From: Phycisphaerae bacterium
GTDB lineage: Bacteria; Planctomycetota; Phycisphaerae; Sedimentisphaerales; Anaerobacaceae
NCBI GenBank assembly: GCA_030604525.1
Contig: JAUVVQ010000005.1
Coordinates: 15,162 to 79,161, forward strand
DNA length: 64,000 bases
Direction of reading: 5' to 3'
Shown here: positions 1 through 64,000 of the stretch, in pieces
Layout of the letters: each line of letters opens with the position of its first letter
How positions within the stretch are numbered: the first letter of the stretch is position 1
The notes under the pieces: generated by a model
Seen by the model: the letters and a program-made list of their open reading frames with translations, nothing else
What the model was told of the DNA's origin: nothing
The model's database searches: none
Translations under genes and position numbers: made by a program

Positions 1-611
1 GGACAATCATCGCTTACCACTGGTGCGGTTTTGAGAGCATCTTTCAGCATTGCGATTTCTTCTGCAAACCGCCGGGCCTGTTCGCCGCCGATATCCAACG
101 TATCTAACATTTGCTGACAGACATCTCGCAGTTTTGTACTGGGTGTTTCGACAGGGTTATATTTGGCGATAGCATCTTTTGCCTGTTGCAATTCCTCAAC
201 ATCCGCAAGGTTTATTTGGTTGTCTAATCGATAGAGCAAATCTGTCGTGTAAGATATTAATACTTTGCATGCTTCCAGCAAATCCGCCGCCGAACCGGTA
301 ATTCGCCTCGTTATCAATTCATCCGGAAAATCCGAAATACTGTGTAACGTAATTCGTGTTCTTACCCACTCATTGAGCGTGGTTTCCTGGATGCTCTTAA
401 TCTTCAGCCTGATACACCCGCTGATAAATTCAAACTCATCAGGGTTGTTGGTGTTATGGTCCTGCGGCTCATCACCATCATCATACCACCCACTGAAATA
501 ATCTCTGGCTATCTGCCAGGCCTGATTGATGTTTTCAGCAGCTAACAATTTGCTCTGAGAATATTCCTGCTCGCCGTTGTATTCGGTTGCTTGTGCTTCA
601 AATAGCTTCAT
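1..611 (-). CDS. Hypothetical protein; 3' end cut by the window edge
   Basis: The minus-strand frame is open from the ATG at 611 to the left edge. The ATG follows AAGGAAAGTGAGG (SD-like). The ORF is absent from the ORF track because no stop lies in the window. It carries a DIGGEQARRFAEEIAML motif that is also found in the next ORF. Confidence 0.45.
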   Translation of the reverse strand, partial: MKLFEAQATEYNGEQEYSQSKLLAAENINQAWQIARDYFSGWYDDGDEPQDHNTNNPDEFEFISGCIRLKIKSIQETTLNEWVRTRITLHSISDFPDELITRRITGSAADLLEACKVLISYTTDLLYRLDNQINLADVEELQQAKDAIAKYNPVETPSTKLRDVCQQMLDTLDIGGEQARRFAEEIAMLKDALKTAPVVSDDC

Positions 612-650
612 AATTCGCCTCACTTTCCTTTTAAAATTTGGATTTCTGTT

Positions 651-1187
651 TCAGTCTTTTAACCAACCAAGATCTCTTAAGAGCTTATCCATGATTGTTA
701 TTTCATTGGCAAACTGTCTCGACTGTTCACCGCCGACATCGATGCTTGTAATGACATCCCCCAGCCGGTCAATGATCTGGCTGCTGCTTAACAGTGTCAT
801 ATTGAACTGCTGATACTCATGTTCCGGTGCTTCAATTGATTCATCTTTGACGTTTTCAAACTGAACATCATCACCGGCAATAAACTCCTGATAGGTACAC
901 CTGAACTTGCCGGTATTGTTCTTACGGAACTTTTGAACAACGAAGCCTGTTGTCACCTTGTTGAATTCCAGCAAATCTGTTAGATCAAGCTTTGTCTGTT
1001 TGCCGTCGGCATCCAAAACCATAAGGATCGGGTCAAAGGCATCTTTAGCCCGAATCATCTGCCAGGCGGTCTCGGCTGCCTTTCTTTCATCAGTAGCATT
1101 TACATCGATTGCATACACAATCCGAAACAAAGGTTCTTCTCCGGCATCCTTCGGCGGAGGGTTTATTCTGTAATCTTTGCTGCTCAT
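651..1187 (-). CDS. Hypothetical protein (178 aa)
   Basis: ORF overlaps the upstream gene by 4 nt. Its C-terminus, DVGGEQSRQFANEITIM, is paralogous to the motif in ORF 1..611. No recognisable domain. Confidence 0.5.
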   Translation of the reverse strand: MSSKDYRINPPPKDAGEEPLFRIVYAIDVNATDERKAAETAWQMIRAKDAFDPILMVLDADGKQTKLDLTDLLEFNKVTTGFVVQKFRKNNTGKFRCTYQEFIAGDDVQFENVKDESIEAPEHEYQQFNMTLLSSSQIIDRLGDVITSIDVGGEQSRQFANEITIMDKLLRDLGWLKD

Positions 1188-2077
1188 TTCCGTCCCTCCT
1201 TCTTGAACATCTCCGGTGCAATTTCTTCCAATGTCTTGGGCTGGAAGTAAAGATCACGTTCAATTGGCAATCCCATCGGACCTCTGACCTCCTCAAGCTC
1301 GCTTAGTAAAAAGTAGCCAAATTCTTTTTCATGGCCGAAAACCAGACCAAAGAATTTGTAATCGACCTCATTCTGCGATTCATCTAATACAGGCTCGCCC
1401 TCAGTTGCCATCCATGTCCAATTTGAGCTCGGGGTGAAGTACTTCGTGAAAACAACCGCTTTGCCGCCTTTGCCATCTTGTGAATATAGAGGTGGCAGCT
1501 GCTCGCGGATTTCCTTTGTCAGCAGCTTCATGCCGCGGATTTTATTGTTGGTAATAACCTTTTTGGCACGCTCAACAGCTACAGTATTACCTGTTGTAAT
1601 TGCACATTGTTTGGGTATGCCGCAGGCAGAAGCTACTCCATATAAGAAGTTGGCCATGTTTTCTGCCTGTTTTTTTCTATCAAGTGGGTCAGATTCGCAA
1701 GCAGGTATTGGTTGTGTCAGAATCTCAACCTGATCAGGTTCGAGTTCAACAACGACCCTTCCATTTTGGGCATACCATTCCCAATACGGATATGAGACAT
1801 AATCTACAGGTTCTCTTCCTGCCGTCATGTCACCGACACTACCCTTTTGTGTTTGAGCAAAGCCATCCATGTATTTTGCCGCCACTTCCAAATCTGCTGA
1901 TTCACCATCTCCACGAAGCCTTATTTTCGCTCCGCGGATGTCCCTGTGGAAGTTGCCTTCCAGGTCAAAAATAACTCTGTCTTTTATACCGGCAAATCTC
2001 ATCCAACCGGCAACTTTGTTTGGGACTGAATTGTCCAAACACGCTTCAATTAAATACTCTGTTGGTCTCCAAGCCAT
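1184..2077 (-). CDS. DUF2958 domain protein (unknown N-terminal half)
   Basis: The C-terminal half (LPPLYSQDGKGGKAVVFTKYFTPSSNWTWMATEGEP...FGLVFGHEKEFGYFLLSELEEVRGPMGLPIERDLYFQP) matches the DUF2958 signature typical of plasmid and ICE genes. Confidence 0.7.
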   Translation of the reverse strand: MAWRPTEYLIEACLDNSVPNKVAGWMRFAGIKDRVIFDLEGNFHRDIRGAKIRLRGDGESADLEVAAKYMDGFAQTQKGSVGDMTAGREPVDYVSYPYWEWYAQNGRVVVELEPDQVEILTQPIPACESDPLDRKKQAENMANFLYGVASACGIPKQCAITTGNTVAVERAKKVITNNKIRGMKLLTKEIREQLPPLYSQDGKGGKAVVFTKYFTPSSNWTWMATEGEPVLDESQNEVDYKFFGLVFGHEKEFGYFLLSELEEVRGPMGLPIERDLYFQPKTLEEIAPEMFKKEGRK

Positions 2078-2185
2078 TTTAATACCTCCAGTTCGTTAAA
2101 AAGTGATGGTACGCTTGCAATGTATAGAACGTGCCATCTGGTTAATTTGGTTGATTACTTTGAATTGAAAACTACAAAACAATGC

Positions 2186-3820
2186 TTACGTGGCAGTGGA
2201 ATCCTTGTAGGGCGATTCGTATGATTTTACCGTTCCATTTTTGTATATGATCGTAATGGCCTCGTTGTCATCGAAGATTATCTGCTTCCAGTCCTTGACA
2301 ACACCGTAAAGGCAGCTTCGTAGCTTTGACCGCAGATACTCAGCGGGACCGATAATTGTCGCCCAGAATTCCTCCATTTCCTGCTCGAAGTAATACAACT
2401 GCGTATCATAAGTATCACCATCCTCATTCCAGCCGCCAAGATGAAACCATATATCGGTTGAACTCAACTGATTTCTGGCTTCAAGCGTGACATACACATT
2501 CATACAGCACCAGCTTCTTTTCTCAGTAGGCTGTTCGAGTACCGCCATAAGTACATCAGACTTGAAAACCTTGCCATCACTTGTATGCACCGCTATTTGA
2601 AGTGAGTCAGTAGCAATAAGCGTTTCGCTCCAGATGCCTTGCTGGCCGAGTTCTTTGCCTACAGCTACCTCGACTTTATTTACAGTAGGCAAATTGGCCC
2701 AACTGTATCCATCATAAGCAGGCCGAATTCTTACAGGAACAAAAGGCTCTTTGAGTTTTCCGGTTGCAGCTAACAGATGTATATTAGCCTCGTCGGTCTC
2801 ACAGCCATCTTCGCAATCCTTGCCCAGCCGGTAACAACTGCTCAGAGGCAAATCATCCGGCTTCGTCACCTCTATTGGCTCTACAACGTCATCGTAGAGC
2901 AACCCTATATCAAATACAGGCTCGGCCTCCGGCAGATCAATGCCAAGTTCCCTGGCACGTTCGTATTCCTTGAAAGGCAATTTATGTGCGCCTTGTTTCT
3001 GTATAAACCGGAATGCCTCGATCTCAATCGCAGCTTTAAGTTCCTCGAAAGCTTTGTTTTCGATAAGCTGTGTTCGTGCCGGAAGCATCAGACGGATACC
3101 TGTCGGATCCCCGGTCATATCCACCAGAAATGTAAGCTCCTGGTCACTTACCGGCGAATTTGTAAAGGAGATCACCTGGCCATGGAAGTTGACCAGAACA
3201 TCGTTGGAATAGTAGCCGTGCCTGAAATGTGTATGCCATTTATTCAGGGTTTTCTTATGGCGTACTTCAACCTTGCAGCCCAGTGCAGGATAATTGGCAG
3301 CATCCTCAGAGCAAAACGATTCCTTGCTACATTGCTGCCCATCAACTGTAGCTGTCAGACCGCTGAAAACAGCATGCTTTTCAACAGTGCCGAATTCCCA
3401 CGGTTCATCCTTGAACACAAGAATTGTACCTTTTATCGATTCGACGTTCTCCACAACCGCGACCGGCTCACCTGTCCAAGCCTTTTCGGTTATGCACACT
3501 TTCCTGTCTCCGCTGCAGATAGTAACTTCCCGCGGTGCCAGGCAAAAGACACCAACTCCTGCAGGATCTTCTGACTTCTCCGTTGCATCGTCCCAGTCCG
3601 AATCGCCGAGATGCAGCAATTTTGAAAAGTCCTCAATCCCACTGCCGTTGTCGCAAACAGTAATGAAACCGTCCTTGTTGATAATGTTTACATGCGTTGC
3701 ACCCGCTCGTCTTGAATTTTGCAGGATTTCAATAATCCTACCGTCCATTGTACCAGTGAACAACCTACTGGCCTTTGTCAGCAGTCTTTCACTGACTTTC
3801 GCACAAATTGTTTCTTGCAT
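2186..3820 (-). CDS. GHKL (Bergerat-fold) ATP-binding protein, 544 aa
   Basis: N-terminal motifs IIEILQNSRRAGATHV (N-box-like), VCDNGSGI (G1) and DPAGVGVF. It is the first gene of a minus-strand operon that also includes the DUF2958 gene. Confidence 0.6.
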   Translation of the reverse strand: MQETICAKVSERLLTKASRLFTGTMDGRIIEILQNSRRAGATHVNIINKDGFITVCDNGSGIEDFSKLLHLGDSDWDDATEKSEDPAGVGVFCLAPREVTICSGDRKVCITEKAWTGEPVAVVENVESIKGTILVFKDEPWEFGTVEKHAVFSGLTATVDGQQCSKESFCSEDAANYPALGCKVEVRHKKTLNKWHTHFRHGYYSNDVLVNFHGQVISFTNSPVSDQELTFLVDMTGDPTGIRLMLPARTQLIENKAFEELKAAIEIEAFRFIQKQGAHKLPFKEYERARELGIDLPEAEPVFDIGLLYDDVVEPIEVTKPDDLPLSSCYRLGKDCEDGCETDEANIHLLAATGKLKEPFVPVRIRPAYDGYSWANLPTVNKVEVAVGKELGQQGIWSETLIATDSLQIAVHTSDGKVFKSDVLMAVLEQPTEKRSWCCMNVYVTLEARNQLSSTDIWFHLGGWNEDGDTYDTQLYYFEQEMEEFWATIIGPAEYLRSKLRSCLYGVVKDWKQIIFDDNEAITIIYKNGTVKSYESPYKDSTAT

Positions 3821-4340
3821 AAAAACACCTCACTTTCTTGATTAAGATTGATAAAAAAAAGCACGCCTCTCGACCACAAGAGATGTGCCTACAGTTACAT
3901 TGGTATTCCGAGGGTATTTCACATTCGGTTAGAGGTATTCCGCGGCAAAATCTGCCGGAAAACCATAATTTGAAAAACAGTTCCAACTAGAATTAGATTT
4001 TACTGATACTTTTCTTACAGCAGGTCATTTCCTAACCTTGTTGCTGTGTGTTTGAATCGCTGTTTTCGGAGTGTCAATTTTCAGCATATGTTTTTGGTAA
4101 ACATATGGACGTCGTCAATGGTTCAAAAGCACTTAACGTGCTGATGCGATTTTTGCCAAAAGGCGTATTGTTGTTTTAAGTTATAGAATTGCTAAAAGAA
4201 ATGCTTTTAAAACAAATCAACTGATTTGCTGGTTGAGTGAATCAGTTGTTTCTTTATAAAGCAAAATTACGGCTGATTAATGTGGAATTGGTTAAATTGT
4301 AATGTGTAACCTCGGCACAAAAAGATGTGCCGAAAAAAAA

Positions 4341-4371
4341 GCCGCCCGGCAGAATAATTGATCCGGGCGGC
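4341..4371. terminator. Bidirectional rho-independent terminator hairpin
   Basis: GCCGCCCGG...CCGGGCGGC stem, flanked by an A8 run upstream and TTTAATTTTTT downstream. Confidence 0.5.
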
Positions 4372-4636
4372 TTTAATTTTTTATGCGTATAAAACAGTTG
4401 AATTCTTTTAAACAGCGGATGCTTCATTTGTTGGTATGAATCAGAATTTGATTGTTCAGGAAGAAAGCCTGGCAAGTGTGATTGATGCGGTAAAAAAACT
4501 GATAGCGCAGTTAGATGAGAAAATTAATTGTGTTGTTAAAAAAACTGCCGGGCCTCAAGTACATTCGTCCAGTTCTCAAGGGGCCCCGAACCGTCAGACC
4601 CGGCAACACATGCTATAGCCATATTCAATATTCAAT

Positions 4637-5557
4637 TTACGACTTACGTTTTCTAAGAAACAATCCGCCGAGCCCGACAAGTGCTAATGTTGCTGGCTCA
4701 GGAACTACATTTACAGGGATTTGTAAAGAAGTGGTTTCTGTGCCATCAGTAAGATAAAGTGTTGTCAAGTAGTTGCCAGAATCAGAGAAAACATGTTCGA
4801 GTGACAGTGTGCTTGTTTGAATTCCGCTTGTCCAAGTCGAAAGAGAAGGATATTTATCGTGAGGCACAGGTTCCTCATCAAAGGTAGCAGATCCGCTCTG
4901 GTCTGTCTGGCCATCACCGTCCCAGTCGATGTCATATGAGAAAAAAGGGTTGCCATAGTAGTCTCTGTCAACATACCTGGACCACCATGATGAGCTTTTA
5001 TCTTCAAATTCTAGGCCAAGACTGACAGTTAGTCCTGTGGTTGCTGAACTTTGCAAATACGTTCTTGGAGCATAATTTCGCCAGAGAGATACTTGCGAAA
5101 CAGCCGAAAGGGTCGCCACAATGCCTGAGCCGGTGTCAACCATCTCACTATGTCTCACTAAGTCAGCCAGATAGGCATTTCCCCCTGGTTCAGCCGGGCA
5201 ATCCCATACTTGGGGCGATTGAAAATTCATCGTTGCTGTTATGCTTTCTAATGAAGAAAGTTCGCTGCTTTGCCAGTCTATGATCATTGAACCATCTTCG
5301 AGGTATTCAATCCCGTCGGAAGCACTACACCCAACAACTGTTCCGGTCAACCCCAAAGAATCGGAAGCAATGAAACTTGAATATCGTGTACTCGGACGAA
5401 CTAAAGTGTAGCCGATAGTTGAATTAAAACTACAGTTATATTCGGTAATATCATAGGTTGCTCTGGCTGGCGAAATACCAATTCCGCTTACATCAGAAAC
5501 CATACAGAGGGTTGTTAAGAGTATAAAATTAAATGCTAATAATTCTTTTTTCATCAT
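4637..5557 (-). CDS. PEP-CTERM sorting-domain secreted protein
   Basis: N-terminal signal peptide. C-terminal VPEPATLALVGLGGLFLRKRKS (PEP motif, TM segment, basic tail). Confidence 0.8.
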   Translation of the reverse strand: MMKKELLAFNFILLTTLCMVSDVSGIGISPARATYDITEYNCSFNSTIGYTLVRPSTRYSSFIASDSLGLTGTVVGCSASDGIEYLEDGSMIIDWQSSELSSLESITATMNFQSPQVWDCPAEPGGNAYLADLVRHSEMVDTGSGIVATLSAVSQVSLWRNYAPRTYLQSSATTGLTVSLGLEFEDKSSSWWSRYVDRDYYGNPFFSYDIDWDGDGQTDQSGSATFDEEPVPHDKYPSLSTWTSGIQTSTLSLEHVFSDSGNYLTTLYLTDGTETTSLQIPVNVVPEPATLALVGLGGLFLRKRKS

Positions 5558-5571
5558 CTCACTCTATTAAA

Positions 5572-6294
5572 TTAAATTTGTCGTTTTCTAAAAATTAAAC
5601 CGCCTAAACCCAGCAAGAACAATGTTGCCGGTTCCGGGATTGTTGCTAATTCAAAATTACCTACCCGAAAGGTTGTGTCTTGGCAGGAAGGGATATCTAT
5701 TTCTATAAAGAATTTGTCAACTCCACTAGAGGGGACATCCAACATACCAGCCCAAATGATTTCTCTATCGATATAGGCAGCTATATATTCTCCTGAACTG
5801 TCTAAAAGCATAGCGACTTCGTGAGCGGTATCGCCCTTGGATACAGTATGTTGTACGCCATCAAGCATATCGTAAGTGCCTTCAGAATTTCTATATCCTA
5901 TAGAAATATAGTTGTTCCTAATATTTCCCGGTTCAGGAAAAAATCCTATGTAAGCCTCTAAGTTGCTAGAAAGCTGCATGCCGATTACATTTTTGCCCCA
6001 ACTCGTTAGGCTATAATCGTCAGTTTCCAAGGAAATATCTGCCCTTATTCCTCTTATATCTTCCTCTGGAACTGATGCATATTGGTAAAGTGATGCTCCC
6101 CATTGATACGTTGCCATAGAACGCAAATTCCATGCCCCGTCTCTGCTTGTTACCTCTACATTATATGTTGGAACACGGAAATCCCACTTGTTAAAGTTGC
6201 CACAATCATCATACATTGTCCAGATTGTTGCATTTGTTATCGGAGTCAATACTACCAGCAATAACAAAACGCATAGCGTAATCATTTTTCTCAT
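5572..6294 (-). CDS. PEP-CTERM sorting-domain secreted protein
   Basis: N-terminal signal peptide. C-terminal IPEPATLFLLGLGGLIFRKRQI. Confidence 0.8.
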   Translation of the reverse strand: MRKMITLCVLLLLVVLTPITNATIWTMYDDCGNFNKWDFRVPTYNVEVTSRDGAWNLRSMATYQWGASLYQYASVPEEDIRGIRADISLETDDYSLTSWGKNVIGMQLSSNLEAYIGFFPEPGNIRNNYISIGYRNSEGTYDMLDGVQHTVSKGDTAHEVAMLLDSSGEYIAAYIDREIIWAGMLDVPSSGVDKFFIEIDIPSCQDTTFRVGNFELATIPEPATLFLLGLGGLIFRKRQI

Positions 6295-6331
6295 TTATAC
6301 GTTCCCTTCTGATTTTAAGTTGACTATTTTG

Positions 6332-6961
6332 TTATAAATACAACCGGTCTAAGGCCTTTTTAATTTCGGGCAGCATTACATCCGCATAAACCTGGGTTGT
6401 TGTAATTTTTGCGTGTCCCAGTTGTTTCTGTACAAGGCGAAGATTCCAGTTGCTCGCTTTTAACAAAAAGCACGCGTATGTGTGCCTCAGGCAGTGAATC
6501 GAATAATGCAGAGGCAGGTCTGCTCTTTGTGCACATCGCTTAAATGCTTTCTGTATAGCTCTGGTCGTCATGTGTCCTCCGGTATTGCTGGATAACAATA
6601 ATGGCTGAGCGGCTTCTGTCGATTCGCCGATACTTTGTTTCCATGCCAGATATTCCTTACAATGCTGTTTGAATGGGCCGTTAAAAAAGACCCTTCTTTT
6701 TTTATTGCCTTTGCCGTTTTTTACCAGCAGCGACGGGAGCGTGTCATCTGTGCTGAGATCGTCGCAATTCAGTGCCACCATTTCCATTACCCGAAGGCCG
6801 GTTGCCAGGCCCAGATGGATAATAAAGTAATCCCTTACAGCGGTTTTCTTTTCCTTTGGATAGGCAGATTCCGCTCTGTTTTTGGCAACAGCCAGCAGTT
6901 TCTCCGCATCCTTCCTTGGCAGAAACTTCTTGGGATCAAGCTCCCAGGAATTTGATTTCAT
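6332..6961 (-). CDS. Tyrosine recombinase/integrase, short form (catalytic domain only)
   Basis: Catalytic residues in order: GLRVME (Arg), KGNKKR (Lys), HCLRHT (His-x-x-Arg), GHAKI (His), QVYADV (Tyr). Confidence 0.85.
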   Translation of the reverse strand: MKSNSWELDPKKFLPRKDAEKLLAVAKNRAESAYPKEKKTAVRDYFIIHLGLATGLRVMEMVALNCDDLSTDDTLPSLLVKNGKGNKKRRVFFNGPFKQHCKEYLAWKQSIGESTEAAQPLLLSSNTGGHMTTRAIQKAFKRCAQRADLPLHYSIHCLRHTYACFLLKASNWNLRLVQKQLGHAKITTTQVYADVMLPEIKKALDRLYL

Positions 6962-7277
6962 TCTTTTTCAGGCATCATGTCCTCCTTTCATATTTGGTGT
7001 GAAATATGAACTTATTTGACAAGGAAATATGGGCTTAAATACTTTTTGGATAAGGAGATACAACGACAAAGAGCGGGCTTTGTTTGGCGAAAAACTTCTT
7101 CGGGAAAAAGGCATGATTTGACAAATTTGAAACGCAAAATCGCTGAAAAAATGTTTTTATCGACGATTTTTTAGGAAAAAATTTTGAAATGACAATAAAA
7201 AAAGGTTCAGAAAACACACCTTATCTGAACCTTTGACTTTAATTGTAGCATATTTGCTTTTGGATTTCAAGCATTTC

Positions 7278-7306
7278 TTGACAATAACTGCTATCTAATT
7301 ATAATT
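7278..7306 (+). promoter_or_regulatory. Sigma70-like promoter for the HTH/methyltransferase operon
   Basis: TTGACA (7278-7283), 17-nt spacer, ATAATT (7301-7306), about 55 nt upstream of the ATG at 7361. Confidence 0.4.
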
Positions 7307-7360
7307 ACTGGAACTTCCCGTTTTAGGGTAAATATGTTTTATGGCTGGAGATAACGCTGT

Positions 7361-7558
7361 ATGTCAAAAAAACAGGACATTTTAACTATTGACGAGCTTT
7401 CCAAGTATCTGAAAATTCCTAAGTCTACTGTATACAAACTTTGTCAGGAAGGGAAGGTGCCAGGGCAAAAAGTTGGAAGACATTGGCGGTTCCACAAGGA
7501 AGTCATTGATAGTTGGATTAAAGAAGGTAGTTCTGCTTCTGGTAGCAATAAACGATAG
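7361..7558 (+). CDS. Excisionase/MerR-type helix-turn-helix protein (65 aa)
   Basis: LTIDELSKYLKIPKSTVYKLCQEGKVPGQKVGRHWRF matches the HTH_17/Xis-like pattern. The gene is divergent from the integrase. Confidence 0.8.
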   Translation: MSKKQDILTIDELSKYLKIPKSTVYKLCQEGKVPGQKVGRHWRFHKEVIDSWIKEGSSASGSNKR

Positions 7559-7606
7559 CTCTAATTTTGAGTGAAATGATATGATTATATTTGTAGTGAG
7601 ATTGAT

Positions 7607-8806
7607 ATGCCGAAGAGCTTAAAATACATCGATCTGTTTGCGGGGTGCGGCGGGCTATCGTTGGGACTATTCAATTCAAGTTGGCGAGGTATCTTTGCCA
7701 TAGAAAAAGATGCTATGGCTTTTGAAACCTTAAACCACAATCTAGTTGAACAAAAGAACCATTTTGATTGGCCAGATTGGTTACCAAAGACATGTCATGA
7801 TATAGATGAATTGTTGGAAGACTATCGTGAAAATCTTGAAGCCCTAAGCGGAGAGATAGATTTAGTTGTAGGTGGCCCACCTTGCCAGGGCTTTTCTATG
7901 GCTGGAAAGAGAAAAGAAAGTGATGCACGTAACAAACTAATTCACTCATATATTCAATTTGTTGATTATGTCAGACCTCGTGTAATATTATTTGAAAATG
8001 TAAAAGGCTTTACTCTAGGTTTTACCAAGAATGGCAAGCAGGGACAGCCATATTCAGATGTTGTCCTAAGTAGCTTAAAGGAGTTAGGGTATAGTGATGT
8101 TAGGGGTGAGTTAATAAATTTCGCTAAATTTGGAGTGCCCCAAAGAAGGGAGCGTTTTATTATAATAGGTACTCTTGATGGCAATGCAGACCACTTTTTT
8201 AGTAACTTATTGGCAAACCGGCAAAAGTTTTTGTCGGCAAAAAAATTAAAATCAAATATAGGTGTGAGATTAGCGATTTCGGATTTGAAAGAATCAAGTG
8301 GCTTAGTTGATTGTCCCGACACCCCAGGATTCAAATCAGGGCGATATATTTCTCCTAGAAATAATTATCAAAAATTACTTCGTAAATATGTCAATAAGAC
8401 GGCCATTCCCGACAGCCACCGTTTTGTAAATCATCGTCCAAATACTATCGACATTTATAAAAACCTTTTGAGCCGGGCAGAACGAAATATATCTGTAAAT
8501 GATGCTCTGAGGGAGGAACTTGGCATTAGTAAACGAAATGTAACCGTATTAGACAGCACAAAACCATCTCCAACATTGATGAGCATACCCGATGATTATG
8601 TCCATTACTGTGAACCAAGGGTGTTGACGGTTAGGGAATATGCCCGGATACAGTCTTTTCCTGATTGGTATAGATTTAAAGGCAATTATACAACCGGTGG
8701 AAAACGTAGAGCAAATGAGGTACCCCGTTATACCCAGGTTGGTAATGCAATTCCCCCGTTGTTTGCTGAACATGCCGGTAATATTCTAAAGGAGTTGTTA
8801 GATTAG
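7607..8806 (+). CDS. DNA (cytosine-5)-methyltransferase
   Basis: Motif I DLFAGCGGLSLG, motif IV GGPPCQGFS, motif VI LFENVKGF, motif VIII QRRERFII, motif X GNAIPP. Confidence 0.95.
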   Translation: MPKSLKYIDLFAGCGGLSLGLFNSSWRGIFAIEKDAMAFETLNHNLVEQKNHFDWPDWLPKTCHDIDELLEDYRENLEALSGEIDLVVGGPPCQGFSMAGKRKESDARNKLIHSYIQFVDYVRPRVILFENVKGFTLGFTKNGKQGQPYSDVVLSSLKELGYSDVRGELINFAKFGVPQRRERFIIIGTLDGNADHFFSNLLANRQKFLSAKKLKSNIGVRLAISDLKESSGLVDCPDTPGFKSGRYISPRNNYQKLLRKYVNKTAIPDSHRFVNHRPNTIDIYKNLLSRAERNISVNDALREELGISKRNVTVLDSTKPSPTLMSIPDDYVHYCEPRVLTVREYARIQSFPDWYRFKGNYTTGGKRRANEVPRYTQVGNAIPPLFAEHAGNILKELLD

Positions 8807-11098
8807 ATGGCAAAGCTTGATCCAAATAAATTTCGAGTTAGCTCAGCACTAAAAAATATCATTGGCAAAGAGTTAATTACCGATGATTTTATTGCAGTAT
8901 TTGAATTAGTCAAAAATTCTTTTGATGCACATGCAGCACAAGTTGATATCTTTTTTGAAGGTATCCGTGGCGATAATACAAGGCTTATCATATGGGATGA
9001 TGGCAAAGGAATGGATAGGGAGGATATAATAAAAAAATGGCTTTTTGTTGCCTATTCTGCAAAAAAAGAAGGGACGGAAGACTACAGGGATAAGATTAAA
9101 TCCAAACTTATTCATGCAGGGTCTAAGGGAATTGGGCGTTTTTCCTGTGATAGGCTTGGTAGTAACCTTACTTTTTATACGAAGAGAAAGGGAGACAATG
9201 CAAAAATCAATAAGCTTGTAGTCGATTGGGCTGACTTTGAACAAGACTCGCAAGAAGAATTTATTAATATCAAGATTAAACATAGTTATGTCCAAGAAGC
9301 ACCTTACGAAAACTTTAAACATGGTACGATATTGGAGATAACCGGATTACTGGAAAGATGGAATAGAGATAAACTTCTTACGCTAAGACATTCTCTTGAA
9401 AAATTAATTAATCCCAACCAGGAAAATGATCCGCATGGCTTCTCGATATATCTTAATGTTGAAGAGGAAGAAGAAAAAGACAGGGAAGAAAAAGCAAAGG
9501 GTGAGAAAAGAGATATTGTTAATGGTAGGATTGAAAATAAAATATTTGAAAATTTAGAAATTAAAACAACAAAAATCAACACAGTTATTTCTAAAGACGG
9601 CAAAACCATTACTACCCTCCTAGAAGATAGAGGGACCTTGATATATAAAGTTGTTGAAGAAAATTCTTACAAAGAACTACTTAAAAATATTAATATTTAT
9701 CTTTTTGTGCTTAATCGTTCCGCCAAACTTAGTTTTTCAAAAAGGATGGGGATTCGTGCAGTTCAGTATGGTTCTATTTTCCTTTACAAGAATGGCTTTA
9801 GAATCTATCCATTCGGAGAACCAGGGCAAGATACACTTAAAATAGATCATCGTAAACAACAGGGGACAGCACGCTTTTTCGGCACACGTGATTTAATAGG
9901 ACGAATAGAAATTAATGGGAATAACCCTTTGTTTCAGGAGACAAGTAGCAGGGACGGCGGTCTTATCCGCAACTCAGCCTATGAAGTCTTGGAGAAATTT
10001 TTTACTGAGTATGTGCTAAAGAGACTTGAAAAATTCGCTATTGGTGTAATCAAATGGGGTAATGATGGCGATTTGCTAGACCACGAGCAACTTAGCCCCG
10101 CAGAGATGAAGAAAAAAGTTTCCGATATCGTGTACCATCTAACGACATCTGAAAATATTATTGATTTCAACTACAATCCAAAACTTATTGATGTACTGCA
10201 GGATAGGACCGAGAGAAGCCTTAAGAAGATACTCGGCAACCTACAGCACATCGCGGAACAATCAGATAACCAGCTTGTTGCCAAAGAGATTAGGCGAGCT
10301 CAAAGACAATATAACTCTCTCTTAAAAGCTAAAGAGGAAGCTGAAAAAGGAGAACAAGCTGCAAAGGAAGAGACCAGAAAAGGAAAGGATGTTGTAAAAC
10401 AAAAGGAAACTCAAAACTTATTTTTGAAGGCAGCTATACCCCATGACGTGAAGTTCCTGGATAATCTCTGTCACTCTATTGGAATGTACGCAGATGGTAT
10501 GCATGATGACATCAGGGATATATTGTCAGAGGCAAAGAAAAAACAGATGAGTAGGAATGTCATCGTAGGTGCAATTAAAAATATAAGTTACCATTCGAAT
10601 ACAATCGCTTCGTTGGCCAAATTTGTATCAAGGGCTAAATTCAGGTTTGATTGTGCCAAGATGAGAAAGGACTTAATCCTCTTCATGAGAGAGCATTTGT
10701 TGAACGTCTCTTCGGAGATTTACAAAAAGGAGATACGGATCAAGTTTACCAGCGAGATTAAAGGAAAATTCGTTTGTGAATTCAGGCCAATAGAGATAAC
10801 GATACTTCTCGATAACTTAATAAGTAACTCAATAAAAAAGAAGGCACGGAATTTTATCATTGATGTCATGTCTCTGACGCCCGGAATGTTGAAGGTTAGT
10901 TTTTCGGATGATGGTCAGGGTGTGCCCAGTTCGGTTCGTGATTGCCTTTTCGAGGAAGGTATAACCACAACAAGTGGTTCCGGTTTAGGGTTATTTCATG
11001 TGAAAGAGATAATCACCAGCATGAAGGGCAGCATACAGTTCAATCCTGATTACAAAGGTGGAGCTCAATTCGTAGCTACATTTAAGAGGAAACCATGA
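8807..11098 (+). CDS. Fusion protein: N-terminal MORC/HATPase_c_3-like GHKL ATPase plus C-terminal histidine kinase (DHp-like H-box and CA domain)
   Basis: N-terminal motifs ELVKNSFDAHA, IWDDGKGMD, GSKGIGRFS. A Lys/Glu coiled-coil follows, then IPHDVKFLDNL (His546). C-terminal motifs LLDNLISNSIKK (N box), FSDDGQGV (G1), SGSGLGLFHVKEI (G2). The start codon directly abuts the methyltransferase stop. Confidence 0.7.
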   Translation: MAKLDPNKFRVSSALKNIIGKELITDDFIAVFELVKNSFDAHAAQVDIFFEGIRGDNTRLIIWDDGKGMDREDIIKKWLFVAYSAKKEGTEDYRDKIKSKLIHAGSKGIGRFSCDRLGSNLTFYTKRKGDNAKINKLVVDWADFEQDSQEEFINIKIKHSYVQEAPYENFKHGTILEITGLLERWNRDKLLTLRHSLEKLINPNQENDPHGFSIYLNVEEEEEKDREEKAKGEKRDIVNGRIENKIFENLEIKTTKINTVISKDGKTITTLLEDRGTLIYKVVEENSYKELLKNINIYLFVLNRSAKLSFSKRMGIRAVQYGSIFLYKNGFRIYPFGEPGQDTLKIDHRKQQGTARFFGTRDLIGRIEINGNNPLFQETSSRDGGLIRNSAYEVLEKFFTEYVLKRLEKFAIGVIKWGNDGDLLDHEQLSPAEMKKKVSDIVYHLTTSENIIDFNYNPKLIDVLQDRTERSLKKILGNLQHIAEQSDNQLVAKEIRRAQRQYNSLLKAKEEAEKGEQAAKEETRKGKDVVKQKETQNLFLKAAIPHDVKFLDNLCHSIGMYADGMHDDIRDILSEAKKKQMSRNVIVGAIKNISYHSNTIASLAKFVSRAKFRFDCAKMRKDLILFMREHLLNVSSEIYKKEIRIKFTSEIKGKFVCEFRPIEITILLDNLISNSIKKKARNFIIDVMSLTPGMLKVSFSDDGQGVPSSVRDCLFEEGITTTSGSGLGLFHVKEIITSMKGSIQFNPDYKGGAQFVATFKRKP

Positions 11099-11991
11099 GT
11101 CTTAGTTATAGAATTCTCTGGATAGACGATAACCCTACAACCATCAGGAGTAAGGTAAATCAAATCAGAACTTTCTTAGAAAAACAAGGTTTTAGGCCAG
11201 TGATAGATGTAATCGAAAGCGGGAATAATATAGAAAGCCACCTGTTAGACCCGCTTTTGGATTTAATTGTCACTGATTATAGAATACATGATGATTTGAA
11301 TGGAAAAGAGGTGGCTGAAGGAATCCGGGAATCAGATGTGATGGTTGATATTATCCTGTATTCTCAAGTCGCGGGTACGGATTTATACAAAGAGGTAGGT
11401 ACTTTAGATGGTGTTTACATTTCAAACAGGCAAGGATTGGAAGACAAGATTAAGGAAGTTATTGAAATCACCATAAGAAGAACACAAAGAGTGAGCAGTA
11501 TGCGGGGGATTGTAATTTCGGAAGCAATTGATATTGAGAATCAAATTGAAGATATCATCTTGTCTTATTACGACACCAGGGAAAAAGAACTGGCTAAGGT
11601 ACTGTTAAGCGGCGATGGTTGCAATGATCTTGGCCCTAAAATACGGTTTCTCAATTCTACGCTGAAGGATATTATTGCATCTATAAAAAGTAGTGATCAA
11701 GCAACAGAGAAAAAGATGCAACAAAAGATAGAACTGCTACTTAGCACAGCCAAGAAACTTGAAAACGAAGTCTGCAAACCCAGAGATATGCTTGCTCACG
11801 TTGAGCATACGATCGACAACAACACAATATTTTTAAAAAGTCTAAAATCTGGGTATGAAGATATCAAGATAGATACGGGTTGTTGTCAAAAAATGAGGCA
11901 ATCGTTTATGAAACACGCATCAAACCTTGAACAAATCAAAAGTTTTCTCTCCAAGTGGCATGAATATAAGAAAAAAGTACAAAAGAATTAA
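11095..11991 (+). CDS. Receiver (REC) domain protein with a helical C-terminal HEPN-like domain (Rx4H)
   Basis: ILWIDDNP (D11/D12), LIVTD (D61) and ILYS (S90) fit a receiver domain. The C-terminal domain carries KPRDMLAH (R230-x4-H235). An ATGA overlap couples it to the upstream kinase gene. Confidence 0.6.
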   Translation: MSLSYRILWIDDNPTTIRSKVNQIRTFLEKQGFRPVIDVIESGNNIESHLLDPLLDLIVTDYRIHDDLNGKEVAEGIRESDVMVDIILYSQVAGTDLYKEVGTLDGVYISNRQGLEDKIKEVIEITIRRTQRVSSMRGIVISEAIDIENQIEDIILSYYDTREKELAKVLLSGDGCNDLGPKIRFLNSTLKDIIASIKSSDQATEKKMQQKIELLLSTAKKLENEVCKPRDMLAHVEHTIDNNTIFLKSLKSGYEDIKIDTGCCQKMRQSFMKHASNLEQIKSFLSKWHEYKKKVQKN

Positions 11992-12664
11992 TAAACTAAA
12001 AATAAAATGGTTTCAAACTCAGTTAGCCCATTGGTTCGAACTCAATAATCGCAAATTTCCCTGGCGCGAAGGAAATTGCTCAAAATACCAGTTAATAATA
12101 GCTGAGGTTTTGCTTCAAAGAACTAAAGCCGAAACAATCGCAACCTTCTTCCCCTTTTTCATTAAACAATACCCTTCTTGGAAATCATTGTCTTCTGTGA
12201 ATAAAACAAAGTTAAAAAAAGACTTGAAACCAATCGGACTTTGGAAAAGAAGGTCTGATACTTTAAAGAGATTATCAACCGCGATGGCAAAACGTGGAGG
12301 GAGATTTCCAAGAACCAGGGGAGAAATTGAAGAATTACCGGGAGTTGGACAATACATTGCAAATGCAATTCTGATGTTCTGTCAAGATGAACCACAACCG
12401 TTACTCGATATGAATATGGCGAGAGTATTGGAAAGATTTTTCGGACAGCGTCAATTGGCTGATATACGTTATGATCCATATTTGCAAGAATTATCCCGAA
12501 GAGTTCTTCCCAAGAATCATGCGAAGGAATTTAACTGGGCAATCCTTGATTTTGCCTCCTTGATTTGTAAGGCCAGAAAACCTCTATGTTTGAAATGTCC
12601 CCTTAAAATCAGGTGCCAGTATTTCGACCATGATAAAGGAGTTGTGCTTGTCAAGCGGTCGTAG
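11960..12664 (+). CDS. HhH-GPD DNA glycosylase of the EndoIII/MutY family (Mig-like, [4Fe-4S] loop)
   Basis: FPWRE...VLLQRTKAE, HhH motif LPGVGQYIANAI, Asp context LLDMNMARVLERFF, and the cluster loop C-x6-C-x2-C-x5-C (CKARKPLCLKCPLKIRC). The start is uncertain: the ORF track gives 11927, and the second Met is at 11960. Confidence 0.85.
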   Translation: MNIRKKYKRINKLKIKWFQTQLAHWFELNNRKFPWREGNCSKYQLIIAEVLLQRTKAETIATFFPFFIKQYPSWKSLSSVNKTKLKKDLKPIGLWKRRSDTLKRLSTAMAKRGGRFPRTRGEIEELPGVGQYIANAILMFCQDEPQPLLDMNMARVLERFFGQRQLADIRYDPYLQELSRRVLPKNHAKEFNWAILDFASLICKARKPLCLKCPLKIRCQYFDHDKGVVLVKRS

Positions 12665-12960
12665 GGCCATCGCAAAACGGCTGAAATTCCAATGATTGCT
12701 TTTTGAGAAATGAATAAACCTGCAGGTGTCAGTGATCAAAAGTTGTCGTGCATATCAAACTCAATCAAAACACAACAGTGATGCCTTAAAATTTGATATA
12801 TTGACGGATATTCTTTGTGTTAAGAAGTATGAAACTTAAAAATGAATCCGCAAAACTACGCAGCTTTTTTAAGCCGATAACCCATTATCCGTATTTGACG
12901 GAAAAAGTGTTGTTTAATATTACATAGAACTGTTTTGGGGTCACGTTCGGGTCTGGCTGG

Positions 12961-13085
12961 CTCGCGGATTAACTGCTCATTGATAGAGGGCGGTGCATTA
13001 AAGTCAAAAGTATCAAGTGTTTTTATTACAGGAAAGCGAGCGGGTTTTACTCGCCTTTCAGCAGTTCGTCAAAAGTACAGTTTAT
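12961..13085 (-). pseudogene. IS21-family IstB helper ATPase, N-terminal fragment
   Basis: The minus-strand translation AERRVKPARFPVIKTLDTFDFNAPPSINEQLIRE matches the conserved IstB segment upstream of Walker A. It is preceded by a frameshifted TFDELLKGE. No Walker A or later sequence follows. Confidence 0.55.
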
Positions 13086-13150
13086 GGTTAGTTTTTGATT
13101 AGCTGGGCAATAATTGGCTTTTGTTTACATATCCTGTCCCTGAAATCTGC

Positions 13151-13179
13151 TTGCTAATATCCGATTTCGCTGGTATCAT
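13151..13179 (+). promoter_or_regulatory. Possible sigma70-like promoter for the type I R-M operon
   Basis: TTGCTA, 17-nt spacer, TATCAT, about 70 nt upstream of the hsdM ATG. Confidence 0.3.
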
Positions 13180-13251
13180 CTGGAAAAATTGTCTCTGTAA
13201 TTCATTGGAGAGATAGCAATATGGCTGGGAATCCAAGGAAAGGAATTCGTA

Positions 13252-15294
13252 ATGAACAACTTTGGTGATAAGGTCAGTTTTATATGGAGCGTAGCTGACT
13301 TGCTTCGCGGGCCGTATAAGCCAAATCAGTACAGGGACGTAATGTTGCCTCTCACCGTGCTGCGGCGTCTGGACTGTGTACTGGAACCGACTAAAGGCAA
13401 GGTGCTGGCCAAACTAAACGCCCTAAAAGGCGGCTCTGTCAAGAATATCGAGCCGATTCTTAACCGTGCTGCGGGGCAGCAATTTCACAATACCAGTTTG
13501 CTTGATTTTAACAAACTTAAAGGCGATCCCAATAATATCGCAGCTAACCTGGTTAGTTATACTAAAGGCTTTTCTTCAAAGGCACGCGAGGTAATAGAGT
13601 ATTTCGATTTTGAGCCCCATATCGAGAAGCTGGACAATGCCAATCGCCTGTACTTGGTGGTTAAAAAATTTGCAGAAATCGACCTGCATCCTGATGTTGT
13701 TTCCAATACAGAGATGGGTTACATCTTTGAAGAGCTTATTCGCAAGTTTAACGAAGCAGCCAACGAGGAAGCCGGTGACCATTTCACCCCTCGTGAGGTC
13801 ATCCGTCTTATGGTCAACCTGCTTTTTTCTCAGGATAATGCAATCCTGACCACAAAGGGTATCGTAAGAACTCTCTACGACCCTGCGTGTGGTACAGGTG
13901 GTATGTTGTCGGTTTCAGATGAATATCTTCGTGAGCTAAATCCAGATGCTCGACTCGAAGTTTACGGCCAGGAATATAATCGATTTGCATATGCAACCTG
14001 TGGCTCGGATATGATAATTAAAGGCCAAAGCCTTGAAAATATTAAATTCGGCGACACATTCGGCGATGGTAAAACCTCTGACGGTCTGCCACGTCATAAG
14101 TTTGATTATATGCTGGCAAATCCGCCATTTGGTGTTGAATGGAAGCCAGAGGCAGATGAGGTCAGAAAAGAATACGACCAGCAGGGTTTTACCGGCAGAT
14201 TTGGGGCTGGAGTTCCCCGGATTAACGATGGGTCGTTCCTGTTCCTACAGCATATGATATCCAAAATAAAGCCTGTAAAAGATGGCGGCAGCCGTATTGG
14301 AATAGTATTCAATGGCTCACCTTTGTTTACCGGCGATGCGGGTTCTGGCGAATCAAATATTCGCCAATGGATTATAGAACATGATTGGCTTGAAGCCATA
14401 ATCGCTATGCCCGACCAGTTGTTTTACAATACCGGCATATTTACATATATCTGGATAGTTACCAACCGCAAGGAGAAGAAACGTAGAGGTAAAATTCAGC
14501 TTATCAATGCTGTTGAGTTTTATCAGAAAATGCGAAAGAGCCTTGGCAACAAGCGTAATGAGATTGGCGACGGACAAAATGGACGACCGAACCACATTGC
14601 AGAAATTACTCGTATTTATGGCGAATTTAAGGAATCAAAATACAGCAAGATATTCAACAACGATGATTTTGGCTTTCGCAAAATAACTGTTGAAAGGCCG
14701 CTCAAGTTAAGCTTTCAGGCAACTGCTGAGCGCATTAAATCTCTAATGGAGACAAAAGCTTTTGTTAATCTGGCTAAGTCCAAAAGGAAAAAAGGTTCTA
14801 AGATAGCCTTGGCTGAAATAGAAGCAGGACAAAAGTTGCAGGCCGACATTCTTGAAGCTTTGAAAACGCTTGATGCCGACAAGATTTACAAAAACCGTGA
14901 TGCTTTTGATAAAGACCTGGCTGTTGCGATGAAAGCTGCAGATATCAAGCTGCCTGCCCCAGTCAAAAAGGCGATTCTAAACACTCTTTGCGAACGGGAC
15001 GAGACAGCTGATGTTTGCACAGACAAAAAAGGTAACCCTGAGCCGGATACCGAGCTTAGAGACTATGAAAATGTGCCGTTAAAGGAGGATATTTACGAAT
15101 ACTTCAAACGTGAAGTTCTGCAGCACGTACCCGATGCATGGATTGACGAGAGTAAGACCAAGGTTGGCTACGAGATACCTCTAAACCGGCACTTCTATGA
15201 ATATACCCCGCCAAGACCACTTGCAGATATTGAGTCTGATATTAAGGCCCTCGAAGGAGACATCGTAAAAATGCTGGGGGAGGTGACAGGATGA
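13252..15294 (+). CDS. hsdM: Type I restriction-modification methyltransferase subunit
   Basis: N-terminal HsdM-type region, motif I DPACGTGGML, motif IV LANPPFGVEW. Operon context with hsdS and hsdR. Confidence 0.95.
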   Translation: MNNFGDKVSFIWSVADLLRGPYKPNQYRDVMLPLTVLRRLDCVLEPTKGKVLAKLNALKGGSVKNIEPILNRAAGQQFHNTSLLDFNKLKGDPNNIAANLVSYTKGFSSKAREVIEYFDFEPHIEKLDNANRLYLVVKKFAEIDLHPDVVSNTEMGYIFEELIRKFNEAANEEAGDHFTPREVIRLMVNLLFSQDNAILTTKGIVRTLYDPACGTGGMLSVSDEYLRELNPDARLEVYGQEYNRFAYATCGSDMIIKGQSLENIKFGDTFGDGKTSDGLPRHKFDYMLANPPFGVEWKPEADEVRKEYDQQGFTGRFGAGVPRINDGSFLFLQHMISKIKPVKDGGSRIGIVFNGSPLFTGDAGSGESNIRQWIIEHDWLEAIIAMPDQLFYNTGIFTYIWIVTNRKEKKRRGKIQLINAVEFYQKMRKSLGNKRNEIGDGQNGRPNHIAEITRIYGEFKESKYSKIFNNDDFGFRKITVERPLKLSFQATAERIKSLMETKAFVNLAKSKRKKGSKIALAEIEAGQKLQADILEALKTLDADKIYKNRDAFDKDLAVAMKAADIKLPAPVKKAILNTLCERDETADVCTDKKGNPEPDTELRDYENVPLKEDIYEYFKREVLQHVPDAWIDESKTKVGYEIPLNRHFYEYTPPRPLADIESDIKALEGDIVKMLGEVTG

Positions 15295-16658
15295 TAAGCC
15301 CGCTGGATGCAATTACAAAATTTTATTTAGAATCGCATCGATTCAATGGATATCCATTTGTAAATTTAAAGCAAGAACTCGGGATGAATTTTCACGACGC
15401 TTTTAATTTTGTAAGAGAGAATGTTAATAATGGAACTCTTACAGCTGTTTTTGGTGATATGCACCCAAATCCGCATATCAAAGCTTTTTCTGATGAGCCA
15501 CAGAAAAATATTATAACTAAACTGAATCAGCATAAAGATAAAATGAATGAGAGTTTTAATGAATATTCAGCTAATGATCCTGATAACTCTGCTTACAGCA
15601 AAATAGGAAATTGTGCTATCAAATTTGCGACGGGCATAACAGTCTGCCTTTATCCCACGAGGTTACATCTTGAGAGTATTGTCAATCCAGATGGCTACAA
15701 AGATCGTCCTTATACCTATGAAATGGCACTGGGGGCAGGCCAGTTAGAGTTTCGCTACTTTGAATTAACTGTACTTGAATTTTATAGAAACGATCCCAGA
15801 TATTACTATTGGTGTGATGACATTAATGGACGTATTTCTATACACGATGAACACTATCACGGCGAATCAATGGCGGAGAAAGACAAAGTTTTATTAGAGA
15901 CATTTGGTTTTGCTTATGATAATGATACACATCGTGCAGTCACAACTTTAGTCTACTATATTTCCAAGTTATCACCAGAGCATCAGCAGGTATGGAAAAA
16001 TCAGGAATTAGACTCCTCTAAATACAGACCGCATCCGGATTATTATCGTAACAATATCCTTGGAGACTGGGGCGAAAAGATTCCTATTTGCACAGCATTT
16101 TTGATGGAATTGAAAATCATAAATCAAATGTGTGTTGCGATGGGTAAACCAGCTTTGTTTCGTAAAGACTTTGATGGTGACGATAAACCACGTAATTTTT
16201 CTTTTCTCGTTAGACCTACTCATAAAGAGTATTATGATTTTGTTGGTCTTCTGGACAAAATGATGTCTGATAATGTTAATAAAAAGTTTTTTGAAAATGA
16301 CATATCCTGTGAAGACGAGGAAACTCGCCCTGATGGCAAAATTGTAGTTAAACAAAAAGGGACAATCCAATTATTGAAGGAATGGATAAATAAATACTAT
16401 CATCCTCAAGGTCAGAAGCCGATGGATGATATTTTCAAGGCGTTTCGTAAAGTAAGAAAGGAAAGGCAGCGTCCTGCCCATGCTATTGATGACGATAGAT
16501 TCGATCAAAAATATTTCGCAGATCAGCGTCAGATTTTAAAAGAAGCTTATGGTGCAGTCAGGACCATACGTTTGGTTTTCGCCAATCATCCTGCTGTAAA
16601 GGCTGCAAAAATTGATATCCCTCAGAATCTTTTTGAAGGCAAAATATGGACTTGTTGA
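15291..16658 (+). CDS. Hypothetical protein (455 aa) embedded between hsdM and hsdS
   Basis: ATGA overlap with the hsdM stop. No domain recognised. A basic segment near the C-terminus, FRKVRKERQRPAHAIDDDRF, contains an R-x4-H spacing. Confidence 0.6.
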   Translation: MISPLDAITKFYLESHRFNGYPFVNLKQELGMNFHDAFNFVRENVNNGTLTAVFGDMHPNPHIKAFSDEPQKNIITKLNQHKDKMNESFNEYSANDPDNSAYSKIGNCAIKFATGITVCLYPTRLHLESIVNPDGYKDRPYTYEMALGAGQLEFRYFELTVLEFYRNDPRYYYWCDDINGRISIHDEHYHGESMAEKDKVLLETFGFAYDNDTHRAVTTLVYYISKLSPEHQQVWKNQELDSSKYRPHPDYYRNNILGDWGEKIPICTAFLMELKIINQMCVAMGKPALFRKDFDGDDKPRNFSFLVRPTHKEYYDFVGLLDKMMSDNVNKKFFENDISCEDEETRPDGKIVVKQKGTIQLLKEWINKYYHPQGQKPMDDIFKAFRKVRKERQRPAHAIDDDRFDQKYFADQRQILKEAYGAVRTIRLVFANHPAVKAAKIDIPQNLFEGKIWTC

Positions 16659-16675
16659 TCTAACAGGAGAATAAT

Positions 16676-17008
16676 ATGGCAATATTAGACACGGCAAAAA
16701 CAATAGCTGAACTTGCTAAAAAGGGTATGACTGTAGAGCTTCAGGAAAAGATTGTGGAGCTTAGAGAAGAAGTGATAGCTCTTAAAGAAGAAAACGTTCA
16801 ATTGAGAGAGGAAAACCTACAATTAAAGCAACAACTTAATGGCTATGCTAAAGGCAACCTTTGCCCGAAATGCAAGAAAGATACATGGCAGCTTGAAGAA
16901 AGTAAACCGCATCCTATCATGCAAGATATGGGTATTATTTTGAGGACATATAAATGTTCGCAATGCGGTTTCTCTGAAGAATATGATTATACGCCGAAAG
17001 GTCATTAA
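16676..17008 (+). CDS. Coiled-coil plus zinc-ribbon small protein (110 aa)
   Basis: Leucine-zipper-like VELREEVIALKEENVQLREENLQLKQQL, followed by CPKC...CSQC (a four-Cys ribbon). Confidence 0.55.
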   Translation: MAILDTAKTIAELAKKGMTVELQEKIVELREEVIALKEENVQLREENLQLKQQLNGYAKGNLCPKCKKDTWQLEESKPHPIMQDMGIILRTYKCSQCGFSEEYDYTPKGH

Positions 17009-17025
17009 CAAAACCCCTAAAAGCC

Positions 17026-18960
17026 ATGGAAACAAAGCATAAAAAATATGACAAATACAAACCTTCCGGCATTGAGTGGCTGGGTGAAGTGCCTGAGCAT
17101 TGGGATGTTAAACGGCTCAAATATATGACTTCAATTAATGATGAGGCTTTGGCAGAATCAACACCATCTGATTACGAGATTCTATATGTTGACATTGGAA
17201 ATGTTGATTCCGCTAAAGGAATTACAAAAAAAGAACTAATGGTCTTTGAAGAAGCTCCGTCAAGAGCAAGACGTATTGTTCAAAACGGTGATACGATAGT
17301 CTCTACTGTCCGCACCTATTTAAGAGCCATTGCCCCAATTGAAATCGCAGAAGACAACCTAATAGTATCAACGGGCTTTGCCGTTGTCAGACCAAGAGAG
17401 ATCAACAGTAATTATCTTTCCTATGCTCTACGTTCACCCTATTTCGTAGAAACAGTTGTCTCTCGTTCTGTAGGAGTTAGCTACCCCGCGATTAATGCAA
17501 GTGATCTTGCTACTATTGAAATCACATTCCCCAACATCTCTGAACAAGAAGCCATCGCTGATTTTTTAGATCGCAGGATGTGTGAGATTGATGAGTTGAT
17601 TGCCAAAAAGGAGCGGGTGATTGAATTACTCAGGGAAAAACGCACAGCCCTTATCAGCCATGCCGTTACCAAGGGCCTTAATCCAGATGCAAAAATGAGA
17701 GACTCTGGTATCGACTGGCTGGGAGATGTGCCGGAACATTGGGAACTAAAAAAACTAAAGTATCTTGTTAAAGAAAAGCTTAAGTATGGAGCAAACGAAT
17801 CCGCTGAATTGGATGATCCGTTGTTGCCAAGATACATCCGAATTACTGACTTTGGAGATGATGGCAAACTTAGAGACGATACCTTTAAATCTTTACCGCA
17901 AGACAAGGCAAAGGAATATTTGCTTGGGGAAGGAGATATTTTATTTGCCAGAAGCGGAGCTACTGTTGGCAAAACGTTTCAATTTAAGAGTTATGATGGG
18001 ATAGCTTGTTTTGCAGGCTATCTGATTAAAGCCAGTCCTGATAAGGATAAAATACTTTCTGATTTTGCGTATTACTACACAAAATCAAATGCCTATGACA
18101 ATTGGAAAAACAGTATTTTTATTCAGGCTACCATCCAAAATATTGGAGCAGACAAGTACCAAACATTACTTGTTACACAACCCTCATTAAATGAACAAAC
18201 AGAAATCACTGACTATCTTAACCGTGAGACAGCCAAGATTGACGCTTTGATGGCTAAAGTTACAGATGCAATAGAGAAGCTGAAAGAATACCGCACAGCA
18301 TTGATCTCCGTAGCGGTGACGGGAAAGATATGTATTACAGAACAGAAGGTATCTGAACAGAAAAAACCGGCACGTCGGGCAACACCGGAGTTCAAGCGTA
18401 CAGTTCTGGCAGCAGAGATTGTTTGCCAGATGCATACTGACAATACTTTCGGGCGGGTTAAGTTTCAGAAATGCTTGTATCTAACTGAACACATTTTACA
18501 GCTTTCTGAATTCAAAGGACATTATCATAGAGATGCAGCCGGGCCACTTGACAACAGACTGATGCACTCGGTAGAGGGGCAAATGAAGAGACTTAAATGG
18601 TTTGAAGCTCTCAATGTTGCAGGGCGAGTAATATATGTTCCCATGGAGAAGGTAGATGGATACAAACAGTATTTTCAAAGATATTGGGGCAACTTGAGGA
18701 CAAGGGTTCAGGAATTAATTGAAATTCTGCGACCAATGAATACTGAGCAGGCGGAAATTGTTGCTACGCTGTTTGCCGCATGGAATGACCTCATTATAAT
18801 CGGAAAGCCATTAGATGATTCAATAATCCTCGATGAAGTCCTTAATAAATGGCATCCCCAAAAAGCTGATATTACACGTGAAAGATGGTTAATTGCTCTT
18901 GATTGGATGAGAAACAAAGGCCTTGTCCCGCAAGGATATGGAGAGACCACGATAATGTAA
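17026..18960 (+). CDS. hsdS: Type I R-M specificity subunit with an extra C-terminal domain of about 200 aa
   Basis: Duplicated HsdS architecture: WLGEVPEHWDVKRLKY and WLGDVPEHWELKKLKY, plus two conserved coiled regions (ALISHAVTKG and ALISVAVTGK). The protein then continues for about 200 aa beyond the normal end. Confidence 0.9.
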   Translation: METKHKKYDKYKPSGIEWLGEVPEHWDVKRLKYMTSINDEALAESTPSDYEILYVDIGNVDSAKGITKKELMVFEEAPSRARRIVQNGDTIVSTVRTYLRAIAPIEIAEDNLIVSTGFAVVRPREINSNYLSYALRSPYFVETVVSRSVGVSYPAINASDLATIEITFPNISEQEAIADFLDRRMCEIDELIAKKERVIELLREKRTALISHAVTKGLNPDAKMRDSGIDWLGDVPEHWELKKLKYLVKEKLKYGANESAELDDPLLPRYIRITDFGDDGKLRDDTFKSLPQDKAKEYLLGEGDILFARSGATVGKTFQFKSYDGIACFAGYLIKASPDKDKILSDFAYYYTKSNAYDNWKNSIFIQATIQNIGADKYQTLLVTQPSLNEQTEITDYLNRETAKIDALMAKVTDAIEKLKEYRTALISVAVTGKICITEQKVSEQKKPARRATPEFKRTVLAAEIVCQMHTDNTFGRVKFQKCLYLTEHILQLSEFKGHYHRDAAGPLDNRLMHSVEGQMKRLKWFEALNVAGRVIYVPMEKVDGYKQYFQRYWGNLRTRVQELIEILRPMNTEQAEIVATLFAAWNDLIIIGKPLDDSIILDEVLNKWHPQKADITRERWLIALDWMRNKGLVPQGYGETTIM

Positions 18961-18988
18961 AAGATAAAAATTTTTAAGGAAAGTCAAT

Positions 18989-19333
18989 ATGGCAAAAGAA
19001 ATAACGGATATTGATATATTGCAGCAGTATTTGGAAGGTGTTATGGAGCGAAGTGAACATCATGCTGACGAAGTGAATGAGATTATTCTGGCATTGATTG
19101 GGGCAGTTATATGGAAGAAAAACAGCAGACCCATCAAAGTTAAAGAGTATGCTGGCGAACTCGCGAATGTTCTATGGTGGCACAGCAAAGGCGGTAATAA
19201 GTATGCCTTTAGATACAATCATGAACAAAAAAAGATAGAATTGAGGAAAGATACTTTCAAGGGTAATTTGGTTATGGCTTTTGACAACAATACCGAGATA
19301 GATGAAATTATTAATCTGTTCGGAACGCTGTAA
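18989..19333 (+). CDS. Hypothetical protein (114 aa)
   Basis: ORF in operon register between hsdS and hsdR. No domain recognised. Confidence 0.5.
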   Translation: MAKEITDIDILQQYLEGVMERSEHHADEVNEIILALIGAVIWKKNSRPIKVKEYAGELANVLWWHSKGGNKYAFRYNHEQKKIELRKDTFKGNLVMAFDNNTEIDEIINLFGTL

Positions 19334-19379
19334 ATGACTGGTATCGTAACCGGGAAAATTGATGTAAGAGAGAATTAGA

Positions 19380-19739
19380 ATGCTATTAGATGTTCATGGC
19401 AATCGAGTTAATAGAGATCCTCATCGAGAACAGTTCGATGCATGGCGTCACGGGATATCCAACGAAAATTTTCAGGCAATGGAAGATGCAATCAATGATT
19501 TTTGCGACCGAAATGATGAGTTTCGTTCAAGTTTTATGCCCGGGCAGGATGAGGCTATTGGAAGATTATTTCCTATTTTAACGGCTGCCTGCAATGGTAA
19601 CGAGCAAGACGCTGGTTTATTTTTTGGAAATATCGTATGGCGAATTCTGGATGACAGACCCGAAGAATGGCGTTTTGCCCGATCTGAGCAAGATGAGGAA
19701 AATCCGCTTGGAATGTTTTACTGGCGAAGAAATAGCTGA
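19380..19739 (+). CDS. Hypothetical protein (119 aa)
   Basis: ORF in operon register. No domain recognised. Confidence 0.45.
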   Translation: MLLDVHGNRVNRDPHREQFDAWRHGISNENFQAMEDAINDFCDRNDEFRSSFMPGQDEAIGRLFPILTAACNGNEQDAGLFFGNIVWRILDDRPEEWRFARSEQDEENPLGMFYWRRNS

Positions 19740-19781
19740 GATTGATATAAGAATAATGATAATCCGTGAAAAGGAATTAAA

Positions 19782-20720
19782 ATGATTGGTAAAATCAAAA
19801 GAGTTGGTTTACGGGAAGTTTGGAAACATGAAGCCTATGACTTTACCCAGTGGCTGGAAGATAATATTGATGTACTCAATGATGTAATAGATATCAATTT
19901 ATCTAACGCTGAAAGAGAAAGAGCCGCGGGTACTTTCAGTGCGGACCTGGTAGCGGAAGACGAGAAAGGCAATCCAGTTGTCATAGAAAATCAACTCGAA
20001 AAGAGCAACCACGACCATTTGGGTAAACTTATCACGTATTTGACTGCTATAGGGGCTAAGGCGGGTATTTGGATAGTGGCTGATCCACGACCTGAGCATG
20101 TTAGTGCAATCTCCTGGCTTAATGAGTCAAGCTCCGCTTCGTTTTATCTATTGAAGGTAGAGGCAATTAAGATCGGTGAATCCAAACCGGCACCGCTGTT
20201 GACTTTGATTGTGGGCCCGAGTGAGGAAAGCCGTGAAGTGGGTAAGACAAAGAAAAACCTTGCCGAGCGTCACATATTACGAGAAAAGTGGTGGTCAGTC
20301 TTGCTGGATAATGCAAAAGCTAAAACAAAACTACATGCCAAGCGTTCTACAACAAAATATAACTACATTAACGCGAGTTCCGGTAAACGAGGCCTTGGTT
20401 ATATGTACAGCGTTAACCAAAACAACACCACAGTAGAACTATATGTTGACAGAGGTGGGGATTCAAAAGAGGAAAATGAACGCATCTTCGACAACCTGAA
20501 ACAGAATAAAGCTGAGATTGAATCAGCTTTTGGCGAAAAGCTTGAGTGGGAAAAACTGGAAACTAAACGAGCATGCAGAATTATCAAACGTTTTTCTCTT
20601 GGTGGATATAGGTCCGATGAAGAACAATGGCCGGGTATTCATGATAAGATGATAGATGCAATGATAAGATTAGAAAAGGCCCTCGGCCCATATATTAAAA
20701 AGATGAAAATTGGAGCGTAA
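19782..20720 (+). CDS. PD-(D/E)XK-like N-terminal domain plus DUF4268-like C-terminal domain protein
   Basis: FSADLVAEDEKGNPVVIENQLEKSNHDHLGKLITYL is the signature seen in DUF4268-family proteins that are often linked to type I R-M loci. Confidence 0.65.
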   Translation: MIGKIKRVGLREVWKHEAYDFTQWLEDNIDVLNDVIDINLSNAERERAAGTFSADLVAEDEKGNPVVIENQLEKSNHDHLGKLITYLTAIGAKAGIWIVADPRPEHVSAISWLNESSSASFYLLKVEAIKIGESKPAPLLTLIVGPSEESREVGKTKKNLAERHILREKWWSVLLDNAKAKTKLHAKRSTTKYNYINASSGKRGLGYMYSVNQNNTTVELYVDRGGDSKEENERIFDNLKQNKAEIESAFGEKLEWEKLETKRACRIIKRFSLGGYRSDEEQWPGIHDKMIDAMIRLEKALGPYIKKMKIGA

Positions 20721-20723
20721 CCA

Positions 20724-23714
20724 ATGGCCATAGATCACACAGAAAAAGCCTTTGAAACAGCAATTGAAGATTCTCTGTTAAACCAGGGCGGATACAGCAA
20801 AGCTGATCCCAAAAACTTTGACAAGTCTCGATGTTTAGACCCTACGGTATTAGTTCCATTTATTCAGGGGACTCAGCCTAAAGTATGGCAGGCTTTGGAA
20901 GATATTCACGGCGCCGACACAGATACGATTTTGCTGGATGACCTTGTAAAGGCGATGGATTCGCAGGGCAGTTTGAACGTTATCCGACACGGCTTTAAGT
21001 GCTTTGGCAAACTTGTGTGTGTCGCTTATTTTGCTCCGGCCCATAAGATGAATCCTGATATCCAACGACTATACGAAGCTAATCGGCTTACAGTTACCAG
21101 GCAGCTTAAATACAGTACGGCAAATGAAAACAGCCTCGATGTAGTGCTTAGCCTTAATGGGTTGCCGGTAATAACTGCCGAGTTGAAAAATCCCATTACC
21201 GGTCAGACCGTCGAGCACGCCAAACATCAGTATAAAAACGACCGTGACCCGAGAGAAAGGATATTCGAGTTTAAGAAACGGGCTCTTGTGCATTTCGCTG
21301 TTGATCCCGACCTGGTTTTTATGACAACAAGATTGAGTGGGAAAGCAACACACTTTTTGCCTTTTAACCTCGGTGATGGCACAGGAGCAGGCAATCCTCA
21401 ACCCAAAGACCGTTCCAAGTACAAAACTTCGTATCTTTGGGAGTATGTCTGGGCGAGAGAGAGTTTTCTTGACATTCTGGGACGGTTTCTGCATCTACAG
21501 ATTGAGGAAAAAAACATTGGCGCAAAGAAGATTCGCAAAGAAACTATGATTTTCCCGCGTTATCAGCAATTGGACGTGGTACGTAAGCTGGAGGCTGACG
21601 CCAGAGAAACCGGGGCCGGCAAAAACTACCTCATTGAGCATTCGGCTGGTAGCGGCAAGAGTAATTCAATTGCTTGGCTGGCGCATCGTCTGTCGAGTTT
21701 GCATGATGAGCAGGATAAAAGGATTTTTGATTCGGTTGTAGTAATTACTGACCGCCTTGTGCTTGACCAGCAATTGCAGAACACTATCTATCAATTTGAA
21801 CACAAACAAGGCGTGGTTCAAAAAATAGATGAAGATTCAACACAGCTTGCAGACGCCTTAATGACCGGTACGCCAATTGTCATTACTACGCTTCAGAAAT
21901 TTCCCTTTGTAACTGAGAAAGTCGGCACTCTGCCAGATCGCCGGTATGCTGTTATTATTGATGAAGCACACAGCAGCCAATCAGGTGAAAGTGCTACTGA
22001 ACTTAAGGGCGTGTTAGCTTCTGAACACATTCGCCAACAGGCGCAAGCTGAGGCAGAAGAACTTGGGCTGCCCGATTATGAAGAGGAAATCCTGCGTACT
22101 ATGGTAAAGCGAGGCAGGCAGCCAAACATCAGCTTTTTCGCGTTCACAGCGACCCCAAAATTTAAAACACTCAAGGTATTTGGTCAACCTGGTGCCGATG
22201 GCAAGCCGGAGCCATTTCATCTCTATAGTATGCGTCAGGCTATCGAAGAAGGGTTTATTCTTGATGTGTTGAAAAACTATACTACATATAAAACATATTA
22301 CAGGCTCATCAAGTCAATTGAGGATGACCCCGAGGTTGATAAAAGAAAAGCGGCCCGGGCATTGGCCAGGTTTATGAGTCTGCATCCACATAACATTATC
22401 CAAAAGACCGAAGTTATAATTGAGCACTTCCGCCACTTCACACGCCATAAGATAGGTGGTAAGGCCAAGGCAATGGTTGTAACCAGTTCACGTTTACATG
22501 CCGTACGTTATAAAGAAGCTTTTGATAAGTATATTGCGGAAAAGGAATACGCGGATATTCACACGCTGGTAGCGTTCTCAGGTACAGTAGAAGATCCGGA
22601 CGTTAAGGATAAGACTTACACCGAAGTTGGTATGAATCTGGGAATCAGGGAGAAAGAACTGCCGAAGCAATTCGCAACTGCCGAATATCAAGTTTTAATT
22701 GTGGCTGAGAAATACCAGACTGGATTCGACCAGCCATTGTTGCACACTATGTATGTAGATAAGCGTCTCTCCGGTATACAGGCAGTACAGACGCTTTCAC
22801 GTTTGAACCGCACATGTCCTGGGAAAGAAGATACATTTGTGCTGGACTTTTACAATGATACGCAGGAGATTCTTGAGTCATTCCAGCCATATTACGAACA
22901 AACCTGTATTGGCGAAGACTCCGACCCTCGTCAGCTCTATGATATGCAAGCAAAAATGGATGAGCAACATATCTATTACCATGAAGACATTGAAGGCTTC
23001 TGCAGAGTATTCTTTAAAAACAAACTTATTCAATCACACAGCGACCATGCAATGATGAACTCTTTTCTCGACCCTGCGGCGGCAAGATTTTCAGATTTAG
23101 ACGAGGATTCACAGGAAGAATTTAGAAGTCTTTTATACACGTATCGAAATCTCTATTCGTTCCTTTCACAGGTAATTCCCTACCAAGACAGTGATCTGGA
23201 AAAACTGTATACGTATATCAGATTCCTGATTCCTAAGTTACCCAGAAGGATGTCAGGGCCAAAATATAACTTTGACAATGAAATAGCACTAAAATACTAC
23301 CGCCTTCAGAAAATTAGTGAAGGAACTATTCATTTAGAACCTGGTGCCGATACTGAGGTTAGCGGGCCAACTGCAGTGGGGACAAGTAGGGGCGAAAGTC
23401 CACAAGTGGAATTGTCTCAACTGATCGACATTATAAATGAACGGTTCGGAACAAACTTTAAACCTGCAGACCAGTTATTCTTTGACCAGACAAAAGAAGA
23501 AGCGGTTGCTAACGAAGATTTGAGACAGGTGGCTCATGCCAATCCCTATGAAGGATTCCATTTGGTTTTTCGGAAGGTACTTGAGGGGCTTTTCATTGAC
23601 AGAATGGAACAGAATGAAGGTATCTTTGCAAAATTTATGAATGACCCCGAGTTCAAGACAATTGTTGAGGATGGTCTTGGCCGACAGGTCTATGACCAGA
23701 TTCGGTCGAAATGA
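20724..23714 (+). CDS. hsdR: Type I restriction endonuclease R subunit
   Basis: N-terminal nuclease motif DVVLSLNGLPVITAELKNP. Helicase motif I EHSAGSGKSNS, motif II VIIDEAHSSQ, motif III FAFTATP, motif VI QTLSRLNR. Confidence 0.95.
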   Translation: MAIDHTEKAFETAIEDSLLNQGGYSKADPKNFDKSRCLDPTVLVPFIQGTQPKVWQALEDIHGADTDTILLDDLVKAMDSQGSLNVIRHGFKCFGKLVCVAYFAPAHKMNPDIQRLYEANRLTVTRQLKYSTANENSLDVVLSLNGLPVITAELKNPITGQTVEHAKHQYKNDRDPRERIFEFKKRALVHFAVDPDLVFMTTRLSGKATHFLPFNLGDGTGAGNPQPKDRSKYKTSYLWEYVWARESFLDILGRFLHLQIEEKNIGAKKIRKETMIFPRYQQLDVVRKLEADARETGAGKNYLIEHSAGSGKSNSIAWLAHRLSSLHDEQDKRIFDSVVVITDRLVLDQQLQNTIYQFEHKQGVVQKIDEDSTQLADALMTGTPIVITTLQKFPFVTEKVGTLPDRRYAVIIDEAHSSQSGESATELKGVLASEHIRQQAQAEAEELGLPDYEEEILRTMVKRGRQPNISFFAFTATPKFKTLKVFGQPGADGKPEPFHLYSMRQAIEEGFILDVLKNYTTYKTYYRLIKSIEDDPEVDKRKAARALARFMSLHPHNIIQKTEVIIEHFRHFTRHKIGGKAKAMVVTSSRLHAVRYKEAFDKYIAEKEYADIHTLVAFSGTVEDPDVKDKTYTEVGMNLGIREKELPKQFATAEYQVLIVAEKYQTGFDQPLLHTMYVDKRLSGIQAVQTLSRLNRTCPGKEDTFVLDFYNDTQEILESFQPYYEQTCIGEDSDPRQLYDMQAKMDEQHIYYHEDIEGFCRVFFKNKLIQSHSDHAMMNSFLDPAAARFSDLDEDSQEEFRSLLYTYRNLYSFLSQVIPYQDSDLEKLYTYIRFLIPKLPRRMSGPKYNFDNEIALKYYRLQKISEGTIHLEPGADTEVSGPTAVGTSRGESPQVELSQLIDIINERFGTNFKPADQLFFDQTKEEAVANEDLRQVAHANPYEGFHLVFRKVLEGLFIDRMEQNEGIFAKFMNDPEFKTIVEDGLGRQVYDQIRSK

Positions 23715-23828
23715 AGTTCCAAGGTAAATAGTGCCAGTTTAACGCATGAAGCAAATTGATAAGAAAATCGACACCCACGGCGGCTGGCCGATAAAATAAA
23801 AATTGAACTTTTAACAAGATTAAATCTT

Positions 23829-24134
23829 ATGGCACTCATAGCAAATTTAAGGCATTATCTTGGCGATGATCTAAGCCTGGTGAAAATTCCCGCACCCGCA
23901 GCAACATTAAGGGAGTTCATGGGCTGTTTGGTGGAAGCCGTTACCCTAAGAGACCCCGATGACGAAAATTATGTTACATCGCTAAAATGTCGGCATGGCT
24001 GTGATGGCGATATTATTGTTTTTTTTGACCCAAACGATCCTTCGCCTATCAAGTGGTCTTGCTTCTTCTGCAAAGATGAAGGTCAGCTTACCGGATGGGA
24101 AGGAACTGTCTGGGACAAAAGTTCCGGTCAGTAA
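23829..24134 (+). CDS. Hypothetical Cys-containing small protein (101 aa)
   Basis: ORF only. No domain recognised. Confidence 0.3.
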   Translation: MALIANLRHYLGDDLSLVKIPAPAATLREFMGCLVEAVTLRDPDDENYVTSLKCRHGCDGDIIVFFDPNDPSPIKWSCFFCKDEGQLTGWEGTVWDKSSGQ

Positions 24135-24329
24135 GCACATGTGCTACAGAATCTCTCAGAGGTATTTTTGCCCATAAAATCTCGAACTGGTCTTGATGCA
24201 GTGTAACAGTCTATCTTTAAAAATCAGCTATTTACAAAACAAGTCGATTTTCTAGGCCGTCTTTGCTATAATGCTCCCCTCATTAGAATTTATAGGAGAT
24301 GTTAATTATTATGAGGTGATGAAAGAATT

Positions 24330-24607
24330 ATGAAAACTCGACCTTGGACAATGCTGTTAATGATGCTAGTAGGTTGGATGAATCGGCAGCAACAGGAAGT
24401 TATCGAATACTTAAAAGCTGAGAATGGCATACTCAGAGATGAATTATTAAAGGCAAAATATATGAAACTTATGAGGATGGCAAAAAAGATATTTTCAATT
24501 ACACCGAGGTGTTCTATAATCGTAAACGAAGACATGCTTCGCTGGGCTATGTAAGCCCAGTCGTATATGAGGAAATGCATGAAATGAAACAGGGTCGGGC
24601 GGCATAA
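24330..24607 (+). pseudogene. Chimeric transposase remnant: N-terminus of an rve-type transposase joined to the C-terminal tail of an IS3-family OrfB
   Basis: MKTRPWTMLLMMLVGWMNRQQQEVIEYLKAENGILR parallels the N-terminus of the intact transposase at 26945. From about 24464, a different frame reads DIFNYTEVFYNRKRRHASLGYVSPVVYEE, which is the IS3 OrfB tail. Confidence 0.6.
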
Positions 24608-24674
24608 TTGGCAAGTCAAGTGTCCGCCATCTGTTTGGCACCTCATTTTTGTGATTGTATAAACAACAAAAGGG

Positions 24675-26039
24675 TTGCAAGGTATGACAAAACACCACGA
24701 GTATTGGCAAACAGGTATTACCGAGTTGGATAAATTATTATTTGAAGGGCGTGGATTTAGAAGGGGAAGGGGATATATCATATCTGGACCTTCTCAATCA
24801 GGAAAAACTATCCTCGCAATGTGTTTAGTGAGAAATATAATCAAACAGGGTGGTGCAATCACATATATGACAATGGGTAGATCAGCAAAAGACCTTGTGG
24901 AATTGTATCAAGCATTCAATATAGATATTAATAACTATTTGGAGGCGATGTGTTTAGTAATCCTTGATTGGTCCACAATCAAAGCTGGTGGTAATATCAA
25001 GCGAACCAAAAGGGAATTGGAAAAATATCTTTCCAAGAAGGCTATTGCCAACATAAGATTTTGTACCGACCCATGCAGCAAAGAGGAGTTTATTGGCAAA
25101 ATTAATGAAATTCATGAAGAAAAGGCGAGGTTTCATGGCAAGCCAGGAGTTGGAGTTGTAGATGCTATCTCCGAGCAAATAGTGCAACTGAGCAGGAAAG
25201 GACTTCCTGGGGCTATTGTTTCGGAAATATATTTAGCTGCCCGGCAGAGGTTCTCGATGGAAGAACCTGGTACCGCTTTCCATCTATTTTCACCATTGGA
25301 AGAACGTGTGGGCTGTGAATATTCAGTGCTCATAGAGGATCTACATCTCAATGAGGATGGAACAATAAACTTGGCACTTGAATTTAATGATGGAGGTGAA
25401 GTCAAAAATAGGAACATGTGGGTACGCTCTCTATATGGAGGCAAAGCTCCAAGTAAAAAACTTAATTTTGAAATCAATGTTGAAGACATAATTAGAATAA
25501 TAGATCCTGTGAACCAGTCAAATGAAATGGAATGTATGCGAGTTAGTAATTTATCAAAATCTGCGCGGCTTATTGAAATCCATGAAATAGATGAATTTCA
25601 AAATATCAGAAGTATTTCTAAAGCCAACATAACGGAACGTGATATTGCTAATATCAGGTGCCTAGATGAAGCAAGAGAGTTAGAACGGTATATCCGAGAT
25701 ATTTTGAATGATTCAAATGTGACTCCTCATGGGCCTACGGAGATTGCGGATATCTTAACAACATGCGTTCATGTGAAAGGAGAAGGGAGAATCGCTGCTT
25801 TTATTTTAAAAGGAAAAAGTTATAAGAAGGTTACAAGCAGGGATGTAACTCATCAATTCGCCAAGGTTCGACAAATACAGGGTATTGGCCTAATGGTCCT
25901 AGTTGCAGTGGGACATATTCATGATGATGCAAAAAGAGATTTTTTTCAGGCTGCTCAAGATGCAGGATGTGACTATCTTATTATTGATACGAGGAATTGC
26001 TGGCGTCTATTAGTTGCCTATGGAAAAATCAGTCCATAA
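24675..26039 (+). CDS. KaiC/RecA-like P-loop ATPase fused to a C-terminal Mrr-like (PD-(D/E)XK) nuclease domain
   Basis: N-terminus: TGITELDKLLFEGRGFRRGRGYIISGPSQSGKTILAM (RecA/KaiC-type Walker A context). C-terminus: HGPTEIADIL...AAFILKGKSYKKVTSRDVTHQF...LMVLVAVGHIHDDAKRDFFQAAQDAGCDYLIIDTRNCWRLL follows the Mrr_cat pattern. Confidence 0.55.
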   Translation: MQGMTKHHEYWQTGITELDKLLFEGRGFRRGRGYIISGPSQSGKTILAMCLVRNIIKQGGAITYMTMGRSAKDLVELYQAFNIDINNYLEAMCLVILDWSTIKAGGNIKRTKRELEKYLSKKAIANIRFCTDPCSKEEFIGKINEIHEEKARFHGKPGVGVVDAISEQIVQLSRKGLPGAIVSEIYLAARQRFSMEEPGTAFHLFSPLEERVGCEYSVLIEDLHLNEDGTINLALEFNDGGEVKNRNMWVRSLYGGKAPSKKLNFEINVEDIIRIIDPVNQSNEMECMRVSNLSKSARLIEIHEIDEFQNIRSISKANITERDIANIRCLDEARELERYIRDILNDSNVTPHGPTEIADILTTCVHVKGEGRIAAFILKGKSYKKVTSRDVTHQFAKVRQIQGIGLMVLVAVGHIHDDAKRDFFQAAQDAGCDYLIIDTRNCWRLLVAYGKISP

Positions 26040-26108
26040 AACATCAAACTATAAAAAAATCTCAGCTAACAACAAAACCTTTATATATGTTGAAAGGAAA
26101 ATTTTATT

Positions 26109-26753
26109 ATGAGCAATGATAAAGAAATATTTGAAAAAATATATGAACAAGGAGCAGTCTGGACAGAATCCGAGCCACCTAAAGAATTGGTAAATTTAAT
26201 TCAGAGTGGAAAAGTTAAACCATGCAAGGTTCTTGATGTTGGATGTGGCGAAGGATTCTATGCTATTTATTTGGCTTCAAAAGGTTTTGAGGTAACAGGA
26301 ATAGACATATCAGAAAATGCTATAAAACTAGCAAAAGGAAATGCGGCGACACAAGGCGTAAAAATCAAATTTATGCCTCTTGATGTTGCAAATTTAGATA
26401 AAATAAATGACAAATTTGATTTTGTATTTGAATGGGCAATTTTGCATCATATAATCCCCGAGCAAAGACAAAAATATGTAGAGAACATTAAGGGGATTTT
26501 GAATAAAGATGGGAAGTATCTATCTGTTTGTTTTAATGATCAAAACCCTGACTTTGGACAGAAAGGCAAAAAATTAAGAATAATTCCTGAAGGTGCAAAA
26601 ATGCCTGCTGGCACAAGATTATATTATTCATCCCTTGAAGAAATGAAAATCTTATTTGAAACACATTTTCGTACAATTGATTCCAAACTGATTAAGATGA
26701 CAGCTGGTGGAAAAGAACATATTGGCAACTATTTTTTTATAGAAAAATACTAG
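26109..26753 (+). CDS. Class I SAM-dependent methyltransferase (small-molecule type)
   Basis: Motif I VLDVGCGEGFYAIYLASKG, then EVTGIDISENAI. Size and layout fit a Methyltransf_11/25-like enzyme. Confidence 0.8.
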   Translation: MSNDKEIFEKIYEQGAVWTESEPPKELVNLIQSGKVKPCKVLDVGCGEGFYAIYLASKGFEVTGIDISENAIKLAKGNAATQGVKIKFMPLDVANLDKINDKFDFVFEWAILHHIIPEQRQKYVENIKGILNKDGKYLSVCFNDQNPDFGQKGKKLRIIPEGAKMPAGTRLYYSSLEEMKILFETHFRTIDSKLIKMTAGGKEHIGNYFFIEKY

Positions 26754-26944
26754 CTTTTAAGTGGTTTGTAAATATGGTTAATGAGATTACATCAGAAGCA
26801 TGAATTAATGGCGAACTGAAAATTTTATTTCCTTAATTGAAGTAAGTGGAATTAACACATCAGTGTACCCATACAAAATCATAAGCATAATAAAATAAAA
26901 AGAGTAATTCAACCAATATACAATTTACAAATATAGGCGTTTAC

Positions 26945-28006
26945 ATGAAAATAAAACCTTACACAATGCTGTTGGTGATGATGGCAGGATGGCTAAACAG
27001 ACATCAGCAGGATGTGATTGAGTACCTCAAAGAAGAAAACAAGATTCTACGGGAAAAACTTGGTAACAAGCGAATACTTCTCAATGATAGTCAAAAAATG
27101 CATTTGTCTCGCTTGGGCAAGCGTTTAGGCAGAAAAGTATTAGAAGACGCCTGCTGTATATTTTCCCCAGACACAGTTCTCCGCTGGCATAGGTCCTTGG
27201 TTGCCCGGAAGTATGATGGATCAAAAAACCGTAAGCCCGGCAGAAAACGAATCACCTTGGAACTGGAACAACTCATCATCATGTTGGCCCGAAAGAATAA
27301 GACATGGGGTTCCCGTAGAATTAAGGGTGCGTTAAAGTATCTGGGCTACAAGATTTGCCATACTACGATTGATAACGTCCTTAAGCGGAATGGTTATGAT
27401 CCCAGTCCAGACCGAGGTAGAAAAACAAGATGGTCGGAATTCCTGAAATCCCATTGGGAGTCCCTTGCAGCTATCGATTTTTTCACGGTCGAAATTTATA
27501 CGTTGGCTGGCTTAACACGATATTATGTCCTTGTCTGTATTGATTATGCTACTCGTAAAGTTGAAATTGTAGGAATATCTCAGCAGCCATACGGTGATTG
27601 GATGAACCAAATGGCTCGCAATCTGACAGACCCATTTGAAGGATTTCTAAAGGGCAAGAAATACATTATCCACGATAGAGACCCTTTGTTCAGTAAAGAG
27701 TTTCGTCAGATATTGAAGTCCTCTGGGGTTAGACCAATCCGAACGCTCCCTATGTCACCTCATTTAAATTGTCTGATTGAAAGGTTCGTCCGGACCATAA
27801 AAAGTGAGTGTCTAAATCGGATGCTCATCTTCGGAGAACGTCATTTAGAATATTTGACCAATGAATTCGTTCAGCATTATCATAAAGAGCGAGCACATCA
27901 AGGTCTTGACAATGAAATCATCGAACCTCCTCCCCAGGGAACAGGAGAAATAGTCTGTCAGGAGCGGCTTGGCGGGCTGTTGAAATTCTACAGGAGGGCC
28001 GCTTAA
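26945..28006 (+). CDS. DDE (rve/integrase-core) transposase, IS481/IS3-like, apparently intact
   Basis: N-terminal HTH region, then D (AAIDFF), D (IHDRDPLF) and E (LIERFVRTIK), with a C-terminal YHKERAHQGL. Terminal inverted repeats were not identified. Confidence 0.8.
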   Translation: MKIKPYTMLLVMMAGWLNRHQQDVIEYLKEENKILREKLGNKRILLNDSQKMHLSRLGKRLGRKVLEDACCIFSPDTVLRWHRSLVARKYDGSKNRKPGRKRITLELEQLIIMLARKNKTWGSRRIKGALKYLGYKICHTTIDNVLKRNGYDPSPDRGRKTRWSEFLKSHWESLAAIDFFTVEIYTLAGLTRYYVLVCIDYATRKVEIVGISQQPYGDWMNQMARNLTDPFEGFLKGKKYIIHDRDPLFSKEFRQILKSSGVRPIRTLPMSPHLNCLIERFVRTIKSECLNRMLIFGERHLEYLTNEFVQHYHKERAHQGLDNEIIEPPPQGTGEIVCQERLGGLLKFYRRAA

Positions 28007-28347
28007 TGGGTAGGATGAGTAAATTTACATTACTCAGAGCAGGGATAGCAATATCTTCCTCGAAGATTTATCCTATAAAAGAAAAGCTTTTGGATTTTGA
28101 AAAAAAGCTTGATAAACTTCTTTACTACTTCACCCCACGGTGCTATCTGACCACAACCTTTTCAAAACGAAGCATCATTTTAAGTTATTCAAACACAAAT
28201 CAGGTTAATCCGAGTCTTGAATCTGCAACAGAATTTGCAACAAGTTGGCGCCTTTAGGCTACTATTGCGGTACTGTTGCGATTCGGTCACCATCATAAGT
28301 CGTTATTTGACAGTTATTAATCGTTTATTCACAAGCACTTACAAAAC

Positions 28348-28387
28348 CCCTGAACGGACTGAAAATCCGTGTGTCGGCGGTTCAGGG
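28348..28387 (-). terminator. Hairpin downstream of tRNA-Thr (probable terminator)
   Basis: 8-bp stem CCCTGAAC/GTTCAGGG. On the minus strand it is followed by GTTTTGT. Confidence 0.35.
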
Positions 28388-28392
28388 TAAAA

Positions 28393-28464
28393 AGCCAACG
28401 GTCGGATTCGAACCGACAACCCCTGGTTTACAAAACCAGAGCTCTACCATTGAGCTACGTTGGC
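28393..28464 (-). tRNA. tRNA-Thr (anticodon UGU), 72 nt, no encoded CCA
   Basis: Cloverleaf read by hand. Acceptor stem GCCAACG/CGTTGGC. D arm GCTC-AATGGTA-GAGC. Anticodon arm CTGGT-TTTGTAA-ACCAG. T arm GTCGG-TTCGAAT-CCGAC. Discriminator U. Confidence 0.85.
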
Positions 28465-28762
28465 GTAAGAGTTTTCTGTTTGAGCAACAAACAGGAAATG
28501 TCTTGACGTTAGCTATTGATGATTATAAATAGATGTGCAGGACAATCAAGGGCAAAAAACCGGTTGAAGGAAGTTGTGTTTAACGAGGCAGGCAAGCTTG
28601 ATTTTAAAATGAAAGGGGAAGGAGAATGAATACCGGATAATGAAGGAGCGGTTCGTAGATGTACGAGGTGGTAGTTTGAAGGAATCGGTGGAAGAATTAC
28701 TTTTTGATACAAAAGAGGCGACAAATTGAAGCTGTGCTGTTAGTGCGGCTGATTTTTCGAGT

Positions 28763-30121
28763 TTAGATTTCAGAGTATGAGGATGGGTTGTAGCTGAGGA
28801 CTCGCCATAAGTCGAAGCCGGCCGGCACCTCGACGGTGGTTGCTCTATCGAAAATCATTGTGGGATTGCCGATGACACTCAGAGGTTCATCGGAATAGTT
28901 AATGATGGTACCGTTTATTTCTGCGTTTACGTTTCCAGAAAATTTTGCTCCGTTAACAGCGACGATACCGTCCAAGGTATTGAAGTTTCCTTCGAAGAAA
29001 GTGAAGAATGTAGGGGTAAGGATAGATGAGCCGGTTTCATCGCGGATAGCATCGAATTCGCTTCCGGCAGGACATGAACCGGTGGCGAAATTTCCGACGA
29101 ATGTTATAGAGTTATACTCCTTGTAATCAGTATTTCCATCACCAACGATGATTCCATTTTGCTGAACGTTGCCGTCGAATTGTACTATATTCGGTGATTC
29201 AATAAGCAGGATTCCATTTATCGTGACGTTGCTTTCGAAGATGGGGTTTGTGCCGGCTTTTATAGTTGCGTTTGTAAGTATCATACTTTTTGTTGTATCG
29301 GTGGAGGCGTTGATAATGTCTCCTGTGGCGTATTGGGTAAATTGCTGTGTATCAGCAATAGGGAATTCGACGGGGTCGACACCTGTGAAAATGTGGTTAT
29401 CGATAGCGGTTTGTCCCCAGTCTCCTGCTATTAGTACGTCGCCGTCGAAATCGACGCTGGCATTTGGATTGTAGATATTTATATCGCCGTCGAGGTTTAT
29501 GTTTCCGCCTGCATAAAGAGCGACAAGGTCATTTGGGCATTCTATATAGATGTCACCTTCCCAGTTGTAGGTATCTCCTCTTATGGTGGGATTTCCCGGG
29601 AACCAGAGCGCTCCTTTAGTAGCCAGGCCGTAATTGAAGATGGGGAATTTATATGGGTCTATCTGGAAAGCGACTCTGATGTTTTTTTTGTAATCTCCGG
29701 CATAGCCGGTTATATCAGTTTTCAGGTTAGTAGGATTATTCGGGTCGATTTGCAGTTGAACTGAGAAATTTTGTTGCGTATTTGAATTTAGAGTTACTTG
29801 TTCAATAAAGCCGTTATCATCCAGGTTGATATTTGTGATTTGATTATCGGCTAAATCGGATTGCAAGTGGTCGATTATCGTATCGAAGTATTCAGAGGTA
29901 GGCGTGGAGCTTGGGAGCATAATGTGACTTAGCCAGAAGTGGATAATCTGTAGTCCGGATTCGGCTGAGGCCCTTGCATGATTTGCATTTCTCTGGTTTT
30001 GAGCGATTTTAAGGTTGGTATTACATATCGCCGCTACACCGACCGAGAGGGCGGAGAAGATTAGTATAAACATCAACGATATGATAAGGACAGAAGCTTT
30101 TGAATTTTTACGAAACTTCAT
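28763..30121 (-). CDS. PilX-N-like pseudopilin/pilus-associated protein with a beta-helix-like body
   Basis: The start at 30121 has an AGGAGG SD. An N-terminal hydrophobic segment (VLIISLMFILIFSAL) is followed by IAQNQRNANHARASAESGL, which resembles the PilX_N pattern. The rest is rich in G/N/D repeats. Confidence 0.5.
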   Translation of the reverse strand: MKFRKNSKASVLIISLMFILIFSALSVGVAAICNTNLKIAQNQRNANHARASAESGLQIIHFWLSHIMLPSSTPTSEYFDTIIDHLQSDLADNQITNINLDDNGFIEQVTLNSNTQQNFSVQLQIDPNNPTNLKTDITGYAGDYKKNIRVAFQIDPYKFPIFNYGLATKGALWFPGNPTIRGDTYNWEGDIYIECPNDLVALYAGGNINLDGDINIYNPNASVDFDGDVLIAGDWGQTAIDNHIFTGVDPVEFPIADTQQFTQYATGDIINASTDTTKSMILTNATIKAGTNPIFESNVTINGILLIESPNIVQFDGNVQQNGIIVGDGNTDYKEYNSITFVGNFATGSCPAGSEFDAIRDETGSSILTPTFFTFFEGNFNTLDGIVAVNGAKFSGNVNAEINGTIINYSDEPLSVIGNPTMIFDRATTVEVPAGFDLWRVLSYNPSSYSEI

Positions 30122-30511
30122 TTTATTCCTCCTGATTGATTTTTCGTGAGAATATTTGCATATATCCAAAACGGCTTCTATGAAAAGTATAAAAAATAAC
30201 GTGGACTACACCAAAAGTGACGTCTCAGTTTTTGAAATTTACAAGAGGGATAAAGTTTTGTTGTCAGAAGATGAAGTGTATTGCTGGTTTATTTTTCAGG
30301 GATTTTATTGGACCATAATAGAGATGGTTAAAAGGAGAGGAATAAAAACTTTTATCAAATTTAATTTTGCGCTCTGGTTATGAAGCAATTGCAAATTTCG
30401 GGATATTGGTTACAATGTTTTTATCTGCTGATTGTAAGGTCAGGGGTTTTTGAAGGTGGTTTTGAATTAAGGCCTGATTTTCTCGGAAACAGGTGCATTA
30501 AGGATATTTGG

Positions 30512-31600
30512 ATGGCGGAAGCAGTTAGATTACAACGGTTCGGCGAGACGATGGATAGCGGGGTCATTGTGGATTGTAAAATTGCCCTCGGTGATGAAGT
30601 TGAAAAGGGGGATGTGATATTTGAGATAGAGACGGATAAGGTAACACTTGAGATTGAGTCAACGGGTTCAGGGTTTGTGAAAGCCGTTTTGGCGAAGCCG
30701 GAGCAGAGCGTATCGGTGGGGGATGCGTTAGTGCTATTGGGTAAGAAAGATGAGGAGGTTGCGCAGGATTTTATCGATTCTTTGAAGGCCGAAGCAGGAA
30801 AAGAGGAGCTGAAAAGTCAAACTTCACAATCAGTTCAGAGCGGGAAAGGTATGGCGGAGATAACGAGAGCAGATTTGAAGGAAAGTTCAGGGGATGAATC
30901 GGATGTAGGCGAGATAAGGCCCGGCGGTAAAGTCCGGCTTACGAAGATGCAGCAACTTACAGCCGAGCGCATGCTTGAATCGAAACGTCAGATACCCTGT
31001 TTTTATTTGAATGTTGAAGTGGATGTTACTGAGCTTGTTGCAGTTCGCAAGCGGCTGAATGAGAAGAGGGAAGCGAAAATTTCCTATAACGATTTTCTGA
31101 TTAAAGCGGCTGCGATGGGCATTGAGAAGATTCCGATTATGAGCGGTCAGGTGGAGGATGAATTTATTCGGTTAGCGGATAGTATTAACGTTGGTCTGGC
31201 AGTATCTGGGCCGAGAGGTTTGGTGGTTCCGGTAGTAAAGGATGTACCCAAAAAGACTATAGAACAGATAGCTAAGCAGGCCGATGAGCTTATAGAAAAG
31301 GCAAAGGAAGGGAAATTAGAGCTTACTGATATTGAGGGAGCTTGTATAACCATCAGCAATCTGGGCGGTTTCGGCGTGGATTCGTTCATCCCCATAGTTA
31401 TTCCGGGCCAGTGTAGTATAGTTGGTGTCGGCCACATAAGGGAGGTCTTCGAAGCGGAAAGAGAGGAAGAGTCGCATCGGAAAAAGATGACTATTAACCT
31501 TTCTGTGGACCATAAAGTTGCCAACGGTTCTCAGGCGTCTCAGTTTCTTGATTTTGTAAGGAGATTTCTGGAAGAGCCCGAAACTCTGCTGCAAAGTTAG
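30512..31600 (+). CDS. 2-oxoacid dehydrogenase E2 component (dihydrolipoamide acyltransferase)
   Basis: Lipoyl domain EIETDKVTLEIES. Catalytic domain ending in LSVDHKVANGSQASQFL. The start was chosen at the internal Met with an AAGGA SD; the ORF track gives 30380. Confidence 0.85.
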   Translation: MAEAVRLQRFGETMDSGVIVDCKIALGDEVEKGDVIFEIETDKVTLEIESTGSGFVKAVLAKPEQSVSVGDALVLLGKKDEEVAQDFIDSLKAEAGKEELKSQTSQSVQSGKGMAEITRADLKESSGDESDVGEIRPGGKVRLTKMQQLTAERMLESKRQIPCFYLNVEVDVTELVAVRKRLNEKREAKISYNDFLIKAAAMGIEKIPIMSGQVEDEFIRLADSINVGLAVSGPRGLVVPVVKDVPKKTIEQIAKQADELIEKAKEGKLELTDIEGACITISNLGGFGVDSFIPIVIPGQCSIVGVGHIREVFEAEREEESHRKKMTINLSVDHKVANGSQASQFLDFVRRFLEEPETLLQS

Positions 31601-31613
31601 GAGTCCGTCAAGA

Positions 31614-33461
31614 TTAAGGTGTGGTTGGTTTTAATATTTTGAATTTTCCAAAGTAACCTTCTGGCTGACTGATGATATAATCTACGAATATGCCGAAATA
31701 TTTTTTTACTTTTTCGAATTCCGGCAGCTTTGAGGTATCGAACAAATCCTGAGAAAACATCATTTTCGGGAAGGTTCCAGCAGTAGATGTCATGCCGAGT
31801 TTCATTGCGTTTTCGTCTTTATTTTTTGCGATTTCTGCACTTTTTTTCATCATTGCCCAGAAGGTTTGCATTGCAGTTCTGGTATTTTCCACACCAGAGA
31901 AGCCGGCGACTGAAGGCAGGGCGGACAAAGCATCTCTGAGCCATTTTGTCGAGGATATTGAAGTGTCATCTGAACTGTTAATGGTGCGGATAGCTTTTTC
32001 GATGACATTTTCCGTAGAGAAGATGAAGTGTGTATCGGTAACGGTAAAGGCGAATTTTGGGAATTGCAAAGGAGTTACATTTTCAGGTGTTGCCATTGGT
32101 GTTTTTCCCATCGGCAGGAAAGGTATGGCTGGTAGGTCAATGAGATAAATAGTATGGCCCAGGAGCTGGCGTTTCGCATCGGCGTTGTTCGGAGCGATTA
32201 TATTCGAGTGCAGCAGCGACAGGGATTTTTCGAGTAGCTGCGGGTTTGCTGCTGAGAAGGCGACGAGAGTTTCTGTTCTGGCTGGTTGTGAGGCGTCGGC
32301 GTTTTCTTCGACACCTGAAGCGAAGACAATTTGTGAACCTAAGTGGCTGATAAAATCTTTTTTCAGCTCGAGGGTTGTCCGGCCTGCAGAGGGAGGAAGC
32401 GGTATTGGTGTGAAAAGTAAAGAAGCATATTGCGGGGAGAAGCTGGTCAGGATGTTTGTCAGCTCGTTGAATGCTTTGTTGATATCGAGATTCCAAAAAG
32501 AGACTGAAGAGAAAGACGAAGGGATGAAAGCGGGTGGTTCAAAAGTTGCAGATTCGGGTTCGAGCATCTTGCAGATACCTTTTTTTTCTCCATTGATTCT
32601 AAGCAGGGCATTCCCCTGCCAGGTATATTGCGGCCCTCTTGCGATACCGACAGAGCCGGAGAGGGAGGCGAGATTGTCCAGACCGAGACTTTCGATTGCA
32701 GTTTTGCTATCGGGTCTTTGTCGGAGGAGGATTTTGTAAATCTCTTTTAAGTTCAGGTACAGGTTGATATCCGGAAAGGTGGTTATTTGTTCGAGGCAGT
32801 TGTGATAATTTGTTTGGTCAGCTAATGTTGGGCTTGCTGCGCCCTGGCTGTGTGCGATGGCGAATTTGAGCAATTCGATGTCTTCAGAGCCGAGCAGAAA
32901 ATCTTCGATGAAGCAATAATGGATAGGCGAAGAAAAGCCGTAGCCGAACCTTTCTCCTGCTGCGATGATTGTGTTAATCTCTACATCCCGAAATCGCTCT
33001 TGTTTTTTGTGTGCCCCCTTGTCGATTAGTTTGTTTACGGTTTCGTCAGCGGCCAGTTTTATTTTATCGATTTCACCGCCCCATTGAATCAGGAAGAAAG
33101 CCATAGGTTCACTTTCTTTTTCGGCTTTTTTGTTATGAACCAGGGCAAAAGAGATTCTTCCCTGGGGTAGGATTTTGTCCTCGAAGATAGTGGTTAAGAT
33201 TTTGTTTTGTTTTTGTTTGATTTTGTTGAGCCATTTTTCTTTTGCATCGTCGATGAATTCGGCCATTGCCGGGTCTTTGTAGAGTTTGTACAGGTTTGTT
33301 TGCTGGAATTGCCCTTTGAGCTTGGTGAAATCCGCTGCATTTACCAACAATATAGTTTCAGTAGGGAGAAGCTTTTCCGTTTTCGGTAAAGGATTGGCTT
33401 TGGCGGTTGGTGTAAGGGCTGCAATTAGAATAAGTAGAGCAGTTTGCAAAAGGTTATTCAT
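31614..33461 (-). CDS. Secreted hypothetical protein (615 aa)
   Basis: Signal peptide MNNLLQTALLILIAALTPTAKA. No domain recognised. Confidence 0.6.
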   Translation of the reverse strand: MNNLLQTALLILIAALTPTAKANPLPKTEKLLPTETILLVNAADFTKLKGQFQQTNLYKLYKDPAMAEFIDDAKEKWLNKIKQKQNKILTTIFEDKILPQGRISFALVHNKKAEKESEPMAFFLIQWGGEIDKIKLAADETVNKLIDKGAHKKQERFRDVEINTIIAAGERFGYGFSSPIHYCFIEDFLLGSEDIELLKFAIAHSQGAASPTLADQTNYHNCLEQITTFPDINLYLNLKEIYKILLRQRPDSKTAIESLGLDNLASLSGSVGIARGPQYTWQGNALLRINGEKKGICKMLEPESATFEPPAFIPSSFSSVSFWNLDINKAFNELTNILTSFSPQYASLLFTPIPLPPSAGRTTLELKKDFISHLGSQIVFASGVEENADASQPARTETLVAFSAANPQLLEKSLSLLHSNIIAPNNADAKRQLLGHTIYLIDLPAIPFLPMGKTPMATPENVTPLQFPKFAFTVTDTHFIFSTENVIEKAIRTINSSDDTSISSTKWLRDALSALPSVAGFSGVENTRTAMQTFWAMMKKSAEIAKNKDENAMKLGMTSTAGTFPKMMFSQDLFDTSKLPEFEKVKKYFGIFVDYIISQPEGYFGKFKILKPTTP

Positions 33462-33501
33462 TTGTTTCCTTTTTTTGATTTGCTTATTGGCTTTTGGAAT
33501 T

Positions 33502-34521
33502 TTATTTTTTCTTTTCTTTCAGGAAATTTGGTTTATTCGGATTTTTTCTTCTGTCCGGCTGGAGATATCTGAATCCCGTATTTGGATTGTCTTTGTCATA
33601 TACGAAGGCGTCTCTGTTTTCGATAAAGTTTTTGACGTAGTTTACAGGTATAGCAAACCCGAGTCCTCCGTAGAAAATATATCCCATATTTGTAACGCCG
33701 ATAACTTCTCCTGCGAGATTAAACAATGGCCCGCCGGAATTACCGGGATTGATATCTGCGTTGGTCTGGACGTAAACCAGTCCTTTAAAGGCGCGGTTGG
33801 TTGTGCTGATAACGCCGTTTGTAATAGTCCTTTCCAGGCCGAGGGGATTACCGATGGCGAAGGTCTTTTGACCTATCTGAATGTCCCGGATGTCCCCGAG
33901 ATAAGCGAACTTGATTTTTTCGCTGCCGGGGTCTTCGAGTTTTAGCAAAGCTAAATCGATGAAAGGGTTGATTGCGACGATTTTTACTTTTTTGAATTTC
34001 TTCTTCTCGAAGCCGTCTTTTACTTTTTTGAACGCTGTTACTTCAATTTTTGTTTCTTTCTCTATGACGTGATAATTTGTTATCAGGAAACCTTGTTCGT
34101 TGATAAAAAATCCCGAGCCGGTTCCTGCGGGGCTTGAGATTTTCACGACGGCTTCTGAAAACCTTTTCACGCAGTTTTCGATAGTTGTTTTTTGAAGGTT
34201 TGCAGTTCGATATAACTGGTTGGTCGGATTGTTTGCGTGTGGCGCATCAGTTTGCCGGGCGGGCGTGTTAACGTCTGGCTGATTGGCCTCGGCGGTCTGT
34301 GCGGCTGTTTTGAGAGCATACTCATATTTTAGTATTTCGTTTTTCGGTATGCTTAAGATGTCTATGCCGATATCGAGGACTAATTTTTTTTCTTTTTCAG
34401 CAAGTATATCTCCGCTGAGGCGGTTTCCGTTTTTCAGGACGATGGTATCAGCCAGGGAAGGCGTGATGGATGCTATGAGCAAAAAGAAAAAGAAGTTCCT
34501 GATTTTTATACTTTTGTACAT
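33502..34521 (-). CDS. Trypsin-like serine protease (S1C, HtrA-like, no PDZ domain evident)
   Basis: Catalytic triad contexts ITNYHVIE (His), DLALLKL (Asp), GNSGGPLFN (Ser). Signal peptide present. Confidence 0.85.
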   Translation of the reverse strand: MYKSIKIRNFFFFLLIASITPSLADTIVLKNGNRLSGDILAEKEKKLVLDIGIDILSIPKNEILKYEYALKTAAQTAEANQPDVNTPARQTDAPHANNPTNQLYRTANLQKTTIENCVKRFSEAVVKISSPAGTGSGFFINEQGFLITNYHVIEKETKIEVTAFKKVKDGFEKKKFKKVKIVAINPFIDLALLKLEDPGSEKIKFAYLGDIRDIQIGQKTFAIGNPLGLERTITNGVISTTNRAFKGLVYVQTNADINPGNSGGPLFNLAGEVIGVTNMGYIFYGGLGFAIPVNYVKNFIENRDAFVYDKDNPNTGFRYLQPDRRKNPNKPNFLKEKKK

Positions 34522-34788
34522 TTAGCTGCTCCCGAAACGGGTGGAATTATACTTTTTAAAGCCGGGTTAATTTTAGGATATTTTTGTTCTTTAAGCAAAT
34601 AGAAAACGAGGAACTTTGTGGTTCTGCATTCCTCGGTTGATAATGAGCGTGAGGATAGCTGTTTGTTTTTTGTGATATTGCTTTTAAAGACCGGTGTATC
34701 GGCATTGTAGAATTTTGTTGCAAAGTGATTGTTATTATAGAAAAATGGTGGATTAAATAATTCAGCTTTTAAAGGGCGTCATTTTAAA

Positions 34789-36390
34789 ATGGTTTTTACA
34801 CTGCACAGGTATATATTTCGGGAGCTTTTTAAGGTATTTTTACTGACGGCAGTTGCACTTACCCTGATATTGAGTCTGGGCAGCATATTAAGGCCTGTTC
34901 AGGAATACGGAGTTGGTCCTCGGCAGATTGTCTATCTTATGGGGTATTTTCTTCCGATTATTCTGACCTTTGTTTTACCGATGGCTGCCCTTTTTGCATC
35001 GACGCTGGTTTATGGACGTTTTGCCAGCGATAATGAGCTTAATGCGTGCAGGGCCAGCGGCGTATGGACGCTGACACTGGTTTATCCCGGTGTGGCACTT
35101 GCGATTATCGTTGCGATAGCCAATTTGCTTTTAAGCTTTCATGTGATGCCGGAATTTGTCCATCGCGCGGAAAAAGCTTTGAAGGCGGATGCCAAGCAGA
35201 TACTTTTTCGCAATATCCAAAGACGAGGATTTTATGAGCTTCCAGAAAGTCAATATCTTATTTATGCCGACCGTGCGAATCAGGAAACCAATATGCTTTC
35301 CGGTGTTATTGTTACGAAAGTGAAGGATAATCGAGTCAAGGAAATGATTATAGCCGAGAAAGCTAAAATTGATTTTGACCCTCACAAGAATTTCAACGAG
35401 GTTCGTATCACCGCTTATGACACTTATCAAATGGCTCCGGATAAACAAGGAGGGTTTTATATAAAGCGTGTTCCTATCAGGGCTTCGGTCCCTTCGCTGC
35501 TTGCTGATGATATAAAGTTCAAGAAGATAGAGGAGATGAAGCGGATTCGTGTTGATTTGATGAGATTTTATCCTATTGAGAAAATGGCCCGTGATGTATA
35601 TGCCCAGTATGTCACGGAGTTACTTGCTCAGAGTATTTGTGGGAAGCTGAATTCAGAAGAGAAAGCATCATACGAATTACTTGGTGAGCCAAACTCGGTT
35701 AGTTTTACTGCTGATGAGTGTTCGCTGAAGGAGGAGGAACAGATTTTGCTCAATGGAAATGTTTTAGTCGCTGAATTCAATACGGACAGCAGGAAAACGA
35801 CTCGCACCTTTACTGCCGATAGAGCGATACTTCATATAGAGGGCGACAAGCTGTCTCCTACTTTAACTCTTGACGTATATTCCCCGATGTGGCGGCGCGC
35901 TGACGGAGCGGAAGGGTATGCACAGCGCAGGATTATCAGAGGATTGCTTTTGCCGGTTGCGGTTACGAGGCATTTTCAAACGAGAGATGTTCTTGATTCG
36001 ATTAGCCGGGACAAAATTTCCAAAGCGCTGGTAAACGGCCCCACCCCAGGGCTTAAAGATTTGCAAAGGAAACTAACTCAAAAGATAAGAATGACCTTAG
36101 CGGATATTAAGGCCGAGATGCATACTCGACTGGTTTTCGGAATTGGTTGTGTGCCGATGATACTTATAGGTATAGGACTTGGAGTTTTCCTTCGAGGCGG
36201 ACATCCTCTTACCGCTTTTGGAGTGAGCTGTATTCCTGCTGCGCTGCTGATAGTGGGGGTGTTGGCTGGCAAGAATATCACGAAGAATTTAGGCTCGGAG
36301 GGTGTCTCTGGTGTTGTGGTGATGTGGTCTGCTTTCGCTTTTTTGGTTTTTTTAGTGTTGATAATATATCGGAAATTGCTGAAGAGTTAG
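34789..36390 (+). CDS. LptF/LptG-family LPS export permease
   Basis: Typical N-terminus LHRYIFRELFKVFLLTAVALTLIL, a large periplasmic insert and C-terminal TM helices. It is paired with a second family member. Confidence 0.8.
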   Translation: MVFTLHRYIFRELFKVFLLTAVALTLILSLGSILRPVQEYGVGPRQIVYLMGYFLPIILTFVLPMAALFASTLVYGRFASDNELNACRASGVWTLTLVYPGVALAIIVAIANLLLSFHVMPEFVHRAEKALKADAKQILFRNIQRRGFYELPESQYLIYADRANQETNMLSGVIVTKVKDNRVKEMIIAEKAKIDFDPHKNFNEVRITAYDTYQMAPDKQGGFYIKRVPIRASVPSLLADDIKFKKIEEMKRIRVDLMRFYPIEKMARDVYAQYVTELLAQSICGKLNSEEKASYELLGEPNSVSFTADECSLKEEEQILLNGNVLVAEFNTDSRKTTRTFTADRAILHIEGDKLSPTLTLDVYSPMWRRADGAEGYAQRRIIRGLLLPVAVTRHFQTRDVLDSISRDKISKALVNGPTPGLKDLQRKLTQKIRMTLADIKAEMHTRLVFGIGCVPMILIGIGLGVFLRGGHPLTAFGVSCIPAALLIVGVLAGKNITKNLGSEGVSGVVVMWSAFAFLVFLVLIIYRKLLKS

Positions 36391-36420
36391 TCAGCTGAGG
36401 CGGAATTATAAGGTTGATTT

Positions 36421-37518
36421 ATGAAGATACTGGATAAATACGTAGCAAAGAACTTTTTAATCGGTTACCTGATTGCCTTTTGCGTTCTGATAGGGCTTCG
36501 GGTGGTGATTGATTTGTTTTTGAACCTTGATGAGTTTGCTGAGCATGCAAATTTGGGGACGGTAGCTGTTTTGAAGAATATCGTGGTTTTTTACGGCATT
36601 CGCTGCACACTGTATTTTCGTGATTTTGCCGGCGTGATAACAGTGGTAGCTGCGGTGTTTTCCTTAAGCAAGATGGTTCGCAGCGGCGAGCTGATAGCTG
36701 TAACCGCTTCCGGTGTTAGTCTAAAACGAGTCATCAGCCCTATAATTATTTTGGCACTGTTCTTGACGGTGCTACTGGTTGTTGACCAGGAATTTATTAT
36801 TCCTCCGTTGAGCGATGAGCTTATGCGTAGCCAGGATTACATACCTGGAGATGAACAGTTTGACGTGCAGTTTATTATGGATGGTAAGGGGTCATTAATT
36901 CATTCGCCGAGATTTGACGTTAAGACATCTACATTTCATAATGTTGATATAATTACTCGTCGGCCAACGTCAAAAGAGGGGATATGGGTACCTGCCGGCT
37001 GGATATATGCCGAGAAAGCTGTCTTTGATAAGGGAAAAGGCGACTGGGACCTTGAGAATGGGCGATTTGTCGAGATGGCCGCTCGCAAAGGTTCCCTGCC
37101 GATATCTGAATATGAAAGCGACCTTACTCCTGAGCAGATTCCTATAAAACGTAGATCCAAATATAAATCGCTTTTGAGTTTCAGGCAGTTAGGCGAGCTT
37201 GCTCGTCAGGGGACGAAGCTTAACGACCTTGCAGAGCTTTACAGTCAGAAGCACTTTCGTATAACCGAGCCGATTATCAATCTTATTATGCTTTTGATAT
37301 CGCTGCCTATACTTGTCTGTCGTGACCCGAGGGCGATGAAGTCGGCGATTGCCATCAGTTTTGGGGCGACGGCCGCCTGTCATATTACCGCATTTATTTG
37401 CAGAATGTTTGCCACCGAAGTTATCTTCGATAAAATCAGGCCGGAATTATGGGCGTGGATTCCGGTGATTATCTTTTTGCCGATTGCTTTTTTCGAAATC
37501 GATTCTATGAAGACCTGA
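36421..37518 (+). CDS. LptF/LptG-family LPS export permease
   Basis: N-terminus ILDKYVAKNFLIGYLIAFCVLIGL, six-TM layout, adjacent to its paralog. Confidence 0.8.
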   Translation: MKILDKYVAKNFLIGYLIAFCVLIGLRVVIDLFLNLDEFAEHANLGTVAVLKNIVVFYGIRCTLYFRDFAGVITVVAAVFSLSKMVRSGELIAVTASGVSLKRVISPIIILALFLTVLLVVDQEFIIPPLSDELMRSQDYIPGDEQFDVQFIMDGKGSLIHSPRFDVKTSTFHNVDIITRRPTSKEGIWVPAGWIYAEKAVFDKGKGDWDLENGRFVEMAARKGSLPISEYESDLTPEQIPIKRRSKYKSLLSFRQLGELARQGTKLNDLAELYSQKHFRITEPIINLIMLLISLPILVCRDPRAMKSAIAISFGATAACHITAFICRMFATEVIFDKIRPELWAWIPVIIFLPIAFFEIDSMKT

Positions 37519-37528
37519 CGAGTCGGCT

Positions 37529-40150
37529 TTATTTGTTTATAATCTGAAAGTTTGTTGGTGCATCGGCCTGTAATTCCACCCAGATGACTAATTTTGGATT
37601 GCCGTCGGTGTTACGAGTTATGCCCTGACGGATGTCTTCATTCGGGATTTTTCTGCCGTTAATTTTCAGAGTGGCTTCGGCTTTGCCGCTTCCCCAGTTT
37701 TTGATTACAAAGCAGGGGTTGTAAATTGGTGATTCATCAGAGGCATCAATAGAGAAAGCTAACATTTGATTCTGAGCGCTTAAATGGTAGGCCCGTTCGG
37801 ATTTTTGGTATCCCTGGGAGGTGCATCCTTTTGTATTTTCAATTTTCGGCGGACGATTCCAGGAGCGTGCCAGTGGAAGCAGTGTTTTAATCGGCTTGTT
37901 GGTAAAGCCGTAGATGGCTTTGTCTTTTGGTCCGACACCGCCTAATGCGGCGTGTCTTACTCGGCCGGTATCCAGGGCAAATCTGCCGTCATTGGGGATT
38001 TGTGAAACCGGCCAGTGGTTCCAGGGTCCGGCGAATAATGTATTTTCTGTTGCTCTTTCGCGATCGCCCCAGGCGCCGATACGTCCGCCTTCAGGGAAGA
38101 TGACGACGACTTTGTAATCGGATTTAAGGTTTACTGTTTCTATGTTCGAGTCCTTCAGAGGATTGCGTGGGATGCCGTCTGACCAGTCCATTTTATAGGT
38201 TTGGCCTTTCATATTTGCGACGGTGACGGCCTGTGCACTGATGACGTCCTCTTCTTTTTTCCCCGGCGGGATAAAGAACTGCACGTCCTGCCATCCTGCA
38301 AGACCGTCATGATAAGTTACATAGCGGACTGCATAGCTGTCAGGATAAATTGTATGATATTCATCAGCCCAGCACCATTCGTTCGGGAAGTTATACATAA
38401 TATCAATTGATGCATATCGCCAATGGATAACTACTCGTGCATCTGTATTTTCAATCATTCTAACGTGACTGTGGCGACACTGTTTGTCGGACATATGCTC
38501 GCTGCAGCCGTATTCGGTTCCGACTTCGCAACTCTGGTCGGACATCCAGTTGTTATTTTCGGTGACCCAGCCGGGGCCGTAATTGCTGCCACGCCAGTAG
38601 ATGACACTTACCGGTTTTTTGTCGAATTTCACGACGATGTCCGGCCAATCGCTTGTTCTGAACATATTGTCCCAGAGGTCGTGGTATTTGAGCTTTGTGT
38701 AATAAGCTACGAAGTTTTTCGACGGTCCCGGCTCGCCTGGAAGAATCCGTTTTTGCAGGTCAGGGTTGTTGCGTGAGGAAACATCCGGTTTGAAGCTGTT
38801 GTAAGACCGTTTTATTTCGTCAGCGTTTAAAGAAACGTCGTATATTTGAACTTCGTCTATCAATCCTTCTATGCCGTATATTACCGGCTGACTGCCCTGC
38901 GGTGTCCTCCGAATTTTTTCAGAGACGTGATGAGTTGCCTTCCTGGGTGTATTATTCAAACCAATCAGGATGTCTGTCTTGGCGGGTGAGATATTTCCTT
39001 TACCGACCGAGAGCAGTCCCCGCTGGACACCGTCTATGTAGAGACATATTGTTCCGCTTGATTTATCATAGGTGCCTGCAATATGATACCACTTATAGAG
39101 GTCAAGCGATTGCGAAGATGTGATGACTTTCCATTTTCCGTCCAGACTTATCATAAACATCGGATGTCCCTGGTCGTCGACAGCCAGTGAATATCCTTTT
39201 CTTTCGCGTTCGCCCGAGGTAGATTGATGTACTACGGCAGCAGTGTTCCAGGGATATGCATCGAGTGCAACCCAGGCCTGGAGGGTCAGGTCGTTTTTGA
39301 TTTCCGGCGTTTTGGGAGCGGGCAGAGAAACTTTTGAATGGTAACCGTCGAAGGCCAGGGCGGTGCCGGAGACGCCCTTTTCCCAGAGTGTTTTGTCTCC
39401 GCTGATAATGCAATCCGTCTTGCTTATATTTTCTTTGGTAATGTCACCTTTGAGTTCGATACCTTTATCAAATTTCCACCAGGCGATAGGTGCGCCAACG
39501 AGACCGGTTTTTACGGGGGAGCTTTTCGTTTCGACGGCTTCCTGAATATCTGTTAAAGCCGGCGGTGTAAAAGAAAGACGTTTGATTCCGTTTGGCTGTA
39601 ATTGTAATGATTCGGTTGCGATGGACCAGATGTCGGTTTTTCCCGTGGCTTTTTTGATTTCCCGCGTTACCCTGCCTTCGGGAGTGATTGTAAATATTTC
39701 GTGGGCTGCGCCTGAGAATCCGACGTTATCGAGGTCGGGCATATAGCGCCAGTGCACGATGATTTTATCCGGCTTGCTTTCAATTAAGCGGACATAGGAA
39801 TACAGGCATTTTGTGTCAATTTGCCGGTGTATAATTTCTTTAACCGGCCATTTTCCTTCCGTGGTTTTCCAGTACGGCAGGTAGCTTGTTTCTCTGCTGA
39901 AGACAAACTGGCTGTTTTCGCCTAAGTTTACAACGATGTCGGGATATTTGCCGGTTATCACGGTATCGTCTTCGGTGAAAAATCCTTTTTCTTCCCTTTC
40001 CTGCTCAAATACTCTTTCCGGCATTGGGATGTCATAGTCCAGCCTGGTATAGTATGCATAAAACGCTGCTGAATCCGCTTTTGAAATTGATGCTGGAATT
40101 AATAATGAGCACAGAAAAATTACAGCAAATAACACTTCTTGCATTTTCAT
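37529..40150 (-). CDS. Secreted LamG/concanavalin-A-like lectin domain protein
   Basis: The start at 40150 has an AAGGAG SD and a signal peptide follows. LamG-like core LTLQAWVALDAYPWNTAAVV...YHIAGTYDKSSGTICLYIDGV. Confidence 0.7.
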   Translation of the reverse strand: MKMQEVLFAVIFLCSLLIPASISKADSAAFYAYYTRLDYDIPMPERVFEQEREEKGFFTEDDTVITGKYPDIVVNLGENSQFVFSRETSYLPYWKTTEGKWPVKEIIHRQIDTKCLYSYVRLIESKPDKIIVHWRYMPDLDNVGFSGAAHEIFTITPEGRVTREIKKATGKTDIWSIATESLQLQPNGIKRLSFTPPALTDIQEAVETKSSPVKTGLVGAPIAWWKFDKGIELKGDITKENISKTDCIISGDKTLWEKGVSGTALAFDGYHSKVSLPAPKTPEIKNDLTLQAWVALDAYPWNTAAVVHQSTSGERERKGYSLAVDDQGHPMFMISLDGKWKVITSSQSLDLYKWYHIAGTYDKSSGTICLYIDGVQRGLLSVGKGNISPAKTDILIGLNNTPRKATHHVSEKIRRTPQGSQPVIYGIEGLIDEVQIYDVSLNADEIKRSYNSFKPDVSSRNNPDLQKRILPGEPGPSKNFVAYYTKLKYHDLWDNMFRTSDWPDIVVKFDKKPVSVIYWRGSNYGPGWVTENNNWMSDQSCEVGTEYGCSEHMSDKQCRHSHVRMIENTDARVVIHWRYASIDIMYNFPNEWCWADEYHTIYPDSYAVRYVTYHDGLAGWQDVQFFIPPGKKEEDVISAQAVTVANMKGQTYKMDWSDGIPRNPLKDSNIETVNLKSDYKVVVIFPEGGRIGAWGDRERATENTLFAGPWNHWPVSQIPNDGRFALDTGRVRHAALGGVGPKDKAIYGFTNKPIKTLLPLARSWNRPPKIENTKGCTSQGYQKSERAYHLSAQNQMLAFSIDASDESPIYNPCFVIKNWGSGKAEATLKINGRKIPNEDIRQGITRNTDGNPKLVIWVELQADAPTNFQIINK

Positions 40151-40238
40151 TTCATTCACTCCTTCTAATAATTCACAGTTAATATTTTGGCCGAATTTAT
40201 TATTTCGCAATCTTTTTCAAACTCAGAATTATACTTTA

Positions 40239-41546
40239 TTATTTGTTTTTTAGAAGATTTTTTAATTCTTTATTTATTCTGACGGAGCACCATTTTTTTC
40301 CGCACATTGAGCAGTAATCGGCTGTGGGAAATTCTTCGGCTCCGATTTCCTTGCAGGCATCCTTGTGCATTCTTTCGGCGGTTTGCGGGTCGAGAGCTTC
40401 TTTGAGATGAGTTTTCCAGTCGAGGTTTGCCCTTGCGGTGCTCAGTTTTTTGTCTTTTTTGTCGGCGTTTTTCAAGCCCTTTGCTATATCAGCGGCGTGT
40501 GCGGCTATTTTGACGGCGATGACGCCGGCTCTGACATCATCGGAGTTAGGCAGTCCGAGGTGCTCTTTCGGGGTAACATAACAGAGGAATGAGGCCCCGT
40601 AGAAAGCGGCGGCGGTGCCGCCGATTGCAGAGGTTATATGGTCGTAGCCGGGGGCAATGTCGGTAACGACCGGGCCGAGGACGTAAAAGGGCGCTCCATT
40701 GCAGATTTTCTGCTGTATTTCGATGTTATATTGTATCTGGTCAAACGGGATATGTCCGGGTCCTTCGACCATAACCTGACAGCCCTTTTGCTGCGCTCTT
40801 TCAGTCAGCTCGCCGAGGGTATTAAGCTCTGCGATTTGCGCTTCGTCTGTTGCGTCGGCTATTGCACCCGGCCGAAGTCCGTCGCCAAGAGAGAAACAGA
40901 TATCATACTTGGCCAGGATGCCGCAAAGCTCGTCGAACATTTCATAAAGCGGATTTTGTTTATTGTGATATAGCATCCATTTGGCGAGCAGTGCGCCGCC
41001 TCGGCTTACGATACCGCCTACTCGTCTCTCAAGCAGGGGCAGGTGTTCTTTCAGGACGCCTGCGTGGATGGTGAAGAAATCCACGCCCTGTTTTGCTTGT
41101 TTTTCGATAGTCTGGAGGATGCTTTTCCTATCGATATCTTCGACATTTCTTCCTTCTATTACCTGATAGATGGGGACCGTTCCGAATGGGAGAGGACAGT
41201 TTCCAAGCAGCTCGACTCTGGTTGCATCGAGATTAGCGCCGGTGCTTAGGTCCATAACGGCGTCGGCGCCTGCGTCGATGGCGGTTTGCATCTTTTCTAT
41301 TTCTTCTTCGACCGAAGAGCTGATACTGCTGGTTCCGATGTTTGCATTTATCTTTGTTGTAAGCGCCTTGCCGATACCGATTGGTTTCAGGTTGGAGTTT
41401 AAGTGTATTTTATTTGCGGGTATTACGATATGGCCGGCAGCTACCTCGGCGCGTATAAATTCGGCGTTGAGATGTTCGGTTTCGGCGACCGATTTGATTT
41501 CGTTGGTGATTTTGCCGTTTTTTGCTTCTTGCAGTTGTGTTGACAT
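40239..41546 (-). CDS. thiC: Phosphomethylpyrimidine synthase
   Basis: Full-length similarity to short-form ThiC (NANIGTS, HIPFDQIQ and others) with a C-terminal CSMCGKKWCS cluster motif. A TPP riboswitch lies upstream. Confidence 0.95.
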   Translation of the reverse strand: MSTQLQEAKNGKITNEIKSVAETEHLNAEFIRAEVAAGHIVIPANKIHLNSNLKPIGIGKALTTKINANIGTSSISSSVEEEIEKMQTAIDAGADAVMDLSTGANLDATRVELLGNCPLPFGTVPIYQVIEGRNVEDIDRKSILQTIEKQAKQGVDFFTIHAGVLKEHLPLLERRVGGIVSRGGALLAKWMLYHNKQNPLYEMFDELCGILAKYDICFSLGDGLRPGAIADATDEAQIAELNTLGELTERAQQKGCQVMVEGPGHIPFDQIQYNIEIQQKICNGAPFYVLGPVVTDIAPGYDHITSAIGGTAAAFYGASFLCYVTPKEHLGLPNSDDVRAGVIAVKIAAHAADIAKGLKNADKKDKKLSTARANLDWKTHLKEALDPQTAERMHKDACKEIGAEEFPTADYCSMCGKKWCSVRINKELKNLLKNK

Positions 41547-41619
41547 TTTTATCTCAATTAAAAAATAGAAAAAGTTTTCGAGGGCAGCGAAATGAAGGGC
41601 TTGTGTATTTTTTATTACA

Positions 41620-41722
41620 CTTCACTTCCCTACGCAGGTAACACCGCCTTTAATGCGGCTTCCTGATCAGGTTCCAAGGGTTTTTCTCAGGCCCGTTTTC
41701 AGCGAGCCACCCCTAGCAGACT
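41620..41722 (-). promoter_or_regulatory. TPP (THI-box) riboswitch
   Basis: The minus strand reads CTAGGGGTGGCTCGCTGAAAACGGGCCTGAGAAAAACCCTTGGAACCTGATCAGG...CCTGCGTAGGGAAGTG. This contains the conserved GGGGTG, CTGAGA, ACCCTT, GAACCTGATC and GCGTAGGGAAG blocks, directly 5' of thiC. Confidence 0.8.
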
Positions 41723-41868
41723 GAATGTTATTATAGCTTATTAGTTTTTGCAGTCAAATATAAACCCCGTCAGAAAGCTCAGATGGGGCGATAAAGCCCA
41801 CCCTCGCTACCTGTTTTTTACCCCGCCCAAAGGGCGAATCCTTCTTTCTAACGAGGCAAAGGGGATAC

Positions 41869-41919
41869 ATCTACCGGTCGTTATTTTGGACAAGCTTTGC
41901 TCAGGACTTTACAGCCGGT
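41869..41919. repeat. 51-bp direct repeat, copy 1 (duplicate of the 3' end of the M24 peptidase gene plus 13 nt downstream)
   Basis: Identical to 44192..44242 except for one mismatch (a/g at the fifth base). Confidence 0.9.
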
Positions 41920-42189
41920 GAAGAGGAAGGAATTTAATACGGTCTGGTTGGTTTCGCTTTCAAATAATTTCCCGAATGGGTCATAGCTGTAGAAATTGTT
42001 CACATCCCCGGCTGTATCAATTACCTGCCGGACGCTTCCCAGCCGGTCGTGCAGGTAGAAGTATTTGTCGTTATCATAATCGCCATCATACTGGGCGATA
42101 ATCTGACTATTTGCGTACATATAAGTCTTCCCTATAGAGTCATCCGCTGTGCCGAACAAACCATCCCCTCCCGGCTCTATTTCTAACAA
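41881..42189 (-). pseudogene. Orphan RHS core fragment fused in frame to a duplicated peptidase C-terminal tail
   Basis: The protein LEIEPGGDGLFGTADDSIGKTYMYANSQIIAQYDGDYD...FYSYDPFGKLF is nearly identical to part of ORF 42961..44124. The last 12 aa (TGCKVLSKACPK) equal the C-terminus of ORF 44204..45268. Confidence 0.7.
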
Positions 42190-42228
42190 TATGGTCAGTA
42201 GCTTGCCGACGACATCGACAATATATTT
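41961..42228. repeat. RHS core repeat, copy 1 (about 268 bp near-identical; a diverged extension runs to 41915)
   Basis: Aligns with 43695..43962 at a constant offset of 1734 nt. About ten mismatches by eye. Confidence 0.85.
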
Positions 42229-42233
42229 ATGTG

Positions 42234-42860
42234 TTATTTTTGGCTCTGTAAATCATACCATAGTATGTATCCATAATTTTTCACTTCATATTCGTCTCGG
42301 AATTTATCCAGAAGATACAGTTTCCCTGCTTCTTTAAAGGTATGTCGATAGCCGGGGTAATTCAGGAAATATCTAATTTCACAGTTTATCTTCGGATTCT
42401 TAGAATAATAAATCACATCTATTGTATCCCCTTTTGGTAAATCAGCGTAGTAAGGCTTCGGTCCCCAAACCATGCTATAATATGTCTTCTCCTCTTGGGT
42501 TTCAGGCTTTTTTGCTTTAAATTGATACATAAGTTTCCAGCCCAGTGGTGCATCTTCTGAATACCAGCTTTTGATAACCTCTCCTTCAATAATTTTACCT
42601 TTTTCTAATAACATGATAACATTTTCATCTTTTCTCATAATACTTGTGTCTGGAAAGGTACAACTATAAAGAGCGATAATTATCGTCGCAACTCCCACAA
42701 CTCGGCCTGTCCAGACAATAAATATCTCATTAATAATCGGAATACTAAGGAAACTATTCGGATACTTCTTAATTTGCAAATTGCCAAGCCACCTTGAAAA
42801 AAGTAACCAAAAAATTCCCATAATAAAAGGGATGATCATAAATGAATCGAAAAAAAACAT
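42234..42860 (-). CDS. Membrane protein, candidate RHS immunity protein (DUF3592-like layout)
   Basis: Lies immediately downstream of the RHS toxin tip. N-terminal TM helices are followed by a beta-rich domain. Visibly AT-rich. Confidence 0.5.
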   Translation of the reverse strand: MFFFDSFMIIPFIMGIFWLLFSRWLGNLQIKKYPNSFLSIPIINEIFIVWTGRVVGVATIIIALYSCTFPDTSIMRKDENVIMLLEKGKIIEGEVIKSWYSEDAPLGWKLMYQFKAKKPETQEEKTYYSMVWGPKPYYADLPKGDTIDVIYYSKNPKINCEIRYFLNYPGYRHTFKEAGKLYLLDKFRDEYEVKNYGYILWYDLQSQK

Positions 42861-42960
42861 TATCTTTATCCTACATTAACTTATTATTACCAACAAAATC
42901 AAATGAGATACATCTGTTATTTTAAATGTCAAAACCCTTTATTGCTACAACTTCTATATC

Positions 42961-44124
42961 TTACTGTAAAACATCCAAATTTACATCTGTCATTAACATG
43001 AATTTTAATACAAACCGTGCCTCACCATAGGTGGTAGATTTATAAAAAGCTTCTGCTGCTGCCGTCCCCATAACTTCTTCGAAGGTCATACCCTCGATAT
43101 GTGCTGGGTCCACATAAGTTTGCGTTTTGTGTATATGTGCCTCAACCGGTGAAGATATACCTACGCCAATATTAAACTTTATTCCCCTGTAAGGTTCTTC
43201 TTCACCTCCCCAAATAATTTCTGCACCAACGCCAAAAAAGCCAGAACTCACACCTGCTCCAAGACCCCAACCCAGACCGCGTAATTGAAATATATCAGAA
43301 GCGTTTGTTATGCCTATTTGGATGCCCATTGATGCCGATAAGGAACCGACACCATATTGTGATATGCCAATAACACCCCACTGTCCTTTGTCGTCCCAAA
43401 CTATACCGGTTTGACCTGCAAGACTATAGCCAAGAGATGCCATAAAGCCACCGGTAATGTAATAAGCGTCGAGGCCTATAATATCAATCATATTTATAGG
43501 GTCATTTTGGCAGTACAGATACTTATGCAGTGTCATCGGCTCGGTGAATTTACCTGTTACCGGGTCGCGGCCGGTAAAACGCATAACTACCGGGTCATAC
43601 ATCCTCGCCCGCAGATAATACTGGCCAATTTCGGAATCAAACCACTGCCCGGTGAACATAAACGGATTGGTTACGGTCTCTTCTGTCTCGCTGTCAAATA
43701 ATTTCCCGAATGGGTCATAGCTGTAAAAATTGTTCACATTCCCGGCTGTATCGATTACCTGCCGGACGCTTCCCAGCCGGTCGTGCAGGTAGAAGTATTT
43801 GGCGTCATCATAATCGCCATCATACTGGGCTATAATCTGACTATTTGCGTACATATAAGTCTTCCCTATAGAGTCATCCGCTGTGCCGAACAAACCATCC
43901 CCTCCCGGCTCTATTTCTAACAATATGGTCGGCAGTTTGCCGACGACATCGACGATATATTTCCTCTTTGTTGTCTGACCCGAAACGCTCGACTCTTTGT
44001 ATATCCGGTTCCCGAACGCATCGTATTTTAAGTTAATGGTATTAGTAGAGTCATATGTTGCCTCTCTCAATTTATCATTCCAATTATACTCTAAATCCAA
44101 ACCAGCCGCAACACCTTCTTTCAT
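42961..44124 (-). CDS. RHS repeat-associated core plus C-terminal toxin tip; 5'-truncated (no N-terminal region)
   Basis: YD repeats (YDENGNM upstream of the listed Met, then YDAFGNRIY). Core end motif YYLRARMYDPVVMRFTGRDP...HKYLYCQNDPINMIDIIGL, followed by a Gly-rich tip of about 170 aa. The frame is open only back to about 44225, inside the peptidase gene tail. Confidence 0.8.
   Translation of the reverse strand: MKEGVAAGLDLEYNWNDKLREATYDSTNTINLKYDAFGNRIYKESSVSGQTTKRKYIVDVVGKLPTILLEIEPGGDGLFGTADDSIGKTYMYANSQIIAQYDGDYDDAKYFYLHDRLGSVRQVIDTAGNVNNFYSYDPFGKLFDSETEETVTNPFMFTGQWFDSEIGQYYLRARMYDPVVMRFTGRDPVTGKFTEPMTLHKYLYCQNDPINMIDIIGLDAYYITGGFMASLGYSLAGQTGIVWDDKGQWGVIGISQYGVGSLSASMGIQIGITNASDIFQLRGLGWGLGAGVSSGFFGVGAEIIWGGEEEPYRGIKFNIGVGISSPVEAHIHKTQTYVDPAHIEGMTFEEVMGTAAAEAFYKSTTYGEARFVLKFMLMTDVNLDVLQ
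43695..43962. repeat. RHS core repeat, copy 2
   Basis: See copy 1 at 41961..42228. Confidence 0.85.
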
Positions 44125-44191
44125 ATTCCCATTTTCGTCGTAACCCAGCGAAAAGCTTTCTTCGCCCGCAGCGGTTCATCGACCTCTATCA

Positions 44192-44242
44192 ATCTGCCGG
44201 TCGTTATTTTGGACAAGCTTTGCTCAGGACTTTACAGCCGGT
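44192..44242. repeat. 51-bp direct repeat, copy 2 (the native 3' end of the M24 peptidase gene)
   Basis: See copy 1 at 41869..41919. Confidence 0.9.
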
Positions 44243-45268
44243 TTTGGTTACTAACACGTCGTCCTCGATTCTGATACCGATTTGGGAGGGTATGTAAATA
44301 CCCGGTTCGATGGTGAAGATCATACCGGTTTTTATTTTGGTTTTGGTTTTTTTGGATATGAATGGTTTTTCGTGGACTTCCAGTCCGAGCCCGTGTCCGG
44401 TGCCGTGTTTATATACGGGTAAATCATATCCGGCGATGATTCCCCTGGCGGCGGTATCGACATCTGAAAGTTCTACGCCCGGTTTTATTGAATTAATTGC
44501 AGCGGCTTGAGATTCTTTTACTGCCTGGTACACTTGCTTGAAGAGTGAGCTTGCTTTCCCGACTGCAAAACATCTTGTAATGTCACAACAGTAGCTTTTG
44601 AATTTGACACCGAAATCGATGAGGATGGTATCGTTTTTTTTCAGCGTCCTTTTCCCCGGCTGGTGGTGAGGTCTGGAGCCGTTTGGGCCGAAAGCTGCGA
44701 TGGTCTCGAAACAATTTTTGGCGCCGAGTTTTCTTATCTCGAAGTCGAGTCTGCCTGCGAACTGGTTTTCGGTTATATTCGGCTTGAAATATTTCTTGGT
44801 TTCGTTAAGTGCTTTTGCAGCAATTTCTGCTGCTGCTTCGATATGTTTTATTTCCTGTTTGTCTTTGATGGTGCGTATGTTTTCGATGAGGTCGGCTTCG
44901 GTTTTTATTTTCGCTTTGATATTATTTTTTAATCTTCGAAATACTCCGAGCTTGACGGCGATTTCCAGGCCGGCGGTTTTGACGGATTTACCGGAATTTA
45001 TAATCTTGGCGGCAGCTTCAGGGAGGGATTTCTTCCGTTCGATTATTTTGCAGGCGGGACACTGTTTTTGCGCCTGTTCGGTATATCGGCTGTCCGTCAA
45101 GAGGTAAGCGCTTCTTTCAGTAATTATTACCCAGCTATCATCGCCTGTAAAGCCGGTTAAGTAGGTTATATTTGCCGGTTGTGTGACGAGCAGGCAGTTC
45201 AAATTCTTTTTGTCGAGCTTTTGCCGAAGCAGCTTTAGCCGGGTTTTTATAGTTTGCTCTTTGGGCAT
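44204..45268 (-). CDS. Xaa-Pro aminopeptidase / M24 family metallopeptidase
   Basis: N-terminal creatinase-like domain. Metal ligand contexts DFGVKFKSYCCDITR, HGTGHGLGLEVHE, EPGIY, IRIEDDVLVT. Confidence 0.9.
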   Translation of the reverse strand: MPKEQTIKTRLKLLRQKLDKKNLNCLLVTQPANITYLTGFTGDDSWVIITERSAYLLTDSRYTEQAQKQCPACKIIERKKSLPEAAAKIINSGKSVKTAGLEIAVKLGVFRRLKNNIKAKIKTEADLIENIRTIKDKQEIKHIEAAAEIAAKALNETKKYFKPNITENQFAGRLDFEIRKLGAKNCFETIAAFGPNGSRPHHQPGKRTLKKNDTILIDFGVKFKSYCCDITRCFAVGKASSLFKQVYQAVKESQAAAINSIKPGVELSDVDTAARGIIAGYDLPVYKHGTGHGLGLEVHEKPFISKKTKTKIKTGMIFTIEPGIYIPSQIGIRIEDDVLVTKTGCKVLSKACPK

Positions 45269-45542
45269 TATACCGAGTCCTTTAAAAAGTCTTATTAAAC
45301 TTATTAACCCTGCAGCTGCAAAAGATAAAGGAATTTTTTGTTAGAAATTCTTGAATTTGTCTTAGTATCGTTCATATTTTTTTAGGCGAGCAGTAACTTT
45401 TTTGCCGGTATTTTCTGCGGTAGGGATTTTTTAGGCCCTGTCTTAGGTTTATGTGTTCGGCTGTCTTTTTTTATATCTTGTCCTGGGGGTTTTCTCCTGT
45501 TAGAATACCTGTTTTTGAAAATTAAAAGCAGGAAACAGGTTT

Positions 45543-46754
45543 ATGATATTACCAATCCGAACAAGTATTCGCCCCTGGCGGACGCCATATGCGAATTATA
45601 GCTTGATAGTTATTAATGTGTTGATATTTTTTTTGACCTACGGCCCTCACTCTACGATGGTGCCCGGGTATGGTATCGTAAAAGAGCCGCTTAGAGAGTG
45701 GGCAAGTCAATTTATGCTGCACCCGTCTGACCCGACGCTCTGGCAGTTCGTGAGTTATGCGTTCCTCCACGGCGGTCTTTTGCATATTGGCGGGAACATG
45801 TTTTTCTTATATTTATTCGGCAACAATGTGAACGACAGGTTAGGTCATCTGAATTACATTTTACTTTATCTTGCCGGTGCGGTTTTCAGCGCTTTGGGTC
45901 ATATCGCTATCGGCAGTTTGTTTGGCTCGGAGGGTTTGAGTGCCCCCCTTTTGGGTGCCAGCGGTGCGGTTGCTGCAGTAATAGGTGCGTATCTTGTTCT
46001 CTTTCCCCAGACAGTTATTACCGTTGCTTACTGGTTTATCTTTATCGGCACTATAGATGTACCGGCTCTCTATTTCATCGCATTTAAGCTGATTGTGATT
46101 GATAATATACTAACGAGATATGCATCTAATATCGGCTATGACGCTCACCTTGCGGGCTATGCCTTTGGCGCTTCTGCTATGCTTTTAATGCTTGGGACGG
46201 GATTGCTTTCGAGCAGCGGTTATGATTTGTGGGCTATGCTAAGGCAATGGAATCGTCGTCGGCAATATCGGGATGTTGTCTCCGACGGCTATAATCCCTT
46301 CAGCGGCAGGACGGCTTCCAAGCATGTCAAAGCCAAAGAGGTTAAAGAAAGTCCCGAAGAGAAAGCACATACGGAGAAAGTAAAAAAGCTTCGTATGGAA
46401 ATAGCCGACTGTATTGCCCAGCGCAACTTATCCGCCGCTGCTCGGGCTTATCTGGAGCTGATAGATACGGATGCCAGGCAGGTAATACCAAGGCAGTATC
46501 TGCTCGATATATCCAATCAGCTTGCCAGTGAAAATAAATATGAAGAGGCGGCACAGGCCTATGAGCAGTTTCTCGAGCATTACCGCAACTATGAATATTC
46601 CGAACAGGTGGAATTGATGTTAGGCATCATTTATTCTCGTTACCTGCACAAACAGGAGTCAGCTATCCGGTATCTTGCCAGGGCAGTTGAAAAGCTTTCT
46701 GACCCGATGCAGATAAAGATGTGCAAGGACGAGCTTTCTAAATTGAGAGGGTAA
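45543..46754 (+). CDS. Rhomboid-family intramembrane serine protease with a C-terminal TPR-like domain
   Basis: GASGAVAAVIGAY (catalytic Ser), HLAGYAFG (catalytic His), multiple TM helices, and a helical repeat tail. Confidence 0.85.
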   Translation: MILPIRTSIRPWRTPYANYSLIVINVLIFFLTYGPHSTMVPGYGIVKEPLREWASQFMLHPSDPTLWQFVSYAFLHGGLLHIGGNMFFLYLFGNNVNDRLGHLNYILLYLAGAVFSALGHIAIGSLFGSEGLSAPLLGASGAVAAVIGAYLVLFPQTVITVAYWFIFIGTIDVPALYFIAFKLIVIDNILTRYASNIGYDAHLAGYAFGASAMLLMLGTGLLSSSGYDLWAMLRQWNRRRQYRDVVSDGYNPFSGRTASKHVKAKEVKESPEEKAHTEKVKKLRMEIADCIAQRNLSAAARAYLELIDTDARQVIPRQYLLDISNQLASENKYEEAAQAYEQFLEHYRNYEYSEQVELMLGIIYSRYLHKQESAIRYLARAVEKLSDPMQIKMCKDELSKLRG

Positions 46755-46918
46755 GGATGTTTTCTTCAATTACGCCGGTTTTGCCACTGTAAAAGCTGCT
46801 GGATTTTGCGGATTGCCGGTGCTTTGCTGTGATAAAAGGGTTGACAACTTTCCATACTACCGCTAATCTGAAATACGACAGGTTTAAGAAGTTCGTTAAC
46901 AACCCATATTTGGGAGAT

Positions 46919-48085
46919 ATGAAAATGCAATCACGTATAAGCTTATCGATTTTGTTAATTGTATCACTTTTTGCAGGGACATTATGTGCCCAGGAAAACG
47001 CTGTTTTGCCCGAAGGCGAGGGCGGCTTGGGGAATGATATTCGCAGCTTTCCGTATTCTGCGGAGTTGACAGGAGGTGGTGTATATATTCGTTCAGGGCC
47101 CGGGACCAACTTTTATGAGTGCGGTCAATTAGATGAAGGTTATAAAGTCAAGGTAGTCAGTGCCCAGCATGGCTGGTCGTGTATCGTTCCTGTTGAGGGC
47201 AGTTTCTCGTGGATTTCGAAACAGTATGTGACAGTTGACCCCAACAAGCCGAAGACAGGTGTTATAACCGGTGATTCCGTCAGCGTTTATACCGGTTCTG
47301 AAAATGTTCAACCTCTTTATTCCACGACCAGACAGGGGAAACTTGACAGCGGCGATAAAGTTAGTCTGCTCGGCGAAGAGAAGGATGGTTATTATAAGAT
47401 TGCTCCGCCGGAATTTGCTTATCTTTGGATAAGCTCTCGATATTTAAAACCACTGGATAGTTCTGTTGAAACTCTCAAGAGCGTGAAAACTAAAAGCAAA
47501 CCCGAGGTGACAGTCCTCCTCGAACAGGGCGGCGCCAAAGAAAACAAGAAACTTGAGGAATATTACACTTTGGAAAAGCAGGTTAAGGCAGAGGCAAAAA
47601 AACCGATAGGACTGCAGGATTACAGCAAGGTAAAGGAACAGATGCAGAAACTGGCCGGTGACAAAGGAGCCGGCAAGGCCAGTAGATATGCCGAGTTTAC
47701 TCTCAAGCGGATAGAATGTTGCGAACTGGCTTTGAAGGTAGAGAAACAACTGCAGATGCAGGATAAGAAGCTTCAGAATATCGAAAATCGCATAGCCAGA
47801 GCACACGCCGAGAAGCTTTCCCAGGTGCAGGACCTTGGTAAGTTTGCTGTCGTCGGAACTCTGAGGACTTCGGAGGTTTACGGTTCAGAAGAAGCGCTCA
47901 GGCACTATCGAATTGTTGAGCAGACAGGCAGTACCGTCTGTTATGCGTTGCCGACAGGTCGGGCGAAGAATATGGATTTGGAAAAATTCATCGGCAAAAA
48001 GGTCGGTCTTGTTGGAACTATATTGCCCCACCAGCAAACCAACGAGGCACTGGTTAAATTCACGGACATTCAGGTAATACGGTAA
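46919..48085 (+). CDS. Secreted bacterial SH3-domain protein with a coiled-coil C-terminus
   Basis: The start at 46919 has a GGGAG SD. Signal peptide present. Two SH3_3-like segments (GGVYIRSGPGTNFYECGQLDEGYKVKVV and DKVSLLGEEKDGYYKI). Confidence 0.6.
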   Translation: MKMQSRISLSILLIVSLFAGTLCAQENAVLPEGEGGLGNDIRSFPYSAELTGGGVYIRSGPGTNFYECGQLDEGYKVKVVSAQHGWSCIVPVEGSFSWISKQYVTVDPNKPKTGVITGDSVSVYTGSENVQPLYSTTRQGKLDSGDKVSLLGEEKDGYYKIAPPEFAYLWISSRYLKPLDSSVETLKSVKTKSKPEVTVLLEQGGAKENKKLEEYYTLEKQVKAEAKKPIGLQDYSKVKEQMQKLAGDKGAGKASRYAEFTLKRIECCELALKVEKQLQMQDKKLQNIENRIARAHAEKLSQVQDLGKFAVVGTLRTSEVYGSEEALRHYRIVEQTGSTVCYALPTGRAKNMDLEKFIGKKVGLVGTILPHQQTNEALVKFTDIQVIR

Positions 48086-48116
48086 AGTAGAAGCAAGATA
48101 TCGGGCTTTGGGTTTT

Positions 48117-49565
48117 TCAACCTGTGCGGAGTTGCCTTAGTATATCCCAGTACGCTCCCTGAGCGCCTTTTTTGATTGCTTTTATTAACTCTGTATTTTG
48201 ATTGTAGTTGTAGTCGGCTTTTTTGCTTTCTTCGTTGTTTTTTTCCGGGGGGACGGCGGAGAAAAAGAATCTTTTATCGCCGTCGATAATATCCTTAATA
48301 AGCTGCGCCGGTTGTGGACCTAATGTTTCTGATATATAAAAGGTGGGTTTGAAAAGGTTAACCGGTCCGTCGTAATTTCGGTAAATGTTATGGTTATCAT
48401 CCAGCGGGGTTTGAGCGGCGGCCATCTTAGCCATAGAGGTATTTGGATAAAGACGTATTCCTAAAGCGGCACCCGCACAATCAGGATTGATTTTTTTAAC
48501 GAAGTCAATCGTCTCTTTTGCGGTTTGTGCTGTTTCGCCGGGCCCGCCGATGAGCAGGTCCAGCATAACCTTTATATCGTTTTCTTTACAAAGAGTAACT
48601 GCTTTTGCTATATCCTGTTTTGTATGCTGCTGGCGGTATGTTCGAAGCATTTTGGTATTTGCGGAATCTGCGGTAAAGTCGATTCCGGCGCATCCTGCCT
48701 TGCTCATTGCTTCAGCCATTTGGGCGTTGAAGGGGACGGTAGCCATATAGGTGAACCATTTCAGCCGATTTGCGAAGTTACGTCGGATAAATTCCCGACA
48801 TACAGCGAGTGCGTGTTCGGGAGGCACATTGAATTCCGAATCGCAGATATGCAGGACATCAATGCCTCTATCGAGCAGGTTTTGAACTTCGTCGGCTACT
48901 TCTTTCGGTTTTCTTGTTCTAACTTTCGTGCCTTTAGCAAGCGGGTCGGCACAATAGATACACTTTCGATTGCAGCCACGTTTTGTTTCCAGTCCGCATT
49001 GGCCTGCTTTTTTGAAATAGGTTAAATTGTCAACAAAGCTTCGGTCGGTGGTCAGGGAGAGATTTTCAGGCCAGGCGGGAGGATTGCAGCGAATTTCCCC
49101 ATTTTTCCGCCAGGTCAGGCCGGCTATCCTGTCGAAATTTTCTTTACCACGCAGCTCCTGCAGAAGAAGCAGGATTGCTTTTTCGCCGTCACCCCGGATG
49201 CCGAATTCGACATCGGCATATCTTACAAGCTGCTCGGCAAATATGGAGAAGCCCACACCGCCGAGGACTATGGGGGCAAAGCTGAGATTGCGAACGGCAT
49301 TTACTGTTTTTTTCAGGTCAGGAGCGAACCATTGAGCGCTCGGCCAAAAACAGTCATCCACATTGCGAAACGAGAGCCCAATCAATTCCGGGTTGTGAGT
49401 GGCGAAATAGCTTCTAAGTTCTGTATTGCTGTCATCGCAGAGGCATAAATCCAGGATATCTACATCGATACCTTCCTTGCGGAGAGCACCTGCGATGTAG
49501 TCGAGTCCAACCGGAGCGATTGGAGGCTGCATTTGATTTGTATTTATTAAGGTTAACATTATCAA
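48117..49565 (-). CDS. B12-binding-domain radical SAM protein
   Basis: N-terminal Rossmann-like B12-binding-type region. CNRKCIYCAD (CxxxCxxC) radical SAM cluster motif. Confidence 0.85.
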   Translation of the reverse strand: MIMLTLINTNQMQPPIAPVGLDYIAGALRKEGIDVDILDLCLCDDSNTELRSYFATHNPELIGLSFRNVDDCFWPSAQWFAPDLKKTVNAVRNLSFAPIVLGGVGFSIFAEQLVRYADVEFGIRGDGEKAILLLLQELRGKENFDRIAGLTWRKNGEIRCNPPAWPENLSLTTDRSFVDNLTYFKKAGQCGLETKRGCNRKCIYCADPLAKGTKVRTRKPKEVADEVQNLLDRGIDVLHICDSEFNVPPEHALAVCREFIRRNFANRLKWFTYMATVPFNAQMAEAMSKAGCAGIDFTADSANTKMLRTYRQQHTKQDIAKAVTLCKENDIKVMLDLLIGGPGETAQTAKETIDFVKKINPDCAGAALGIRLYPNTSMAKMAAAQTPLDDNHNIYRNYDGPVNLFKPTFYISETLGPQPAQLIKDIIDGDKRFFFSAVPPEKNNEESKKADYNYNQNTELIKAIKKGAQGAYWDILRQLRTG

Positions 49566-49636
49566 AGAATATATATCAGTTATTTTTCCGTGTCAATTTG
49601 CCTTTTTTTTCGGGCTGCAGTTGTTGTTTTTCCGGC

Positions 49637-49776
49637 CATAGGGGCTGAGTTTGAAATTGGGTTCTATTGGCTTTGTTTTTGTGGCTGTTGCGAAGGGGAA
49701 TATTGATGTAAGGTTTTATCAAGACAGGAGTTATGTTCGTTGCGGCTTTTCGGAAATTGGGTTTGTTTTGCATAAA
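49637..49776 (+). repeat. Dispersed intergenic repeat family, copy A
   Basis: CATAGGGGCTGAGTTTGAAATTGGGTT...GATGTAAGGTTTTAT...CGGAAATTGGGTTTGTTTTGCATAA. About 80% identical by eye to the reverse complement of 61635..61770. Shares its 5' end with 63941..64000. Confidence 0.75.
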
Positions 49777-50353
49777 AAAGTTTGGTTTGTAGAGTTCTCT
49801 CTACAGATGTAGAGCAAAATCGTCGCTTGTCGCTGGTATTTAGTCGCCAGTTGCCAGTTGTTAGTTGACAGACGATAGGGGGCAGAAGACAGATGACAGT
49901 TGCTAGTTGATTATTCATCATAAACCATTTCCCAACAATTAAATATGGTTTGGCCTGTTTTCGGCCGGGGGCAAAAAAGAAAGCCCTCTATATTAGGGGG
50001 GACCCGTGCATTTGGTACGAAAAAGATGGATTTTTTGCGGTTCAAGAAAACGGAAGTGATTGTGTGATAAGGAGATAAAAATTTTGAAAAAATGGATTTT
50101 TGTTCTTAATCCCCTGCGCGTTTGGTCGAATTTAAGTAAAAAATTAGACGCGGATTAACGCGGATTTTATATATCAAAAATAATTTATTGTATAATTAAA
50201 AAAACTGCGGTAAATTGAGGTTTTAGGAAAAAGAAGTATAATTGTAAATTACACCTACGGAAGTGGAAATTTCATTGGATTATTTGAAAAAATAGGTGAC
50301 TGTCCCTAGTTTTTCTAGTTTTTCCGTGAAAATTTGAAAAGGAAAGTTTTCAA

Positions 50354-51178
50354 ATGATATATGAGATATTGCTTCTTGTCCTCTCCTTGTTTTCGTTAGT
50401 ATGTATTTTTATTTGCCTTTACTGGTGTACGGGTACAGTGATCTTGAAGCCTGACTTTTATTCGAGGCAAGTGTGGAGGGCGAATCATAGAATACTAACT
50501 AATATAATAGGTGTTGGCGGGCTTCTCGGTTCGTGCCTTGTCATCGCAATAGGCACCTTTAAATTGATAGGGGTCTTATCATTCTTGCCATGGCCTGCCA
50601 TAGAATCTTTTCTTTCGTATTTGCCAGGGGTTTCCTTAGAAACTGATAGAGAACTTCCCCTGTGGGAAAGTGTGAGGTTCTTTTGTTCGTTTGTATTTGG
50701 GTTTATTGTTACATTTACACTTTGGAATATACTTGATGAGTTTATTGGCATTAAGACAAATCAAGACAGAGAAAAGAACATTCAACACCGATTAAAACGG
50801 TTAAGGAGACATTACTTATATGTCCCTTACGAGTGGACCAAAGAGGAATATGAAGCGGATGATGACGAAGATACTTCAGTTGATATAGAAACTCATATAG
50901 CTTTCTTAAAAGGTGAGCTTGTTGATGAGGCTGAAAGGGAAAAAATTGAACGTTCGCATGCTGCTATGGAGGAAATAGATAAACGCAACGAAGCTGAGTG
51001 GGAAGAAATCAAACGTGCTGCTACTGATAAAGTGAAAGCTGAAATTGATGAATCCAAAAAGAAAATAAATTTTGCAAAGAAAAATGGTTTTTTGATGGTC
51101 AAGGAAGACGAACTGGAAGCGTTACACAGGCTTCTGGATGAAGTTTCAGATGAGGATAAAGAAACAAAATCCACTTAA
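50354..51178 (+). CDS. Hypothetical membrane protein with an acidic coiled-coil tail (274 aa)
   Basis: ORF with four predicted TM helices followed by a Glu/Lys-rich C-terminus. No domain recognised. Confidence 0.5.
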   Translation: MIYEILLLVLSLFSLVCIFICLYWCTGTVILKPDFYSRQVWRANHRILTNIIGVGGLLGSCLVIAIGTFKLIGVLSFLPWPAIESFLSYLPGVSLETDRELPLWESVRFFCSFVFGFIVTFTLWNILDEFIGIKTNQDREKNIQHRLKRLRRHYLYVPYEWTKEEYEADDDEDTSVDIETHIAFLKGELVDEAEREKIERSHAAMEEIDKRNEAEWEEIKRAATDKVKAEIDESKKKINFAKKNGFLMVKEDELEALHRLLDEVSDEDKETKST

Positions 51179-51257
51179 ATCACATAGGCTCTTACTTCTC
51201 GGTCTCGGTGTGGTGGTGCCTAAGAAGGAAACGATAAAGTTTTTTGAAAGAATTCTT

Positions 51258-52070
51258 ATGGAAATCGTTGGATGGATTATATGGGGGATTGCATGTTTGT
51301 TTTGTTGTGGTACGGGATTTGGTGCCTTATATGTAGAGGTTTTTAAACTCAACCCCTTTCCATACGGACCTGAGCGTAGGTTATCACCTAATGCACGGAA
51401 GGTATTCGCTTGTCTAACTATTTTGGTTGATATCGCTGGATTGACTATAACTGCTGTTACGGATATTTCTAAGTTACATTTGTTATGGTTCATCCCATTG
51501 AATATGCTTCTTTCAAGTGTATGGTATCAATGGAAGTATGTACAACCCCAAACAGCACAAGCGCACCGAAACACGAAAATCAGCTTACGTCCTAAGAAGG
51601 TTATTGGCCCGGATTCTCGGCTTAAAAAATATCCGTTCCTGTACTTATATTTTGATAACTTTAGTGAGATTGCCATCGCTTGGAAAGAAGAAGCTATTTG
51701 CTTATTACTATTGGCCGACAATTATCCTGAAAGACGTGAGCAAATATATGAAATTACAGGTTTCTTTGACCATCCTTCTGATAAAGAAATGCTAAATCCA
51801 ATGAATAATGAAAATCTTGATAAAATAATGGCCGATGAAGATGTTTTTCTTCAATTATATGAAGCTGAGCTTTTAAAACTTAAGCTGTGGAATGGTGAAA
51901 CTTTGTGCCGGACTGACGGCAACTATTATTGGGACAGAATAATTCATCCCGACGAATATACAGATAAATCACCATCTACCCGCTATAACAACCCATATTT
52001 TAACGACTTTGCCACAAGAACAAATGATAAATTGACAGCTATCAAATTACGATATGGCTTAACTGGATAA
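51258..52070 (+). CDS. Hypothetical membrane-anchored protein
   Basis: ORF. The start was chosen at the internal Met that precedes the hydrophobic N-terminus MEIVGWIIWGIACLFCCG. No domain recognised. Confidence 0.45.
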   Translation: MEIVGWIIWGIACLFCCGTGFGALYVEVFKLNPFPYGPERRLSPNARKVFACLTILVDIAGLTITAVTDISKLHLLWFIPLNMLLSSVWYQWKYVQPQTAQAHRNTKISLRPKKVIGPDSRLKKYPFLYLYFDNFSEIAIAWKEEAICLLLLADNYPERREQIYEITGFFDHPSDKEMLNPMNNENLDKIMADEDVFLQLYEAELLKLKLWNGETLCRTDGNYYWDRIIHPDEYTDKSPSTRYNNPYFNDFATRTNDKLTAIKLRYGLTG

Positions 52071-52150
52071 AAATATTTTCAGAAACAAAATTTTTAAACT
52101 GAATATTTGTTCAGCTTAAATGTGGTAATGTTGGGAAGGAGTGATGACTG

Positions 52151-52309
52151 ATGAATAAAAAACAAACAATTTGTATGTGGATAGGAATTGTGCTTTTTGT
52201 TTTTTTCACAATAGCAACACCTAACTTTTTTAGAGACAAAGAATCTTACCAAGGCTGGTTACGTTATGGGCGCTTATATATTTATAAAGAATATAGTACG
52301 AATAACTAA
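52151..52309 (+). CDS. Possible small membrane protein (52 aa; below the ORF-track length cutoff)
   Basis: A strong SD (GGAAGGAG) lies about 10 nt upstream of the ATG. One hydrophobic helix (ICMWIGIVLFVFFTIA). Overlaps the annotated start of the next ORF. Confidence 0.25.
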   Translation: MNKKQTICMWIGIVLFVFFTIATPNFFRDKESYQGWLRYGRLYIYKEYSTNN

Positions 52310-52991
52310 TGCTATAAGAAAGAAAGGTGGCCTTGAAGTCAATTTAGCTGCCATCGACCCAGACTTGCAGGAAGACTTTATAGTTTATTTTCATTCTGTT
52401 ATATCACAAAGAAAAGCCATTAATAAAACACTTTTAGGGCGAATTGCTAAAGGATATGCTGATATAGATGAAGCAATGCGACTCTATACATGGAATTGCA
52501 CTTATATTGCGGTAAAGGAAGCAGCTAATGATTATCTATCAGAAAAAATAAACGCAAAGAAATTCTTAGCTATAACTAAGATAGATACTATGATGTATAA
52601 TTCTCAAATAAGTACTGCTATTGGTTTGTTAGAAGCAGGTAGAGTTAGGGAGCTTGCTAATTATGTTGCTTACAACAATACGTTAGACATGCATAGAGCT
52701 TATAAAATAACAGAGCTTTCATGTATTGAGCGAGAACCGGGGCATAGGTTCCTAAAGGTTTATGCCCGTGCTATTGTTAGGCCTGAAGTGATTTATAGAC
52801 GAGGCATAAGACATCTTTTGGGAGGGCTGAGAGATGGTGGTCGAGCAAAAAGAGGCTTAATTAATATAGCAGAGTACTCAGTAGTTTCTATGGTAACTGG
52901 CAGTGTAAAGATAATCTGTATTGCGATAGGGTGGTTAATAGTTCCAATAGTGTACTGGACGGTAAACCATTTTCGCAAAGGTATTGATTAA
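52266..52991 (+). CDS. Hypothetical protein with a C-terminal TM helix (241 aa)
   Basis: ORF only. The start is uncertain. Confidence 0.4.
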   Translation: MGAYIFIKNIVRITNAIRKKGGLEVNLAAIDPDLQEDFIVYFHSVISQRKAINKTLLGRIAKGYADIDEAMRLYTWNCTYIAVKEAANDYLSEKINAKKFLAITKIDTMMYNSQISTAIGLLEAGRVRELANYVAYNNTLDMHRAYKITELSCIEREPGHRFLKVYARAIVRPEVIYRRGIRHLLGGLRDGGRAKRGLINIAEYSVVSMVTGSVKIICIAIGWLIVPIVYWTVNHFRKGID

Positions 52992-53087
52992 CCTCGCAAA
53001 AATCAACTTCCATGCTTTTACTCCTTGGGTTGGGTGAGATATTTTTGCGAAAAAGACAATGTAATAACAAATAAAGATGCAAATTGA

Positions 53088-53588
53088 ATGACACAATATT
53101 GGGCAGAAATATTAAAAATGTTTGCTGAAATCCTACCCGTGCTGATTGGAGGTCTATGCGCCATCGCAGGCAGTTTTTTAAGCACATGGTATCTGGTAAA
53201 AAAAGCACGCAATATACGCATGGAAGAAACCATAGCTGAAAAGCAAGTTGAGATATGCAGGGAGGCACTGTCAGCAATTGGCTATCTACGTTCTTTATTG
53301 CTACAGGGAACCCTTAAGGACTCTCTGGACTTTATGCTAAAACACGATAAATGGTTCTGGGATAGCCGAGCTTTCCTACCACATAAGTTTTTAGACAACT
53401 GGCTGTCAATCAAGTTGAATTTACAAAAGGTTGTACGAACGCAAAAAAATCGTACAGGCGAGAATGCCGTCGAGAAGGTAGATAAATATGAGGAATTTAT
53501 CAATAAATTAGCCTGCGATGCAGAAACGGAAATTCTTAGTGTGTTAAGTTTGCCGCCTATAACAATACATCATTTGCCGAAGACTTAG
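53088..53588 (+). CDS. Hypothetical protein with an N-terminal TM helix (166 aa)
   Basis: ORF only. Confidence 0.45.
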   Translation: MTQYWAEILKMFAEILPVLIGGLCAIAGSFLSTWYLVKKARNIRMEETIAEKQVEICREALSAIGYLRSLLLQGTLKDSLDFMLKHDKWFWDSRAFLPHKFLDNWLSIKLNLQKVVRTQKNRTGENAVEKVDKYEEFINKLACDAETEILSVLSLPPITIHHLPKT

Positions 53589-53668
53589 AATCAGTTGAAT
53601 TTGTGACGTAGGTGGTTTACTGTTATCCTCTTTTTCTTATTCTTTCCCCGTTGAATCGCTTCTGCCTC

Positions 53669-53700
53669 GCCGTGGCCGGGGCACGGCTGGCGTTTTATTT
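53669..53700 (+). terminator. Hairpin plus T-run terminator
   Basis: GCCGTG-gccggg-CACGGC, followed by TGGCGTTTTATTT. Confidence 0.4.
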
Positions 53701-54324
53701 GGGGGAATTCAGATGTGCTTTACAGGATTGAATTGCCTGCGATAAGCCGGAGGTAACGGCGGCGATGCTGTTTATCTGCTGTAAAGATATTTCTTCTTGA
53801 GACGGCAGATAAATTAGAACGAAGCCCGCTGTCTGGCCGTTTTGTCCAAGCGGCACGGTTGCCGCAGATAAGCGAGCTAATATTTGGGGATTGAGATGAA
53901 GGCCAAGTGGTAAAAGCTCCTGGAGCGTACAGATTTTATTTGCCTTGTTGATGTTGTCTATTACTTCCGGCGTGAAGGAATCGAGGAAATTATTCTGCCG
54001 GTCTGTGTCCTGGTTTGTGTTTTCGAGTAAATGCGATTCGAGGAGCTGTCCGGTCTTTATAAAAAAAACAACGTTCGAGTCGGGGATTCTCGTTTGAATA
54101 ATTTTGCCTGTTTTGTTTAAAAGGGAAGAAAGCTCTGTAGTCCCGATGATGGTTTCGTAGAAGTCCGCTGCAAAAGCGATGGTCTCTAATCTTTTGATAA
54201 AGTTTCTTTGAGCTTCCACGAAGTCATTACAGAGTATGTCAATTTTTTTGGCCTGCCGTTTGCGTTCTTTATTAAGCGTCTTGACCAGTTTTCTAACTCT
54301 TTTATTTCGTTTTGAGATGTTCAT
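53695..54324 (-). CDS. Hypothetical protein (209 aa, basic N-terminus, possible GAF-like body)
   Basis: ORF lying downstream of the histidine kinase gene on the same strand. The domain call is tentative. Confidence 0.45.
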   Translation of the reverse strand: MNISKRNKRVRKLVKTLNKERKRQAKKIDILCNDFVEAQRNFIKRLETIAFAADFYETIIGTTELSSLLNKTGKIIQTRIPDSNVVFFIKTGQLLESHLLENTNQDTDRQNNFLDSFTPEVIDNINKANKICTLQELLPLGLHLNPQILARLSAATVPLGQNGQTAGFVLIYLPSQEEISLQQINSIAAVTSGLSQAIQSCKAHLNSPK

Positions 54325-54536
54325 AAAGCCCCCGGTTGGAGAGTATTACATTTATAATGACTTGTCCGTATTTGTAGTCGGCTTAGAAGCAGGCGTGCTT
54401 TAGCGTAATGACGATATTAAGCCGGGCTTTGAGTGAGACCTATAAATATTCGAGTAACAGGTTTGCTGGTTATGCAGATTTGCCTGTGGGGAGATTTTAT
54501 TTTTTTGGGTGGGTGGATAGGGTTATTTTTTCGGAC

Positions 54537-56774
54537 TTATTCGGTGGGCAAAGTGATGGTGACGGTCGTGCCGCTTTCGGGTTTGCTTTCCATTTCGATG
54601 GTCCCGTTATTGAGCTGTATCAGCCGGGCGGCGTAGGCAAGCCCCATACCGCGTTTCCTGCCTGCTGGTTTTGCGCTGAAGAACGGCTGGGCGGCTTTTT
54701 GAAGCGTCTGTGCATCCATACCGCAACCCCGGTCGGTGATATTGAATGTTACGAAGTCGCCGCTTGAGTCTGTTTGTGCGGAGACTTCAATAGGCCCTGA
54801 CTGGTCGGGATAGGATTCCAGTGCGTTCGAGAAGATATGTGCGATGGAGGATACGATTTGAGCAGAGTCTATGAAAACCTGGCCGGCGTCTTCTGCCAGG
54901 TTGGTTTGTATATCTAATTTATCAATTCCGGCTCTTTGAGCGGCCAGCTCAGTTGCTTCATCGAGTACCTGCTTAATATCTGTTTTGGCTGCTCTTGGTT
55001 GCGAAGGTTCGGCGAAGCTCATAAGGTCCTGGATGATTTGTGAGATTTTCTCGGTGTTTTCCTGTATTTGCTTGAGGATGTTTTTTTTCTGTTCCTCATC
55101 TTCGGCGTCAGCGAGCATTTGAGCTCTTCCGGAGATTACGGACAGCGGGTTATTTAGTTCGTGTGCTGCCCCGGAGGCCATTTCAGCCAGGGCGATGATT
55201 AACGGTAACTCTTGTGGTTGATATGGTTTCGGCGTTTTTGCTTCGGTTAATATTTGTGCGAATTTCTCAGCGAACCGCTGTCTGGAATCGGAAGTACCGG
55301 CCAGGTTCAATATAGCTGCCGTGATAGAAGCCGCAGCTTTGAATTTTTCCTTAAATAATTCAATGTCTTTTGGATAACGGATTTCGAAGACTATTGCACC
55401 GATTGCTTTTTTCTGTGATAACAGAGGGAGTAATTTGGTGCTTTCGACGGCAAATTCCGTGTCAATTTGTTCAAGGAGCCAGTCGAGGTGGTCGTGAGCG
55501 TTTAGTATTTGAAATTCATCTGCGATTTCCGGAGGTATCGGCGGTGACTCGGAAGGCGGATTCAGGAAAGTTTTCTTAATACTCAAAGGACTTTCTACCA
55601 CGACGGCAGGTAACTGCTTTGACTCCGATGCTATGGTAAGATAGCAGCATACCGGTCCGGTCTGGTAGAATTTTTGCCAAGCCAGTGCGAAGCTTTCTGT
55701 TATATCCATCAGTGACCAGCCGGGTTTTAAATTTCCGAGGAGCTCTTTTATGAAATCAAAATGGCTGGAATCTGTTTTCAGTTTTTGATTTTCAAGTGAC
55801 AGCTTTGTTTTATCAATTGCTAATTGAGTAGCCGTTTTCCGGGCGATTTTGTAATAAACTTCAGGCGTGTCCAGGATGTTCAGCCCGAGATTCCGGAATT
55901 TTTGTTGGGCCATTTCGGGAAGCTCTTTTGTTATTTTTTGCAGCTGCTCGTTTTTTAGGCCGAGTGATTCGGCTATCTGCTTTGGAGACCCCGGGTTGTC
56001 ATAATTGCCGGAGTCTCCTATATCTGAATTTCGGGCGATTAAATCAGCCAGCTGGACTACCTGTGCTATTTTTGTCCCCGGGATGTTTTGTGAGATTATC
56101 TCTGTATTGCTGTGATGGAGCCAGATAGCCAGGACGACAGGTTCCGGGAAGTTCCATTTTTGCCCAAGTCGTTTGCCAATTACGGCGTGGTCAAGGCCAA
56201 GGTATTTTTGTTCGATTTTGTAAAAGGGCATCTGTTCGGATTTTGCTTCAGAGACAATACGAGCGAAGCTTTTCGGCATCGCTTTATCCAGCGCCAGCTT
56301 TCCTATATCGTGGAGCAGCCCGCTGATATATGCGAGCTGGTAATCGAGCGGTTCCGGTAAACTTTTTGCTATATTACCGGCGGCACAGGCAACCGCAAGA
56401 TTGTGGAGTGCGAAGCTGCTTTTGGATAAAATATTTTCTGTGTCGTTAGTTTGACTGGCGGAGTAATCCGAGATGTCGGCAGAGAACAGCTCATTGACTA
56501 CCAGCTCAGCCGGCAGTTTATCCAGCAACTGCCTTAGAGGCAATATTGCTTCAGGGAAAGTCATCCCCTGCTGATTAACAAGGCGGAGAGTTTTAGCGGC
56601 GAGTGCGGGGTCCGATTCGATTATTTCAGCCAGCATAGACGGCCGGAACTGTTTTTCCGATAGTAATTGCAGAAGCTTTATGTTAACCGACGGCAGAGTG
56701 GGAAGTGAATCAAGCTCAGATATCGCTAATTCAACCTGCCGGGATTTTGCTATCTCCTCGCTTTTGTCCGACAT
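54537..56774 (-). CDS. HDOD-domain sensor histidine kinase
   Basis: N-terminal HDOD region (LPTLPSVNIKLLQLL...DPALAAKTLRLVN, HHS...). H-box AAHELNNPLSVISGRAQML. CA domain DRGCGMD...GMGLAYAARL. Confidence 0.85.
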   Translation of the reverse strand: MSDKSEEIAKSRQVELAISELDSLPTLPSVNIKLLQLLSEKQFRPSMLAEIIESDPALAAKTLRLVNQQGMTFPEAILPLRQLLDKLPAELVVNELFSADISDYSASQTNDTENILSKSSFALHNLAVACAAGNIAKSLPEPLDYQLAYISGLLHDIGKLALDKAMPKSFARIVSEAKSEQMPFYKIEQKYLGLDHAVIGKRLGQKWNFPEPVVLAIWLHHSNTEIISQNIPGTKIAQVVQLADLIARNSDIGDSGNYDNPGSPKQIAESLGLKNEQLQKITKELPEMAQQKFRNLGLNILDTPEVYYKIARKTATQLAIDKTKLSLENQKLKTDSSHFDFIKELLGNLKPGWSLMDITESFALAWQKFYQTGPVCCYLTIASESKQLPAVVVESPLSIKKTFLNPPSESPPIPPEIADEFQILNAHDHLDWLLEQIDTEFAVESTKLLPLLSQKKAIGAIVFEIRYPKDIELFKEKFKAAASITAAILNLAGTSDSRQRFAEKFAQILTEAKTPKPYQPQELPLIIALAEMASGAAHELNNPLSVISGRAQMLADAEDEEQKKNILKQIQENTEKISQIIQDLMSFAEPSQPRAAKTDIKQVLDEATELAAQRAGIDKLDIQTNLAEDAGQVFIDSAQIVSSIAHIFSNALESYPDQSGPIEVSAQTDSSGDFVTFNITDRGCGMDAQTLQKAAQPFFSAKPAGRKRGMGLAYAARLIQLNNGTIEMESKPESGTTVTITLPTE

Positions 56775-56903
56775 TTAATCCCGCTCCGCTTCTGTATCTG
56801 AATTTGCGTTAACAGTTAGTGCAAAGCTTATAAGAAAATAAATCACCCTGACCTCCTTGTAAATGTATGATATAAGTTGCCGAATTTCGAACTTTTTATT
56901 CTT

Positions 56904-57482
56904 TTATTGTTTTAGCTGCAGAACGTCTCCGATTTTGTTTATAAGCTCGGAGATATCAAACGGTTTTTTGACGAAATCCTCTGCACCGGCTTTTAGCATG
57001 TGGTCAATCTCGTCCTGTTTTATGACACCGCTTACGATGATTATCTTTATGTTTTCAAATTCCGGATTTTTCTTTATCGTCTCACAGACTACATCCCCGT
57101 TAACATCCGGAAGCATATAATCAAGCAGGATAAGATGCGGTCTGAATTTTTCAGTTGCCATTCCTGCATCGTACCCGCTTGAGGCAGTCCTGGTATCGAA
57201 TCTTCCATCTCTGGCGAGTACATCGACGAGCAGCTCTACGATTTCAGCATCATCATCAACGATTAGAACCTTCTTTTTCCCCGACTCCATTTTCCCCATC
57301 GGAATCTCGTTTTCTTTCATAAACCGGATGAGATTCTCTCTTGGAATTCTGCGAAATCGTGAGCCGGGAACTCTGAATCCTTTCACTTTGCCGGAATCGA
57401 AACATCTGATAATTGTTTGCTGACTTACCTTGCAAACTTCTGCGGCTTCACCCGTTGTGTATAATTCCTTCATTTTACCCAT
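56904..57482 (-). CDS. Response regulator with an N-terminal excisionase-type HTH and a C-terminal receiver domain
   Basis: N-terminal YTTGEAAEVCKVSQQTIIRCFDSGKVKGFRVPGSRFRRI (HTH_17-like), followed by KVLIVDDDAEIVELL...LILLDYMLPDVNG...IIIVSG...KPF. Confidence 0.8.
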   Translation of the reverse strand: MGKMKELYTTGEAAEVCKVSQQTIIRCFDSGKVKGFRVPGSRFRRIPRENLIRFMKENEIPMGKMESGKKKVLIVDDDAEIVELLVDVLARDGRFDTRTASSGYDAGMATEKFRPHLILLDYMLPDVNGDVVCETIKKNPEFENIKIIIVSGVIKQDEIDHMLKAGAEDFVKKPFDISELINKIGDVLQLKQ

Positions 57483-57790
57483 TCCCCTTTTCTAACCAAA
57501 TCCTTTTAGTAACAGGGCTTCCCATATTACCTTTTTGTCCTAATTTAACTATCGGACGTGGCCTTTGTCAAGGATTAAAAAAAATAAAAGGTATTTTTAG
57601 CTTATAAGCCGGCTTTTTGGCATAACATATCTTTGACTTACTGCTTCGCTGCTTCGGTTTTGTGACAAGAATTGTCAAAAAGAGACCGGTTTTTGTACTT
57701 GAGAATTTGTAAATAGGGAGCCAATTTAGGACAAGAGATATCAAAATCGCAAAGTAGTAAGATTCGCCGAAGGCGAACGGAGTCGAACGG

Positions 57791-58215
57791 CTCTGACCTC
57801 CTCCTGTCATCCTGAGCGCAGCCGAAGGCTCTGGCCTCCTCCTGTCATCCTGAGCGCAGCCGAAGGATCTGGCCTGAGAACATAATTTACCTCTACATTC
57901 GACATCCACCCCACCTGCCCTTGAACGTTTCTGTCGCGGGTCATTCCTGCGCAAGATTGTCACCCCTGCGAAAGCAGGGGCAGGAATCCACATTTTTGCA
58001 TTTTGCATTTTAACTTCGCTTGCGTCCGCCTTCGGAGGATTGCTTTCCTGCAGAATGTCATTGCGAGGAGCGAAGCGACGCGGCAATCTCAAAAATCGCT
58101 TACACCAACATGGTAACCTTCCATTGCTTTATAAAGAGCATTTTCAAAATAAACATCAAGCTGCGCGAAGGTTTTTGTCATTCTGAGCGCAACGAAGTGA
58201 AGCGAAGAATCTCAA
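57791..58215. repeat. Cluster of short GC-rich palindromic intergenic repeats, including a 38-bp tandem duplication
   Basis: The 38-bp unit CTCTGRCCTCCTCCTGTCATCCTGAGCGCAGCCGAAGG occurs twice (57791-57866). Related units are GTCATTCCTGCGC...CCCCTGCGAAAGCAGGGGCAGGAAT (about 57940-57990), GTCATTGCGAGGAGCGAAGCGACGCGGCAATCTC (about 58058-58090) and TGTCATTCTGAGCGCAACGAAGTGAAGCGAAGAATCTC (about 58176-58213). Confidence 0.7.
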
Positions 58216-58559
58216 TACTGTTTAGCCTCCAAATTTATTTGGGGGTCAATTAAAAAACAAGCACTTGCACAGCAAGGGCTTCTCGAAAACAAAGAAACAA
58301 GAATTAACCGCAGGACTCATTAAGTGAGTTTACACTGAGGAGTAAAACAACGAAGTGAGCCTTACTTGGAAAGCTTCTAACATTTTGCTGCTGGTAAGGC
58401 TCGAACAATACAAGAAAGTTAACATTTTATCTTCGGTAGAAAAATCGTTTCTTGATGAACTGCCGCCATAGGCGGATAAATATCGAAGAACCAACGGGAA
58501 CTTCTTATACAGAAAGAAACAGTCTGTCTTTCGGAGTGTACGAATATGAGTAATGGAAC

Positions 58560-58817
58560 TGACATAAATAGAAAAACTGTTTACAAGGTTTTAAGTGACA
58601 TGGCAGACAATGCTTCGGAAATAGCAAACCATCGCTTTTATTGCTATCTCGTTGCGAACTCAATTCTTGCCGTTGCTTGGGTCGGAATCTACAAAATGTT
58701 CTGTGATTTATCCACTACCGAACTGGTCAAGTTGGATATAGTGCCAGCCTTGCTAAACGGAACATAGCCAAGCTCATCGAGGATCAGCAGATCCTGCTTT
58801 TCAAACTGCTTCTGCAA
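58560..58817 (-). pseudogene. IS21-family IstB fragment (Walker B onward, degraded)
   Basis: The minus strand reads LQKQFEKQDLLILDELGYVPFSKAG, the IstB/DnaC Walker B block. The sequence downstream is frameshifted and degenerate. Confidence 0.5.
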
Positions 58818-58950
58818 TCATATCGAACCTGGCCTGGTCATCATAAATCCCGCACGGTATCTTACAGTGTGAATAAGCTATTGAAACCAGAAGCCCGGCT
58901 AAAATTGTTAAACCGATTATGAACGGCTTTTTTCTAATACTTTTTTTCAT
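58801..58950 (-). pseudogene. sodN: Nickel superoxide dismutase, 5' fragment (leader plus Ni-hook), truncated
   Basis: MKKSIRKKPFIIGLTILAGLLVSIAYS|HCKIPCGIYDDQARFDMIAEAV carries the H-C-x-x-P-C-G-x-Y Ni-hook motif of NiSOD right after a leader peptide. The frame ends after 49 codons at the junction with the IstB remnant. Confidence 0.65.
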
Positions 58951-59011
58951 TTCTGTTCTCCCTTAAAAGCGGCCCCGAACACCAGATTTCACCAGCTTAA
59001 AGGAACCTTTT

Positions 59012-59584
59012 TTAGTAGTTAGCCGCTTCGATTTCGTAGTAGCTTTGTGGATGCGCACAGGCAGGACACACATCCGGAGCTTCCAGCCCTTCGTGTACAT
59101 AACCGCAGTTCCTGCATACCCATCGGACGGGTTTTTCTCTTTTGAAAACCTTTCCTTGTTTGATATTATTTTCGAGGGCAAGGTATCTGTCTCTATGCCG
59201 AGCTTCGGCTACGGCAATTTCCTTAAAGACAGCGGCAATTTCTTTGAAACCTTCCTGTTCGGCTGTGTTTGCAAAGTCGGGGTACATTTCAGTTGTTTCG
59301 TAGTTTTCACCGTCGGCGGCGGCCTTTAGATTTTCAACAGTTGCACCGATGATGCCAGCGGGAAAACCGGCTGCAATCTCAACCTCGCCGCCCTCTAAAA
59401 ACTTAAATAACCTCTCGGCGTGCTCTTTCTCCTGATTCGCTGTCTCTTCAAATATTGCCCTTATCTGCTCATACCCTTCTTTTTTTGCTTTGCTTGCAAA
59501 ATAGGTATATCTGTTTCTTGCCTGCGATTCGCCTGCGAACGCAGTTAATAAATTCTTTTCCGTCTGACTACCTTTAAGCTCCAT
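59012..59584 (-). CDS. rbr: Rubrerythrin
   Basis: Ferritin-like di-iron domain ([25 protein letters not shown]). C-terminal rubredoxin-like CRNCGY...CPACAHP. Confidence 0.9.
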
Positions 59585-59621
59585 AATGCACTTGCCTTTC
59601 TTGAAATGATTAATCTTAAAA

Positions 59622-60350
59622 TTATTTATTGATAGTTTCAGTTTTAATCACATTGCCCCGCAAATCAATGGTGACATCTTCGAATGATAATTTTACCCCG
59701 CTGCCGGCAATAACTTTTTGTGCAATATACCTCAGGCCCGAACAACAAGGTACTTCCATATGAATCACAGTTAAGCCATTAAGCTCATTTATCTTAATGA
59801 TTTCTGCCAGCTTTTCAATATAAAACCGGGCATCGTCCAGTTTCGGACAGCCCACAACAATACTGCGGCCTTTCAGGAACTTATTATGGAAATCACCCAT
59901 CGCAAAAGGCACACAATCAGCTACCAGTAACAAATCAGCGTTGGCAAAATATGGTGCCTGCGGTGAAACCAGCTTTAACTGAACAGGCCAATGGCTTAGT
60001 TGTGATGGAACCTCTGCTTGAGCCGTTTCAGTATTACTTGCCTTTCTTCTCAATTCTTTTGCCATCATTCCGGGGCATACAAAGTCAGGCTGCTGCTGCG
60101 GACTTTTCTTCTCAGCAAGATGAGCTTTGGTTGCTTCTTCGTCAAATTCAGATACCTCTCGCTGCTCCACTGTTATCGCATCCTGGGGGCAGTGGCCGAT
60201 ACATGCCCCTAAGCCGTCGCAATAAACCTCACTAACCAATTTTGCCTTGCCGTCAATTATTCCAATAGCACCTTCAGCACAGGCATCAACGCACTGGCCG
60301 CAGCCATTACATTTTTCCTCATCTATTTTTACAATGTTTCGCAAAACCAT
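59622..60350 (-). CDS. 4Fe-4S dicluster domain protein with an uncharacterised C-terminal domain
   Basis: [11 protein letters not shown] and [12 protein letters not shown] ferredoxin-type motifs at the N-terminus. Confidence 0.7.
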
Positions 60351-60417
60351 TTTGAAATCCTCTATTGAGCGGAGTTCTTTGATTGAGTTGTCTACACCCC
60401 AGAAAATTGCTTTTAGT

Positions 60418-60768
60418 TTACGCTCGAATCATCGTCAGCAGCATTTTAAATTTTTCCTCGGCAACAACAGCGTGTGGTACATTAGCCGGCATTATGATAA
60501 TTTCACCCGCTGAAACTTTTTTCTCATCGCCGCCTATTGTTAACTGAGCTGCCCCATCGATAACCTGAACAACCGCATCGTAGGGAGCTGTATGTTCGCT
60601 TAATTTTTGCCCTTTATCAAAAGCAAATAAGGTAATCGTGCCGACCGGTTTATCCAATATTGTCTTGCTGACTATCGAATCAGCAGCATAGTCCGCCAAA
60701 AAAGCCAACTTTTGATTCTTTGCCATGCAGGCATCTAATACATTTTTGTTTTCGCTGCAACTGTCCAT
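60418..60768 (-). CDS. Cupin-domain protein
   Basis: Small beta-barrel pattern (KLSEHTAPYDAVVQVIDG...GEIIIMPANVPHAV). Confidence 0.65.
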   Translation of the reverse strand: MDSCSENKNVLDACMAKNQKLAFLADYAADSIVSKTILDKPVGTITLFAFDKGQKLSEHTAPYDAVVQVIDGAAQLTIGGDEKKVSAGEIIIMPANVPHAVVAEEKFKMLLTMIRA

Positions 60769-60789
60769 TTTTCCTCCTTCAAAATCTTT

Positions 60790-61221
60790 TTATCGCTTCT
60801 TACCTTTTTTGCTTCGACTTCGTACCATTTCTTCGAGGGTAATCCCCCCCAGATAACCCTCGATGTATAGTTGAAGGCAGGCCAGCTTCGTCCTGACCTC
60901 ACAGTCGCCTTGAAATTCGCATCCTTCCCCGCCTGGCAAACACCTGTTTAGCCGAATTCCGCCTTGGAGAACAGTTATAATTTCCACAAGACTTATCTCT
61001 GATGGTTTCTTGTGTAAGGTAAACCCCCCTTCGGGTCCCATTCTACTGTTCACCAATCCTGCCTTATGCAGCTTCTGCAGTACTTTGCATCCAAGTTGGT
61101 ATGAAAAATGACCTTCTTGAGACAGCTTCCTAGCAGATATTAGTTTCCCATTATTAAAATGTTTTGCCAGATTAACCATCATACGCACTCCATAATCTGT
61201 ATTTCTTCGCAACACGTCCAT
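60790..61221 (-). CDS. Rrf2-family transcriptional regulator
   Basis: N-terminal winged HTH (TDYGVRMMVNLAKH...ISARKLSQE) and a C-terminal three-Cys cluster (RCLPGGEGCEFQGDC). Confidence 0.85.
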   Translation of the reverse strand: MDVLRRNTDYGVRMMVNLAKHFNNGKLISARKLSQEGHFSYQLGCKVLQKLHKAGLVNSRMGPEGGFTLHKKPSEISLVEIITVLQGGIRLNRCLPGGEGCEFQGDCEVRTKLACLQLYIEGYLGGITLEEMVRSRSKKGKKR

Positions 61222-61382
61222 TTTCGGGTACCTCTCAAAATGTACATTGTTTCATATAAGACTATTATAGTCCTACTAATCAATTTGTTCAACCAAAAAA
61301 TTATTTTTTTTTAGAAAAATTCCATAGAGGGAGAAAAATCGGCTTTTTCTATCGTTCAAGGCTGTTTTTTGAGGCATTCATT

Positions 61383-61640
61383 TCAGTTTATTTCAGGCAT
61401 AACAGCAGGTTTAAACCATGTTTGCGTTCGCAGGCAGATTTTTACAAGCATTAACATAACCGGTACTTCTATAAGCACGCCGACAACAGTGGCTAAAGCC
61501 GCACCTGAGGAAAGACCAAAAAGCATCGTGGCTGTAGCAATGGCAACTTCAAAATGATTTGATGCGCCAATCATTGCAGCAGGAGCGGGGATGTCCTCTG
61601 TGACTAAGAAAATAGTGCGATCAAAAATAACTTTTTATGC
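61383..61640 (-). pseudogene. acr3: ACR3-family arsenite efflux transporter, C-terminal fragment only
   Basis: [41 protein letters not shown] matches the conserved last two TM helices of ACR3. The frame is open only about 80 codons upstream, where it meets repeat copy B. Confidence 0.6.
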
Positions 61641-61770
61641 AAAACAAAACCAATTTATGGAAAACCGAAATGAACATAACTTCTGTTACAATAAAACCTT
61701 ACATCAATATCCCCTTTCGCAGAGACCACAAAAACAAAGCCAATTCCAACCCAATCGAACCCAATTTCCG
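61635..61770 (-). repeat. Dispersed intergenic repeat family, copy B (inverted relative to copy A)
   Basis: Its reverse complement aligns with 49637..49776. A degenerate GAACCCAA-rich extension runs to about 61870. Confidence 0.75.
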
Positions 61771-62065
61771 AAAAACTAAAATGAACGCAACTCATTATCT
61801 AACAAACAGTTACGCCGAAAAACCCAAACCCCGCTCCACCACCGAAACGAACCCAAACGAACCCAACTTTTCGCTTCGGATTTCGACTTTCTCCGGTTCC
61901 AGCGGAGCGCGACCAAATGCGCAAGCGCACTTCACTTGACTTGTTAAAAAGTGCGGATTTTTGACTACTTTTTACAATTTTCTGTGATTTTTGGAGATTT
62001 TTGGGGATTTTTTACAATTTTTCCCCTTGCCTATTTTAACACTTGCGCATTTGAGCGCTCATTTT

Positions 62066-62141
62066 GACCATTTTCCCACCCCACCAGGTGTCCATTTTCA
62101 CTGAATTAAAGCTCGCCGATATCCAAAAACCCTTAGCCGTT
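62066..62141. repeat. Left arm of a 76-bp perfect inverted repeat
   Basis: GACCATTTTCCCACCCCACCAGGTGTCCATTTTCACTGAATTAAAGCTCGCCGATATCCAAAAACCCTTAGCCGTT is the exact reverse complement of 63853..63928. An imperfect extension runs to about 62153. Confidence 0.95.
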
Positions 62142-62246
62142 TCTCGGAATTCCAGGCATTGTTATCAGCGCATAAAAAAAATCCTATCTGAGAAACTACC
62201 CGGATAAGATTATCTGCAAATCGTTTCTTGATTTTAGCTTATCAAG

Positions 62247-62477
62247 TTATTGTTCCCTGGACTCGCTGTTGTCCTGTTTTTCCTGCTTCTCTTGTTTTTC
62301 CCGCTTCTCCTGTTTTTCCCGCTGGATTGCCTCATACACCTCTCTGCGATGAACCGGTATCTTTTTCGGCGCATTGATACCAAGGCGCACCTTATCTCCG
62401 CGCACATCGACAATGGTTATTTCCACATCATCGCCTATCATAATCGATTCATCTCTTTGCCTGCTCAAAACCAGCAT
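62247..62477 (-). CDS. csrA: Carbon storage regulator CsrA with a Glu/Lys/Gln-repeat C-terminal tail
   Basis: [54 protein letters not shown] is canonical CsrA. The tail reads [22 protein letters not shown]. Confidence 0.9.
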
Positions 62478-62797
62478 TTACAACTCCTTTTGTACACAGA
62501 CCTTCAATTTAATACTACGTCAAAACTTACCGCCTGTTCGCAAACACAGCTAATGTTTGTCTTCATAGGCCTTTAGAAGATAAGAACTTACACTCAATCG
62601 CAGCATATTGTTTTTAAGGCCACTATTATATTTTCGGCTATTTTTTAGGACGAAAACAATCATTTTTACTCTCATCCAGCCAATAAACTTTATTTGTAGA
62701 ACGAACTTTATACAACCCCTTTGCAGATAAGGGGTTACATAACTAATGGATAGAAAATAAGATGAGAGAAATTTGTAAAATCGGGGATGGGGGGAGA

Positions 62798-63703
62798 CTA
62801 CTCGCTTTCGTACCTTTGCCAGTATTCATACCTCACGGCGAGCCAATAACCGACAATTGCACCTATGGTTCCGAAACTGACCAGTTGTATGGGCAATACC
62901 GCCACAACAGTATCAGGGAAGAAATTGCCGGGCCAGAAATCCACCAGCCGTTCTAAAACGCCTTTCTTAAAGGAAGTAACTACCACAAAAGGAATTACCA
63001 AAGCCCCTGCTGAAATTGTCCAGATATAACTGCAGCCGAGCCATTTTCTTACGGCGAAGGCGGCAATTCCAAAAGCGACAAAGACGCCGAAGGCGAGCTG
63101 GGCATTGGTCGGTTGAGCGGTAATGGAGCCGATTAGGCCATCATAAAACGTTACATTTTGAGCGAAAATTCCGATGCAGACTTCCGCTATTAACATCGAT
63201 GCGGCAATGGAAAATATTATTGGCAGGTAGCCTTTCTGTTTTGAGCTGTCTTTTAATTTCTCATCCGGATAAGTTACCTTTGCTTTGTAAAAGCGTTGCG
63301 CGAGATATACTCCGGCAAAGCCCAAGGCAACAATGGCGAGCCAGAAAATCGGTTCCCAGCAGAAGTTTGCAAAGAGTGACTTTCGGTATGCTAAGGCGGG
63401 ATTCGACTGTATTAGATTTGCGATAGTTCCGGTTTTCAATGACCATAGGGCCAGGCCTGCCGGTGCTGCGAGGACGGCGATTTCTCTGCCATAAGGCCAG
63501 GATATATAATAACTTACGAAGCCGGCCAGGAATGCCAGGACGGCTAAAATGAAAGCACCGATGACAGTTATTGAGCCGGCGGAGATGGAGACGACGCCGA
63601 AAGGTTCCGGCTGGGCGAGCGGCCAGGCGAGAAGACCTATCAAAAGGATGCCGACGGCAAAGACAGCAGCTATTCTGAATCTTGTCAGTATTGATAATTC
63701 CAT
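62798..63703 (-). CDS. Polytopic membrane protein, unknown function (301 aa)
   Basis: ORF with about 8 hydrophobic helices. No domain recognised. Confidence 0.55.
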   Translation of the reverse strand: MELSILTRFRIAAVFAVGILLIGLLAWPLAQPEPFGVVSISAGSITVIGAFILAVLAFLAGFVSYYISWPYGREIAVLAAPAGLALWSLKTGTIANLIQSNPALAYRKSLFANFCWEPIFWLAIVALGFAGVYLAQRFYKAKVTYPDEKLKDSSKQKGYLPIIFSIAASMLIAEVCIGIFAQNVTFYDGLIGSITAQPTNAQLAFGVFVAFGIAAFAVRKWLGCSYIWTISAGALVIPFVVVTSFKKGVLERLVDFWPGNFFPDTVVAVLPIQLVSFGTIGAIVGYWLAVRYEYWQRYESE

Positions 63704-63852
63704 AGGTTAAAACCTTTTATAAGTTTAAATGAGGGTAACATTCAGGTGCTAAAAGTCAAATGAATATTTTGTTTTTGGGTGTTGGGGCAAGGGGTTTCGG
63801 CAGGATTTTTTCGGGTGCGAATAAGCTGACAACGGTAGTTGCAATCCTGAGG

Positions 63853-63928
63853 AACGGCTAAGGGTTTTTGGATATCGGCGAGCTTTAATTCAGTGAAAAT
63901 GGACACCTGGTGGGGTGGGAAAATGGTC
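63853..63928. repeat. Right arm of the 76-bp perfect inverted repeat
   Basis: Exact reverse complement of 62066..62141. Confidence 0.95.
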
Positions 63929-63940
63929 TGATTCCACAGA

Positions 63941-64000
63941 CATAGGGGCTGGGTTTGAAATTGGGTTTGAATTGGGTTTGTTTTTGAAGCGGTTATATAC
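63941..64000 (+). repeat. Dispersed intergenic repeat family, copy C (cut by the window edge)
   Basis: CATAGGGGCTGGGTTTGAAATTGGGTTTGAATTGGGTTTGTTTTTG parallels the 5' end of copy A. Confidence 0.7.

Follow-up and report, generated by a model that had tools for sequence, protein, structure and literature searches.

We describe a gene for a KaiC-like ATPase fused to an REase-fold domain that is, with a probability of about 0.56, the orphaned member of an apparently undescribed conflict system made up of a methyltransferase and a KaiC-effector protein. It lies in the window, the whole stretch of 64,000 nucleotides of Phycisphaerae DNA analysed here. This assignment draws on comparison with relatives, in which a partner gene adjoins the ATPase gene and the effector domain is exchanged, and on the two ends of the window copy, where homology to these relatives stops.

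Domain structure of the ATPase–nuclease protein

The open reading frame spans 24675-26039 on the + strand and comprises 454 aa when counted from TTG 24675. This codon lies 3 codons upstream of ATG 24684, from which the relatives align and at which the database gene call (P0001, 451 aa) begins; ATG 24684 is probably the true start. The motifs quoted in an earlier sequence-only reading of this DNA, TGITELDKLL...GYIISGPSQSGKTILAM, HGPTEIADIL, AAFILKGKSYKKVTSRDV and YLIIDTRNCWRLL, are all in place. Coordinates are collected in Table 1.

Table 1 Features of the ATPase–nuclease locus and its surroundings in the window.
Feature	Position	Strand	Basis or remark
Tyrosine recombinase, left island boundary	6332..6961	-	Pfam Phage_integrase 1.2e-28
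Chimeric transposase remnant	24330..24607	+	IS481-like transposase start joined to IS3 OrfB tail
5' junction	24608..24683	+	DNA alignment, blastn
KaiC-like ATPase + REase-fold fusion gene	24684..26039	+	451 aa from ATG 24684; ORF call, relatives' alignment
KaiC/RecA-like P-loop module, aa 1-275	24684..25508	+	Pfam PF06745, Foldseek
Walker A GPSQSGKT	24786-24809	+	
'GR' in place of KaiC catalytic Glu pair	24876-24881	+	
Walker B VILDW	24954-24971	+	
Variable linker	25509..25571	+	Alignment conservation lost after ~aa 275; pLDDT <50, aa 276-292
Helical lead-in + Mrr/MspJI-like REase-fold domain, aa 297-451	25572..26036	+	AF2 model, Foldseek, hhalign
Family-invariant E353	25740-25742	+	
Family-invariant D356	25749-25751	+	
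Family-invariant K376	25809-25811	+	
3' breakpoint, end of homology to relatives	26030..26040	+	DNA alignment, blastn limits, protein alignment
214-aa class I SAM methyltransferase, TehB/TPMT-like, small-molecule type	26109..26753	+	Pfam, NCBIfam
Intact rve-family (IS481/IS3-like) transposase	26945..28006	+	Pfam rve_3, HTH_32, rve
tRNA-Thr(TGT), right island boundary	28393..28464	-	ARAGORN

That the N-terminal half is a KaiC/RecA-like ATPase, as the sequence-only reading had proposed, is supported by both profile and fold. Pfam PF06745 matched with 61.9 bits against a gathering cut-off of 26.6, although over residues 12-118 only and covering only profile positions 2-107 of 231. Foldseek with the full model returned KaiC and PH0284 at about E 1e-10, with TM scores of 0.55-0.68 normalised to the target. 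The motifs GKT, GR and LDW are invariant among 17 family members. In the phmmer alignment to KaiC, FSFEE stands opposite MTMGR; the catalytic Glu pair (EE of KaiC) is thus absent and replaced by Gly-Arg in 17/17 members. About 65 residues (aa 161-226) are conserved, yet were modelled with low confidence. Circadian KaiC proper was rejected as an identity, since the protein has one ATPase domain instead of the duplicated CI+CII with kaiA/kaiB partners; the NCBIfam KaiC equivalogs scored 22-37 bits against cut-offs of 408-546.

The linker that follows is the junction at which relatives change to other C-terminal domains. For the domain beyond it an Mrr-type nuclease had been suggested, and here fold and sequence part company. 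The AF2 model (pLDDT 89.7) has the REase fold expected of a PD-(D/E)XK enzyme and resembles Mrr/MspJI; the best PDB matches in Foldseek were AspBHI, EcoT38I, an Avs4 chain and MspJI (probability 0.92-0.99, E about 1e-3 to 3e-2, TM 0.38-0.50). Mrr_cat (PF04471) is the top Pfam match of the domain, but stays below threshold (13 bits against a cut-off of 21, E 0.11), while the best other family member reached E 1.8e-4. Searched as a whole, the protein gave no nuclease match in Pfam at E of at most 0.1 and only ATPase/P-loop-type families, none of them a nuclease family, in NCBIfam. A 26-sequence profile of the domain found no match among PDB sequences even at E 10, and with an E limit of 1e-8 Mrr_cat was without a match in the window's genome.

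Using hhalign, we aligned the domain with 17 true Mrr_cat segments colinearly over 107 columns (P 0.013). Of 30 column-shuffled controls, the highest-scoring one reached 19.8 (over 24 columns), barely less than the 20.2 obtained here, and the mark of distinction from the shuffles is the full-length colinear coverage. This alignment brings the FE...D...K...(I)D..L elements of the family into register with Mrr_cat and sets K376-G-K378 opposite Q-x-K. Residues E329, E353, D356 and K376 are invariant, and Val or Ile stands two positions before K376; if K376 is taken as the Lys of the motif, this hydrophobic residue departs from canonical (D/E/Q)xK. Conservation of E353, D356, K376, H349 and Q391 is 92-100% in a set of 91 diverse domain sequences. 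The same module occurs at the N-terminus, in the middle or at the C-terminus of proteins of many other architectures, and is shared by a widespread family of 451-aa proteins for which Pfam, NCBIfam and PADLOC hold no match. Overall, the nuclease identity is weak by sequence, where the match is not significant, and is predicted from the modelled fold.

The state of the reading frame was judged by a leave-one-out count of changes at invariant positions, used in place of dN/dS because synonymous sites would be saturated relative to even the nearest relative, with which the gene shares 75% nucleotide identity. The nuclease domain has 0 changes at positions conserved to at least 90-95%. In the ATPase module 9/102 otherwise invariant positions are changed, all conservatively. 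D438N was dismissed as a lesion: Asp438 is 88% conserved family-wide and Asn also occurs in 2/4 closest relatives.

Relatives pair the ATPase gene with a methyltransferase gene

In relatives the N-terminal module is 57-74% identical to the window copy over about 275 aa, and different effectors are attached to it. P0007 combines the same ATPase module with a TIR domain (PADLOC ThsB 9e-63) and P0009 with PNP_UDP_1 (PADLOC CBASS-type effector 1e-13). Further relatives end in a domain with a terminal transmembrane helix or in a short basic tail, and the nuclease variant consists of the REase-like domain and a zinc knuckle. In more distant KaiC-like proteins the attached part is a cytidine deaminase domain or EAD1.

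Directly upstream of the ATPase gene, all nine relative lineages with readable upstream DNA encode a 333-aa methyltransferase, the stop of which overlaps the ATPase start by 4 bp in 8/9; this overlap suggests translational coupling. The partner is a winged-helix and class I SAM methyltransferase of the 'O-methyltransferase family 2' type (Dimerisation+Methyltransf_2), with DsyB as its nearest solved structure (1e-42). These partners form a distinct clade of 35 clusters at at least 54% identity, followed by a gap down to at most 42%. The window copy apart, the effector gene was never seen without the methyltransferase in the lineages with readable upstream DNA. Look-ups begun from the methyltransferase found no complete KaiC gene in 2/2 cases, one of these loci retaining a remnant of about 15 codons of the KaiC start.

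A search for homologues with the same fusion, and of their neighbourhoods, revealed defence or mobile-element genes next to several relatives. Neighbours include Ppl-like, DUF4062/PDC-S60, HerA-like, EVE/NucS, ArdC and PrimPol genes, and several relatives sit on mobile elements with ArdC, PrimPol or transposases. The distribution is patchy and covers bacteria and archaea; the module was not found in 300 other genomes sampled within the same phylum, and among the GTDB representatives a close relative was found in one only, a Pirellulales MAG. The family appears to be rare, horizontally mobile, built of two genes and undescribed. In a full-text literature search (Makarova et al. 2017, mBio, lay outside its reach) we found neither KaiC-effector fusions in defence nor an obligatory partner that is a small-molecule methyltransferase like DsyB. 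KaiC goes unmentioned in Kaur et al. 2020. As judged by domain content and neighbourhood, the role of the family is probably anti-virus.

Junctions of the window copy and surrounding IS debris

Homology of the window copy to its relatives was limited by blastn to 24673-26030, with a start that varies between 24673 and 24678. At the 5' junction, similarity to the partner methyltransferase gene found in relatives, namely to its 3' end, is confined to the last 11-17 nt or so before the ATG; further upstream the DNA is unrelated. The place of the 333-aa methyltransferase gene is filled by the transposase remnant, in which about 32 codons are similar to the beginning of the neighbouring transposase gene (71% over 88-95 nt) before a second frame encodes FYNRKRRHASLGY...SP, a tail characteristic of IS3 OrfB. 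Its 74-aa ORF has no match in Pfam, and promoter-like hexamers lie within the remnant just upstream of the ATPase gene. The downstream transposase scored 108.6 bits with NCBIfam IS481, below the cut-off. Both the chimeric remnant and the intact rve transposase had been recognised on either side of the locus from the letters alone, and both stand. The partner methyltransferase has no match in the window's genome; since this genome is 82% complete, the gene could lie in unassembled DNA.

At the 3' breakpoint AT-rich DNA takes the place of the CPxDG...CxxGH zinc-knuckle tail, and the window protein ends ...YGKISP followed by the stop. All four full-length relatives keep this tail, and the C...C..GH knuckle is kept in nearly all members of the 451-aa protein family. 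Activity of the window copy is doubtful because it lacks the tail of all four full-length relatives. With its intact ORF and conserved nuclease residues, it could still work without partner or tail.

The 214-aa methyltransferase begins 69 nt past the ATPase stop codon, as the sequence-only reading had noted, and its small-molecule type was likewise recognised correctly (Methyltransf_25 8e-22; TehB 5e-15). It shares 85% protein and 86-88% DNA identity with genes of DPANN-type archaea and one bacterial contig, and homology to these is confined to 26106-26748. In two other contexts, each found on two contigs, it has no KaiC neighbour. GC content is 0.38-0.40 in the ATPase gene and 0.30-0.32 in the methyltransferase gene. 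Because GC content and homology limits differ, the two genes point to separate origins, and the 214-aa methyltransferase was probably acquired separately and is unrelated to the ATPase. This AT-rich gene is promiscuously transferred and at most a putative partner of the ATPase. The idea that the pair arrived together as mobile cargo is not supported: against it stand this difference in GC, homology that ends for each gene at its own ORF, the occurrence of the 214-aa gene in unrelated contexts and the differing IS pieces on the flanks. A composite transposon carrying the pair was rejected for the last reason, the flanking IS pieces not being two copies of one element.

The locus lies at the tRNA end of a defence island of about 22 kb, which extends from the tyrosine recombinase to tRNA-Thr; upstream of the locus, a Type I R-M operon lies in the window together with a cassette for an m5C methylase. 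A repeat of the tRNA 3' end was absent from the window at up to 3 mismatches, and the left att site was not located. PADLOC (PADLOC-DB v2), proposed earlier as a check, gave no system-level match at the locus. The ATPase matched Csx3-AAA (18 bits) and mad8 (16 bits, E 0.0016) at the P-loop level, and the 214-aa methyltransferase matched mad2 over its residues 25-188 only. MADS was rejected: these matches reflect generic SAM-domain and P-loop similarity, and no other mad model matched among the four neighbouring proteins scanned.

Proposed mechanism and alternatives

We propose that the complete system would be an NTP-gated anti-mobile-element or abortive-infection system. Its KaiC-like module would bind ATP and oligomerise like other KaiC/RecA rings, and the absence of the KaiC catalytic Glu pair makes the role of a switch more likely than that of a motor. 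The attached effector would be activated by oligomerisation. The methyltransferase may be a regulatory or self-protective subunit, because the effector gene was not seen alone whereas the methyltransferase was seen without a complete effector, as are orphan R-M methylases; this argument rests on the two look-ups. In the window, an IS-mediated rearrangement would have taken out the methyltransferase gene, of which no more than about 11-17 nt would remain, and a second event would have exchanged the zinc-knuckle tail for AT-rich DNA carrying the unrelated 214-aa methyltransferase. As the remaining ORF is intact and all conserved nuclease-domain residues are kept, the window copy would be a remnant that arose recently and whose activity is doubtful, stranded next to the tRNA gene at one end of the integrase-bounded island. 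A more specific version is tentative and, as a whole, has the odds against it: in what would be a new kind of immune system, the methyltransferase, acting on small molecules or on protein, would report 'self' or 'all is well' to a ring ATPase of the KaiC type with interchangeable killing domains (nuclease, TIR, nucleosidase, membrane tail), by R-M logic or as a guard of SAM supply and with a methyl mark on something other than DNA. The window copy would then correspond to an 'orphan restriction subunit', and losing the zinc knuckle would have disarmed it.

The sequence-only reading had seen in this gene a candidate single-protein defence effector. The defence-type role agrees with the TIR, PNP and nuclease C-termini, the neighbours and the sporadic distribution of the family; the single-protein part conflicts with the partner found in 9/9 lineages. 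A self-sufficient NTPase-nuclease that works without upstream methyltransferase or zinc-knuckle tail is therefore unlikely here. In its favour, the reading frame has no interruption, both Walker motifs and E353/D356/K376 are preserved, the conserved nuclease positions are unchanged and changes in the ATPase module are conservative only; the gene lies within a defence island behind promoter-like hexamers in the IS remnant, and the 451-aa family shows the nuclease module in other, stand-alone settings. Against these points stand the upstream methyltransferase of every lineage, overlapping by 4 bp in 8, the knuckle that is missing here and kept in relatives and nearly all of the 451-aa family, and homology that stops exactly at the ORF ends, as for a rearrangement fragment. 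Still less probable is a role outside defence, as a KaiC-like signalling or regulatory module or a toxin-antitoxin-like addiction cassette whose REase-fold domain may be a binding domain. Such a role would agree with the apparent departure from the (D/E/Q)xK motif, with RPB5 among the Foldseek fold matches (its REase fold is non-catalytic) and with the mobile elements that carry several relatives; a passage of PMC13700489 cites work that sees KaiC-like ATPases as archaeal signalling hubs. However, the TIR (ThsB-like, 9e-63) and PNP domains that occupy this position in relatives are hallmarks of effectors that kill or that degrade NAD or nucleotides, the 92-100% conservation of five positions in 91 sequences fits an enzyme, and the distribution is patchy across bacteria and archaea, the module not being found in the 300 genomes sampled from the phylum.

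It is very unlikely that the 214-aa methyltransferase took over the role of the lost 333-aa partner, which would make 24684-26753 a working variant with reversed gene order. The family evidently needs a SAM-dependent small-molecule-type methyltransferase, the 214-aa gene follows on the same strand after 69 nt with no strong terminator between, and we estimate that only a few per cent of genes would have a SAM methyltransferase directly downstream by chance. Yet the two methyltransferases share a generic SAM-binding motif only (25% identity over 89 aa, E 0.006), and the 214-aa enzyme is without the winged-helix and substrate-binding half. Its 85%-identical homologues occur in unrelated contexts with no KaiC-like gene, GC and homology limits show a separate origin, and the zinc knuckle was cut off by the very insertion event that introduced the 214-aa gene. 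We retain the reading of an orphaned member of a two-gene system.

Comparison with known systems

A theme central to prokaryotic immunity is the NTPase scaffold with exchangeable effectors, as in Avs, HerA-Sir2 and the CBASS and Thoeris effectors. If confirmed as defence, the family would add a new sensor or regulator logic, methylation of a non-DNA target, and would give a function to two sizeable protein sets, the KaiC-effector proteins and the 451-aa nuclease-module proteins. For the window's genome, the locus would be a clipped leftover and a record of IS traffic dismantling defence modules at the island edge.

The Avs4/AVAST STAND NTPases (PDB 8dgf) likewise combine a P-loop NTPase and an REase-fold effector in one polypeptide, use one NTPase scaffold with alternative effector domains and are located in defence islands. 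The Avs4 chain matched the C-terminal domain with TM 0.50 normalised to the query and a probability of 0.98 (Foldseek), while the PADLOC Avs models gave no match to the window protein. The NTPase here is of the RecA/KaiC class, not STAND, and has no TPR sensor array. In Avs4 the effector is N-terminal, whereas it is C-terminal in the KaiC-like family, which unlike Avs4/AVAST also has an obligatory small-molecule-type methyltransferase partner gene.

Sir2-HerA and DUF4297-HerA resemble the family in coupling a RecA-fold ring ATPase to a NADase or nuclease, with adjacent genes. However, HerA belongs to the FtsK-HerA clade, acts with a separate effector protein and has no methyltransferase. Similarity of the window protein to PADLOC models in this direction goes no further than the weak P-loop match with mad8. 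According to the abstracts of PMC11514289 and PMC13434337, the effector of HerA systems is believed to become active inside an oligomeric complex, as proposed for the family here. Single-domain KaiC-like ATPases (PH0284, SSO2452, ArlH/FlaH) share the fold, Walker motifs and PF06745, but the window family differs from them in being fused to conflict-type effectors and in having Gly-Arg for the Glu pair.

The Mrr, MspJI and AspBHI Type IV enzymes have the REase fold and are among the best PDB matches. In contrast to them, the family has Val/Ile instead of Gln/Glu two positions before the Lys, an additional helical subdomain at the N-terminus, a zinc knuckle at the C-terminus, and no modified-base reader domain. 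Classical R-M systems are comparable in logic, not in family: a methyltransferase gene is tightly coupled to the gene of a dangerous enzyme, and the methyltransferase occurs alone while the dangerous partner was not seen alone. The methyltransferase of the family, however, is of the small-molecule O/S type (DsyB-like) and not a DNA methylase, so that a methyl mark, if any, is unlikely to be placed on DNA.

The locus and its genomic setting

The ATPase gene under study belongs to a two-gene family that consists of a DsyB-like partner methyltransferase and a KaiC-like module with a swappable C-terminal effector. As the sequence-only reading had described, the window carries this ORF with all of the quoted motifs, a gene for a 214-aa class I SAM methyltransferase follows 69 nt downstream, and the pair is flanked by transposase sequences. 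Because the identical database protein P0001 is called as 451 aa and all relatives align from ATG 24684, we number residues from this codon. The KaiC-like locus forms the end of a ~22-kb genomic island, in which it is joined by an m5C methylase cassette and by a Type I R-M operon that has passengers of its own. A repeat matching the 3' end of the tRNA was looked for in the window without success. The island further includes a Cys-rich 101-aa ORF (CRHGCDG...WSCFFCKDEG) with no match in Pfam, NCBIfam or PADLOC.

Coordinates of features in the window and at loci of relatives
Feature	Position	Strand	Remarks
Genomic island	window 6332-28464		
Tyrosine recombinase	window 6332-6961	-	Short; left bound of island
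Cys-rich 101-aa ORF	window 23829-24134		Between hsdR and IS scar
Transposase remnant	window 24330-24607		Chimeric
KaiC-like ATPase ORF	window 24675-26039	+	
214-aa methyltransferase gene	window 26109-26753	+	DNA homology to its homologues at 26106-26748
rve transposase	window 26945-28006		Intact
tRNA-Thr(TGT)	window 28393-28464	-	Right bound of island
Second KaiC-like ATPase	L003:1719-3011		HTH and cupin domains
EVE/NucS-domain protein	L003:5484-6401		
Partner-clade methyltransferase with GMT-wHTH and DUF5131 proteins	L032:8296-10171		One genome
Partner gene, one copy	L033:7001-8060		
Partner gene, identical copy	L033:13810-14811		

A KaiC-like module is fused to a REase-fold domain

The N-terminal half passes the Pfam KaiC threshold (61.9 bits), but of the 231 positions in the profile the match reaches no further than the first 107. 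A whole-protein AlphaFold model (mean pLDDT 67.8, aa 161-226 unmodelled) resembles subunits of the KaiC hexamer and the single-domain RecA-superfamily ATPase PH0284 (E ~1e-10, TM at most 0.68). The Walker A (GPSQSGKT, containing K41) and Walker B (VILDW) motifs are invariant in 17 family members. Where KaiC has a catalytic glutamate pair (FSFEE), however, the two-gene family has Gly-Arg throughout. We infer that the module is an ATP-binding switch and not an efficient hydrolase.

The C-terminal 155 residues gave no significant sequence match in Pfam or the PDB. Modelled alone with 40 homologues, they yield a confidently predicted structure (pLDDT 89.7, pTM 0.87). Its best PDB neighbours are AspBHI and EcoT38I, both modification-dependent restriction enzymes, a chain of Avs4 (8dgf_B) and MspJI, with probabilities of 0.92-0.99, E-values of 1e-3 to 3e-2 and TM scores of 0.38-0.50. 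The top sub-threshold Pfam match was Mrr_cat, at E 0.11 in the window copy, while another member reaches 1.8e-4. Profile-profile alignment with 17 genuine Mrr_cat segments taken from related genomes was colinear over 107 columns (score 20.2, P 0.013); among 30 column-shuffled controls the highest score was 19.8, from an alignment of just 24 columns. The earlier designation as an 'Mrr-type' nuclease therefore holds at the level of fold, as evidenced by these structural neighbours, but not as Pfam membership, for which Mrr_cat stays below threshold. Residues E329, H349, E353, D356, K376, Q391 and D414 are 92-100% conserved across 91 diverse domain sequences. With a hydrophobic residue two positions ahead of K376, the domain appears to depart from the canonical (D/E/Q)xK motif. 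Its sequence points weakly to a nuclease, and the REase-fold domain is presumably catalytic.

The effector is exchanged between relatives

A search of 5.8 billion proteins returned matches of three kinds. Four full-length relatives share the fusion at 65-72% identity and carry ~20 extra residues that form a CPxDG...CxxGH zinc knuckle. The N-terminal module alone is common to ~14 proteins (57-74% identity) with different C-termini, the switch point lying at aa 275-295. These C-termini are a TIR domain (P0007; Pfam TIR_2, PADLOC ThsB 9e-63), a PNP_UDP_1 nucleosidase domain (P0009; PADLOC CBASS-type effector 1e-13), a ~130-aa domain with a hydrophobic helix at its end and a short basic tail. An exhaustive representative search confirmed that this N-terminal family has few members, which form three clusters at 50% identity.

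The nuclease module alone is common to more than 200 proteins and shows itself to be a shuffled domain, located by the representative search at either terminus or internally in proteins of 140-1549 aa. Most often it opens the members of a widespread 451-aa protein family (P0020-P0120; loci L013-L018), with Methanothrix, Thermoplasmatales and Parageobacillus among those that are named. Members of this family stand alone in variable neighbourhoods, have no match in Pfam, NCBIfam or PADLOC, and consist of the REase-like module and zinc knuckle followed by a further ~280-aa domain; they may be single-gene restriction-like enzymes. The representative search also found distant KaiC-like ATPases (P0233 and P0256, 25-30% identical) whose fusion partner is a cytidine deaminase domain or the conflict-system adaptor EAD1 (Effector-associated domain 1), suggesting a broader class of KaiC-effector fusions.

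A small-molecule methyltransferase precedes the effector gene

Wherever upstream DNA is readable, a 333-aa partner composed of Dimerisation (PF08100) and Methyltransf_2 (PF00891) domains lies directly 5' of the KaiC gene. The nine lineages concerned cover nuclease (as at L001 and L004), PNP (as at L010), transmembrane-tail and short-tail types. The partner's stop codon overlaps the ATPase start (ATGA) in eight of them, with 2 nt between the genes at the ninth locus, L011. Its nearest solved relatives are the MTHB S-methyltransferase DsyB (1e-42), RedM and other natural-product methyltransferases, and it forms a distinct clade of 35 clusters at ≥54% identity, followed by a gap to ≤42%. The SAM-binding motif of the partner is GGGSG.

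In both look-ups that took the methyltransferase as their starting point, no complete KaiC gene accompanied it. At locus L032 it is followed by GMT-wHTH and DUF5131 proteins instead of a KaiC-effector, which may represent a different pairing. Locus L033 (L034 is the same contig) has two partner copies 6.8 kb apart, each followed by a remnant of ~15 codons resembling the KaiC-module N-terminus (M-K-R-L-C-R-Y-Q-R-T-G-C-P) and a stop; this is decay opposite in direction to that of the window copy. Over these small numbers, the pattern is that the effector gene never occurs without the methyltransferase, while the methyltransferase does occur without a complete effector gene.

The window copy is clipped at both ends

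In the window, IS debris takes the place of the partner 5' of the ATG, and resemblance to the partner's 3' end is limited to, at most, the 11-17 nt directly before this codon. The partner had no match in the window's 2.35-Mb genome (a MAG, 82% complete). At the other end, DNA homology to the relatives stops at 26030; a knuckle Cys is changed to Ser and the remaining knuckle is swapped for AT-rich sequence. Apart from this the ORF of the window copy is sound, with no substitution at any nuclease position whose conservation is 90-95% or higher. At 102 ATPase positions that never vary among the 16 other members, it has nine changes, all conservative, compared with 0-4 in most relatives and 14 in the outgroup. 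We interpret the window copy as an orphan of recent origin whose activity is doubtful.

Since the two-gene family does need a methyltransferase, we kept as a rival the reading that the 214-aa enzyme functionally replaces the lost partner, and consider it improbable. The two methyltransferases have the SAM-binding motif alone in common, and the solved structures nearest to the 214-aa enzyme are small-molecule and toxin methyltransferases, namely a Methanosarcina methyltransferase and toxin or thiol methyltransferases. The GC content of its gene is 0.30-0.32, whereas that of the ATPase gene is 0.38-0.40. Homologues (85% identical as protein, 86-88% as DNA) are found on contigs of Aenigmarchaeota and other DPANN type and on one bacterial contig, with no KaiC-like neighbour in the contexts examined, and the DNA homology stops at the ORF ends. 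It seems to be a unit of one gene's length that is passed between domains of life, and we treat it as an unrelated neighbour of the orphaned ATPase.

Genomic contexts and comparison with known systems

The relatives lie in contexts of mobile and defence type, where adjoining genes encode a Ppl-like ATPase (1.7e-32), a DUF4062/PDC-S60 protein, a HerA-like ATPase, an EVE/NucS protein, ArdC, PrimPol and transposases. At L003, on a 447-kb contig, a second KaiC-like ATPase and an EVE/NucS-domain protein are encoded a few kb upstream of the relative. Named source organisms are Desulfobacterales, Pirellulales and Hodarchaeota, and no copy of the KaiC-like module turned up among 300 other genomes sampled across the phylum of the window. 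These neighbours, the spread of sources and the lack of a copy in the sampled genomes argue against a housekeeping role. The KaiC-like module would oligomerise on ATP and thereby gate the fused effector, with the partner methyltransferase as a putative regulatory or protective subunit. The partner might methylate a metabolite or the ATPase itself, or have no target, in which case it could be a SAM sensor.

No PADLOC model recognises the two-gene system and we found no description of it in the literature; an earlier mention is possible, for example in a 2017 survey of KaiC-like ATPases. NTPases that exchange their effectors are in general a familiar design; what appears to be new is the KaiC scaffold and the small-molecule methyltransferase partner.

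Follow-up and report, generated by a model that had tools for sequence, protein, structure and literature searches.

Orphan rhs-CT/rhsI modules and the "C-terminal displacement" arrays of Enterobacteriaceae were reportedly described by Jackson and colleagues in 2009. They are also treated by Poole et al. 2011 (PMC3150448) and, as cited in PMC5361080, by Koskiniemi et al. 2014 (PMC3967940). A proposed source of orphan arrays at T6SS and Rhs loci, including effector-immunity displacement in Vibrio cholerae (PMC5361080), is homology-facilitated illegitimate recombination (HFIR), which has one homologous end and one illegitimate end (PMC3240628; and, as cited in PMC5361080, de Vries & Wackernagel 2002, PMC122324). 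In Salmonella, an orphan Rhs is expressed internally as a type II TA-like module (PMC7043789).

The window analysed here is a stretch of 64,000 nt (Phycisphaerae bacterium GCA_030604525.1, contig JAUVVQ010000005.1, positions 15,162-79,161, forward strand) from a MAG of the Phycisphaerae/Sedimentisphaerales (2.35 Mb, completeness 82%). It contains an Rhs cassette between the peptidase gene pepP and thiC (Table 1). The cassette is not a new mobile element; we consider it probable that the insert is a scar left by HFIR or displacement, mediated by microhomology and made without a recombinase.

Table 1. Features of the pepP-thiC region, in window coordinates.
Feature	Coordinates	Strand	Basis or position
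thiC	40239..41546	-	Pfam ThiC_Rad_SAM 1e-184
thiC promoter (TTGACT-16-TATAAT, 41757..41730) and TPP riboswitch (41724..41610)	41610..41757	-	3' of T2, both intact
Structured dispersed element, 100 nt	41761..41860	.	Between T2 and thiC promoter
T2, ghost pepP tail, in frame with orphan 2 at ACCGG (joint J2); contiguous with native downstream flank	41869..41919	-	ORF and repeat comparison
Orphan 2, second Rhs core fragment; starts right behind immunity stop codon, cut at ...FLFTG, without tip	41920..42228	-	Core repeat comparison
Candidate immunity gene, 208 aa; two N-terminal transmembrane helices and soluble domain	42234..42860	-	Homologues 3' of tip homologues
Orphan 1 toxin tip (putative), ~170 aa, Gly-rich	42961..43470	-	3' of core motif
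Orphan 1, Rhs shell/core fragment without N-terminal delivery region; terminal motif ...HKYLYCQNDPINMIDIIGL	43471..44175	-	TIGR03696 and alignment to G078 protein
J1 (proximal), scrambled filler TGATAGAGGTCGATGA, ends in in-frame TGA; Rhs-like sequence restarts at ACCGCTGCGGGCGAAGAAAGC (TAAGEES)	44176..44191	-	Comparison with L027
T1, pepP tail copy contiguous with pepP (12 codons, stop, 12 nt); working gene end	44192..44242	-	Repeat comparison and self-BLAST
pepP (M24 Xaa-Pro peptidase), complete; C-terminus ...VTKTGCKVLSKACPK*	44204..45268	-	Pfam Peptidase_M24 1e-67 and Creatinase_N

The cassette is bracketed by a direct repeat whose copies, T1 and T2, are identical at 50 of 51 positions (E = 2e-21 in a self-BLAST of 5.6 kb) and enclose 2,272 bp carrying an Rhs core with its putative toxin tip, a candidate membrane immunity gene and a truncated second core. 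The repeat takes in the final 12 codons of pepP (TGCKVLSKACPK) with their stop, plus 12 nt 3' of it. An earlier note on this DNA had the 51-bp duplication of the peptidase 3' end and its single mismatch right, while it gave "13 nt" for the downstream part, which is 12 nt. The sole mismatch, C at 44196 against T at 41873, is non-coding. In the upstream copy it is 4 nt from the inner edge, which leaves 46 nt of exact repeat. This exact repeat has CCGG at both ends, a tetranucleotide found about 5 times per kb genome-wide and 9-11 times per kb locally. Restriction-enzyme cut-and-paste at RCCGGY was dropped in favor of plain microhomology because CCGG is common here and the core1 site, ACCGGG, does not fit RCCGGY. 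The 1/51 difference between T1 and T2 is equally compatible with an origin inside the genome and with DNA from a conspecific, a point that counts against the HFIR reading.

Relatives preserve the site in its empty form. In genomes G024, G016, G015, G005 and G001 and on contig L030, pepP leads directly to the thiC promoter and TPP riboswitch; relatives with the empty site span at least five related genera, and their pepP C-termini match the duplicated tail. Because pepP is joined directly to the thiC promoter and riboswitch in related genera, the cassette is an insertion, and these empty sites support the proposal that it entered at the pepP 3' end and left pepP complete. The rhomboid-pepP-thiC synteny and the pepP C-terminus are kept in relatives; after the insertion, the pepP C-terminus here is full and the thiC promoter and riboswitch are intact. 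The nearest pepP relatives are merely 56-60% identical. Exact-protein look-ups with pepP and thiC for a conspecific or independent assembly gave no match, the exact 39-nt T pattern gave 0 matches against metagenome contigs, and neither a conspecific genome nor a congeneric sequence was found in the collections searched.

The 100-nt structured element is missing from the pepP-thiC spacers of relatives; it is a small insertion of its own. It was also considered as one terminus of a larger mobile element with the cassette as cargo. This idea was rejected, as no second copy was found around T1 and the element ends differ from the repeat boundary.

Orphan 1 has neither an N-terminal delivery region nor a start of its own. 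The RHS repeat-associated core model TIGR03696 matches aa 136-218 of the ORF beginning at its first ATG, 44124 (4.1e-21; 75 bits against a cut-off of 32.5), and the PxxxxDPxGL cleavage motif is present at the core end (NDPINMIDIIGL). The Rhs frame had been described as opening inside the peptidase tail, which is not the case: one stop lies within the repeat and a second, TGA, at 44178-44176, and the frame opens at 44175, just behind pepP and 17 nt past the repeat. Beyond the core the sequence is variable. Many homologues align to the core only (about 50-55% of the query) and few reach the tip, a family with 56 representatives among 1.84e9 proteins; searches of Pfam and NCBIfam gave no family match for it. 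A peptide-pattern search of genome contigs yielded no confirmed relative of the tip, and a genome search yielded 8 other family loci. A search of representatives had suggested that the tip is confined to short proteins, which was refuted by a 5,589-aa ORF in G078.

Homologues of the candidate immunity gene (47-51% identity) lie directly after tip homologues in L022, L026, G078 and G060, and the co-occurrence of tip and immunity is seen again in P0173 and P0019, which are on one contig. The identification of an orphan RHS tip/immunity module is upheld by the TIGR03696 core and by this conserved pairing in homologous loci. The immunity family is rare. The insert differs from its flanks in composition: the GC content of the immunity gene is 30-36% where the flanks have 44-53%, and the skew of the insert is opposite in sign. 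The AF2 model of the tip (pLDDT 87.5) contains 8 antiparallel strands followed by C-terminal helices, and its nearest neighbors in a fold search, the Vap barrels of R. equi, are weak matches (E = 4e-3, TM 0.35/0.49); the model of the immunity protein is poor (pLDDT 59, too low for a fold search). On structure prediction, the sole evidence on this point, the candidate tip may be toxic and its toxicity relieved by the downstream protein. The putative toxin tip is probably membrane-active. The candidate immunity gene is probably the selected part of the cassette, and it would protect against neighbors that deliver the tip on giant Sec-exported Rhs proteins.

Such a protein is encoded by G078, a genome of the same family, in which an Rhs protein of 5,589 aa, with a signal peptide and beta-helix, cadherin-like and LamG domains, ends in this tip and is accompanied by this immunity gene. 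Orphan 1 is collinear with its last 404 aa at 55% identity, and the alignment marks the cassette as the 3' portion of a giant rhs gene of the Sec-signal type. The parent-type gene was not found in the assembled MAG (82% complete), where the only other match to the cassette is 117 nt at 84% on contig C63. The earlier statement that no full-length RHS gene is nearby holds within the window, but the contig does have a 1,307-aa Rhs gene (C25:3825-7745), the sole full-length Rhs, at a distance of about 50 kb. Its core is unrelated to that of the cassette (35% identical), and the check for a full-length RHS gene with a matching core elsewhere in the 82%-complete MAG found none. The gene upstream of the cassette is pepP, not a full-length rhs with a homologous core, and neither PAAR nor TssC genes were found in the 82% of the genome represented by the MAG. 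Because orphan 1 is without a delivery region and without a cognate full-length gene in the MAG, it would be a reserve or relic, or at most act as a toxin-antitoxin-like pair that is expressed internally. Neither a promoter nor a terminator is evident within the cassette, and for this reason it is probably transcribed via read-through from pepP.

The nested core repeat in orphan 2 (41960-42228, offset 1734) is 96.3% identical over 269 nt, in line with the figure of about 95% without indels given for it before. Identity falls to 68.9% over the following 45 nt up to the joint, for an overall value of 92.4% over 314 nt with zero indels. Judged from its sequence, this mosaic core is the mark of an old crossover.

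Orphan 2 ends at the distal joint, J2, where a microhomology of 5 nt (ACCGG on the coding strand, CCGGT on the + strand) is common to the conserved Rhs FTG codons and the TG codons of pepP (codons 343-344). The fusion ORF 42189..41881 reads in frame across it, ...FLFTG being followed directly by CKVLSKACPK, so that both the in-frame fusion with the peptidase tail at CCGGT and, for this joint, the microhomology-mediated joining are as the earlier note proposed. The proximal joint, J1, is placed to within 16-20 nt and not to a single base, because 16-20 nt there are scrambled. It lies at, or at most 20 nt from, another CCGG, the counterpart of the "YAGD" codons (GCCGGCGAY) conserved in Rhs. The homologous Rhs DNA of L027 reads TACGCCGGCGAC followed directly by CTTATGGATACGGCG at the J1 position, and a 91-nt repeat in the L027 locus breaks exactly at the equivalent spot.

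With CCGG microhomologies at or beside both joints, near-identical tail copies, and a scrambled stretch at J1 that resembles templated or slipped repair, the insert could also have arisen by intragenomic microhomology-mediated template switching or ends-in gap repair. Replication or repair would have switched out of the pepP tail at CCGG(Y)AGAT, taken 2.3 kb of an Rhs array elsewhere in this genome as its template and rejoined the tail at ACCGG, 46 nt upstream, so that one event duplicated the interval. We regard this as rather unlikely, given that the assembled 82% holds no donor copy beyond the short C63 match and that diverged ghost ends at other loci (73-94%) fit imported alleles better. 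A T1-Rhs joint and an in-frame core2-T2 joint would likewise result from tandem duplication of pepP and an adjacent Rhs locus followed by deletions that left 51 nt of the second pepP, the final one running from ACCGG in orphan 2 to ACCGG in the second pepP copy. Rhs arrays do rearrange readily, but this course is very unlikely: it requires three events or more, and pepP would need to have had an ancestral Rhs locus upstream of it. No such locus occurs in the MAG or in relatives, where the gene order around pepP is kept.

No signs of a dedicated mobility system were detected. A domain search of the three ORFs of the insert found no recombinase and no transposase, no terminal inverted repeats were found at its ends, and the nearest tyrosine recombinase (PF00589) is about 35 kb distant. 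The transposase, inverted repeats and short fixed TSD of a transposable element are absent, the duplication being 46-51 nt; so are a recombinase in or beside the element and a common att core at independent insertions.

The layout of gene end, cargo and ghost end is found at other genes. In the MAG it occurs at three or more further genes, on C46 (119 nt, 88%), C50 (158 nt, 94%) and C71 (123 nt, 79%). In relatives it occurs at pepP of L032, a separate lineage, with a ghost end of 76-88 nt at 83% and a 538-aa membrane protein as cargo; at queG of L029, with a ghost end of 80 nt (86% identity); and at the thiC 5' end in G003, where the duplication is 83 nt (73% identity). These insertions behind pepP, queG and thiC are independent, with unrelated cargo and differing duplication lengths. 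A repeat on C74 (mnmE end, 76 nt, 97%) was rejected as a further ghost end; it is a GTCATTGCGA...-type REP-like element.

These observations bear on the earlier suggestion of site-specific integration of a circular intermediate, which the distance to the recombinase and the varying duplications and unrelated cargo of relatives leave unsupported. The 46-51 nt would be attL and attR, a recombinase would act in trans and a 2.3-kb circle would be excisable. Long direct repeats that restore the 3' end of a conserved gene do recall tRNA- or gene-end-targeting islands, and insertions at pepP ends are found in two lineages. Even so, such an element is hardly probable: the ~35 kb around the cassette hold no recombinase, the inner boundary of T2 is a microhomology inside a truncated coding sequence, the independent pepP case differs in repeat length, with 83% identity and unrelated cargo, and at the 8 other tip loci (match plus ~1.5 kb per side where the contig allows) no pepP homologue was found.

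The contig is part of a MAG, and a 46-nt exact repeat is shorter than many assembler k-mers resolve unambiguously. An assembler could have misthreaded one sequence running from pepP through T into the flank and a separate one running from T through the Rhs genes and core2 to T. Both junctions must nevertheless exist in reads, and therefore Rhs DNA truly adjoins pepP-tail DNA on either side; moreover, the repeat copies differ by one base beside J1, and like structures are present in independent assemblies of relatives. An assembly artefact is thus highly improbable.

The locus does show what an HFIR or displacement scar would leave: a working gene end and a displaced copy around cargo, an empty site in relatives and a distal microhomology joint. 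Under the HFIR or displacement reading, host recombination or repair, without a dedicated recombinase, would have joined a 2.27-kb slice of an Rhs orphan array 12 nt past the pepP stop. The slice would comprise a core fragment with its toxin tip, the cognate immunity gene and the beginning of the next orphan core. The incoming DNA, probably from a conspecific donor, would have arrived with a 3' part of pepP, a tail of its own and Rhs cargo already in place. Homology inside pepP would have anchored it, and illegitimate joining at ACCGG within the resident pepP tail would have displaced that tail downstream as the ghost T2, cutting off the array in orphan 2. J2 would then be the illegitimate joint, made at a GC-rich 5-nt microhomology that links Rhs "FTG" codons to pepP codons 343-344. 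A weakness of this reading is that, for J1, HFIR only shifts the origin to an earlier event in the donor that is itself unobserved.

A more active role for the duplicated ends, as working "homology handles" that permit recombinase-free cassette exchange and act as portable attachment sites, is in our judgment decidedly unlikely. This cassette and its like, together with the other cargo between gene ends and ghost ends in the lineage, would then spread among related genomes by host recombination alone or, alternatively, loop out as circles via the 46-51-nt repeats and re-enter. If this were true, cassette exchange would serve a T6SS-less lineage whose Rhs toxins are borne by giant adhesin-like proteins exported via Sec.

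At this locus a gene-gain event has kept both of its joints, with J2 an in-frame microhomology fusion of an Rhs core to a housekeeping tail. Its sequence supplies direct evidence for the illegitimate half of the displacement/HFIR model; for Rhs/T6SS arrays the model has hitherto been mostly inferred. In Sedimentisphaerales, short Rhs core-tip-immunity cassettes are dispersed behind housekeeping genes at a great distance from any full-length rhs, in a setting that lacks a T6SS, and the parent Rhs genes encode giant Sec-signal proteins. As a pair, the tip and its immunity protein are rare, uncharacterised and probably membrane-active. Current concepts are unchanged by these results, but are extended to a new phylum, with a testable toxin family in addition.

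Among known systems, tyrosine-recombinase islets flanked by att sites resemble the cassette in having direct repeats of tens of bases that restore the 3' end of a conserved gene. They differ in that the cassette has no integrase, one of its boundaries is a microhomology joint in a truncated ORF and repeat length varies among independent cases. The orphan Rhs of Salmonella (PMC7043789) is likewise a toxin without a delivery part beside an immunity gene, and here the first in-frame ATG is inside the Rhs fragment; however, the tip and immunity families are unrelated and no internal promoter is evident here. The orphan rhs arrays of Enterobacteriaceae share with the cassette a core ending in PxxxxDPxGL, a variable tip, a cognate immunity gene and then a further core fragment, as well as a mosaic core (here 96% then 69%) and the lack of a start or delivery region. 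In contrast to those arrays, the planctomycete cassette is not downstream of a full-length rhs, has no cognate main gene in the MAG and is embedded between pepP and thiC, so that the displaced end is that of a housekeeping gene, not of rhs; its lineage shows no T6SS, and the parent type, an adhesin-like Rhs with a Sec signal, has 5,589 aa. With the HFIR model for the V. cholerae T6SS, the locus has in common cargo between a working gene end and a displaced copy, a retained immunity gene, one short GC-rich microhomology joint and no recombinase. It departs from that model in that the anchor, pepP, encodes a peptidase unrelated to the toxin system, the tail copies are near-identical and the homologous anchor is one that we infer.

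Behind pepP, an M24 peptidase gene, a 2,272-bp Rhs cassette lies between two copies of the gene's end: T1, which is contiguous with pepP, and T2, a displaced duplicate, or ghost, on the side of thiC. A 5.6-kb self-comparison recovered the 51-nt direct repeat described in the earlier note (50 of 51 positions identical; E = 2 × 10-21), which holds 12 pepP codons, as claimed, the stop codon, and 12 nt rather than 13 nt of downstream sequence. The reported core repeat at offset 1734 is also present but is mosaic, with 96.3% identity over 269 nt and 68.9% over the next 45 nt to the joint. The proposed in-frame fusion reads FLFTG/CKVLSKACPK, the common bases being ACCGG on the coding strand; the Rhs frame, said to open inside the pepP tail, in fact opens 17 nt past the repeat. 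The RHS-associated core domain TIGR03696 was found in the Rhs fragment (4 × 10-21). The core of this first orphan terminates in ...NDPINMIDIIGL and is followed by a Gly-rich tip of ~170 aa, which belongs to no known family. The MAG that holds the window (C25:15162-79161) comprises 2.35 Mb in 89 contigs and is 82% complete; the names carried by homologues assign it to Phycisphaerae/Sedimentisphaerales.

Features of the pepP-thiC locus, all of whose genes are on the minus strand (rows run 5' to 3' on that strand; bare coordinates are window positions), and gene-end ghosts elsewhere in the MAG (contig:position)
Feature	Coordinates	Strand	Remarks
pepP (M24 peptidase)	45268..44204	-	
T1, first pepP tail copy	44242..44192	-	
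Scrambled filler	44191..44176	-	TGA at its end
Rhs fragment (orphan 1), open frame	from 44175	-	first ATG 44124, stop at 42961
208-aa membrane ORF	42860..42234	-	candidate immunity gene
Second Rhs core fragment (orphan 2)	42228..41920	-	
T2, second pepP tail copy	41919..41869	-	
100-nt dispersed element	41860..41761		
thiC promoter	41757..41730	-	TTGACT-16-TATAAT
TPP riboswitch	41724..41610	-	
thiC	41546..40239	-	
GH38-like gene end, 119 nt, 88%	C46:25435-28510		around alpha-galactosidase gene
AcrB gene end, 158 nt, 94%	C50:20254-21810		around Ysc84-like gene
ETF-QO gene end, 123 nt, 79%	C71:5597-6973		around 202-aa ORF
HAD hydrolase segment, 64 nt, 95% (possible case)	C32:42061-45445		around 1,033-aa GEVED-domain gene

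The empty-site comparison that the earlier note called for between strains was run between genera, and in related genera pepP directly joins the thiC region. In five genomes of one family, each a different genus (G024, G016, G015, G005 and G001), and in a metagenome contig (L030), the thiC promoter, which is conserved, and TPP riboswitch lie within tens of bases 3' of pepP. The pepP proteins of these relatives terminate in ...TGCKVLTRSCPH or similar; because these C-termini resemble the duplicated tail, that tail is native pepP sequence. The GC content of the immunity gene is 30-36%, compared with 44-53% in the flanks, and the GC skew of the insert is opposite in sign to theirs. Other genes separate pepP from thiC in contigs L031 and L033 (~1.5 kb) and in genome G018 (~5 kb).

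The 100-nt element that separates T2 from the thiC promoter is missing from the relatives' pepP-thiC spacers. A copy at C40:20764-20861 is 79% identical, and partial copies occur in genomes G003 (two) and G013. The element has no Rfam match; its minus strand, which has inverted ends CCCGTYAGAAAG/CTTTCTRACGGG, has a folding energy of -43 kcal/mol (z = -2.6).

The sequences at the two joints of the cassette are as follows (slashes mark the breaks). At the distal joint, between orphan 2 and T2, the parents are the first core, TTCACCGGGCAG (FTGQ), and pepP, AAAACCGGCTGT (KTGC), and the fusion is TTCACCGGCTGT. For the proximal joint, between T1 and Rhs, the native flank past T2 is ...AACGACCGGTAGAT/GTATCC, and the T1 side is ...AACGACCGGCAGAT/TGATAGAGGTCGATGA, then ACCGCTGCGGGCGAAGAAAGC (TAAGEES). 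A homologous Rhs gene on contig L027 has TACGCCGGCGAC/CTTATGGATACGGCGTCCGGCGGAGAAAGC (YAGD/LMDTASGGES) at the same protein position. A 91-nt repeat in L027/L028 (2707-2797 and 4614-4704; 96% identical), in which the N-terminal portion of a short Rhs ORF reappears behind that ORF's immunity gene, breaks right after GCCGGCGAC, at ...TACGCCGGCGAC (YAGD), and this break coincides with the Rhs position of the proximal joint in the present cassette. Given the L027 sequence and the position of the break, Rhs-derived DNA therefore starts at most 20 nt from the CCGG of T1. The lone C/T mismatch in the repeat may come from Rhs, in which case the true duplication would be 46 nt between two CCGG sites. 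There is a small chance that a 46-nt repeat was wrongly threaded in assembly, or that the contig stands for a circle together with an empty site, but both junction sequences must still exist in the sample under either account. Searches with the pepP and thiC proteins and with the repeat pattern found no independent assembly or close relative. CCGG occurs 5 times per kb genome-wide and 9-11 times per kb locally, and in a genome of 44% GC we take the CCGG sites to be GC-rich microhomologies, nothing more specific. As a separate observation, this genome shows strong depletion of GATC (0.42 per kb) and of CTAG (0.10 per kb) relative to other 4-mer palindromes (TCGA, 4.4; AGCT, 4.8; CCGG, 5.0).

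The order of gene end, cargo and ghost end recurs. Homologous short Rhs cassettes lie directly 3' of housekeeping genes, with full-length rhs absent within 10 kb, at L022, L026, L027/L028 and L029; their upstream neighbours include eno-ftsB-like genes (L022), an Iso_dh gene (L027/L028) and queG (L029). In L029, a contig of GCA_030605475.1, two copies of the queG 3' end (80 nt, 86% identical; 9500-9579 and 9842-9921) enclose a REP-like insert of 262 bp, and two Rhs orphan cassettes in tandem lie directly downstream. In G003 (L025, G003:C53) the thiC 5' end is duplicated (83 nt, 73% identical; 2408-2490 and 4070-4152) around a 1,662-bp insertion, so that the TPP riboswitch now stands ahead of a membrane ORF of 540 aa that is joined to the first ~22 codons of thiC; the genuine thiC comes next and lacks its own riboswitch. 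An independent case at pepP is found in L032 (Ga0272442_10002128, 5998-8896), where pepP (58% identical) is followed by a gene for a 538-aa polytopic membrane protein and then by a ghost pepP tail (8811-8896, 76-88 nt, 83% nucleotide identity). A scan of the present MAG found three further coding-end ghosts, on C46, C50 and C71, and a possible fourth case.

An Rhs-core scan of the MAG gave eight matches, among them the cassette's first core; the second, truncated core was found only by protein search. The sole full-length Rhs in this set (C25:3825-7745; 1,307 aa, signal peptide) has a core only 35% identical to the cassette's, and orphan 1 is for that reason not swappable into it. C46 carries two more cassettes of core, tip, immunity gene and second core (C46:5944-8440 and C46:37010-39774), which belong to a different Rhs core subfamily, and the same scan placed an Rhs orphan on C19 and an Rhs relic on C63. 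An xerD-like gene neighbours one C46 cassette, and the other comes immediately after folD. The two have core repeats of 213 nt (93% identity) and 179 nt (98%), and in both the second fragment lacks a tip and extends further N-terminally. The relic (C63:34111-34545), a 145-aa Rhs core cut just past DPVTG, sits between an NMO-like gene and efp-secA.

The tip was detected in 8 of the 150 family genomes scanned. In G078 it terminates a 5,589-aa ORF (L129 = G078:C85, 616-18055) with a signal peptide, fn3/Ig, beta-helix, cadherin-like and LamG domains and RHS repeats, and an immunity homologue comes next. The last 404 aa of this ORF are collinear with orphan 1 and 55% identical. No giant Rhs gene of this type was found by tblastn, and no PAAR or TssC genes were found, in the 82%-complete MAG. 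The parent-type ORF, its collinearity and the lack of such a gene in the MAG together indicate that the cassette is a slice from the 3' end of a giant Rhs gene type that is Sec-exported and T6SS-independent. The architecture of the G078 gene may be of interest in its own right.

The tip belongs to a rare family, for which 1.84 billion proteins yield 56 representatives. An AlphaFold2 model built from 25 sequences (pLDDT 87.5) has eight long antiparallel strands, then helices; in the PDB it comes closest to the Vap barrels of Rhodococcus equi, which are eight-stranded, with weak matches (E = 4 × 10-3, TM 0.35/0.49), and we treat this predicted likeness as a lead rather than a classification. For the 208-aa ORF, two transmembrane helices are predicted at the N terminus, and databases contain only four relatives; homologues 47-51% identical come after tip homologues at at least four other loci. 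We infer a candidate pair, a putative membrane-active toxin and its membrane immunity protein.

No recombinase is present at the cassette, and a site-specific element or transposon is disfavoured because, in addition, repeat lengths vary, the ghosts have diverged and the cargo is unrelated. These facts fit homology-facilitated illegitimate recombination, which combines one homologous end with one illegitimate microhomology joint (PMC3240628) and has been proposed to explain the displacement arrays of T6SS and Rhs loci (PMC5361080). Whereas anatomy, empty sites, microhomology and recurrence were observed directly, the recombination path to the present structure is one that we infer. The incoming DNA would have consisted of a 3' part of pepP, its own tail and Rhs cargo; an illegitimate joint at ACCGG within the resident pepP tail would then have left T2 as a ghost and cut the array off inside orphan 2. 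The identical structure would also arise in one step by intragenomic template switching or ends-in gap repair, and the near identity of T1 and T2 would suit that route, but the 82%-complete MAG holds no donor copy: the only match to cassette DNA elsewhere in it is that of the C63 relic to the first core (117 nt at 84%).

Neither pepP nor the thiC control region is disrupted. Between pepP and the cassette there is no convincing promoter or terminator, so that transcription by read-through from pepP is likely, and the immunity gene is plausibly the selected part of the cassette. The locus is a real, well-preserved instance of a known process, in a phylum and a delivery context from which that process is not known to have been described, and it carries an uncharacterised toxin-immunity family. 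Orphan Rhs of Salmonella are expressed internally (PMC7043789), and by analogy the present cassette could possibly be expressed in the same way.
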